Source of the DNA: Eledone cirrhosa
Lineage: Eukaryota
Assembly (NCBI GenBank): GCA_964016885.1
Contig: OZ024758.1
Location: forward strand, 18,476,001 to 18,540,000
Direction of reading: 5' to 3'
Length of the DNA: 64,000 nt
The position numbers and the translations under genes were made by a program. Each line of letters starts with the position of its first letter. Within the stretch, counting starts at the first letter, position 1. The notes under the pieces are model-generated. The model had not been told where the DNA came from and made no database searches. It worked only from the letters and a program-made list of their open reading frames with translations. Below are positions 1 to 64,000 of this stretch, one piece after another.

Positions 1-522
1 CGTATGTGCGTGTGTGAGTGTGTGTGTGTGCGCGTGTGCGTGTGCGTGTGTGTTTGTGATTGTGCGCGTGTGTGCGTGTGTGTGTGTGTTTATCTAGATC
101 ACAGCCTGTAATAGAATATCTAACTGCACATTTAACGTAGAATTAATGAAATAATTACATATATATTTTATATAACACTTTTCAGATATTTCCTTTTCCT
201 AAAATTATAAATAATTTACACGATTTTTTAGATTTTTGAATCTGCTTCCGAAAATAGCTAGTCTTATGAAATACCATAGAGTATCGTATTCACAATACAG
301 TGTATATTGAAAAAAGCTTATATGTACAATCTACTTTTATGACATGCTTTCCTTGTGCACCTAATTCCTTAAATATGTAATATTAATTCAGAACGCAGCG
401 TATATTAGAAGATTTTCGATTCATAGAACATGAATATTATTACTATATAACTATTTAATTAGAACCTCGGTGTCAAGAGAAAGAAAAATGAACAATTTTA
501 ATAGCATTACTTCTGTATGTAA

Positions 523-712
523 GGGCGGTGGATTGGCAGTATCGGTAGAGGGTCGGACGCCATGCTTTGCAGCACAGTTACGTCCCTTTACGGACGGAGT
601 TCAAATCCCGCCGAGGTTAACTTTGCCTCTCATCCTTAAGGGGTCGATAAAATAAAGTACCAGTAATACATGGGGTGATGGATAGCCTTGTGACAAATGT
701 AGAAACAATTAT
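523..712 (+). mobile_element. tRNA-derived SINE (family S1), full length with target-site duplication
   Basis: A-box-like tggcagtatcgg, B-box gagttcaaatccc, body ggggtcgataaaataaagtaccag, tail agaaacaatt. Flanking duplication ttctgtatgta at 511-521 and 713-723. Eight further copies in the window. Confidence 0.9.
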
Positions 713-852
713 TTCTGTATGTAGGAAAACATGCAAAACGTTCTCATATTAACGTCCATATGTAAGTACACATCACATACACGCACACGTACTCGCTCAT
801 ACACACACACATACAAACGCCCACCCATACACACATACATACCAGGTATTTA

Positions 853-894
<42 letters not shown>

Positions 895-1007
895 TAAATA
901 TATATAAATATATACATATATAAAAATATATATATATATACATATATAAATATATATATATATTTACGATATTAAATAAATGGAAACTATATTTATAAAA
1001 ACATATT

Positions 1008-1073
1008 TATTTCATTATATATATTTCAGGGATATCATATTAAAAATATGGTTTGCCTTCATCAGACAAACTA
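1008..1073 (-). ncRNA. Type I hammerhead ribozyme motif (family A, inverted copy)
   Basis: Reverse complement of the 1221-1286 motif; reads tttc...tcatcag on the + strand. Confidence 0.7.
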
Positions 1074-1220
1074 CGATATAAACAGTCTTATAAATAGATA
1101 GATTTGACATACCTTACGACTTCAACATCCATTTAAAGTTGATTTGGAATTTGAAGTTGATTTGGAATTTGAAGTTGTAAGGTATGTCAAATCTTTCTAT
1201 TTATAAGACTGTTTATATTG

Positions 1221-1286
1221 TATTTTGTCTGATGAAGGCATACCATATTTTTAATATGATATCCCTGAAATATATATAATGAAATA
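1221..1286 (+). ncRNA. Minimal type I hammerhead ribozyme (family A)
   Basis: Stem I tattttgt/atgaaata (two G-U pairs), CUGAUGA at 1229-1235, long stem II agg...cct, GAA, palindromic stem III atatatat, AUA cleavage triplet ending at 1278. Confidence 0.75.
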
Positions 1287-1413
1287 AATATGTTTTTATA
1301 AATATAGTTTCCATTTATTTAATATCGTAAATATACTCCAAATACTTGTTGAGTGCTTTTATAATCAGTTATAAATATTTACTCGTTGTAACACAACAAT
1401 TTAAATAAAACTT

Positions 1414-1480
<67 letters not shown>

Positions 1481-1950
1481 CAGATTACAATCACATTTCT
1501 GTTTAATGCATTTAATTGCTAGTCGTTTCTTCCAGACATATTTTCTTACTAGTAATTGGATAACACAACATGTTACCCTTGTCCTATCTATAATTATATA
1601 TAGATGATATACAAGTATAATAATAATAATAATAATAATTATTATTATTATTATATATGCTTACATGTTTATAAATATGTTATGTAAATATATATATAGA
1701 TATATATATATATATATATATATTACACTCTCGTGTCCCCTTTATTTACGTGTCCCAACGACTTTTTTTAGCCGTTGCTCGCACCAACCGGAGGTATATG
1801 GTCTTTAAAGCGATGAAATACCAATGATGGTTGGAAGATCACTGATAAAGGATTAACTTTATTTATATATATATATATATACACATATACATATATATAT
1901 ATATATATATACATAGACACATACCCCACACACACACATACACACACATA

Positions 1951-1997
<47 letters not shown>

Positions 1998-2070
1998 GTA
2001 ACGTATATATATATATTTATATATCTATATATATATATATATATATAAATAAATATATATATATATATAT

Positions 2071-2224
2071 GAAGGAGGTGTGTCAAGGAACAAGATTGAC
2101 CATAACGCTACCAGAGTACCCAATTGTTAGGGTAGTAGAGTGGGTAACAGTAGCATGTTTAACCCCGACGGCAGAGTTCAAGCCGTCGAAACAGCTTGAA
2201 ATCTGCATTCGGGGTTAAACATTT

Positions 2225-2229
<5 letters not shown>
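2071..2229 (-). mobile_element. Family C TA-inserted element (diverged copy, inverted end)
   Basis: Matches the 19623 and 31012 copies (agggtagtagagtgggtaa, accccgacggc). Short fold-back at 2154-2223. TA flanks. Confidence 0.75.
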
Positions 2230-2264
<35 letters not shown>

Positions 2265-2269
<5 letters not shown>

Positions 2270-2668
2270 AATTCTATTTAAAATTGTTGGGATACAACAA
2301 GTAAATATTTTTATAACTGATATAAAGCACTCGACAAGTATTTGGAGTAGATATACGATATTAATAAATGGAAACTATATTTATAAAACCATATGTAATT
2401 CATTATACATATTTCAGGGATACCAAATTAAATTATGGTATGCCTTCATCAGACAAAATACAATATATAACAGTTTTACAAATACTATCCGGATGGCTTC
2501 CAAAAAGAAAGGTTGCATTTTAAAAGGGTACGTCAAAGCTTATTGGTAAAACTGTTATATATTGTATTTTGTCTGATGAAGGCATACCATAATTTAATTT
2601 GGTATCCCTGAAATATGTATAATGAAATAAATATGGTTTTATAAATATAGTTTCCATTTATTAATATC

Positions 2669-2670
<2 letters not shown>
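2265..2670 (-). mobile_element. Family A asymmetric inverted pair with two HHR motifs
   Basis: Long arm on the minus strand (2265-2480), short arm on plus (2545-2670). HHRs at ~2398-2460 (-) and 2565-2629 (+; CUGAUGA 2573-2579, GAAA 2610-2613). TA flanks. Confidence 0.8.
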
Positions 2671-2716
<46 letters not shown>

Positions 2717-2718
2717 CT

Positions 2719-2853
2719 TATTCCGTGTTGGATCTGAGGTAACCAGAGTAAGTAGGGCACTTAATACATAGCAGAGTATACATGTTTTAATATAGAAGAG
2801 CTTCTACATGTCTAGCACTGTTTCATTGCGATTCTTTGCTTAAACTTTAATCT
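2719..2853 (-). mobile_element. Family D 3' end (minus) fused to a family F fragment (plus)
   Basis: 2719-2828 matches 54716-54828. 2829-2853 (gcgattctttgcttaaactttaatctg) matches 3935-3961 and 18135-18161. Confidence 0.7.
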
Positions 2854-2899
2854 GTGATAATAAATATGTGCTCTATGGTTATTTGTTACTGTTACTGCC

Positions 2900-3053
2900 A
2901 CCACTACTACTACTGTATCGCTGTTACAATTACTATTACAGCCACTATTACTACCACATTTACTACTACTGCTACTACTAGTATTACTATTACTACTACT
3001 ACTGCTACTACTACTACTACTACTACTGCTGCTGTTACTACTAGTGCTGCTGT

Positions 3054-3104
<51 letters not shown>

Positions 3105-3105
3105 A

Positions 3106-3143
<38 letters not shown>
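2900..3143. repeat. (ACT)n trinucleotide microsatellite
   Basis: Visible directly; it explains the poly-Thr and poly-Ser ORFs. Confidence 0.95.
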
Positions 3144-3145
<2 letters not shown>

Positions 3146-3499
3146 GAATAGTGAAGAGATATTCGACTTAATTTGGAACACCTTGTCAATGTTTAAATAC
3201 GCAGTAAAAAATCCGAAAAATGTGAGTTGGTTTTAATAGCCGTGAATATGAAAAGCCCAAACTAACTAAAACTCGTCTTTGAATTCCGCACCTGGAATCT
3301 ACGAATTTCCCACTCTTTGATGTTAAAACGACGATATACATGAACTATTGGCGTCTCCGATATCCAGGCGAATGCAATTAAGAAATATGCTAAGGAAAAA
3401 GAAATTACTTTACAGTTAGTAGTACATGGTGGAAATCTATATTGTTTAGGCTTTATATTCCTCTAACGACGATTGCTGATTTCTTTTAAGAAACACAAA

Positions 3500-3579
<80 letters not shown>

Positions 3580-3582
<3 letters not shown>

Positions 3583-3787
3583 CGTTTCTGAATTTGTTTA
3601 GCAAGATTCTTTATCTGAAAACGTGTGTTGAAACCGATATTGTTATACTTTAGGAGGGTCATGTTGCCAATAAGAAACACACGCACCAGATGCTTTCACT
3701 TCAATGTATTATAATAAATTGAAGTGAAAGCAACTGGTGCTTGTGTTTCTTATTGGCAACATGACCCTCCCAAAGTATAACAATATA
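3580..3787 (-). mobile_element. Family B: asymmetric palindrome of the PLE 3' end
   Basis: Both arms match 27205-27336, the 3' end of the PLE fragment. Centre ~3710. The short arm stops at aagtataacaatat. TA flanks. Confidence 0.85.
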
Positions 3788-3801
3788 TATATATATAATA
3801 A

Positions 3802-3855
<54 letters not shown>

Positions 3856-3863
3856 ATATATAG

Positions 3864-3969
3864 TAATAATAATAAATTTGAAGACTAAAATCCAAAGAGG
3901 GCTCGATAAGAAGATCCCGTTAAGGGTGAAAGCAGCGATTCTTTGCTTAAACTTTAATCTGTTATTTTA

Positions 3970-3975
<6 letters not shown>
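3864..3975 (+). mobile_element. Family F short TA-flanked element with partial HHR-like motif
   Basis: Related pieces at 7883-7930 (-), 18105-18170 (+) and 2829-2853. Contains gaaga-tccc-gttaa-gggt-gaaa. Confidence 0.6.
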
Positions 3976-4030
<55 letters not shown>

Positions 4031-4033
<3 letters not shown>

Positions 4034-4167
4034 ATGAAATCGAAAATGCAACTGGAGTCTTATTTAAAAAATATATATATATATATTTATTTGGTTCCTT
4101 TACCGGTATCGCAGTTCTTCTGCTTTTCAAAAGTAGAGTTGAGATGGAGGGTCTGTGGTTTTCCTCA
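4031..4167 (-). mobile_element. Family G single arm (HHR GAAA mutated to GAUA)
   Basis: Near-identical to 17295-17430 and 58095-58229. Confidence 0.8.
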
Positions 4168-4993
4168 CACACATATATATATATATATATACACACTCAC
4201 ACACACACACACATACATACACATATATATATATATGTGTGTGTGTGTTGTGTGTGTATATATATATTATATATATATATATAAATATAAATACATATAT
4301 ATATAAACACACACACACACACACATATATATTTATATATATATATATATATATAAATTCCTAGAATTAACAATTAACTGATTAATTTAATTAAACAATT
4401 CTATTGATTGATTAATTGTTTATGTTTGTTTCATAACTTCTGGTTGAGTGCTTAATTCGGTTTGTCTAAGGGAATTTCATTCCTTTGTCTCAAATTTCGA
4501 ATTCACCGCCAAAACGGGGGTTACCTCCCTAGGAGAAAACCACGTGTCTATAGCCTAATTTACTGCTAAAACACACCCGCTGAGGCTAAAGAACGCAAGA
4601 CTTGTTGAAGAAATAAATCCTTTGCTCTGTCGTCAAAGGCCACAAACTTGCAGACCCCTGCAAGCGGAATTGGTCGATCTCGGATTTACAGACACCTAGC
4701 GTGTATGTTGTGTGTTGTATGTGATGTATATCGTATGCTATACGATATGCATTATATATTGCATTCGGTCTCCGCGCAATTGTCCAGGTCAGTCTAAAAT
4801 ATTTTCCCGAATCCAAACATTTTCGTTGGCAATGCGGCTGGTCTGGCGATCGCTATATTTGATTTGCAAAGCTGTCTAAACGTATTGTTATTACTCTGGG
4901 GTATTATTCTCTATCGAGTGGTAAAGCTATATTTCGAATTTGCATTCGTTAGCTTAGCCGCAGCCTAAAACTTTGTTAATGCTCTACTAAAAT

Positions 4994-5065
<72 letters not shown>

Positions 5066-5489
5066 CTGATTATATTAATATATTAATGATATTGTAGATG
5101 TTGTTAGTCATTAGGTTGAGGTGGTTGCTTACGATATGATAATGAATTAAATAACCTGGATTTGTACCAATGTTGCACATATTAAATATAGTAATTGTTG
5201 GGAAATGTTCTTCTCTTCAAACTTAGTGTAAAAGAATGTACAAATGTACAAATCCAGCAAATGTAGCAGGCCGAAGTAGGGAGAAAGTATTTGACAAGTA
5301 CGAATACATTTCAAAAACGAGAAAATTCATATGATCACTGCAATATATATTTTGTGCATTTCTGGAAACCTTCATTTAAATTATGAGATATGTTTTTATT
5401 TTTACAGCTTTTCAGCCCTCGTGCTGAATATATACTAAGACGCAAGATTATTCTGTAACATAGACATCATTCCAATTTTTCGTAGGTAC

Positions 5490-6082
5490 AGATTTCAAAA
5501 CAGTAGACAACTTAAATATCTTGGTGCATGGATACACAGCATAGCAAGGACTTTGAAGTTAGAAAAGCATTACCATGGTCGGCATGCCACAAGCTACTGA
5601 ATATGTAGAAGTCCGACCTAAATCACAAGATCAAGGAGCGCCTCTTCCTAGCAACTGTTGAATCTGTCCTACTTTACGGCAGTGAAACGTGGACTATTGA
5701 CAAAGTGCTATGCAACAGACTTGAAGGATGTTACAAGAGGTTGTTTGAGAATGGCTCTCAACATTTCTTGGAAACAGAAGATGACAAATAAGGAACTATA
5801 CATATCACTGCCACCAGTCTCAAAAAGAGTTGCCTGCCGACGAATGAAACTGGCTGGGGATTGCATCAGTCATCGAGAAGAGACAGCATCTCAACTTGTG
5901 CTCTGGAAACCGGCGGTCGGACGTAGAAGCTTGGGAAGACAGGCCGGCTCATTCATTCATACCCTGATGAAACATGCCAACATTGATAACATCGATAAAT
6001 TGAGAAATGCCATGCTCGGCCTGGGCGATTGGAAAAAGAGTGCTGAATCTTTGCGAGTGCAAATTCGACCGAAGAAGAAGAT
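5490..6082 (+). mobile_element. Degenerate 3' fragment of an RTE-like non-LTR retrotransposon
   Basis: Frameshifted motifs KYLGAWI, VESVLLYGSETWT, LRMALNISWKQKMTNKELY, RRMKLAG, LVLWKP..GRRSLGR. Ends in a (gaa)n tail. Confidence 0.85.
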
Positions 6083-6665
6083 TTATTTGTCATTATTGAC
6101 AGAAAAGACCAGATATTACAGTCAGTTGATATATTGCATGAATATTCTGACTTAAATACCATCTGAGTGTTTACCTCTCTTGCGACTAAGCCATTTCATT
6201 AGATCGCTTCATAAAGATTATGATCAATAATTTATTGCATTTCTATGAAAGTTATTAACACGATTTGCAACTATAAGGAAAAGAGACGATCATTTGGTTT
6301 ATAAAAATGCTTTTTTTTTCTTTCGCTGGTATCTGATTGTATATTCCGATTCCAGATCCTGACAGCAGTAGGAATAGTAAATAAAATGGTTTCCTCAGGG
6401 ACTAGAGACCCCTACCAATTTGGAATAAAACGCTTGACCTTATGGACTTAACTGGTGTCCATGAAGTTAATCATTATATCATGGTTCTGTACGTTATCCA
6501 CTAAGAACCAGAGAATAATATATGTACTCGTAATAAGTCAATAATGCAACAATAAAATATATCTGTACATAAAACCCTTGAATAGAAAATATTCACCTGC
6601 CTGATAATGGTGCGGAATGTACATAAAACTATATTTTCTACACCCACACATATATGTGTGAATGC

Positions 6666-6669
<4 letters not shown>

Positions 6670-6716
<47 letters not shown>

Positions 6717-6843
6717 AATATATATACATATATATATATACAAATATATATACATATATATACAAATATATATACATATATACATATATATAAAAATATA
6801 TATACATATATATATATACAAATATATATACATATATATACAC

Positions 6844-6874
<31 letters not shown>

Positions 6875-6877
6875 CAA

Positions 6878-6928
<51 letters not shown>

Positions 6929-7080
6929 TATACATATGTATATATATATATACATATATATACATATATATATACATATATATATATAATATACATATAT
7001 ATACATATATCTTTTATATATATAATAAATGATTAAATATTTGTGTTTAAATAAATAATTTAATATATATATATATATAA
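6670..7080. repeat. Interrupted (TA)n microsatellite
   Basis: Visible directly. Confidence 0.95.
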
Positions 7081-7640
7081 AGAGAGAGATAAGGAGGAGG
7101 GGGAGAGAAAACATAGAGAGAAAGGGAGAGAGAGTGAGAGGTTTGAATTAATAACTTTTAACACATTTTTAGTACATAAAATTGTCAAATCATAACATGG
7201 CCTATAAACGTCCATAATTGAAAAGAAAATAAGCAAAATTGTGCGTGGTAATCAAACCCATACGTCTTATTTTCGCGGTATGTGCCTTCACCAAATATAT
7301 CAAATTACCTAGCCTTTTGCCCCCGTTAAACGTAGAACTTATACTTTTATAGCGATATATATGTAAATATCAGGTGTTTAGAGGGAAACCGGTCCTGTCA
7401 GAAGCAACCATCTTCAACTGATCCGGCTGCATCCGCAAGCATGACTAGCCACGTCCATGAATGATATCCAATCCTCTTGCACGGAGTCTAGACCTGGGTA
7501 TCGTAGCTGTTGGTTTCGCCCACGTCGGACTCCATCGAGAGTTGGCAGTGTCATTAAATATACATACACACACACCTATATATACATACACACGCATAGA
7601 CACATATATATATATATATACATACACAGACACACATACG

Positions 7641-7686
<46 letters not shown>

Positions 7687-7818
7687 CACATACACACACA
7701 TATATATATATACATACACATATATACATACACATACACACACATATATATATATACATACACACATACACATGTATATATATACGGGCACACACGTACA
7801 CAGAGACGCAAACATATA

Positions 7819-7860
<42 letters not shown>

Positions 7861-8019
7861 CACATATATTTGATATATATTTATCCTTATCGAGCCCTCT
7901 TCGGATTTTAGTCTCAAATTTATTATTACTATATATACATATACATGTATGTATGTGTTTGTGTATGACTGTGTGTGCGTTTGTGTGTTTATGTAACTGT
8001 GTAACAGCAAAGGCATATG

Positions 8020-8067
<48 letters not shown>

Positions 8068-8074
<7 letters not shown>

Positions 8075-8758
8075 ATATTTGGGGAGGGTCATATTTGCGT
8101 AATATTGCCAGAATTAATAACAGAACACACTCACTGTTTGGTTGGTTTTCGCTTCTCGCTGTCTTTTATATATATATATCTGCGATCTAACTTACTCGGT
8201 CCTCAATGTTGCCATTGACTGACCGGCGGTCAAAAATAATACAGATACAATATATACAAACACATATATATATAGTTTACATAATTTACATAAATCTTTC
8301 GTTGCACATCTGCAACATCGTCAGTGGTGTTATATTCATTGTTCCTCCTGTTGTGTTGTATGTCTACGCCATTTTTTTTTTTTTTAACAAAAAAAAAAAT
8401 GGCGTAGACATTCAACACAACAGGAGGAACAATGAATATAACACCACTGACGATGTTGCAGATGTGCAACGAAAGATTTATGTAAATTATGTAAACTATA
8501 TATATATGTGTTTGTCTATATTGTATCTGTATTATTTTTGACCGCCGGTCAGTCAATGGCAACATTGAGGACCGAGTAAGTTAGATCGCAGATATATATA
8601 TATAAAAGACAGCGAGAAGCGAAAACCAACCAAACAGTGAGTGTGTTCTGTTATTAATTCTGGCAATATTACGCAAATATGACCCTCCCCAAATATAACA
8701 ATATCTGTTTCGACACACGATTTCATATAAAAAACCTCGCAAAACTAATTCATCGCCG

Positions 8759-8760
<2 letters not shown>
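8068..8760 (+). mobile_element. Family B-related ~690-bp near-perfect palindrome (inverted PLE termini)
   Basis: Arms 8068-8385 and 8387-8705 are almost perfect reverse complements. The right arm extends ~55 bp. Its end resembles 27255-27336. HHR-like motif at 8445-8482 (CUGACGA, gttgca/tgcaac, GAAA) has a weak stem I. Confidence 0.8.
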
Positions 8761-8818
<58 letters not shown>

Positions 8819-9151
8819 TAGTCACCATCTCTTTCCGTCGTTTCATACTTCTGTTTCGTATTTTATTTGTCGTTAATAGCTTTTAGTTATTATTTGTATT
8901 CAATTTAATACCTATATTGATTTTTGATTTATCGGAAATTTATATAAAATAGCTTTTAAATGTTAGTGAGATTTGCGTTTTCATTGCTCTAGCATTGTAC
9001 ATTTACTACTCTCTGAATATTATCTTATTTTATATGAATAAACGTTTTAAAAGATTTATTCTATATTATTAATATTTTAGTATATATTTATTTCAGTTGC
9101 CATGTATAAGTTCTATTGAATGTTATTTTCGTGTTTGGAGGCACATTGAAT

Positions 9152-9215
<64 letters not shown>

Positions 9216-10373
9216 AAGTATTCCAATATGAAAGAAAATGTGTTAATTATTTGGTGAATGAAGTGAATGAGTTGCTACTGCACTGCACATGATTGTCTTC
9301 GAAACTACATGTTCTTAATTTAAGCGTGGAATCCCATAACGAACGACATTTTATATTCCCAATATCAATGACATGCTCAACGGTATAGATTTTCAAATAA
9401 TTAGTCCAGCTAAAAGAAACGTGCATTTTATCGAAGCTCATGGTGGTACACATCAAAGAAGAAAAATAGGAATCAAAACATTGATAACATATCGATTCAG
9501 ATTAGATCAAATATGCATAAATCCATTCCTGTGAGGATTACTAAAGTGTATACGGGACCAATTGCTCTCGGTGTCATATAGTTCAAAGTGTTGAACATGT
9601 TTGTGTTAGACTCTTAACATTTTTATCAGGTGCTATACATATTTGATTTTTTTTTTAACTTGTAAGCTGCGTCGACATTTCGAAGAGGGTAAATATGATC
9701 TCTTTAAATATAAGGCATTTTATCTAAAACTACGAGAAGTTATGCAAGCGCAATAATGTTTGTACAATGGAAATTATGAAAAGAAAATAACTAGAAATCT
9801 CAATTATTCAAAGTGACATAAGAAATAATAAAATTGTATTAAGTTGCTCAGAAATACAATAGAAATTCCATAAAATCGAAAATAAATACTTCCAGTTTAC
9901 CTTCCGAAGAAAATCGTCTGTTTCACTATTATATAGTTGTAAAACGGCAAAGTTTCTTTAACCTACATATATCGTGCCGAGTAGAAATAATAGAGCAAGC
10001 TTTGTATGTTCTAGAAGCAATTAAATTTTCGTGATCCAGAAACATCAAATTCTGATAGTGATAAAAAAAGGCAAGACATAATTGGATATACAGTTCTCGT
10101 TCACAAAATCGATAGGAAATATAAAGATATTGCACTTTTAAGCGTTTTATTGCGTAATTCATATTTAGTATTAAACAATATTACACAAAAGGCCATCTAT
10201 TTTTATGTACACTCTGCCACACACACACACACATAATATATATACACAAACACATATATATATTCACAGACAGATGTATATATATATATATATATACACA
10301 CACATATACGTACATATATATATATAAATATATACACACACACATATATATACACACACACATGTATATATAC

Positions 10374-10420
<47 letters not shown>

Positions 10421-10489
10421 TATACGTACATATATAGATATAAATATATACACACACACATATATATGCACACACACATGTATATATAC

Positions 10490-10531
<42 letters not shown>

Positions 10532-11082
10532 GTTATATATATATATGTAAATGTTTGCATATAAACATATTCACCTCGAGCAATCGCCCACGTATTGGGA
10601 GATAATTCGTACAGTTTAAGATTTATACTATCCCCAACAGTATTGCCAGAATTACCAGCCTTGTGCAATATCTGGACATTCTTCTGAAGATAATCGCTGA
10701 AGGTATCTTTTATTTGAAATAACAGAGATAAATGTCTAAACGTTGAATAAACCTTACAAGGTTTTGCTACAAATAGTATGCCTGCCCAGAACATCACTAG
10801 TAAGAACGGCAGCTTCAACATGAATGACACAAGTGAATAATCGAGTAAAAAAGCAAGTAGTAATTTCTCTTGGAGTTACGAATTCAATAACGGACTACGA
10901 AATCAATTGTTCTTATAAATGGTTTAATTGTTATGAAGTGGAAAAAGATCTCTATCCTGGTTATATAAATATATTGAGGATATACTTAAACAATTTCACT
11001 TAGAGCTAAATTATTTCACGCACAAAATATTGCGCAAACCAGCGTCGTTTACAGAACTTAACATACATATGATTCAAAACAA

Positions 11083-11215
11083 TAATTGTTTCAACTTTTT
11101 GGCACAAGGCCAGCAATTATTCCAGTGTATTAACCTCGGCGGGATTTGAACTCAGTCCGTAAAGGGACGTAACTGTGCTACAAAGCATGGCGTCCGACCC
11201 TCTACCGATACTGGA
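11083..11215 (-). mobile_element. SINE S1 copy, internally deleted
   Basis: Reverse-complement match to the head and tail of 523-712. Confidence 0.85.
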
Positions 11216-12269
11216 GCATTCTTCTACATAAGATAAACAATTGATTAACACGCGTCGCAACAAACTGTTCTGTATTATCAGTGTCTCATAACCAGTCCGA
11301 CCAGCAAATGCAAACAACAGACAAACTGTCTCTCGAGACAGGTAAACCCTTAGTGATACTTTTTGAGCAACTCGAATAGCTGCATAATATCGAAAGTCCG
11401 AAATAGTTTAGAAGTTCTTTTTCTTTCTGCTTATGGAGAATGTTAATATATATACACTGAATTTACACCTATCGCTAGCTTGTTTAGGGAAACGCATTAA
11501 ATATCCAGAATGTTGCAAAGCGTTGATTTGCTAGGTGACTGTTAATTGACGGTAAAACCTACCGAGCACTCTTCTTTTTATTGTAGCATGTCAGATTTGT
11601 TGAATGGGAATATTTTTTTATGTATTCTGTATTTATTTATGGTGAATGTACGTGCAGATGTTTTTTTAAATAATATCTTAAAGAAAGGTAGTCAGCTATC
11701 TTACAAATTATCTTTTGTTATTTCACTGCACAATATTACGAGATATGGGAATGGGGAATGCATACTTAGTGAAATATTAACTTTGCTCCATATGTCATAC
11801 ACACGATATATATGAGATAAGCATGCAGGAAGCTCTTATAAAAATTCATTCGGATAAACCCGCAGCAATTGTTGGAAAATATCAAATTTCCTAAGTGCTG
11901 TAATTTCACTCCTATCTTCAGAAATTCGGTTGCTGCATTATATAACACTTTTCATCACCAGATTATCGTGAATTGCAACGTACCTCAACCAACTGCAATT
12001 ACCAAATATGTCTCTTAAACGAGATATTCACACTGTGTCCCTGTAACTTGACTACACGGGCATTCGGTATCATCCATAATAGAAAAAGGTAGAATCCCAT
12101 CTAAGATATGTGCTCATAAATGCACAAAGTCAAACATTAAAACCTATCATTCAAGAAGCTGTGCAATACAGACATATCTTAAATGTTAAGCATAAGATCC
12201 TACATCAGTTATCTATTTCTAATAACCGACATAAATCACATAATTACAGATCGTATTGTGTTGACAAAA

Positions 12270-12355
12270 GTTGACCATGGCTGAATTTGAACTCAGAGAC
12301 CGGAAATTTGAAAAAGCATTTTATCCGACATTTTAGCAACTAGGCATTCGCCACT
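12270..12355 (-). mobile_element. Old SINE S1 5' fragment
   Basis: gaatttgaactcag (B-box on minus) and a degenerate head. Confidence 0.55.
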
Positions 12356-13063
12356 TTTGTATTTTACATTAGAACAATAATAGTGATAAATATAAAGCCA
12401 GTTGTCAAATAGTAAATAAAAGAAAAAGAGAGGTTATATGTCTTAATCCGTATGGTGAGCAAATTGGGCCCCACGTGCACAATGTGGTTTATTTTCAAAA
12501 TTATTCATGATTTATCAAACTGAAGAATTATTATCAAATGCTTGAAATCTATAAATATGTTCTGTTTAATCCTCATTCATAGGTATTTTACGATTTTATG
12601 TATGTTTTAACGCGCATTGCACTCATTCAATGTTTTCCTTTGGAATAGTAAGATTCTGATATTTTTAAGTAATTCAGCGTTTTGTTTGAAAAGGTATTTC
12701 ATTTCTTTCATGGTTTATGTTGTTTGTTATTTTTTCTTCTTATTTTCTCATTCATGATAAGATATTTAAATGAGGATGTCACGCATTCGTCGTATGCTAA
12801 AGTGAACCACTAAACACATTACTGTTGAAGGAAAAAACGCGAAAAATAAAGACGTTTAAAGGCAATGAAGTGTGAATGTGATATCAATTAAAATTATATA
12901 TTTTATACCCACAATTCAATGGATATGTGTTTATCGCTATAACATTAAATAAGCAGTATTTAGGAATGAAATAATGTGTAAAAATTATAGCTATAGATGA
13001 ACCATTTATAACTGTAGTAGAAATAGTGGTAAAAAAGCATCAATATTTTACGTACAGGAAGAA

Positions 13064-13352
13064 GGGCGGAGAATTAGCAGTATCGGTAGAGAGTCGGACA
13101 TGCTTTCCAGCATAGTTCCTTTGCGATCTCAGTTCAAATGCTGCCGAGGTTAACTTTGCCTTTCATCCTTACGTCGTCGATAAAATAAAGTACCAGTAAT
13201 TTACTGTGTAATTGCATAGTTACTTCCCTTTACGATCTGAGTTTAAATACCACCGAGATTATCTTTGCTTTTCATCCTTACGGGGTCGATAAAATAAAGT
13301 ACTAGTAATGTACTGGGTAATTGCAGGCCTTGTATCAAATGTAGAAACAATA
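13064..13352 (+). mobile_element. SINE S1 with internal tandem duplication of ~100 bp
   Basis: The B-box-to-body segment occurs twice (~13110-13215 and ~13216-13325). Confidence 0.85.
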
Positions 13353-13454
13353 GTTTATGTAAAGAAATAAATTGAAGAGATAGGCATTAACGTTTACATA
13401 TTTCATTTTGCTCCGCCACTGCGTTCGTTTCAACGTCGGTTACATTATGTTAAA

Positions 13455-13562
13455 TAATTGTTTCTACTTTAGGCACAAGGCCAGTAATTAACCAGTGCAT
13501 TACTGGTACTTTATTTTATCGACCCCGTAAGGATGAAAGGCAAAGTCAACCTCGGCGGGATG
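13455..13562 (-). mobile_element. SINE S1 3' half
   Basis: ctggtactttattttatcgacccc...ggcaaagtcaacctcggcggga. Confidence 0.85.
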
Positions 13563-14714
13563 GATAATAATTGATATTTAAATAGACTCCTTCCTAAATT
13601 ATTCTTGCGAAAATTATTCTGGCGAAAATCCTTCCTTCAAAGCCATACATGTTATAATTTAGTAAGACGACTTAGCAGACATTTTGGCATTCGATAACTA
13701 TAGTATGGATATGTGGACGGTTGGATGGATGGATAGATTGATCATTGCATACACACATCGAATAAAAATACATCTTCACCATGCTACCCTTTCGTTATAT
13801 TCCTTCGTCAATATGCTCTCTTATCGTAATATTTCTTTCTCTGTATCTGTTGCCCTGTAATTATTTTTTCTGTTTACATATCTCAGCATTTCTCTCTTCC
13901 ATTCATTCGTTGTCCATTTAAACATACATCCACAACTACATTGTTATACGTGTACAATCTCTCTCGGACGATTACATTTAAATTGCATTTCGTTCAATTA
14001 ATGTCTTTACATTAAAACTCTTTTCTTTACAACTGAGCATCATGTTGTTTTAAAGAAATCCCTAAACTCACAAATAATGAATAAGTTAAAAATTACAAAT
14101 CTGTTTTAATTTCCGAGCGTTAATAATATAAATCATGTCAATACATTTAATTCTGTGACATTTCCACCATTGTTATCACGTCGCACACTAGCATCATTTT
14201 CCGTCATCGATGAAAATGTATTCCTATATATTTTTGTTTTTTGCATTTTCAACATTATTTCATTAAAATATTTTTCACTAATCAATATAATCGATTATGA
14301 GACAATAAAATACGAACATTTTTTGTCAATTTCATAAAAGAATAATACACATAATCATGAACATCAGACCACGTTGGAGGGGTATATTTGATGAAAGATT
14401 ATAATGGAATAAGACTAGTTATCAGTGAGATTGTAATTCAAAACTTAAAGCGAATTAATTGGATGGTGAAATACATTATAATCAGTACTCTGTCTTCAAC
14501 TTACTTATATATCCGTTTATACTCATCTTCTCAAATGTTGAGTCCATAATATCAGACTTAATAATTATTTTACTATCTTCTTGGGGATTCCATAAGACTG
14601 TAAATATCTTTATCAGGCAGTGACGGTCCACAGAATCAAAGGGCATCCTAAAGTCAATGAAGCCATACTGTAGGAAGGCACTTTGTTCTGGCTCCTTCTA
14701 ATATCCTCCTCAGC

Positions 14715-14975
14715 TCGAAAGTGACACAGAGGAGACTGAGGTTAGCTGGATATGCTAACAGACATCCAGAATTGACACTGCACTTAGTGCTCCTGTGGGA
14801 GCTCCTGCATGGACACGCTGGAAGAGGAAGACCTAGGTTAACATATTTTGATGCCCTAAGGACAGACACTGGCGTATTGGAGGCGCAGGACATGACACCG
14901 ATAATGAGAAACAGAGACCGCTGGAGAGAACTCGTCCATGGATCTCGAAATTTACCCGCCCTAGATAGATAGATA
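14715..14975 (+). mobile_element. 5'-truncated RTE-like LINE 3' end
   Basis: KVTQRRLRLAGYANRHPE...LLWE..HGHAGRGRPRLTYFDAL...RDRWRELV, followed by a (taga)n tail. Same family as 48170-48552. Confidence 0.85.
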
Positions 14976-15841
14976 ATTATTTCAATCTGCTCCATAATCT
15001 ATCGATCGGTACCTGACGAATCTGTAAATTAAGATACTAAATGGCAAATTATTTAATACACTCGTTTACGACGTCCATTCCATTAAAATAAATTATACAA
15101 GTACATACACTGGAAAGACGTCTTTGGTCCAGGTCGCTGAGCAATAATTCAACAGAGTACGGAGTGGATACACCCAACCCAAGATCACCAGTGATAAAGA
15201 CACTCAAGACAAACAACCGAAGAAAAGGGGATGCTAACCGTTTTTTTTATGCAGAAGGGAATTATTTTAGTGGAAACATTACTGCAAACGCAGTATAATT
15301 TTTAAAAGAAATTGCCGAATCGAAAAATAGCTATCAATGATATTAAACATACTGGAAGTGTGTAGGCATTTTAAGATTTATATCTCATCACATTAAATTG
15401 GAAAATTTATCGTGTGTCGATGCTTACAAATATCCCTATTGAGATGCATTTTACGTGCATTCATTCACTTACCTTTGAGGAAAAAGCTAACGTACTATTT
15501 GTAGATTTATCTCAAATATACTGACTTGTTTTAGAAAAATGCGTTTTATGGGATGCTTATTATATGCGCGAGACGAATTGCAGCGCTTTAGTGCACTTAA
15601 TGTGAAAGTATTAAAGGGCGTGAAAAATGCCACACTGGACTAATGTTTAAATATTAAGATATCTTTAAATCTACGTTAATGGGTGTATGTTTTCGAATTA
15701 TCACAAGATAACTGCGATCCTATGAGGCAGTTAAGATCATATAAATAGAAGTGTGCATGCACAGAATCTAATGGTTGCATTTATGAATACGTTTACTTGG
15801 CATGTGTGTATTTATCTCTATATATGAGCGGTTATATGTTT

Positions 15842-15964
<123 letters not shown>

Positions 15965-15999
15965 CATACTTATATACGTATGTATGTGTATATATTTAT

Positions 16000-16050
<51 letters not shown>

Positions 16051-16112
16051 ATATATATATATAAATACATATACGTATGTATTTATGTGTGTGTGTGTAT
16101 ATATATATGTTA

Positions 16113-16150
<38 letters not shown>

Positions 16151-16186
16151 GTATGTATTTATGTGTGTGTGTATATATATATGTTA

Positions 16187-16281
<95 letters not shown>

Positions 16282-16314
16282 TACATATATGCCTATGTAT
16301 GTATGCATATGTGA

Positions 16315-16380
<66 letters not shown>

Positions 16381-16902
16381 CTATAAATTTAGAGTGCCGG
16401 GAGTGTATGTATAAATCCAGATATGTCTCATAATATATAATTAAAATAAGGATTAAATACTTTGAAACACTTACGCACTGGTCAATTTGGTTGCCCTCAT
16501 GATGGTATTAAATCAAGCAATGACAGAGCCACACGCTTAATGGTAATCTTATGTCAATATGCTCAGAGGAACACGAATGAATGAGAGAAGAATGCCTTTG
16601 CCTGGATTATTTTTGTAGAGTGTTAATTGTGGGAAGCCATATAGAAATGTCCACACAGGGGAGAGCAGAGAGGATTGATTGATATAAGAGGCTGTGGTGA
16701 ATGAAATTTGACAAGAGGAGGGAATTTTTGCTGGCAGTTGCTTTGTTGTATGCTTCAAGCGTCTTGTTAAATAATCGATTATATAACTAAAACATATGTA
16801 TATATATATGAAGTATACACACACACATATATATGCGTGTGTACGGTTGTGTATCTGTATTTGTGCGTATGGTTGTATATAAACATACATATACACACAC
16901 AT

Positions 16903-16956
<54 letters not shown>

Positions 16957-17090
16957 TAGTGTATGAATGAACATTGCACACATTCACCGCACAGAGGTCG
17001 ATGACGATCGTCTTGGATTTACCATTATTCCTTAGACATCAGTCGGTCTTTATCACTAATTATTGAACGTAATATACCTATATATATATG

Positions 17091-17135
<45 letters not shown>

Positions 17136-17357
17136 ATGTTTATATACAATCATACGCACAAATACAGATACACAACCGTACACACATATATATATATATT
17201 ATATATATATATATATATATTAGAAAGTGAGGTTTTTTTTACAAAATGAAAAATAACCGAGGTGTCCTACACGAGTGGAAGTATAAAGAAAAAGGGATGA
17301 AATCGAAAATGCAACTGAAGTCTTATTTTTTTAAAAGATATATATATTTATTTGGTT

Positions 17358-17395
17358 CCTTTACCGGTTTCGCAGTTCTTCTGCTTTTCAAAAGG
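17358..17395 (-). ncRNA. Minimal type I hammerhead ribozyme, U3-A8 core (family G)
   Basis: Exact reverse complement of 17542-17579. Confidence 0.75.
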
Positions 17396-17541
17396 TGAGT
17401 TGAGATGGAGGGTCTGTGGTTTTTCTCACATCTGGTTGGTCTCTAAATGTTACTTGTTTTACCGCTTTTTCCATATAAAACAAGTAACATTTAGAGACCA
17501 ACCAGATGTGAGAAAAACCACAGACCCTCCATCTCAACTCA

Positions 17542-17579
17542 CCTTTTGAAAAGCAGAAGAACTGCGAAACCGGTAAAGG
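17542..17579 (+). ncRNA. Minimal type I hammerhead ribozyme, U3-A8 core (family G)
   Basis: CCUU-UUGAAAA-GCAG(aagaa)CUGC-GAA-ACCGGU-A-AAGG: 4-bp stem I, 4-bp stem II, palindromic stem III, GUA cleavage site. Confidence 0.78.
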
Positions 17580-17648
17580 AACCAAATAAATATATATATC
17601 TTTTAAAAAAATAAGACTTCAGTTGCATTTTCGATTTCATCCCTTTTT

Positions 17649-17727
<79 letters not shown>

Positions 17728-17729
17728 AC

Positions 17730-17776
<47 letters not shown>

Positions 17777-17885
17777 CATTGCCAGAGAACGTCTCCATGA
17801 ACCACCTAAGAAATTATTAGTCTACGACTTCTTTATACCATAAACGTGGTTCTGTCTTTGCTTGTAATTGTTTTTCACCGCTCCA

Positions 17886-17957
17886 AATAATTGTTTCTAC
17901 TTTAGCCACAAGGCCTGCAATTACCCAGTGCATTACTGGTACTTTATTTTATCGACC
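17886..17957 (-). mobile_element. SINE S1 3' fragment
   Basis: taattgtttctac...ctggtactttattttatcgacc. Confidence 0.8.
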
Positions 17958-18164
17958 TCTCCAAATAATGACGTATTATATTCATTTTTACCCATTCTTT
18001 GCCAGGGAACGTTTTCACGTACCAAAGTATCTGCTTCCTGTCTTCCTCAGGTTGCAACGTTTTTTGAAATTATCACTTCTGTGTTTACAGATTGACTTTG
18101 TTAGTTTCAGAAGATCCCGTTAAGGGTGAAAGCAGCAATTCTTTGCTTAAACTTTAATCTGTTA

Positions 18165-18248
<84 letters not shown>

Positions 18249-18454
18249 CTGAAGTTGCAGCCTAACAATCATTTTCAATAATATATACTTTATTATTATA
18301 TAATAGTGAATTATGATAAATTAGATATTAAATTCTCTGGGAGAATTCATGAATCAAAATTGTCTAATTCCAAATCTATTTGATTAATTAAAGCTACGGA
18401 ATTGAATGCATATCTTCACCGAAGATATGTAAAATCTAACTGCGCTACATGTGG

Positions 18455-18585
<131 letters not shown>

Positions 18586-18984
18586 AACATTCCTCTTCCA
18601 GTAATTATATGTGATAGACCTTTTCATTTGTTGATTCCACGATAATCAAACGAATTCCCAATATTATGCGATCACTTTAATATCATTACCGGACCCCATT
18701 ATAGATGCACTTGACAATAAATGAAAGTTACACAACAATAAATTATATTTTATGTTCAATCTTTCCCTCTCACTGCCGTCGTTATAAAATTGGAACTCGA
18801 TTATCTTGTGAATGGCTTTAAGAATGGAATAGCAATAGCACACCGATGATGAAATGGAATTTTACTCATTAATCTTATTGCATACAGAGCATTTTACAAA
18901 TAACTCTCTCTCTCTACCTACCTCTCTCCCCCTCTCACTCTCTCTATCTCTCTCTCTCTTAACATATATGTATGTGTGAGTGTA

Positions 18985-19054
<70 letters not shown>

Positions 19055-19454
19055 AATAGTTTGAACCGCTCCCTCTTTCTCTCTACACTCTTATATATAT
19101 ACACATATATATATATCTATATGTATATTTATATATATATATTTATAACTATAATATCTTAGAGTAATTTAAAAATATAAATATATATATGTGTATATAA
19201 TATTATATAATAATTTGAACGCATACATATAAATATACATAGGCAGAGAGAGAGAGAGAGAGAGAGAGGGTGAGGGGGAGGAGGAGGAATCGATAGATTA
19301 CTATAAATTAATGCCTGTTATAGAACTTTTTAAATATGAATTCCATATATTCTATCAAACCTATTACAATATAATTTGAATAAAAACAAATATATAATTA
19401 TATGTTAACAGAATATTTGGATTGGCAATATCCGTAGATACTGCAAAGAATTAA

Positions 19455-19575
19455 GGCCCTTGCCATTCTGAGTTCTGATTTTAACTTTGCCTTTCATCCC
19501 TACGGGATCGATAATATAAAGTACCAGTAATACACTGGTTTAATTGCTGGCCTTTTGCCTAAAAGTAGAAACAAT

Positions 19576-19578
<3 letters not shown>
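19455..19578 (+). mobile_element. SINE S1 3' part
   Basis: aactttgcctttcatccc...aaagtaccagtaatacactgg...gtagaaacaatt. Confidence 0.8.
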
Positions 19579-19622
<44 letters not shown>

Positions 19623-19624
<2 letters not shown>

Positions 19625-19816
19625 CGAAGGAAATGTGGTAAGGAACCAGGTGGACCATAACCCGCCAAAATACTCAATACTTAGGGTAGTAGAGTGGGTA
19701 ATAGGAACAAGTAAGGCCCCGACGGCTGAGATCAAGCCGTCTCGACGGCTAATTCTGGACTGAATTAGCCGTCGAAACTGTTTGAGCTCAGCCGTCGGGG
19801 TCTTACTTGTTCCTAT
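19623..19816 (-). mobile_element. Family C asymmetric palindrome
   Basis: Fold-back centred at ~19759, long arm on minus, TA flanks. Confidence 0.85.
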
Positions 19817-19838
19817 ATATATATATATATATATATAT

Positions 19839-20036
19839 GAAAAGAGTCAAGACCCTGACGCCTAAGCTCCGGCCTTTTCGACAGCTAGATCCGAATGTTT
19901 GGATCTAGCTGTCGAAACGGACGGCGCTCAGCCGTCAGGGTCTTCACTCTTTTCCTATTACCCACTCTAGTACCCTTAGTTTCGAGTACTCTGGTACGTT
20001 ATTGTCCACCTGGTTCCTTTCCGCACTTTCTTTGTT
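19839..20036 (+). mobile_element. Family C (diverged subfamily) asymmetric palindrome
   Basis: Fold-back centred at ~19897. The long arm on plus ends ...cctggttcctttccgcactttc. Confidence 0.8.
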
Positions 20037-20416
20037 TTATATATATATTTTTATATATACATATAAATTTATCGTATCGTTCGGCTCCTTAGTGCAGAAC
20101 TTAATACATATTAAAATTAACAACCCACATGAGTGGTAATCATCTTCATATTAATAAGTTCATTTGAAGAAACTACTATTAGTGGTAAGATATATACGCG
20201 CTCAGTTAATTATTACACTTCTGTTTACTTCGATGATTTGCACATCTTATGACGAGAAGCCAACTTCAATAAAGGAATTACTCATATTCGGCATACCGCC
20301 ATGTCTATAAAATCACGGAGTAAATTTGTATCATACAAACATTTAACAAGACTCGTTTTCCTGTACTTTATATTCACTCAAATATAAATGATTACTATAA
20401 ACAGCGCACGTGTTCA

Positions 20417-20495
<79 letters not shown>

Positions 20496-20595
20496 TATAC
20501 ACTTCGTTTGTCAGACATTTGTACATTATTAAATTTATTGTAAATGTATATTTTACGAAATGTAGTACACCTGAGTACTGTAGGCAATTATTTTC

Positions 20596-20646
<51 letters not shown>

Positions 20647-20732
20647 AATGAAATGTATTGTGTACGGTACTCAGGTGCACTATATCTCATCAACGATACA
20701 TGTATAGTATATATATATATTTATATATAAAC

Positions 20733-20791
20733 ACATATCTGAGGAGCTTCCCTACCTCGAGCTGATCGACTGTGAAACATATGTAATATGT
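20733..20791 (+). ncRNA. Type I hammerhead-like motif at the start of a TA-flanked insert (20730-20955)
   Basis: Stem I acatat/atatgt, CUGAGGA, GAA, palindromic stem III acatatgt, GUA site. Stem II is poorly paired. Confidence 0.55.
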
Positions 20792-20951
20792 AATTCAATA
20801 CATATATGAAGCAACACTTTTTGCTTTGTTCCCTTATATTTTATACTTATTGATTCTCTGCTCCCCACGAACATCGACTGCTCATCTTGGCATACCACCT
20901 ACGGATCTAATTAACTTACACCTCTAATACCCCCATCCCTCTCATTCTCTC

Positions 20952-20994
<43 letters not shown>

Positions 20995-21240
20995 CAGTAT
21001 TTACGTATGGAGAGTGAGAAAAAAAAGCGGAGGATAGGTGATACATATAGTTATTTGCCAAGTAGCGTATGCCAAAGGTGATCGATTCTAGTGCCGCAGT
21101 ATTAAATATTCGAAGTGTTAATATTTAGTGGGCTAGAGAGTTAGCAGAGCGTAAGCACGTGGGAAAGTAAGAAATCGGAGAATAGTCCGTTAAAACATGT
21201 TTATTTAAAACATCACACACGCACACACATATATATATAT

Positions 21241-21418
21241 TTAATATAGAAAGGCTTCTACAGAACTAGAAATGTTTCATTCGGGAGAATTCATCGATGG
21301 TTTCTCCCGAATGAAACAGTCTAGTCCTTTAGAAGCCTTTCTATATAAAATATTTATACTCTGCTTTCTTTTGAGCACCTTACTTACTGTGGTTACCCCC
21401 GATTGGAACCCGGGACAG

Positions 21419-21421
<3 letters not shown>
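21241..21421 (+). mobile_element. Family D asymmetric palindrome
   Basis: Arms 21245-21290 and 21302-21347 plus a ~75-bp extension. Degenerate HHR on minus (cgatga-attc-tccc-gaat-gaaa). Confidence 0.75.
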
Positions 21422-21485
<64 letters not shown>

Positions 21486-22466
21486 GAAAGGTATAGAAAA
21501 CATTGTAGCAAAAAGCCAACAGTATTCCATAATATATAAGTGACTATAGTGTCAAAATGGGAAAAATAGTTAACGTAAGATGTGGGAAAAATAATTCAAA
21601 CTCAACTCAAAGAGAATCAGGATATAGATTCATCCACAGAATTTAGTGAAATCCAGGGAAAAAGCAATCGAGCCTTAGCTCATGATAAAATAAAGTTTTA
21701 AATACTCATCCTTCAATTTAGAAAAACTTCAAATGCTCTGTATAGTCTTAAATACTATTTCAAGAACATTTTCAGTGGAGATGGTCACGGGTGGATTTCG
21801 ATCCTCAGCAGAGCTCAACTCCATATATATCTATATGCGTGTGTGAGTGGGTGTGTCTGTCTGTGTGTGCAAACTGAAATGAATTCTAAAGGGCATTTCA
21901 GAGCTCTATACAAGACAGTAAAGCAGCTTTCTTTCTTAATTTTCCATAGCCATCCTCCAACCTTTTCTATATATCTTAAAAAGTGTGCAATGCGTGGTAA
22001 TAAAGAATCAATTATACAAAACACGAAGCTTATATAGCTTAAGAGAAAAATCGACTGATGCAAGTTTGAAACAAACACAGACATACAGACACATGCAATG
22101 AAACACGCACAGCATCAAGCATACACATGTGTATCTGTTTATCTCTATATCTGTATGTCTGGGATTGCTTGTCTATGACTGCAGGTGTCCCTGTTTCTTT
22201 GTTAGAAGTACATGTATATCAATGTGTTCAATTGAAATTGATCTCAAATACATAATATTTCTATTTGTCTTACATTAAAACACACACTTATTTCTCTCTT
22301 TTCCCTCTCATACATACACTCCTCTCTCTCTACCTATCCCTCCTTACATACATACAAACATATTTTACAATGATTCCAATCTTGATAACGTTGGAATATA
22401 AAACGCAAAATATGAATGTAAAAATAAATACGGTTGATTACTAAAAAAGGTAGCGTTGAAAATCGG

Positions 22467-22503
<37 letters not shown>

Positions 22504-22763
22504 CCAACAGTAATGGTTGCATTCTTTAAGGGTATGTCAATATTTATTTATAAAACTGATCTATATTGTATTTTATCTCATGAAAGCACACCATAATTTA
22601 ACTTAGTGTCCTTGAAATATGTATCATGAAATAAATATGGTTTTATAAATATAGATTCCATTTGTTAATATCCTATTTTTACTCCAAAAATTTGTTGAGT
22701 GCTTTATATCATTTATACAAATATTTGCTTGTCGTATCCCAACAATTTAAATAGAACTGTTAC
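22504..22763 (+). mobile_element. Family A single copy with degenerate HHR (ctcatga)
   Basis: Colinear with the 1170-1416 and 2510-2670 arms. TA flanks. Confidence 0.8.
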
Positions 22764-22764
22764 A

Positions 22765-22861
<97 letters not shown>

Positions 22862-22950
22862 ATATATAGAATAGGATGGGTGTGTAGTTGGTAGTTAAGT
22901 TAGACTTAAACATGGAATGAGAAGAATTCCATATATATATATATATATAT

Positions 22951-23166
22951 AGAAGTAGTTCCACAACGGTTAGTTCACCATACCGAGAACAATTTGTTTC
23001 ACCTTATTCGGATCCTAAATATCCGAAGGAGCTGAGGTTACGAATAAGACGAAACAATAATTATCGGTATGGTGAACTAACTGTTGTCGAGCTACACCTA
23101 CCGAACTCGTCCCATGGACTGAGTGCTTTAATACTACGCATATAACCCATCAATGTTCTAGTATTA
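22951..23166 (+). mobile_element. Family E asymmetric palindrome
   Basis: Matches 41033-41248. Inverted arms gttagttcaccataccga/tcggtatggtgaactaac. HHR-like ctgaggt...gaaac. Confidence 0.8.
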
Positions 23167-23182
23167 TATATATGTGTCTATG

Positions 23183-23235
<53 letters not shown>

Positions 23236-23246
23236 TATAAATATTT

Positions 23247-23277
<31 letters not shown>

Positions 23278-23282
23278 ATATA

Positions 23283-23637
23283 CAATTATATTAAATAAAT
23301 GGAAGCTATATTTATAAAACCATATTTAATTTATTATATATATTTCAAGGGCGCCTAGACACATTGGTACGCTTTCATCAGATATAGTACAACGTTTGTT
23401 TTATAAATAGAGAATTACCCACTCTACAAACTTTGAATTGTATCTAATGAAAGCTTACCAATGTTTCTTGGCGCCCTCGAAATATATATATAATAAAATA
23501 AATATGTTTTTATAAATATAGTTTCCATTTATTTAATATCATTGAATATTTACTCCAGTTAACTGTTGAGTGCTCTAAAGCAGTTATAAACATTTATAGT
23601 TGTTGGACTTCCAACAAATTAAATACACCTTCTACTT
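23283..23637 (+). mobile_element. Family A (subfamily) asymmetric inverted pair
   Basis: HHR core intact on minus (tcatcag at 23375-23381) and mutated on plus (ctaatga). The long arm is on plus. Confidence 0.8.
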
Positions 23638-26109
23638 ATATATATATATAATAAATAAGCTGACCAAAGTACTAAGGAATTACATCAACCAGGCCATGAC
23701 AAACCGGAATATTTCGATATCGTTTAAAAATTATAGATAGTTAAAACCCATTCGTGTACATATATGTAGTGTGTTTCTCCAAATGAACTCATTATTCCCG
23801 CTACATTTAGTTGCCTACGCATCTCATTAACGAACTAGCTGAATGAAATGGTACAGGTGCTATAGACTAACTATAAGCTAACACTTCGATATATATGATC
23901 TGAAAATATATATATGGATAATACGTGATGTAAAAACATCAACATATTTCATATATTCTGCTATAACAAAGCAAGTCTATTGGATTTATGAAAGTAACTA
24001 AGGCTGCTAGAAAAGAACGAATATTACGTGGAATTGAGAATATTATGTTTGACATAGTTACCGAAATCAAATCATGAAACCTGAACCGCCTCTGAAAATG
24101 CTTAGAACGGAAAGAACATAGACAAATAGAGTAAACAGAAATAAAGAGAACAATTAGGAAATAGTCCTGAGAATGATCTAATCTAATAAACAATAACACA
24201 AAAGATAAGAAAAAGCAACTCCATCTATAATTTACAATGTTAGTATAATCCATTGGGCGTGTAGTGGATGGAAAACATTTTTAAGAGCAAAATCTCTCTT
24301 CTAGTCTTATCAACCTCCACTTTTCAGAAACTAACAATATACAGATAAATGGGAAGCTGATTATAGTAACTTACATTATAGTACTTACATATATAATAAG
24401 CGAGAAATTATTTTCTCCGGTCAAATTCTCCCCGAATAAGGCAACAATACAAAACGAGTGTAATATTTTGTAGAAGCAAAAAGTTGATTTCAAATATTTA
24501 TAGCAGTTAAATAATGCGCCAATTATCCAATTTGGCATTTCTATATTTGGAATTATACACAACTAACTTTGTAAAACAACGTTAACGGACAGCATATATG
24601 GCTTTTTTTCATAAAATCAAGATAATAATTTCTGTAAATATTGTTTTGGGTATTATCATACATGAAATCGAATAACTGCATGCATGATAACTTGTTCTTC
24701 CGTAATGTTAAATAAATATTACTGGTGTGTTTATCGAACAATCAATAAAAAATCGTAATAATGATTTTATAGTATGAGAAGGGCCTACAATTAAATGAGG
24801 ACGTAAAGAAAACCCAAGGTTATAAATATAACAATTTTATTCTGAATAACTGTAAATAAAAACTTAATTGTATCTCATCACCCCCTCCCTCTGTTAAATG
24901 ACAAATCAACACATTTCTGATATGCTGATCACCTAATCAATAAACTTAACAAAAAGAAACGTAATACAATTTAAAAGGAAACACATTTCATGTCCATGAG
25001 TATGAACCAAAAATAGAAGTAAAATTTGTCCTAACATTGTGAGCTTTAAAATGTATTTCAATGTAGTGCGAAAGAAAAAAAAAACAGACATTAGGAATGC
25101 AGACAAAAGTATATTAAGCGAATTAGTATTCATGCAACATTATATTTTCCTGAATTATTGGCGGGTGGTTAGCGTTGACGTTTCGCAAATGGAGAATACG
25201 TGCTAGAGATAATGACTAGTTGAATAGCAGGACTTCTTTAATACTATGCCCCTTCGGTGATGTAGAATTATAAGCCATGAAATGGATACATATATTACTA
25301 TAGAATGTTGTTGAAGACGAGCATATCGATGTGTAATGCATAATATGTTGATTATATCTCTGTTACGGCAAGAACTCAATCCAGCATTGAATTTGACGGG
25401 AACTTTGAATCACGTTAATCCGCTCTATTCTGTGTACCATTACTAGTTGTTCCTAATTTAAAAAAAAAAGAATGCGCATAAAATGTAATATCTATGTTTC
25501 AAACGTGAAAGCTCTTCGTGGGGAAATAATCTGTATTGCAGATAAGATTTCCAATTTGTGCAGATATAATATCCAAAATAATATTTTAAATGTTATCTGA
25601 TATTTTGTGGAAACGTGCTATATGGAATACGAACTGGAAATAAAAATATGACGGTTATATACTTATCCAACAGAGGATGTAGTGCTGATGATAAAGCCTA
25701 TCACACTATCTTCAATTCGGTATTTATTCCTGCCCTTAGCTATGGTTATGATTCTTAGGTAAAGACCGAAAACTAGAGACGGAAGAAATGACATCCTTAC
25801 GAAGGGTTTTGGAATAACGTTACTTAATAGAGTGCTTGACTTGGAAATCAGGTACTTGATCAAGTATCGCAGTTCCGTTTTTGAAGAAGTATGGTTAGCA
25901 TGCATATGGATAGAATCGGTACGCAGGTTTTATAGGCGAAGCTACCTGGTAGGAGACTCAGGATAGTCTCAGTAAGCCATCCAGAAGGATCGATAGGAGA
26001 TCCGTGCACATTTGGGAAGGCGTGTGGGTGGCATCGGATCCCACGACCACGCTAGGAATAAATAGTTTCCGTTGGTCTTCCAGTTTCTAGTAGTATCTAT
26101 CGGTTGCAA

Positions 26110-26488
<379 letters not shown>

Positions 26489-26500
26489 ATATATATATAT

Positions 26501-26648
26501 AAGTAGAAGAGGTATTTAATATGTTTGAAGTCCGACAAATATAAATGTATATAACTGATTTAGAGCACTCAACAGTTTCTGGAGTAAATATTCAATGATA
26601 TTAAATAAATGGAAATTATATATATAAAACCATATTTATTTTATTATA
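26501..26648 (-). mobile_element. Family A 3' segment, truncated at about the HHR cleavage site
   Basis: Reverse complement of ~23488-23637. Confidence 0.75.
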
Positions 26649-26969
26649 GACTATCCAGTGAATTTCCAAGATGCTAAGATAGAATACAGGGGTAGATTAG
26701 AGAACATAGAAATAAAAATAGAATCCACACACAGAAAAGATGCAATGTTTAGGCAAATTACAGAGGCAGTAAGCATAAAAGAATTACAACCAAAATTAAA
26801 TAGAAAATATGAGTGGAACAGCAAGATCACAACTTACAATTAAGGACAAAATGAAAACACACACAGGACAAAATGAAAACACACACACACATAGAACAAA
26901 CAAGCAACCAACAATAAATAAATAAATAAATAAACAAATAGATAAATGAACACATACACACACAGATAC

Positions 26970-27027
26970 CCGGATGTGGCGCATGCGCAAACTGAGCACA
27001 CAACACACACACAGAAACAAAATGGCG
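26970..27027 (+). promoter_or_regulatory. Candidate internal promoter of the pLTR (ETS-like, NRF1-like and YY1-like motifs)
   Basis: ccggatgt at 26970-26977, gcgcatgcgc at 26979-26988, aaaatggcg at 27019-27027. aaaatggcgtag is also kept in the diverged relative at ~8396-8407. Confidence 0.4.
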
Positions 27028-27072
27028 TAGGATAGAAGAAAGGAAAGGCACAGAACAAAGAGAGGAATCCCC

Positions 27073-27117
27073 AGTCACTGAAGAGGTCACAGAGTGTGTG
27101 ACGAAAGGATTATGACT
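27073..27117 (+). ncRNA. Minimal type I hammerhead ribozyme in PLE 3' UTR
   Basis: Stem I agtca/tgact, CUGAAGA at 27078-27084, one extra G, stem II gtcaca/tgtgac, GAAA at 27103-27106, very short stem III, UUA site. Confidence 0.7.
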
Positions 27118-27360
27118 ATATATAAACAACTATCTAGTTGTGGAACCAACCAACCAGAAATTTATAAGTTTGTAGATTTGTAAATTTATAAATTTATAAA
27201 TATATAATAAATTGAAGTGAAAGCAACTGGTGCGTGTGTTTCTTATTGGCAACATGACCCCCCCAAAGTATAACAATATCAGTTTCAACACACGATTTCA
27301 GATAAAGAATCTTGCTAAACAAATTCAGAAACGAAATATATATATATATATATATATATG

Positions 27361-27404
<44 letters not shown>

Positions 27405-27518
27405 TATAGGTATATATATATACACATATATATAGGTATATATATATATTATGAAGAGAGAAGAAACATTTAGATATAATTAGTAATAAAATGTATCATA
27501 CCTAAACTGTTCCTAAAT

Positions 27519-27606
27519 TCCTCGACTACGTAGTTTCGTGGCATAAACAAAAACAATATATCAAAGATATAGAGTCCTTGCGAGGTCTGCCGACTTATCA
27601 AGAGGA
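27519..27606 (-). ncRNA. Type I hammerhead ribozyme, U3-A8 core, unit 1
   Basis: Minus strand: UCCUC-UUGAUAA-GU(C)GGCA...UGCCAC-GAA-ACUACGUAGU-C-GAGGA. GUC site, predicted cut between 27524 and 27523. Confidence 0.8.
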
Positions 27607-28109
27607 TACCTCATTTTACTAGTCTCAAGAACGCATCTACACGACGTGAGAAAGAATCCCAAAAGGCGGAGGGGGAGATAGTCACGCGATATAACGGTCG
27701 AGAAACAGAGCTAAGCCTCTTATAACCACGAAAAAAATACCACGGAGGCGGAGGGGGTATTCATATCGAGGCCGCAGAAGAGGTAGTGAAGAAGGCGAGA
27801 AGTATGAGTAATGGAAGCTTTCCAGTTGTCCCCACACTTCAAAGATTGCTCGACCAGAGGGAGTTATTAATACATTTAGAAACACACAGATACATGCGGA
27901 CACACACATATATACATTAATGCATCCGCACCCAACTGTGAGTTAAGGGTGCCAACTTCACCGATGTTGCTCAATGAATGACTGGGACAGACCAATTCAG
28001 TTTGAACCAGACTGAACCAGTATCAGAGTTAAAAATACATTATGAAGAGAGAAGAAACATTTAGATATAATTAGTAATAAAATGTATCATACCTAAACTG
28101 TTCCTAAAT

Positions 28110-28197
28110 TCATCGACTACGTAGTTTCGTGGCATAAACAAAAACAATATATCAAAGATATAGAGTCCTTGCGAGGTCTGCCGACTTATCAAGAGGA
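28110..28197 (-). ncRNA. Type I hammerhead ribozyme, unit 2 (stem I mismatch at 28112)
   Basis: Same as unit 1 except tcctc is tcatc on the + strand. Confidence 0.7.
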
Positions 28198-28700
28198 TAC
28201 CTCATTTTACTAGTCTCAAGAACGCGTCTACACGACGTGAGAAAGAATCCCAAAAGGCGGAGGGGGAGATAGTCACGCGATATAACGGTCGAGAAACAGA
28301 GCTAAGCCTCTTATAACCACGAAAAAAATACCACGGAGGCGGAGGGGGTATTCATATCGAGGCCGCAGAAGAGGTAGTGAAGAAGGCGAGAAGTATGAGT
28401 AATGGAAGCTTTCCAGTTGTCCCCACACTTCAAAGATTGCTCGACCAGAGGGAGTTATTAATACATTTAGAAACACACAGATATATGCGGACACACACAT
28501 ATATACATGAATGCATCCGCACCCAACTGTGAGTTAAGGGTGCCAACTTCACCGATGTTGCTCAATGAATGACTGGGACAGACCAATTCAGTTTGAACCA
28601 GACTGAACCAGTATCAGAGTTAAAAATACATTATGAAGAGAGAAGAAACTTTTAGATATAATTAGTAATAAAATGTATCATACCTAAACTGTTCCTAAAT

Positions 28701-28788
28701 TCCTCGACTACGTAGTTTCGTGGCATAAACAAAAACAATATATCAAAGATATAGAGTCCTTGCGAGGTCTGCCGACTTATCAAGAGGA
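28701..28788 (-). ncRNA. Type I hammerhead ribozyme, unit 3
   Basis: Same motif as unit 1. Confidence 0.8.
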
Positions 28789-29291
28789 TACCTCATTTTA
28801 CTAGTCTCAAGAACGCGTCTACACGACGTGAGAAAGAATCCCAAAAGGCGGAGGGGGAGATAGTCACGCGATATAACGGTCGAGAAACAGAGCTAAGCCT
28901 CTTATAACCACGAAAAAAATACCACGGAGGCGGAGGGGGTATTCATATCGAGGCCGCAGAAGAGGTAGTGAAGAAGGCGAGAAGTATGAGTAATGGAAGC
29001 TTTCCAGTTGTCCCCACACTTCAAAGATTGCTCGACCAGAGGGAGTTATTAATACATTTAGAAACACACAGATACATGCGGACACACACATATATACATG
29101 AATGCATCCGCACCCAACTGTGAGTTAAGGGTGCCAACTTCACCGATGTTGCTCAATGAATGACTGGGACAGACCAATTCAGTTTGAACCAGACTGAACC
29201 AGTATCAGAGTTAAAAATACATTATGAAGAGAGAAGAAACATTTAGATATAATTAGTAATAAAATGTATCATACCTAAACTGTTCCTAAAT

Positions 29292-29379
29292 TCCTCGACT
29301 ACGTAGTTTCGTGGCATAAACAAAAACAATATATCAAAGATATAGAGTCCTTGCGAGGTCTGCCGACTTATCAAGAGGA
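29292..29379 (-). ncRNA. Type I hammerhead ribozyme, unit 4
   Basis: Same motif as unit 1. Confidence 0.8.
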
Positions 29380-29875
29380 TACCTCATTTTACTAGTCTCA
29401 AGAACGCGTCTACACGACGTGAGAAAGAATCCCAAAAGGCGGAGGGGGAGATAGTCACGCGATATAACGGTCGAGAAACAGAGCTAAGCCTCTTATAACC
29501 ACGAAAAAAATACCACGGAGGCGGAGGGGGTATTCATATCGAGGCCGCAGAAGAGGTAGTGAAGAAGGCGAGAAGTATGAGTAATGGAAGCTTTCCAGTT
29601 GTCCCCACACTTCAAAGATTGCTCGACCAGAGGGAGTTATTAATACATTTAGAAACACACAGATACATGCGGACACACACATATATACATGAATGCATCC
29701 GCACCCAACTGTGAGTTAAGGGTGCCAACTTCACCGATGTTGCTCAATGAATGACTGGGACAGACCAATTCAGTTTGAACCAGACTGAACCAGTATCAGA
29801 GTTAAAAATACATTATGAAGAGAGAAGAAACATTTAGATATAATTAGTAATAAAATGTATCATACCTAAACTGTT

Positions 29876-31192
<1,317 letters not shown>

Positions 31193-31211
31193 ATATATAT
31201 ATATATATATA

Positions 31212-31316
<105 letters not shown>

Positions 31317-31345
31317 CTATATATATATATATATATATATATGCC

Positions 31346-31435
<90 letters not shown>

Positions 31436-31962
31436 CGTATGGGAACGGTCTTCATCCGAGGAGTAAAATCATTACGAGTTATAGTTCCTCGACATGTACC
31501 GCATTGAATCCGAGGAAAATGATAGTGTGACTTCATTATGTGAACATGGTTCTAAATATAAGATATTATTACACCGATTTTGTTATCAGTAATGTTGCAA
31601 TAATATATTGATTGATAAAATCGAGTAGCATTCACCTTGATAATATTAGCACCATGCCGATTGAAGCTAGTGCAAAGAAAAGATTTTGATAAATACATAA
31701 ATCTATCGATATAATAACACTAAAAGAGAACGGGATGTTGAAATGTGTATCATACATCGTACGTTTACACAAATTCGTTCTTGAATTTAATGGAAATTTT
31801 GAAAGCAAATAAATACAATGAATATATGCAAATCGTCAGAGATAACGTCTAACTTGAGGAAATTATGCGAGAGTGTAGGAATTACAGATGATTGTCATTT
31901 GAAGCTAATGTTACCGGAAATATTGTTATGTACTCCAAGCTATATTTACAAATTGATGTTGT

Positions 31963-32470
<508 letters not shown>

Positions 32471-32588
32471 AAATATGATAGAGCGATTTCCGATAGAAGT
32501 CATCAACAAACTGATCAATGAGAAATGCTAGTAGGCAAGTGCATCTTACTGCGGGACATTCTTTCTCTCTTTCTCTTTAGACATATCT

Positions 32589-32629
<41 letters not shown>

Positions 32630-32638
32630 AGCAAACTA

Positions 32639-32748
<110 letters not shown>

Positions 32749-32814
32749 GAGGGAGAGAGAGATAGAGCAAGCGAGAGAGAGAGAATGAGACAGAGAGATG
32801 GAGAGAGAGAGAGC

Positions 32815-32962
32815 AAAGAGGGTGTGGTAAGATAACGGGTGGACCATAATACACAATAATTAGGGTAGTAGAGTGGGTAATAGGAACGGATTCAGGACCC
32901 CGACGGCTGAGCTCCGGCCAGACGTCTCGACAGCTAGATCGTACTCTAGCTGTCCAAACGGC
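32815..32962 (-). mobile_element. Family C diverged copy
   Basis: agggtagtagagtgggtaataggaac...gaccccgacggctgagctc and a gacagctaga/tctagctgtc fold-back. Confidence 0.75.
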
Positions 32963-33013
32963 ATATATGGATATGTGTAGAATATAAATACTTATACACA
33001 TGTACATGCATAC

Positions 33014-33103
<90 letters not shown>

Positions 33104-33340
33104 ATGTATATAACATATCAGGAGGCTGGACTGGTGTAAATCCTTGAAATGTTTATTATACTATGATCATTTCAATAACCGGGTTAAGTATGAATAAAAC
33201 CGGCGACATCAGTAGGCATTCAAAATGTAACAATGGAATATAATAGATAAAATCCATGGGGCTGAAAATCAGAGACGACCGACTATTTACCAACTTCCAC
33301 CTCGGTGGCCGCCCTCAACCTAAATAAATAAATATGTATA

Positions 33341-33384
<44 letters not shown>

Positions 33385-34075
33385 TTGCTCTGATTGGTTA
33401 TAATTTAATTAATTAATTCGTTATTGAGCCACATCGTGAATAGTTGCCAAAAACACACATATAAATATCTTTGACTTTGTTAAGTTTATGTATATGTAAA
33501 TCTTTAAATTTGATAATCTCCCATATGGTTGAGAAGCAATTTAGGCAGTATTAGGCTGCGCTTTCTAGCAACCAGCCTACTCGCCGTATGGCACCAATCA
33601 CATTCTTTCTGTCTTGACCACTGCCACATCACAGTTCTTAGCCATTTTGTATTCGTTTCTGGCGGGGATCATTTAAGAAATATCTTCGTCGAAGTGAGTT
33701 TGTTCCCTGATGATTTCGAAACTCGTGAATTTATGCTTGATCGGATATTTCCAAAAGGCGAATGAAATTTCATGGGGTAGAAACATAATTTTGGTATGCT
33801 TATATACTTTTTTTCTTCTAACTTTGATTTTATACCTAATTGTCTATTGACGATATATTTAATCGATTTCCACATGTTATTAGAAATGGTGGGTAAATAT
33901 TCTACAGCTGTTGATCGAGGATAGATAGCTGTCGTTTATTTATCTATTATTTCTTCATAGGTGCCTTTTAATCTTATAGCCATTTTTAATTGGTTTTTGT
34001 GTGGTTGATTATGCTGATTGTGAGAGGAAATAATGTATATATTTTATCAAATGATTCTATGGACATTCTTTATTG

Positions 34076-34148
<73 letters not shown>

Positions 34149-34764
34149 ATGAATATATGTATAATATATACTTATACACATGTACATACATACTTTTATA
34201 TATATATATATATATAAACTGAAAGGTATTCAAGTGCTAGTGTAAAATTGTGAAAGATATAATAAACACCAACTTAAAAATAAATTCGAATAATTTACAA
34301 TTCATATGTTCAGAACCCGTAACAATTTGGCCTATTAATTTAAATATGTAGGTGTGTAATGCGCATTGTAATACAAGGTATATATCTTGTCTATAGGCAC
34401 TGCAATATCTCAACCTTTTCTGAACGAATGAAATGAAGAGAAACATAATATTGCATGAGAGTATTATATTTCTTAACTGATACAGATTCCTTTCATTGAA
34501 TTGGAATGCAGATCAATGAACCCGGAGTATGAAGCTATGTACACTCAATTTACTACCATCATCAAAAACATTTTTATCATAAATTATGCATAATTCTTTT
34601 CCTATGATAATCATGAAATAAAGTTAGTGTTTTTTTTACACATTTACATCATGAATTATATAAGATATTTGAAAATAACAAAAAAATAAACAGTTCACAT
34701 ATTATATTGATTTCTTTTTAGTACACTCCAAACCACGGTTTAATGGCCAAAAATCTATAATCGA

Positions 34765-34839
<75 letters not shown>

Positions 34840-36554
34840 GTACTTTATTATTGTCAAAATGGGTTGCATTCGCTGCAAAGTTTTAGCTGTCCATCTTTGA
34901 TTCCAGTGTATGGAAATACTTTGAAATGTATATCCAGACAAGCTTCCATTTCTGCAAACGAGACACAAGGTGTAAGATAAATATTGATTTAATTCAGCTA
35001 GTAGCAAATAACCCACATGTAACGGATGGTGAACTCGGGCAAATGTGTTTCACCTATCTGAAAAGCATTATATGATAGACTCATATACACATTATATAAG
35101 GATATACTGATGGTGTCTATCAGATCCCTAGTTACCTGTACCCTTACCTTCTACTAATGCACTTGACAAATGCATGAAGATAACTGTAATTGTCTGAATA
35201 GAACTATTAAGCAAATATGAAATAACACATATCTATACACCTCTGTGATAAAGTATGAATATATTCTAGGAAGCAATATTATCTCATTCATACATCTGGG
35301 GTATTTTTTCCAGCTCAATGTTATTCCTAGTAGCCACTCTCAAAAATGCACACATGTAAAAGCAACATTATTTAAAAAACCTTTTCAATGTCATATGATT
35401 TATGTTTTCCTTCTTGTTATTTACATACATACATTCCCATTAGCTTTCGATGCGATCTTTAGAAATAGCAACTGTTTAAATCTTGGTTAAATATTAATAT
35501 GACAATTATCTCAAATACAGCAATGTCATGTCAAGGGAGATTTTTTTTCCTCTTTGTAAGCAATGTTTGTTTGACAAGCAGAATATTCTGTCAATAGAAA
35601 ATATAAATTCAACGGATGTCTACAGTACTTGAGATTTGAAGCTGTCATTTTAGAAAAAAACACAAATAGACGGTCAGTGAATTTATCTAATTTCAGAAAG
35701 ATTTCTTTAAAATTCTTTCTCTTTCAACGATGAAGGACTTACAAGCATGTAATTATGTGCCGCTATATATTATTTGATATTTATGTTAGATATAGAACAA
35801 CCAGTAAGCAATGTTAGCTAAGGCTAAATATACGGTGTAAATAACCGCCAGTCATTTACAGTCAATTTCCTTTGTGATTGACTCAGTTTGCCAGCTGGTA
35901 TAATCCTAAGAAACGTATATACATATTTGTATACATATGTATACTATACGTTGTGAAATAAGGTATTTTATATCGTGAGGTGAAGTATAATTCTTGTATT
36001 TGTAAGGACATTTACAAAGATCCAAAGCGTGATTGGCGAGATGTAAACATTCATTTTAAAATCCTTATTAAATAAAGAAATCAAATACGAGTTTACACAT
36101 CGTAGGTTATAATATATTTCTAACACATATACACACGCAGCGCGGGTGTGTATATATAAATGTAATCTGAGTTTTTCGAATATTAATAGTGATGTTCGAT
36201 CGTTTGCAATTATGCAAACAACCTCTTTAAGCCACGTCAGTAGAATGACCCCCTCATTCTTGCTCTTTTTTGGCATGTAAACATAACTGTAGACTAATTT
36301 GTCTGGGTGATTACCCTTCATTGGTGCAGTTTACTCTTCATCTGCCAACTGTCAGAGCTAGTGAAAATATGATATTTTCTAAAATATACAGTGACTTTAT
36401 ATATATATGCTACTTCATGTAAATTCCACTAACAATCTGTTCTGGTGTTCGTGTTAAATAGAACCCTCACGTAAGAATAAATTAATATTCAACAGAGGAG
36501 CAGTTTTATATTTGACCTGTTTGTTTTATGTTATATTAAGGTAAACCCCTTAAT

Positions 36555-36870
36555 AGGCGCATGTCTTATTGGTTAGACGATTGGGTTTGCAATGGAGAGA
36601 ATGCGACATAGATACTCAGCCAGGGTGATGCATTGAGTTCTTGAGCAATACACTTTATTTCACTTTATTCAGCTGTAGAAATGGTGCCAAGCTTTATCGG
36701 CAATTACCTTTCGTTTGGACAATATATTTGCCATGGAGAGCGGCGACTGATATGCATGGATTAATACTGGCCTTCCATAAATAACATTGCCTAGATGTGT
36801 ACTTCGAGGGGAACATTCTAGGTGCAGATGCTATCGTCATTCATGACTGAAGTGGGTCGTCTTTACCCAT
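36555..36870 (+). mobile_element. Old degenerate SINE S2
   Basis: Head aggcgcatgtcttattggttaga and core cttgagcaatacactttatttcac match S2. The 3' boundary is uncertain. Confidence 0.6.
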
Positions 36871-37943
36871 AAACCGTAATGTAGCGTTTGAACAAGCTGG
36901 AAGTGTTAAAATAGCACATAACCTAAAGAGTTAATTCTATTAATGTCAATCTTCTAACATGGTATACCAGAATGCAAAAGGCCCAGTAAAAGAAGGATGG
37001 CATTTCAATAAATATTACATTTAACAATTTCAGGATTAATTATCTTCTTACACACCATAGAGATTCGAAATGTTATAAGCCAGATATCATATAAACTCAG
37101 CCAGCTGTCCTTCTTCTTATTTTAACTTGGACAACAGAAATGAATGTGTTATCACTTTGAGCTTAGTGCCAAAGAAATCGATTAAAAAAACATAATTGTA
37201 ATACTAAAGCTTCTTCTTATAGATAGCCGTTGTTCTCTCGGTGTTCATTTATAGTAAATCACCATGTACGTGCTGAGATTTTATAACTGCTACACTATTA
37301 TATGATCAGTTTATATTGAAAAAAAAAAAAAAAAAAATAGCTGCCATATTGTGATAATTTTTACGCTTTAATCTTATCACAATCCTTGTGGCCCGATAGT
37401 GCCTGAGTTGAATGCATTGCAGGTATTTTGCATATTTTCAGGTAATATTACATGATATATATCTAATTTATATTCTACAATTTTTTCTGCTTGAGATTTA
37501 TACGATAGCACTTCACAATATTCGGCATAATATGTAAATTTAAATTTTGACACTGTATATCTTCGTATTTCTGTTCACAATTGTCACTCAGTGTAGAGGT
37601 GCACATATCTGTAAATCAGGCGGTCTATATGTATTTGTGTACATATTTGAATTTATTAATTTGCGAATATGAATTTTGACATTTTTGTTTAATATATTTT
37701 GTGTTGCAGAAACATAATTTATTACTATATGTCTTCAGTCTGTTCAGTATGAATAACAAAAGGAAATTAATTTATCATAGTTTAGGATGATTCACTGTAG
37801 CAGGTATACATTTCTATTTAGAATAATCGAATTTTGAATTGGATGGTCTGTTGCACAGTGCTATCGTCATGATATTTTGAACTATTATACTATATTACTC
37901 TGCCAGTCTACAGCTAGGTTAGCTGGGAATAAAATATACCAAC

Positions 37944-38003
<60 letters not shown>

Positions 38004-40179
38004 ACATACATACATATATATATATATATACATATGTACGTGTATGTGTGTATATGTGTCTGTGAGTCTGATTTTAAGTGCGTTTGACTGCAATTTTCCG
38101 ACGCTATTGTAGAATTTCATTGAGACGTTACAGATGGATTTCTTCAGCGGAAAACGGTGCCACACTTCATATTAATTTAGTTTCTGACCAGCTATCATTT
38201 TAAAATCTATCATCAGAAAAAACTCATCTAAAGCACATAAAAATAAAGCGATGTTTTACTATGAACGACATTAATTATCTCACCAAAAACTGGGATATTA
38301 AGTGCAGCTCGATTGCACAGTTTCCATGTACGGATACTGATTCATAGAGTTTTATTGAATGTAATGAAAATAGAAGAAGCCTGAAAGGAAGGTCGTAATC
38401 ATGTTGCCAAACCTGATATTATATAATTGCAAATAAAGTGGGTAACTGCACACCAATACGTAAAATATTTGTATTCAGTGTTCATAGAGAATATATATTC
38501 TGGTATCGTTTGATTAGCATCGAAACTAGTGTAAATTTTAAGGCTTGGTAGGTTTCCTTAATGATTTGTTAACACACATCTGCTTTATATCATTCTTTCT
38601 TCAATGCCGTTATATATTGACAAAACTCTTATGTCCTTGCAGGAAATACGTTGGTAAAAAGTGCAGGATTTGTGTATTACAGTGTAATCTAATTCGTTCC
38701 GTTTATTGGTACCTATATCTTGACCAATTGTATTCGTCTCATTGTTTAATATATCCCATATCAGGGACGTACGTATATCAATTTGCTACGTGGCTTTTAT
38801 TGATTTATCACAGATTAGATATAGTTGGAAATTCGCTCGTGTTTCTGAATATATGTGGCAATGGGAATGACTGCGCAGTTGGTAAAAGTGTGGCTAGTCG
38901 CCGAATAAGACCTGTTTTATTTTATATACTTTTAGGAAAGGTTTCAGAATTGAGAGTAATAGGTTTGAAGTTTATTTCTCTCTCCCTGATTGTCTTTAGT
39001 GTACCAGTAATTTGGAATTCTCTATTGATTTCTTCTGATTATAGTCTTTTTCTTTTATTTTAATGTTCCGTTATTTTCTACGTTCAATGATGGAATTACA
39101 TTCCATTTAGTGTATTTATGTTTCATGGAAGTAATTTATTTTCCTTTCTTCATTCCTTATTATGCTAATATCTTGACATTTCGCTACTATCCTGGCTTAT
39201 ATTCTAATGAACATTTTATCCCAGATACTTATTTACATCAAATCCCAATCGAAAATTTGACGAAGAAGATCGTTTTAGACTTGATGCCTCATGACGAAAC
39301 TGAAAGAGATCCGGCGTTCTCTATAACAGTAGTGAGGTTGACATGGAAATTGAAATAATGTTGTGAACTACAGCAAGATAAAAAATGTTTCCTGGACATA
39401 TGAAAGCGTTTGCAATATCTACGAGCCAAGAGACCGATAAAAAAGAACCCTCCTTTCCTAAAGCATAGCATAAATATCATATGAATTATAGACGCTATGG
39501 GAGTCAAAACAAAAAGTATCTGACATAAAAAAAGGTTGAAGATAAACTAAATAAAGAAAAGAAAGGAACCCGAACAACAAGTATAGAAAATGATATCAGA
39601 TAACGTAGCTTAATTTAACATGCGTATCTGTGTATTTATGTATGTGGGTTTTTGTGAGTGCATGCGTGTGTCTGTGTGTGTGTGTGTTTGAAGAATGTTT
39701 ATGTTTGTATGTTATGTTATGTACGTGAGTTTGGTTCCCTTTGTATTTTAATTTTTTTCCCATCCTTGCCATTTACGAATAAGGAATGTTGATAACATTC
39801 TGGAAATGTCTTGCATAGTATATTATAATGGAAGATTAATCATGACAGAGAAAATGATTACCTATTTGTGCATTTCCAAGACAAGTTCTATATGTTATAA
39901 CGTACTTGTATATATTTCAACTGCAATATAAATGTTTCATAAAAAATAATTTCGAACTCAATCATATAACCGCGATTTCCTCTCAACGATTAAGTCTTTG
40001 GCATTTTCATTTGTCTTTTGAGAATCTGTGTGTGATGATGTCTTTTTTTTAAACAGATTTACGCAGAAATATAAGACTCATTTATACAAGTATCCCACTC
40101 TCTCTCTCTCTTTCTATCGCTCTCTCTATCTCTTTCTCTTTTTATCACTCTCCCACTCTATATCTATCATTCTATCTAT

Positions 40180-40237
<58 letters not shown>

Positions 40238-40602
40238 GTCTATATGTCTATATGTCTGCCTATGTATTCGTCTATTTTGCTATCTAGTTGCCTATCTATA
40301 TGTTTATCTATATCTATCTATGTATTAATTTATTTATAAATGCACGCACATGCACACATATAATCCACGCATAGCTTACCTAAGTAAATACGAAATGTAA
40401 AATGTTGGAAGAAATTGATGGTAAAACAATAATACAAGCAGTATAGGAAATGATATTGCAAAAATAATTGCATGCAATATATAGGTATCATAATTGAACC
40501 AGTAAGCAAGCACATATATATATACACAGAAATGTGTAGATATTTCTATATATTTATTTATGTCTTTCATCAGAATGCTATTCCAGAGAGGAAACAAGTG
40601 TT

Positions 40603-40700
40603 GAAACGGCAAGAGCTCAGCCGCCGTGTCCCAACTCTTTATAATATAATCCCACTCTACTATCCCAAGTATCGAGTACTCTTTTGAGTAATGGTCTAAC
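40603..40700 (+). mobile_element. Degenerate family C fragment
   Basis: gaaacggcaagagctcagccg...cccactctactatcccaagtatcgagtact. Confidence 0.65.
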
Positions 40701-40766
40701 AAGTTTCAAACTGATTTCCAATTCCAACTCACCCGTCCTCTCAATCTATCTTATTTCTCATTCTTC

Positions 40767-40800
40767 CTTCTGATGAAGGACCAGCGTCAGAAACGTTAAG
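40767..40800 (+). ncRNA. Minimal type I hammerhead motif (slightly degenerate)
   Basis: ctt-CUGAUGA-ag-gac(cagc)gtc-a-GAA-acgt-t-aag, with palindromic stem III. Confidence 0.6.
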
Positions 40801-40882
40801 ACCCTCTTCCTGCTATTTCAATATTTAACCTAAAATATTCCTTCCATATACTGTACCGATTGTGTTGTTATTCCTGTTCACC

Positions 40883-40960
<78 letters not shown>

Positions 40961-40996
40961 ACACACACGCACATACACCCACACACCCACACATAC

Positions 40997-41032
<36 letters not shown>

Positions 41033-41245
41033 GTAGTACACTGAAAGGTAATATCCCTAGTGGTAGAGCACTCAGTCCATGGGACGAGTTAGGTAGAAGT
41101 GTTTACACAACAGTTAGTTCACCATACCGAGAACAATTGTTTCACCTTAGCGGATCCTCAGCTCGTAATGGACCTTTACGAGCTGAGGATCCGCTAAGGT
41201 CAAACAATTGTATTCGATATGGTGAACTAACTGCTGTTTAACCAG

Positions 41246-41248
<3 letters not shown>
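41033..41248 (-). mobile_element. Family E asymmetric palindrome with two HHR motifs
   Basis: HHR at 41128-41165 (-): cgag-CUGAGGA-tcc(gctaa)ggt-GAA-acaattgt-t-ctcg. The plus copy at 41179-41216 has GAAA changed to CAAA and a GUA site. Confidence 0.8.
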
Positions 41249-41322
<74 letters not shown>

Positions 41323-41710
41323 TATATAGATATATATATATATAAACATTAGAGTGTCTTGGTTAAATAACGATACTTCAGTATGCAAGGTAGAGCACTC
41401 AACGATACGCGTAGGTGGGTCTGTTTTTTCCGGATTAGTTTAAAAACTAGAAGTGTAATTCAACAGTTTAACAATAATCTCGTTTATTCATATTTACCAT
41501 TATATATATTTGGGTTATACAATTATGTAACAATATATATACTTGCAAATAAATATAAAGTTTCGTATGTAAATGTGTAAGTATACGTGTTCAAACTATA
41601 TTTGCTTACGGCTTCAACACTCACAAACATAAGCACTTATATTCTCTTCGTTTGCTAAGATGCTTTGCTAAATAACAACGTTTAATTCAGGCCATGTCCT
41701 ACTTATATTT

Positions 41711-42159
41711 AACTAGACCTGAAAAATGCGCAAGCTCAAAAAAGCCACAGAATGTTATAATAAACCTTCAAAAGTGTGAGACTAGAGTTGTTGCTCAAAA
41801 TATTGTAATCATTATCTGTCGTACACTCTATGGCATCCTTTTATAAAAAAGTGACTCATAACGAACTCAAGACGACACGATAATTATTTCAGCTAATGTT
41901 CAATATCACATATTAGATGTTTTGTAGTGATTAATACGAAATGCACTTAAACCGAATTCTATATTATAATTCACTTAAATAATTCTCGTGTCGTCTTGAG
42001 ATCGTTATGAGTCTCTTTTTTGTTATAAAAGGATGCCACAGAGTGTACGATAGATAATGATTACAATATCTTTGAGCAAAAACTCTAGTCCCACACTTTT
42101 GAAGGTTTATTATAACATTCTGTGGCTCTTTTGAGCTTACGCATTTTTCAGGTCTAGTT
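41711..42159. mobile_element. Foldback/MITE-like element with ~180-bp imperfect terminal inverted repeats
   Basis: aactagacctgaaaaatgcg... at 41711-41890 versus ...cgcatttttcaggtctagtt at 41976-42159. Symmetric, no HHR, not in (TA)n. Confidence 0.75.
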
Positions 42160-42889
42160 TAATATTATCTTAAGGCAACGCTTGTAATAACTCTAGTTAA
42201 ATATGATATATATTAATAATAAAGTATCGTTGTAATGTAATTAGATTATATAATTGTTATTTTATAAATGATCTTATAAATATATTGTAAGATGTATAAA
42301 ATTATTTTCAGACTTTTAATATAAACAACTACAAAAAACAATCAATATTAAATAAATATATTTTACATAATAATTGTTATAGTTGAATTAATAACAATTA
42401 AATATTACATACAAATAGTCTAACATATTAATAAAAAAATAATCTAACATAATAATAATAAAATAATCTAACATAAAAAGATAAATAATATGGACATATA
42501 TACAAGTAAATATGATACAACCAATATAGTAAGCATGTTATAACGAACTGAAAAAAAATAGTTAATATAAATTTAGAAAATCATATATAAATTAACAATA
42601 TAATTTACCAAAACGAGAAAAATATGTTGATGATAATACGACAAAATACAGGAGAGAGGTCCGAAAGCGAAACGATAAATAAACGTGCAAACAAAACGCT
42701 TTTGAGCAACAATTACTCTCGTTGGTTGATTAGCCAATAAGACGATGAAATTAGCCAATAAGACGATACATTACAAAACATGTTTGGAAGGAATCGCCAC
42801 GGCCAGCGATACCCCTTGAATATTTTATTCACAAGCTACACATATATTGTCAGAACAACATGCATACTTAAAACATTCTGTTGTTAGTC

Positions 42890-43140
42890 ACTGCGTCGGG
42901 GACGGCAAGGGAGACGCGCTGGAACAGCCATTCCAACCCTCGAGGCTCTCACCTAGGGCTGGCCAGCTCAGTGCCTATGGGGGTGAGTAGGTAGGTAGCC
43001 CTGGGGCTAAGGACACCAGAAGTCTCCAGTGCTAAGGGCACGACCACAAACCTGTCGGATAGCGACCGGCATTTGAAGAGTTTGGCCCCCTCAGCCCGAC
43101 GTGCCGCAAGACCTGGGTTAGTCGCAGGTAGCATCAGATT
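42890..43140 (-). mobile_element. Fragment of a CRE-like non-LTR retrotransposon (restriction-like endonuclease C-terminus)
   Basis: GC-rich island translating to AARRAEGAKLFKCRSLSDRFVVVPLALETSGVLS...IGTEL...EPRGLEWLFQRVSLAV with one stop. Fits the AE..K..KY..L....F.P.A.ET.G...WL.QR.S.A pattern. Confidence 0.75.
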
Positions 43141-43753
43141 ACGGCTGTAGAAACTACTAAAGCTAGGATATATTATAACTAACAGCAGTTACGACAATAT
43201 TTTTTTATCCCTTTCAGGTCATTAATCTCTTTGTTTTCTCTTTCAGTCATGCACTCTGTCACACTAGAGTCTCTGAGCATTGTAGAGAATCTCTCTCTAT
43301 ATATAATCATATTATTATAGGTTACGTCGATATTCGTTTTCTTTCTAGAATTTTTTTTTTCACCGTTCCACTTACATTTCACTGCGCTTAGAGATTATTG
43401 GTTTTTCTTCAGTAAATTAGGTAATTGCCTTAGGTATTATTATTAATATTATTATTATTATTTTTATTATTATTATTATTACTATTATTTTCATCATCAT
43501 CGTCAATAGACGTATTTTCTTATTGCATGCTGTCACTGTTTTGACGAACCTATATCTACGTCCCTCTGAGACGTGCAGTATTGTTTTTGATGTTTTTTTC
43601 ATTCGGATTTGGTTTGAGATTCCTCTTTGCAAGAAATGTGCAATGCCTAGTAATGCTATTTACCCTACAGTCTATATACTTATAAGTTCTTTGGCGAAAG
43701 CATCGATGCATAATACCTAATTCTTTCCATTTATATATATCTTAAGTAGCAAT

Positions 43754-43945
43754 ATAATTGTTTCTACTTTTTAGCACAAGGCCAGCAATTATCCCAGTGT
43801 ATTACTGGTACTTTATTTTATTGACCCCGAAAGGATGAAAGATAAAGTTAACCTCGGTGGGATTTGAACTCAAACTATAAAGGGCCGTAACTCTATGCTG
43901 CTAAGCATGGCGTCCGACCATTTACCGATACTGCCAACCCATCGC
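43754..43945 (-). mobile_element. SINE S1, full length
   Basis: Reverse-complement match to 523-712. Confidence 0.9.
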
Positions 43946-45422
43946 TCGATGAAAGGCAACATAATAAAATTGTCAATCATTTGAATGTGTGAACCCTCTC
44001 TGCATCCAAATTCCTATGAATAAAGGATCTAGAGGATTATGATTTTTTTATCGCACTATGTGTTCAGGTTTCTGCAACTTAGTTGAAGCATGGAGCATGA
44101 CATTCAAGAGGATTGTTAGATAAAAGGTGATAGGTTGGTTTCAGAAACGTGGCGAAATCATACCAAAACTTGTTTATTATACTTTTAATTTCTAACCGCT
44201 ACGAATTCCACCACACACTGTAAAGGTTTAATTTATACATCTCTTTATAAATCCACTTCAATTCTAGTCATGGTTCATTGAAGAGATAATGAAAAATGTT
44301 TATCTTCAGCAACTCTTTTAATAAAATCAGTTTTATTATCTCCAAAAGAACCCCCGTAAATATTTTCTTCTTTATTTTTATCCAGTTACTCTGCAACGTA
44401 TTGTAATTCTTCAATATAGTGGACATTCTTTTTCGTTTTCCCTTATCAACAATCATTTTCAAGATGTCACATTCCGAATTTGTATCAAATACAGCTTTTC
44501 CTGGCAAATTGAAGCTTCTTTCATTACAACAGCCCTCTCCATCTCCGTCTCAAAATGTTCAAAATTATTTCTTTACTGAAGTGGAACTTTCTTTTAAGCT
44601 CCATTCAAATAGTTTCTATTGACCTTTTTCTATACGCGATCAATTAAATGCATGCCATTTAAAGTGTTAAGTATCCGGCGGTTATATTTTACAGATATAT
44701 CAAGGTTCGTGTTAAATTCATTATTTAATTATCAGTTCTAAGTCGAAATGAATACAAATTTCACTAGTTAGACTATTTAAATTAATAAGGAAGAATAGTT
44801 AAACAGAAAGGAAAATGTACGGTTTGTTTACTAGTAATGGTTGGCATAACAAACGAACATATCATGCATCTTCCACAAAGCTTTGCACTTATCAGTTTAT
44901 ACAGCACCGGCGATACATGGTGGAATGGTAAATAGATCATCGACATATAGTAAAAACACCGCAAATATGGGTAAATGTCTGGCAGTCTACACACACGCAC
45001 ACACGCACGTACCCCCCCCCCCCCACGCATATATATATATATACTTTCATTACAACAGCAGAGGTCCGATGAGCATTTGATTCCCGAGACGGGCCAGATC
45101 GATAAAGATCGAACCTTGATGTGATCAACAGCGAAACGCGCATCACCAACCAATACACGTAAATTTCGAGCCTGAGTGGAAAAAGATTTTTAGCCTGAAT
45201 AGAAAAATATGAGTGTTGCCGTACATCTACGGCAACACTCATCTTTTTCCATTTCTCCGAGGGTTATAAACCCCAGTATCAGGCTAGACATTTGTTTAGT
45301 CTAAAATATGGTGAAAGCTTATAATTTCTAATTTCTGATTTCGAACTCGTGCACCGATTCAAAAACATACTTACATGTTTACGTTTATAATTTGCTTGTA
45401 TATATATATATATATATATATA

Positions 45423-46460
45423 TGGAGGAGGAGACAGACAACAGGATTACCCATGGGATCCAGCCTCTCGGGCCTGCTGGCCATCACTTACCTGAACCAG
45501 CTAGAATGCCGAGCCCTCAACACCTGCCATTCCCATGCCTTCTTCACCCGATATGTAGATGACATACTCATCCTTACATCATCCCGTGAGGAGGCAGAGA
45601 AAATAAACACAACATTCTCCAGCATGGACGCCAGTATAAAGTTCAGCATGGAACACCCCGATGACCGCGGATCCCTATCCCTGCTGGACTTCCAACTCAG
45701 GGTAACAGAGGAAGGCAACATCCACACCTGCTTCTATAAAAAATCCGCCAGCAGGGACCTGTTCGTACATTTCAGATCGGCCCTCCCACTCGGTGCCAAG
45801 TTCGGATACATAAAGAACGAACTGGCACGTATCAAGAACAAATGCACCGACGCCAGAGACCGAGACACACACACCACACATTTCCTGGAAGTACTCAAAC
45901 TGAACGGATACACGACATCCACCACAAACCGTGCCAGAAAGAACAGAGGACACCACACCCGAGGCACTAACACTTGCTTCCTGAAGCTCCCACACTTCAG
46001 TGAAGAAACAACAACAGCCATCCGCAGAGCCATCAGACGAGAGGGTCTGGATATTCAACTGGCCCATTCGGGTCCTTCTTTGCGCGGACGGCTGGCTAAG
46101 AGACACTCCACCAGACATGACAACTGCTGCAGACTAGCCAACTGCCCCATCAACGACACAGACCTATGCCACCAGGATTACGTAGTCTACAGACTAGAGT
46201 GTGACAAATACAACAACTTCTACGTAGGTAGCACCACCAGACCACTCCACATAAGAATAAAAGAACACCTCAATACTAACGCTTCCTCATTTAAGAAACA
46301 CCTAGTTAAATGCAAAAACACCGATAAAAACATAACAGTTAGGATAGAAACTAAGGAAAGAAACCTCGGCAATCTTAGAATCAAGGAAGCACTTATTATA
46401 GATAGAACACATCCACCAATCAATAATAGACTAGAGCTCAACACCCAATTTATAACCTGA
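45423..46460 (+). CDS. PLE reverse transcriptase (C-terminal half), Cys-rich linker and GIY-YIG endonuclease; 5'-truncated
   Basis: QTTGLPMGSSLS, RYVDD, LSLLD, YKKS, VVYRLEC...FYVGSTTRPLHIRIKEH, LRIKEALII...PPINNRLE, with no internal stop. The track's start at 45375 runs through flanking TA and is spurious. Confidence 0.92.
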   Translation, partial: WRRRQTTGLPMGSSLSGLLAITYLNQLECRALNTCHSHAFFTRYVDDILILTSSREEAEKINTTFSSMDASIKFSMEHPDDRGSLSLLDFQLRVTEEGNIHTCFYKKSASRDLFVHFRSALPLGAKFGYIKNELARIKNKCTDARDRDTHTTHFLEVLKLNGYTTSTTNRARKNRGHHTRGTNTCFLKLPHFSEETTTAIRRAIRREGLDIQLAHSGPSLRGRLAKRHSTRHDNCCRLANCPINDTDLCHQDYVVYRLECDKYNNFYVGSTTRPLHIRIKEHLNTNASSFKKHLVKCKNTDKNITVRIETKERNLGNLRIKEALIIDRTHPPINNRLELNTQFIT

Positions 46461-46866
46461 TAGGGCCTCTAGCCCCATTTTTACACACCCCACACACACG
46501 CACGCGCACACCTCCACTTATTCTCTCTCACACATACACACACAAAACCAGTTCTAACACCAGATAACACCTACCCCCCACTTTTACGATTAGACCTATC
46601 TTTCCACACTCACACACACACACACACACACATACCTACACCTTCATGCATTCTCCCACACACATATACAGGCACGCATTTAAAATTTAAAAAAACAATA
46701 CAAAAACAAAAACAAAACATAAACAAACCCCTCTTAAAGGGAGACTACTCTTTATCCACCTAATTTTAATTCTTTGATATTAAAGTTAGAACAGATACTC
46801 TATACTATTTCCGGTCAGCATGGCTTCATTAGAGATTTAAAGACGCTGGTCTGAGACATTTACTTC

Positions 46867-46901
46867 CCTCCGAAGAAGAGATATTATCTCGAAAATTAAG
46901 G
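46867..46901 (+). ncRNA. Minimal hammerhead-like motif (CCGAAGA core) in PLE 3' UTR
   Basis: cct-CCGAAGA-a-gagat(att)atctc-GAA-aatt-a-agg. U4C variant with a 3-bp stem I. Confidence 0.55.
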
Positions 46902-47159
46902 ACATTTAAATAAATTCAAGGTGAAAGACGAATTCACATCAATATCTTTCACTATTGCATTCATTTTTCTATGTCCATATCTGCATTGTCTTGGCCTTAT
47001 TACACATATTCTAACGTATATATATATATAATATATAAGAACAAAAGATGGTTAAAGGAATTCCATATATTTTATTATGCGCAGTCCTACAAACTGTAGA
47101 GTGTTTCTTATCCGATATCTGCATTTCTTCATTGTACTACAATAAAACTCACCTCCTAC

Positions 47160-47195
<36 letters not shown>

Positions 47196-47564
47196 TACAG
47201 TTTATTTCATAGTATACGCAGTGTTGAGCGAAAGTATACAATATACAATTCATTATTTTGACAGAGAATACATGAATGAAGTCATCTGTTCAGTTAATTC
47301 GTAGAAAGTGTTTGGTCAATGAACTCTTTGTCTATCCAGTTATTGAGGATGGAAGGAAAAGAGCAATTATTCTGCCGATAATGAAGCATGTAAATACAAT
47401 ATGTAATGTTTCTCTGTTGTTATATATACAAAGACAAGGCATTTAACAACGACGGCACTGAACATCAATTATAACTAGATGAAACATAGAATTCAAATAC
47501 CGCCTGAGGTTTGCAGAAACATCCCATATATATACACACATATATACGTATATATACATATGGG

Positions 47565-47595
<31 letters not shown>

Positions 47596-47806
47596 ACTTA
47601 TATATATATTAAGCATAATTCCGGCTCGTTGACTGACTTCTGTGGGTCATTAATATTTTGAGTTTAATGTAATCGTAACATTAGTGATCAACAAAAGACA
47701 CCCGATGAGCGGAAAAATCGTCCTTTGTGTGTTTCTCTAACGCCTTCTAACTAAATTTTGTTGGTAACCACAAAACCCCCTTCACACTTTTTTAGTTCAC
47801 ACACAC

Positions 47807-47859
<53 letters not shown>

Positions 47860-47977
47860 TGTCGATTGAGAGAGAGACAATGCCGTGTGGATTCTGGTAA
47901 CGAGTGTTAGAACGTAGGGGGACACAAACAAGAGATGGACATTCCCTTCATCAGTTGTCTACATATATATATATTAT

Positions 47978-48009
<32 letters not shown>

Positions 48010-48029
48010 TATATAGATATATATATTTA

Positions 48030-48090
48030 ATGTGTACAGAATTAGCCGTCGAAACGGCTTGAGCTCACACGTCGGGGTCCTACTCGTTCC

Positions 48091-48092
<2 letters not shown>
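48030..48092 (+). mobile_element. Family C short arm only
   Basis: gtacagaattagccgtcgaaacggcttgagctca..cgtcggggtc...ttcctata. Confidence 0.75.
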
Positions 48093-48169
<77 letters not shown>

Positions 48170-48173
<4 letters not shown>

Positions 48174-48550
48174 ACTCTGGATATCGGTGAGCATGTCCAG
48201 CTAACCTCTGTCTCCTCTGTGTCACTTTTCAGCTGACTTTTGGGATGCTCCCATACAGCTCTGAGTTTTTCATCCTCAGTGTATACTGATTAATGTTCAG
48301 AGCCATCCTCAGCATTCTCGTGTAGCACCCATCCACCATCTGAGTGAGTTTCTTGGTCAGTGTCCAAGTCTCATACACTTTGGGAGCCCCTACATGGACA
48401 CAGTGGAAGAGGAAGACCAAGGTTGACGTATGTTGATGCCCTAAGGTCAGACACTGATTTGTTGGAGACACAGGACATGGAAGCGATAATGAGGGACAAA
48501 GACCGCTGGAGAGAACCCGTCCATGGATTTCGGGAATTTTACCCGCCTTA

Positions 48551-48552
<2 letters not shown>
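48170..48552 (+). mobile_element. RTE-like LINE 3' fragment with an inverted 5' part
   Basis: Minus 48170-48377 encodes YETWTLTKK...DGCYTRMLRMALN...[15 protein letters not shown]. Plus 48378-48550 encodes LWEPLHGHSGRGRPRLTYVDAL...RWRE. TA flanks. Confidence 0.85.
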
Positions 48553-48648
<96 letters not shown>

Positions 48649-48969
48649 CGTGTGTGTGTGCGTGTGTGTGTATGTGTGTATATGTGTTTGTGTGTGCTTG
48701 TGTATGCAAAGATTGAAACTTCAAAGCAATATATTTCTAAATATTTTGTAATAACCCCAGGAAGCACCACCCGGAGACAACAAAGTAATGTCAGCTGAGT
48801 ATACTAGAACTCTAAAATGAAGAGTACGCCAGATCAGAATTTCTGGATTTTGTCCGTTGTCAGTGATTCACTCCATGCTGAAACATGTATAGGTTATAGC
48901 GTATGTACATTGTTACAAACATAGCTGTGCTATGTTGACAACATAAAACATTCATAGCGAAACATATGT

Positions 48970-49180
48970 ATGTCAGAATCGGTAGGGCATCAGACACCAT
49001 GCGTTGCTGTATATAATTACGGTCCTTTACGGTGTCAGTTCAAATCCTGCCGAGGTTAGCTTTAGCTTTAATCATTAGGGTGTTGAGAAAATAAAGAAAC
49101 AGTAATGCACTGAAATCGATTTAATTAACTACCCCTCTCCCAAAATTGCTGGTCTTGTGCCTAAATTAGAAACCATTAGA
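48970..49180 (+). mobile_element. SINE S1 (diverged)
   Basis: gtcagaatcggtagggcatcagac...gttcaaatcctgccgagg...cttgtgcctaaattagaaacc. Confidence 0.8.
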
Positions 49181-49322
49181 AACATACATAAACATATCCA
49201 ATATAAAAATATATGCAGCAGGAGAAATTTCAATCCGATCAAGAATTATGTATTTTTATTATATATAAACGTAGTATATATTCATTCAAATAAACCTCTA
49301 ATATGAATCACCATATATATAT

Positions 49323-49525
49323 AACAAAGGAAATGTGGTAAGGAACCAGATGGACCACAACGCACCAGAGTACTCAATACTTAGGTGCGTTGTGGTCCAT
49401 CTGGAAATGGGAAAACAGTATGACCCCGACGGCAGAGCTCAAGCCGTTTCGACGGCTATTTATGGAGTCCAGAAATAGCCGTCGAAATGGCCTGAGCTCT
49501 GCCGTCGGGGTCATACTTTTTCCTA
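49323..49525 (-). mobile_element. Family C copy with two fold-backs
   Basis: Inverted pairs 49347-49365/49384-49404 and 49410-49461/49472-49523. Confidence 0.8.
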
Positions 49526-49586
49526 TATATATATATATATATATGGAATACTGTTGGCTCTTGCTACAATATTTTCTATACCTTTC

Positions 49587-49620
<34 letters not shown>

Positions 49621-49734
49621 ACACACATATCTATCTATCTATCTATCTCTATCTATCTCTATCTCTCTACATATATACACAAACAGACGTACATATCTAT
49701 CTATCTATATATATATATATATATGTCTGTCTAC

Positions 49735-49830
<96 letters not shown>

Positions 49831-50613
49831 ACAACACATGTGTGTGTGTGTGCGTGAGTGTGTGTGTGTATGTATGTATAAGGAGAGACGAACAAATATA
49901 TACGGAATAGTGAAACTTCAGTGAATATATTGCACGACTCTAAAGTAACCTCAGTCAGTATTTCTACCTCTCTACGAACACACAGACAATCCCCTGCATA
50001 GAAACATATTTGTAAATGCCCGATAAATATACACTATTATGCAGACAAACTCCTTATCGTTATTCTATATAGGTAATCAGAAACACACACTACGCATACT
50101 TATACATATATCAGCATACTAACATTTTAAATTACACTCACACTTTAGCAGGCCCGAACACATTAAAGCATGCCAATGCACTGAAAGAAGCAGTCACTAG
50201 GCTAGACTAAACGGGAAAGTGTAAATCCCTCTACTATCTACACATATATAAAAAAGCTGTATTATTACAGCTCCCTGATTGGTTTGTTTACGTAGTGCAT
50301 CGCACAGGTTCCTTTACGTAACAGGTAAACGTATCTAAATGCACTCAGTTTCCGATAATTGATATATTACTATATTTTTGATCGTTCTAATACAAAACAC
50401 ACTTATGACCAGCTAACTGTAGAATAAGCTATCCATTTAATGCTACTTTTGGTATAATGTTATATTGGTTTTCACTACATAATCAGTGTATCGCATGCCT
50501 TTTCATCCACCTGGCTAGGGCATCAAAATGCCCAGGGACTGAGCCTAGACACTTAGTGCCTTATGCGATATTTATAATGTACTCATATTAGGCCAATCCA
50601 ACAATATATACAT

Positions 50614-50710
<97 letters not shown>

Positions 50711-50720
50711 GAGAGAAAAA

Positions 50721-50777
<57 letters not shown>

Positions 50778-51012
50778 ATTTGACGTGACTAGCATTGGTC
50801 TCGCTGCTAGCAACGGTTGCATCTCAGCGTACTCATAAGGTAGTGTTAAGTAAACTTCCAGAATAGACACATGGTTATTCGCTCTATCACAACACGCGTA
50901 AATGGGTATTTTCACTATACCCGAACTCTAGTTTCTGCCGCACTTATGCCTCAATAGAATGCACAGCATCCACTGTCTGCATTTATCATACAACAATGCA
51001 CATTCGGCGTAT

Positions 51013-51176
51013 AGTTATAGAACACTGAGGGGTTATATCCGTAGTGAGTAGAGTACTCAGTCCATGGGGTTATTTCGGTATAACGTTAGTTCAGCAAGAG
51101 TCAGTAAACCATTTTGTGTTGAAAATCCACAAGCTGAAGGTGTCCTCGAAAATGGTATGCTAACTGTGGTGGAACT

Positions 51177-51181
<5 letters not shown>
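51013..51181 (-). mobile_element. Family E degenerate copy
   Basis: gtagagtactcagtccatggg...gttagttca and a tatgctaactgtggtggaacta short arm. Confidence 0.65.
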
Positions 51182-51212
<31 letters not shown>

Positions 51213-51217
<5 letters not shown>

Positions 51218-51406
51218 AGTAAGTAAGACCCCGACGGCTGAGCTCAAGCCGTTTCGACGGCTAATTCTGTACAGAATTAGCCGTCGAAACGGCTTGAGCT
51301 TAGCCGTCGGGGACTTACTTACTCCTATTACCCACTCTACTACCCTGGGTATTGAGTACTTTGGTGCGTTATGGTCCACCTGGTTCCTTACCACTTTTCC
51401 CTCGCT
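51213..51406 (+). mobile_element. Family C asymmetric palindrome
   Basis: Near-perfect fold-back centred on gtac at 51269-51272. The long arm is on plus. Confidence 0.85.
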
Positions 51407-51432
51407 ATATATATTTATATATATATATATAT

Positions 51433-51570
51433 GAACAATTCGGGACCCCGACGACTGAGGTCCGGTCGTTTCAACCGGTAGATCCGAACTGCTATTACCC
51501 ACGCGACTACAACAAGTATCGAGTACTGTGATGAATCAGTGTCTAACTGGCTTTTACCGCCTCCATTCTG
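51433..51570. mobile_element. Diverged family C relative
   Basis: gaccccgacgactgaggtccggtcgtttc, then ctattacccacgcgactac...tatcgagtact. Confidence 0.65.
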
Positions 51571-51594
51571 ATGTATATATATATATATATATAT

Positions 51595-52018
<424 letters not shown>

Positions 52019-52539
52019 TCCTCACTAAAAATAATTTAAATATACCGTCTGTTAAGCTGGTAAATATTGTTTTTGATATTTCATGCTCAGGCCAAAGTAC
52101 GGCAACAGTACTCGAACGCACTCATACGCAAAAACCTGCTGAAGTTCATGAGAATATTCAGATATTTCCACCCCTAAATGTATTCTCAGAACACTGTTAC
52201 GCGACGAAGATATTGCATGTTTTATTTGACTATCCAAATTTGTTCGAACCCGATCCTTTAATACGAGGTTATAACGCTTATGCCCTAGGCTGATGCGTAG
52301 AATGCCTAAAGATATTAACAGCCCTATCTTCAGCGGTTTATTCAATACAGTTTTATACATACAGAGAATGGATTGTAGATTGTTTCTTATCTTTCTTCTA
52401 TACTAACTATTTCTAACTGAATTGTTCGATTAGAAATTGATTATCTATTATTAAATTATTTTGTTTTCTTCGTCATCTATGTATATGTCTATCTATATAT
52501 TTCTCTAATTAACTTGCTCAACCTGTACTCCCAAAATAT

Positions 52540-52630
<91 letters not shown>

Positions 52631-52633
52631 GTG

Positions 52634-52710
<77 letters not shown>

Positions 52711-52859
52711 TACACACATACACACTTACTATATACACGCCCGCACAAAAACACACCCATATATAGAGATATATATACTTATATACATATTACATACATA
52801 CAAAATATACATATATATTTATTTTGACACATATGTATACGTACTTATATGTCTATATA

Positions 52860-52905
<46 letters not shown>

Positions 52906-52906
52906 A

Positions 52907-52940
<34 letters not shown>

Positions 52941-52949
52941 GTATACATA

Positions 52950-53009
<60 letters not shown>

Positions 53010-53261
53010 TATGTGTTTGTGTGTGAGCGTTTGCACGTGTGTCGATAAAGGTATGCACACGTTCGCACGCAGTAAAAAGCCGCGTAATCAAGAACCTATT
53101 TACCAACATCTACGTATGTGAAACTACATCACTACATGTCTATTTATACTTTTAATAAACTTCCGTCTCGTATACCATGTATGTCTGAAAGTACATGTAC
53201 AGTCTAATAATAATTTCACACGCACACAGCAGACAAGATGTAGACATGTGTAAGTTAATAA

Positions 53262-53326
<65 letters not shown>

Positions 53327-53386
53327 AACTAACCAACTCTCTCTATATATATATTTACGTATATATACATATATACATATATATAC

Positions 53387-53446
<60 letters not shown>

Positions 53447-53472
53447 ATATATATATATATACATATATATAT

Positions 53473-53557
<85 letters not shown>

Positions 53558-53558
53558 C

Positions 53559-53589
<31 letters not shown>

Positions 53590-53618
53590 ATCTAACAATC
53601 TCTCTTTCTCCTCCCTCT

Positions 53619-53656
<38 letters not shown>

Positions 53657-53792
53657 ATCTCTATTTGAAATTGCCTTTAACGATACCTCGTTATCATAAA
53701 TATATATCTATATCTATATATATTTAGAGAGAGAGAGAGAGAGACAGAGATAGAGAGAGGGAGGGAGAGAGAAAGAGAGAGTGAGAGAGAGA

Positions 53793-53878
<86 letters not shown>

Positions 53879-53936
53879 TAAACTATTGATCAATTTAATG
53901 TGTTTGCATGGTGTGAATGTAAGACATATAATCACG

Positions 53937-54033
<97 letters not shown>

Positions 54034-54601
54034 GTGTGTGTGTGTGTGTGTGTCGATGTATGTATGTGTGTCGCTTCGTATTTATATATACATATATATA
54101 TATATATATGCTTGTGAGTGTGTAAGTGTGTAAACTTATGTGCCAATACATCGATATTTATATTAAGTTGGTGGTGGTGTGCAGCAGTACTGGGTGACAT
54201 CTAGAGCACGTGTCTTCTACTATAGCCTCTGGTTTAAAGTATTTCGGCAGTGCCTGTATATATGTCAGTGTGAACATATCTATCTGTGTGAACATATCTA
54301 TCTGTATGTCTATATTTGTGATTATTTCTGCCCTGAGCAATTCGCCAAACTGAGAATGACGAAGGAAAACATTAAAATATATATATACTAATGATACGAG
54401 GATTAAATTTGTCATTTAACTTGATGGCCTCGCTAGCAGGAATAGCTTCACCATCCACCGGGGAAATACCTCCTGTATCGTAACAGCCTGGGCCGTGTGT
54501 TTGCCCCCATTTACTCACAATAGTGAGAGATGAGGAGAGCGGGAGAGCCGGAGGCAGTGAAAGTGGGAGTTTGGTTCATTTATGTTCGGACCTGGTGTAT
54601 C

Positions 54602-54860
<259 letters not shown>

Positions 54861-54965
54861 AATAAATATGGTATTTATAGGTCTCTACAAGTGGTAGGAG
54901 AGGGTGGGGTGTGGGATGGGTGCAGGTCATTGGTTGATAGAAAAGGGAATTCATTAAAAGCTAAT

Positions 54966-55011
54966 TCTACAAAGCTATAGTTAATTTATAAATTAACTAT
55001 AGCTTTGTAGA
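54966..55011. repeat. Perfect 46-bp palindrome
   Basis: tctacaaagctatagttaatttataaattaactatagctttgtaga is its own reverse complement. Confidence 0.95.
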
Positions 55012-55092
55012 TATAGCTGGTCGCCAGAGAAACGATTGTAATATGTCTAATAAATTTTAATCGTCGCACCACTCATTCTCCGTTTCTTATGT

Positions 55093-58083
<2,991 letters not shown>

Positions 58084-58229
58084 TAAAGAAAAACAGATGA
58101 AATCGAAAATGCAACTGGCGTCTTATTTATTTAAAAAATATATATATTTATTTGGTACATTTACCGGTTTCGCAGTACTTCTGCTTTTCAAAAGTAGAGT
58201 TGAGATGGAGGGTCTATGGTTTTTCTCAT
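58084..58229 (-). mobile_element. Family G single arm with U3-A8 HHR core
   Basis: Minus strand ttgaaaa-gcag-aagta-ctgc-gaa-accggt-a. Stem I is weakened. Confidence 0.8.
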
Positions 58230-58261
58230 ATGTATATATATATACATATATATATACATAT

Positions 58262-58303
<42 letters not shown>

Positions 58304-58330
58304 GTATATATATATATATACATATATATA

Positions 58331-58451
58331 GTGAAGGCGTCTGGCTGAGTGGTTAGAGAATTGGATTCGCACTCGTAAGGTTGTGAGTTCGATTCCTGGA
58401 CCATGCGATGAGTTATGTCCTTGAGCAAGACACTTTATTTCACGTTGCTCC
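58331..58451 (+). mobile_element. tRNA-derived SINE S2
   Basis: tggctgagtggttaga, gagttcgattcc, gtccttgagcaagacactttatttcacgttgctcc. Confidence 0.85.
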
Positions 58452-58642
58452 TTCTACCTGTATGTTGCGACCGATATATAGTATTAGCAATTGGAAATAC
58501 CAACGGAAACATTGTTCCCACGGTCCGATTTGACGAAAGTCGATCGTTCCTTTTTTTTAATATATATATACATATGTGTATATATATATACACATATACA
58601 TATGTATATATATATATATATATACACATATGTATACATATG

Positions 58643-58685
<43 letters not shown>

Positions 58686-58688
58686 ATT

Positions 58689-58719
<31 letters not shown>

Positions 58720-58744
58720 ATATTTATACATATATATATATACC

Positions 58745-58790
<46 letters not shown>

Positions 58791-58880
58791 CACACATATA
58801 TATATCCTTTAACCATCTTTTGATCTTATATATATGTATACTGAGTTTACTACAATAACATGCTAGAGAAACTCACCTCC

Positions 58881-58952
<72 letters not shown>

Positions 58953-58958
58953 CACACA

Positions 58959-58990
<32 letters not shown>

Positions 58991-59332
58991 ATATATGTTT
59001 CACAGACAACGAACATCGTATTTTTCTTAACATCAACCAAAGCACTGAAACCACTTGAAGGCCTTGCTTCGTTGTAGTTAAATTCCTGAAAACTATCAAA
59101 ATAATTCACCTAATATTGATTTGTACTTCAGGCATGAACTCTAAACAATGTGTGGTAGGGGAAAAGTTGGTCAAGTCACCACAAATGCTGCATTGGTACA
59201 TTCTCATTCCTGAGATTCGAACGTAAAACTCCAGTGCCAATACCGTAAAGGTATTTTATCTAACGCTTGAGTAATTTCGACTGTCCACCTCACGGAATGC
59301 ACCAAATATCAATATATCTGTGTATAAACGAA

Positions 59333-60485
59333 TCTGTGTGTGTGAGCGTGTCTGTGTGTTAGCGTGTCTGTGTCGTGAGCGTGTCTGTGTGTAAGTGTCT
59401 CTGAGTGTTAGCGTGTATGTGTGTAAGCGTGTCTGTGTGTGTGCGTGTCTGTGTGTTAGCGTGTATGTGTGTGAGCTTGTCTGTGTGTGAGCGTGTCGGT
59501 GTGTGAGCGTGTATGTGTGTAAGTGTCTCTGAGTGTTAGCGTGTATGTGTGAGCGCGTGTCCGTGTGTGAGAGTGTCTGTGTGTGAGCGTGTCTGTGTGT
59601 GAGCGTGTCTGAGTGTTAGCGTGTATGTGTGTAAGCGTGTCTGAGTGTTAGCGTGTCTGTGTGTGAGCGTGTCTGTGCGTGAGCGTGTCTGTGTTTGACC
59701 GTGCCTGTGTGTGAGCGTGTCTGTGTGTGAGTGTGTCTGTGTGAGAGTGTGTCTGTGTGTAAGCGTGTCTGTGTGTGAGCGTGTCTGTGCGTGTGCGTGT
59801 CTGTGTGTGAGCGTGTCTGTGTGTGAGCGTGTCTGAGTGTTAGCGTGTATGTGTGTAAGCGTGTCTGAGTGTTAGCGTGTATGTGTGAGAGCGTGTCTGT
59901 GTGTGAGCGTGTCTGTGCGTGAGCGTGTCTGTGTGTGAGCGTGTCTGTGTTTGACCGTGCCTGTGTGTGAGCGTGTCTGTGTGAGAGTGTGTCTGTGTGA
60001 GAGCGTTTCTGTTTGTTAGCGTCCCTGTGTGACCGTGTCTGTCTGTGAGCGTGTCTGTGTGTGAGCGTGTCCGTGTGTGAGCGTGTCTGTGTGTACGCGT
60101 GTCTGTGTGTGAGCGTGTCTGTGTGTGATCGTGTCTGTGTGAGAGTGTATCTATGTGTGAGCGTGTCTGTGTGTGAGCGTGTCTGTGTAAGAGCGTGTCT
60201 GTGTGTGAGCGTGTACGTGCGTGACCGTGTCTGTGTGTGAGCGTGTCTGTGTGTGAGCGTGTCTGTGTGTGAGCGTGTCCCTGTGAGAGTGTATCTATGT
60301 GTGAGCGTGTCTGTGTGTGAGTGGGTCTATGTGTGAGCGAGCCTATGTGTGAGCGCGCTTGCGTGTGAGCGTGTCTGTGTAAGCGCGTCTGTGTTTGAGC
60401 GTGCCTGTGTAAGCGTGTCTGTGTTTGAGCGTGTATGTGTGTAGGCATGGCTGCGTGTAAGCGTGTGATTATGTCTGTGTGTAAG
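59333..60485. repeat. 16-bp minisatellite (gtgtgtgagcgtgtct)n
   Basis: Visible directly; about 70 degenerate units. Confidence 0.92.
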
Positions 60486-60577
60486 AATGTCCTTTTTTTT
60501 TCTCTGAATTTGTATGTAGATGTGTAGGTGTGGTTTCCTGTGTGTCTGAAGCATGTCAGCTTGTGCCTTTTTTTATT

Positions 60578-61775
60578 GTATCTTTACATATATGTAGGTG
60601 TGTGTGTACATGTGTGTATGTATGCATGTAAGCTTTTTTTTTTGTTTTGTATCTGTATGTATACATGTAGGTGTGTGTAGCTGAGTATAAGTTTATCTGC
60701 GTGTATATGTTTGTTTGTGTGTCATAAGCTGTTATGTACACTAATATCTTTACATATATATGTACGTGTGTGTACCTGTGTGTATGTATGCATGTAAGCA
60801 TTTTTTGTTTGTTTTATATCTGTATGTATACATGTAGGTGTGTGTAGCTGAGTATAAGTTTATCTGCGTGTATATCTTTGTTTGTGTGTCATAAGCTGTT
60901 ATGTACACTAATATCTTTACATATATATGTAGGTGTGTGTACATGTGTGTATGTATGCATGTAAGCTTTTTTTTTGTTTTATATCTGTATGTATACATGT
61001 AGGTGTGTGTAGCTGAGTATAAGTTTGTCTGCGTGTATATGTGTTTGTTTGTGTGTCATAAGCTGTTATGTACACTAATATATTTATCTTTACATATATA
61101 TGTAGGTGTGTGTACATGTGTGTATGTATGCATGTAAGCTTTTTTTTTGTTTTATATCTGTATGTATACATGTAGGTGTGTGTAGCTGAGTATAAGTTTA
61201 TCTGCGTGTATATGTTTGTTTGTGTGTCATAAGCTGTTATGTACACTAATATATTTATCTTTACATATATATGTAGGTGTGTGTACCTGTGTGTATGTAT
61301 GCATGTAAGCTTTTTTTGTTTGTTTTATATCTGTATGTATACATGTAGGTGTGTGTAGCTGAGTATAAGTTTATCTGCGTGTATATGTTTGTTTGTGTGT
61401 CATATGCTGTTATGTACACTAATATATTTATCTTTACATATATATGTAGGTGTGTGTACCTGTGTGTATGTATGCATGTACGCATTTTTTGTTTGTTTTA
61501 TATCTGTATGTATACATGTAGGTGTGTGTAGCTGAGTATAAGTTTATCTGCGTGTATATGTTTGTTTGTGTGTCATAAGCTGTTATGTACACTAATATCT
61601 TTACATATATATGTAGGTGTGTGTACATGTGTGTATGTATGCATGTAAGCATTTTTTGTTTGTTTTATATCTGTATGTATACTTGTAGGTGTGTGTTGCT
61701 GAGTATAAGTTTGTCTGCGTGTATATGTGTTTGTTTGTGTGTCATATGCTGTTATGTACACTAATATATTTATCG
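60578..61775. repeat. ~170-bp tandem satellite, ~7 copies
   Basis: tttacatatatatgtaggtg recurs at ~60583, 60749, 60916, 61089, 61260, 61433 and 61600. Confidence 0.92.
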
Positions 61776-62584
61776 CTCATTTTCAGTCCTTTTACCTGTA
61801 CGGCTGTGTATGTTGGTGTGGCTTAAATTGTTTTCATTGTTGGTGGTGTGTTATTATAGTTGATGGTGTTGTTTGTTAATGTTGTAGTTTTTATGGTATT
61901 TTTTCCAAATTAGACAGTTATTTGGTGACGCTACAATAGTGAAGCCGGTGCTGGTGTGTTAGTTGGCAGGCAGGGAAGGCTGGCTGGTCCGTCCGTTTCA
62001 CAGACTACCTTCACTTGCACAACAACAGTTAATTTACCTCTCTCACAGCAGTTACTGCTACTCAATATAAAGAAGACGTGAGTTACAGACTTCTGAGAGA
62101 GATTCTAATCTCTTACTGTCACTACCACCGTAACTACTACAAAAGCATTCGAACACTAACTAACATACCGTGGCTACTGCAACTACTACTATTGGAACCG
62201 CTGTATTATAGCACAGCATCATGTACACGCTCTTTTTTTCTTCTACTTCTGGGGGAAAAATTTATGAAGAATTTCGTACAGGACTTGTAAAAGTAGTCGC
62301 CTTAATCTTTGTGATAACACCAGCCCTGGGATATACATTTGTGTTACATCTATCTATATAACTTTCTGTGTTTCTTTCTCTTTATTTGTTTATCACTCTC
62401 TTTCTCTCTCTCTCTCATTCTTTATCTCTCTCATTCTCTCTTTCTCTCTCTCAATCAATCTCAATTAATCTATATATCTATCACTATCTACGCTGTGTGT
62501 ATTGTGTGTCCCTCTATACATACAGACACATATATACATACGTAAACACAAACACATTCACACACACACACACACACATATATA

Positions 62585-62634
<50 letters not shown>

Positions 62635-62635
62635 G

Positions 62636-62749
<114 letters not shown>

Positions 62750-63063
62750 CATAAGAATATACATATAAACATAAGTATATATATATATACATATATATGT
62801 GTGTGTGTGTATATACAATTATACATACATATGACAATTACACAAGCACTGTGCCACTGGTCTAATCAGTAGCTCAGTGGTCAATATATATTGACTGTAT
62901 TTTTATTTTCTTTGGTTTGCTTTCTTTCGAAAAACAAACAAGCATTCACACGCATTGACATAATTACAAGAACACATAGGAAAACTAGTTACACATAGAT
63001 AAACTTCTGCAGTGATACACATACACACTGACACGTACACAGAGAAATAAATAAATGAATAAA

Positions 63064-63098
<35 letters not shown>

Positions 63099-63448
63099 GA
63101 CGGAGATGCATACATAGTTAAAAATATATATATAATTATTCCACAAAGTTAACTAAAAAATAATATATTTAGCCACGACTCGACATCAAGTAATCAACAT
63201 TGCCAAAGTAATGCAAGGAGAATTATCACCTTGTTTATATCATTTATACAACCACACATTTAATACTTTATCAGGGGCGTTGTTTTTCAGTAGAGCTAAT
63301 TAACACATATCTTATTGTGCACTGAAATTTGGATAAATAGTTTGTACAGATATGTGCACATTTATAAGCCTACATATATAATGACAAATATATCTTGTAA
63401 ATACATATAAACGCACATACTTGAACATACACATACAACCATTCCCAC

Positions 63449-63505
<57 letters not shown>

Positions 63506-63636
63506 CACATGCGCAAGTATATATGCAACACATGACACATAAAACAAACATATATATATATATAGATATCTAAAAAAAAAAAAATTTGTACTAATAAAAA
63601 AAAAATTAATGTGTGCTTATTGACAATCGTAAATAC

Positions 63637-63759
<123 letters not shown>

Positions 63760-64000
63760 GTCAATTTATTTTCGCCTCAATACAAAATTGTGTGAAATTT
63801 TCTACGAAAATTTTATGAAATTATATTAAAAATAAATTATAAATGAACAATTTCAAATAAAGAGATTAAAAAAATTAACATTTTCATTGTGGATATTCTA
63901 CCTGGCCGAAGTGATATCACAGTGAAGTTACCAGTCACAGGTAAAGTTTATATCTTATATCATATAACGTATTATCTCATTCACTTAATAAATATGTATC

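What the first reader, a model, noticed from the sequence alone, without database searches (positions are those of the whole stretch)
27595..27601. Compensatory U3-A8 catalytic core and a large branched stem II insert in the array HHR
Seen: the core reads UUGAUAA instead of CUGAUGA, so both positions 3 and 8 are changed. Stem II encloses ~42 nt with two small hairpins (CCU-cgca-AGG and UAUAUC-uuu-GAUAUA). Known: positions 3 and 8 form a tertiary Watson-Crick pair, and U3-A8 is a rare natural variant that keeps activity. Inference: the double change points to selection for cleavage, not decay, and the insert may tune the rate or bind protein.
Basis: partly seen in the sequence, partly recalled or inferred. 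Interest (0 to 1): 0.75.

Follow-up and report, generated by a model that had tools for sequence, protein, structure and literature searches.

The report
Knotted hammerhead ribozyme in jumping repeats
A hammerhead self-cutting RNA motif, repeated about 7,000 times in this animal genome, has a known letter swap in its catalytic core, and its long extra arm is predicted to be an unbranched stem whose side loop likely pairs with the RNA just upstream to brace the ribozyme, a match kept with different letters in several related repeat families; cutting itself is predicted, not shown.

Summary
The core UUGAUAA is real (minus strand, 27601-27595). It lies in a type I hammerhead in each 591-bp unit of a (TA)n-inserted, non-coding tandem element with at least 7,038 hammerhead copies in the genome. 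U3-A8 is published for Penelope-like element hammerheads, so it is not rare in this setting. It is under selection: kept in all subfamilies down to about 63% identity, no amplified single mutant, and related families switch wholly to C3-G8. New here: the stem II internal loop (ACCUCG) complements UGAGGU just 5' of stem I. The same in-register complement recurs with different letters in four more sequence classes (GAGUUU/AAACUC, GAGC/GCUC, GGAAA/UUUCC, UUUCUC/GAGAAA), with either core. The insert most likely supplies a stem I-II pseudoknot, a known hammerhead brace that I did not find described for animal retrozymes. Cleavage is untested, and 5' ends of copies do not mark the cut. Earlier scan notes reported retrozymes and long stems II in this genome; I found none on this pseudoknot.

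The parts
27448..29875 (-). Single-armed insertion of the non-coding element: 4.1 tandem units of 591 bp, at most 3 differences between any two units, flanked by (TA)n; 3' end at fixed site A, 5' end truncated
27595..27601 (-). Hammerhead core U3-U4-G5-A6-U7-A8-A9 (U3-A8 variant), unit 1; same core with U3 at 28192, 28783 and 29374
27608..27613 (-). UGAGGU, 5' strand of the predicted pseudoknot, 1 nt upstream of stem I
27602..27606 (-). Stem I 5' strand UCCUC
27538..27594 (-). Stem II domain, 57 nt: 6-bp basal helix with bulged C, asymmetric internal loop, distal rod
27581..27586 (-). ACCUCG in the stem II internal loop, 3' strand of the predicted pseudoknot
27547..27581 (-). Unbranched rod GCAAGGAC/GUUUUUGU plus UAUAUC-uuu-GAUAUA
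27525..27537 (-). G12-A13-A14 and palindromic stem III ACUACGUAGU (hairpin +1.5, homodimer -12.9 kcal/mol)
27519..27524 (-). C17, predicted cut between 27524 and 27523, then stem I 3' strand GAGGA
   Evidence: the cut is inferred from the hammerhead consensus

Best explanation
This is a type I hammerhead motif in every unit of a very abundant non-coding tandem repeat, likely a retrozyme copied by Penelope-like enzymes, and its long stem II is predicted to be an unbranched rod whose internal loop likely pairs with the strand just 5' of stem I, forming a 6-bp pseudoknot that would hold stems I and II parallel for cleavage. Steps: (1) shown: sequence, copy number, conservation of U3-A8; (2) inferred from folding and variation: the rod; (3) inferred from in-register complementarity in five sequence classes: the pseudoknot; (4) inferred from known hammerhead structure: U3-A8 replaces the C3-G8 tertiary pair and keeps activity; (5) inferred from palindromes kept through changes: two neighbouring units swap stem III strands and cut as a dimer; (6) inferred: the released 591-nt monomer is circularised and copied round by a PLE reverse transcriptase primed on nicked (TA)n. 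Both pseudoknot strands lie 5' of the cut, so the brace could form during transcription before the 5-bp stem I closes; it would replace the loop I-loop II contact that these short-stem-I ribozymes lack.
For: Rod. Pseudoknot inside the family: 95.8% of cells paired in 67 rows, 98.1% in 52 rows. UGAGGU is intact in 25 of 30 rows of the most diverged subfamilies, found with a pattern that did not include that strand, while its neighbours and stems I, II and III changed with double-sided swaps. The outer pair occurs as U-A, U.G and C-G; 97 of the first 100 of 181 copies with C have G. Across families: F2 YGAGUUU/AAACUCG, F5 UGAGC(A)/(U)GCUCR, F3 UGGAAA/UUUCCA (also AAUGGAAA/UUUCCAUU and AAUAGAAA/UUUCUGUU), F9 UUUCUC/GAGAAA. 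For F5-F8 the upstream strand was predicted from the loop before the flank was fetched. Cognate helices are 5-7 Watson-Crick pairs, cross-class ones 2-4 with one exception of 5; the 5' strand ends 3-7 nt before the core in all 11 clan representatives. Selection on 3-8: 11 copies with non-U3 (none C3-G8) and 14 with non-A8 against about 7,000; core 14 of 14 in every subfamily against 333 of 493 outside the ribozyme for the most diverged; C3-G8 families F2/F5 are homologous and nest among U3-A8 families. Retrozyme/PLE: arms up to 4.9 units, 35 of 38 two-armed insertions end at fixed sites A+B in (TA)n; the monomer folds as a circle with z=-7.1 against 40 shuffles. Pseudoknot disruption slows other hammerheads 20- to over 100-fold (PMC3088659 passages).
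Against: No cleavage, structure probing or RNA data. 5' ends of 118 arms are not enriched at the predicted cut (4 within 10 nt, 4.0 expected). Inside the family, double-sided changes in the pseudoknot are few (3 cells), and the 67-row set does not beat its shuffles clearly (23 of 500). Per-family shuffle P values are modest (F2 0.003, F7 0.045, F3 0.049, F5 0.068, F8 0.088, F10 0.12, F9 0.15, F6 0.37), and the families share ancestry. The abundant family F4 (P 0.88) and 6 single hits (P 0.91) do not fit. Ten of about 29 variants of the intermediate old subfamilies carry changes in UGAGGU. Core conservation is partly built in, because copies were found with core patterns. No protein-coding partner was found.
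Confidence: 0.72

Rival explanations
1. The ribozyme is active and the rod is real, but the loop-flank complement is an alternative, inhibitory or processing fold (for example ACCUC capturing the GAGG after the cut site, or GAGG-UAU-CCUC opening stem I), not a brace.
For: In the window's subfamily the hairpin GAGG-UAU-CCUC (-2.4) and CCUCG/CGAGG (-6.1) are possible, and the hairpin is in the minimum-energy fold.
Against: In the most diverged subfamilies stem I is CUCCC/GGGAC, and in F2, F3, F5 and F9 it differs again, so these swaps are not kept, while the flank-loop complement is.
Confidence: 0.1
2. One reading: a branched two-hairpin insert that binds a protein or tunes the rate of an unusual core.
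For: Both hairpin strings exist. The rod is kept as a structure, and its role beyond closing the loop is unexplained.
Against: CCU/AGG is broken in 32 and 40 of 67 rows, pair probability 0.000; rod length and sequence differ between families; long stem II also occurs with C3-G8.
Confidence: 0.05
3. The motif no longer cuts, or cuts very slowly; the fold is kept for another job such as recognition by the PLE protein, and arrays come from uncut multimeric transcripts.
For: 5' ends ignore the cut site and arms cross it up to four times; published metazoan PLE hammerheads cut poorly in vitro (PMC4209133).
Against: All catalytic positions and GUC are kept while U7 varies; 3 and 8 switch together between families; a circular template also explains read-through.
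Confidence: 0.13

Closest known systems
Minimal type I hammerheads of Penelope-like elements, including the U3-A8 class of Schistosoma (Cervera and de la Pena 2014, PMC4209133; parts 1-2 of 4 read, one of two readable supplements had passages)
   Same: Type I, 4-5 bp stem I, G10.1-C11.1, palindromic stem III, U3-A8 covariation, inverted pairs of motifs.
   Different: Helix II there is 7-8 bp with a short loop and no pseudoknot is mentioned in what I read; here a 44-nt insert with an internal-loop pseudoknot and a rod, and a 10-nt palindrome.
Metazoan non-LTR retrozymes (PMC7229834, passages; bioRxiv 10.64898/2026.07.22.740005, part 1 of 5 and passages)
   Same: Non-coding tandem repeats, one type I hammerhead per unit, GC 42%, highly self-paired monomer, dimer-type stem III as in axolotl, proposed PLE origin.
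   Different: Unit 591 nt against 150-450 bp described; no loop 1-loop 2 contact; U3-A8; circular RNA not shown here.
Pseudoknot-stabilised hammerheads (Perreault et al. 2011, PMC3088659; section 8 and passages)
   Same: A 5-6 bp pseudoknot between stem I and stem II regions replaces the loop-receptor contact; about 40% of their hammerheads, all three types, including human C10orf118.
   Different: The cases described in the passages use a terminal loop and a tail; here the strand is an internal loop with a 7-15 bp rod beyond it, in a dimer-type animal retroelement. I could not see their figures.
PK hammerhead, PDB 8YDC (PMC11300833, part 1 of 6)
   Same: Hammerhead core with a 6-bp pseudoknot.
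   Different: There the pseudoknot replaces helix II; here helix II is intact and the knot is peripheral.
PLE-X1_sMoe and PLE-X1_sTam hammerheads (Craig et al. 2021, PMC8557442, File S2)
   Same: PLE hammerheads with 29-35 nt in loop 2, so a long stem II has precedent.
   Different: Plant, endonuclease-less, C3-G8; listed only as deviating from the canonical structure.

Membership tests
Type I hammerhead ribozyme | Core YUGANRA / GAAA / UH around three helices, stem I open | tested here: met
Type I hammerhead ribozyme | Watson-Crick pair between positions 3 and 8 | tested here: met
   U3-A8 fixed in the family; C3-G8 in homologous families; mismatches only sporadic
Type I hammerhead ribozyme | Match to an Rfam hammerhead model | tested here: not met
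   0 hits at gathering score in the window; no hammerhead among 27 hits at E<=10 for 26900-28100. The canonical-core motif at 27078 is missed too.
Type I hammerhead ribozyme | Site-specific self-cleavage | not testable with these tools
   No raw RNA reads; 5' ends of copies give no footprint
Pseudoknot-stabilised hammerhead | Four or more base pairs linking stem I and stem II regions, with covariation | tested here: met
   5-8 pairs in register in five sequence classes; weak covariation inside the family; family F4 does not fit
Pseudoknot-stabilised hammerhead | Rate falls on disruption and is rescued by compensation | not testable with these tools
   needs kinetics
Metazoan non-LTR retrozyme | Tandem non-coding units, each with a type I hammerhead, dispersed at many loci | tested here: met
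   two short frames of the unit have no Pfam hit
Metazoan non-LTR retrozyme | Monomer accumulates as linear and circular RNA | tested here: inconclusive
   No RNA holder listed; a 621-nt cyclic contig fits tandem DNA equally
Non-autonomous Penelope-like element | 5'-truncated partial tandems, inverted 5' partner, unequal 3' ends, (TA)n target | tested here: met
   features as in PMC8557442 passages
Non-autonomous Penelope-like element | 3' end or hammerhead shared with an RT/GIY-YIG-coding element | tested here: inconclusive
   One PLE family tested (30 loci plus 15 downstream stretches): no related hammerhead, only low-complexity similarity; other families not tested

The most novel reading that the evidence does not exclude
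A clan of animal retrozymes uses an undescribed hammerhead build: an internal loop of a long stem II knots to the strand before stem I and a distal rod stacks on the knot, giving a fast, dimer-gated ribozyme pre-folded before the cut site is made. This would show that Penelope-linked hammerheads are not all minimal and slow, that standard searches miss thousands of them, and that C3-G8 and U3-A8 cores have been exchanged, perhaps twice, on one scaffold.
Probability: 0.45. Interest if true: 0.68.

Novelty: new variant of a known kind. Interest (0 to 1): 0.5.

Why it matters
Animal PLE hammerheads are described as minimal, without tertiary contacts and slow in vitro, with an unclear role. A natural series with a covarying Watson-Crick brace, both core pairs and a swappable stem III gives a direct test of whether they are selected to cut fast and only as dimers. 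It also gives a search rule (loop-flank complement, long stem II) for motifs that Rfam misses. U3-A8 alone adds little: it is known.

Tried and rejected
Branched fold: rejected. A short-stem-II or C3-G8 ancestor with the same stem III: 7 hits, all false registers inside the long insert; 0 C3-G8 among 11. A conserved switch through GAGG-UAU-CCUC: not kept in other subfamilies. Cut-site footprint in 5' ends: none. Expression: no RNA holder listed; contigs of four runs cover the unit, and two hold a contig running back 591 nt with 59 and 117 letters on the short side, which does not tell circle from tandem DNA. AUCUCA/UGAGAU in L129 looked like a compensatory subfamily but is sporadic (2 of the first 100 of 187 rows have that exact loop in this subfamily). 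Pseudoknot in family F4, in 6 single hits and in the two short-stem motifs of the window: not supported. Coding partner: not found in the one family tested. Short frames of the unit: no Pfam match. One origin of U3-A8 in the clan: neither shown nor rejected (p-AU 0.19). In one search the F1young row was read one base off; one search has the right register. Three primary papers on PLE hammerhead dimers and 3-8 mutants (PMC5785218, PMC1986816, PMC2271363) are not held, so I give no U3-A8 rates and cannot exclude that the first describes this build.

Full report
Observation. Window 27595-27601 is TTATCAA, so the core UUGAUAA is on the minus strand. It belongs to a full type I hammerhead: stem I UCCUC/GAGGA, core, a 57-nt stem II domain from G10.1 to C11.1, GAAA, the palindrome ACUACGUAGU and C17. 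The motif lies in each unit of a 591-bp array of 4.1 near-identical units set in (TA)n. Rfam does not find it. The window is G000:C19:18476001-18540000 of a 3.0-Gb assembly; that it is octopus-like is taken from earlier scan notes and not tested here.

The family. An exact pattern finds 7,038 hammerhead copies (tandem units, not insertions) against 0 for the reversed pattern; of the first 100 listed, 99 read UUGAUAA and one UUGAUGA. More diverged subfamilies give 466 and 187 matches and fall to about 63% identity with the window's unit. Copies are 5'-truncated tandems ending in (TA)n at two fixed sites (61 A, 49 B, 7 other among arms with both ends seen); 35 of 38 two-armed insertions use one of each, and arms reach 2,907 nt. 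These are the features described for PLE insertions (PMC8557442 passages), and internal initiation is reported for one PLE enzyme (PMC11167929, part 1 of 4). The monomer folds as a circle at -172.6 kcal/mol against -133.7 +/- 5.5 for 40 shuffles, with the cut site paired away. I file it as a retrozyme that likely borrows PLE enzymes; the partner was not found.

U3-A8. It is known: Perreault 2011 reports natural U3-A8 and cites in vitro activity (PMC3088659 section 8), and Cervera 2014 found about 1,300 such motifs in Schistosoma PLEs. A second family with a short stem II in this window has it too (17546). It is selected. Only 11 copies have another base at 3 (5 C, 4 G, 2 A; none with G8) and 14 another base at 8 (8 G, 4 T, 2 C), scattered as expected of decay after insertion. 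U3 and A8 are invariant in 52 rows spanning all subfamilies while U7 varies and stems I, II, III and the rod change on both sides. Those rows were chosen by me (19 of the 67 variants, 33; truncated, junction and deletion rows left out), and they were found with core-bearing patterns, so core conservation is partly built in. Searches that left 3 and 8 free (225 hits against 33 control; 2,560 against 335; only the first 100 of each seen) gave homologous families with shared upstream motifs. With 3 and 8 masked, C3-G8 families F2 and F5 nest among U3-A8 families; the best tree needs two switches, and one is not rejected (p-AU 0.19; low-identity alignment, three rows include junction sequence).

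The insert is a rod. Older subfamilies read ACAAAAAC at this place, which destroys that hairpin (64% of cells paired) and keeps the rod as A-U pairs. This leaves AGACCUC unpaired in an asymmetric internal loop.

The pseudoknot. ACCUCR in that loop complements YGAGGU, which ends one base before stem I. Within the family both strands are an island of conservation: 11 of 12 positions are kept in every subfamily, and UGAGGU is intact in 25 of 30 rows of the most diverged ones although it was not in the search pattern. True covariation inside the family is slight: the outer pair is U-A, U.G or C-G, and C goes with G in 97 of 100 listed copies, which one event could explain. The stronger test is between families. 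F2 has YGAGUUU/AAACUCG and F3 UGGAAA/UUUCCA. From the loops listed I predicted the flanks of F5-F8 before fetching them and found UGAGC/GCUCR (F5), UGAGG/CCUCA (F6, F7; F10 likewise) and UGAGAAGU/ACUUCUCA (one of two F8 copies); F9 gave UUUCUC/GAGAAA with purines and pyrimidines exchanged. Cognate pairs give 5-7 Watson-Crick pairs and cross-class pairs 2-4, with one exception of 5; the register is constant. Against: F6 copies are decayed (median 4, P 0.37), F4 and six single hits do not fit, single-family P values run from 0.003 to 0.37, and the families are related. F2, F3, F5 and F9 have C3-G8, so the knot does not exist to rescue U3-A8.

Mechanism. Shown: sequence, copy number, conservation, insertion geometry. 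Inferred: a tandem transcript folds the rod and the knot first, since both strands lie 5' of the cut; two units pair their stem III palindromes (hairpin +1.5, dimer -12.9 kcal/mol; palindromes kept as CUACGUAG, CUGUACAG, CUGCAG, CCCAUGGG and others); the knot holds stems I and II parallel, as in hammerheads where breaking it costs 20- to over 100-fold (PMC3088659); cuts release a 591-nt monomer that is circularised and copied round by a PLE enzyme. The rod starts right after the knot strand, so stacking is my guess for its role. Against activity: 5' ends of 118 arms are not enriched at the cut (4 against 4.0 expected); a circular template predicts this as well as an uncut one.

Novelty. Pseudoknots between stems I and II are common in hammerheads, and long loops II occur in two plant PLEs. 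A review describes PLE hammerheads as lacking tertiary loop contacts (PMC7761336 passages). Six literature searches (listings seen) showed no report of this build in animal retrozymes, but PMC5785218 and two kinetics papers are not held, figures cannot be seen, one supplement of PMC4209133 was not searched and bioRxiv supplements are closed. PMC6765202 and PMC7151607 were seen as passages only. Earlier scan notes cover two-armed retrozymes and long stems II in this genome; a word search for this pseudoknot found no note with all words. Verdict: new variant of a known kind; interest 0.5.

Noticed in passing
window 17300-17650: Fold-back insertion of another family with a U3-A8 hammerhead (UUGAAAA, 13-nt stem II, palindrome ACCGGU) on both arms (17546+, 17391-); also in L077.
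   Followed up: partly
window 26628-27335: 3' remnant of a GIY-YIG-type PLE (relatives in L057, L074, L100, L111; Neptune-like by recalled motifs) with a C3-G8 minimal hammerhead at 27078, back to back with the array across (TA)n.
   Followed up: partly
window 31012-31190 and 32830-32960: Two more (TA)n-flanked elements of one other family, the first a clear fold-back with GAAAC...GUC and a long near-palindrome.
   Followed up: no
window 29875-31012: About 1.1 kb of (TA)n broken by GG/CC, with mostly GGTA in the first half and TACC in the second, beside the element's 5' end, where the unit holds TACC.
   Followed up: no
L133, L179, L187, L190, L196, L203 upstream of the core: Motifs CTCCC..GGTNGAG and CTGCTNTTTCTAGCA are shared by distant families of the clan; possibly an internal promoter.
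   Followed up: no
window unit, minus strand, monomer positions 10-62 and 152-245 after the cut: Both fixed 3' ends follow long hairpins and end in AATGT/AATAT merging into (TA)n.
   Followed up: partly
L143, L144, L197-L199, L214, L216: Family F4: very abundant C3-G8 hammerhead with a roughly 58-nt stem II of another build; no consistent flank complement.
   Followed up: partly
PMC8557442 File S2, row PLE-X1_sMoe: By eye, the 5' flank GACGG complements CCGTC at the start of its 35-nt loop 2, which a hairpin follows: the same layout may exist in a plant PLE. Untested.
   Followed up: no
window 28112: Unit 2 has GAUGA for GAGGA in stem I, a private change absent from the four runs laid.
   Followed up: yes
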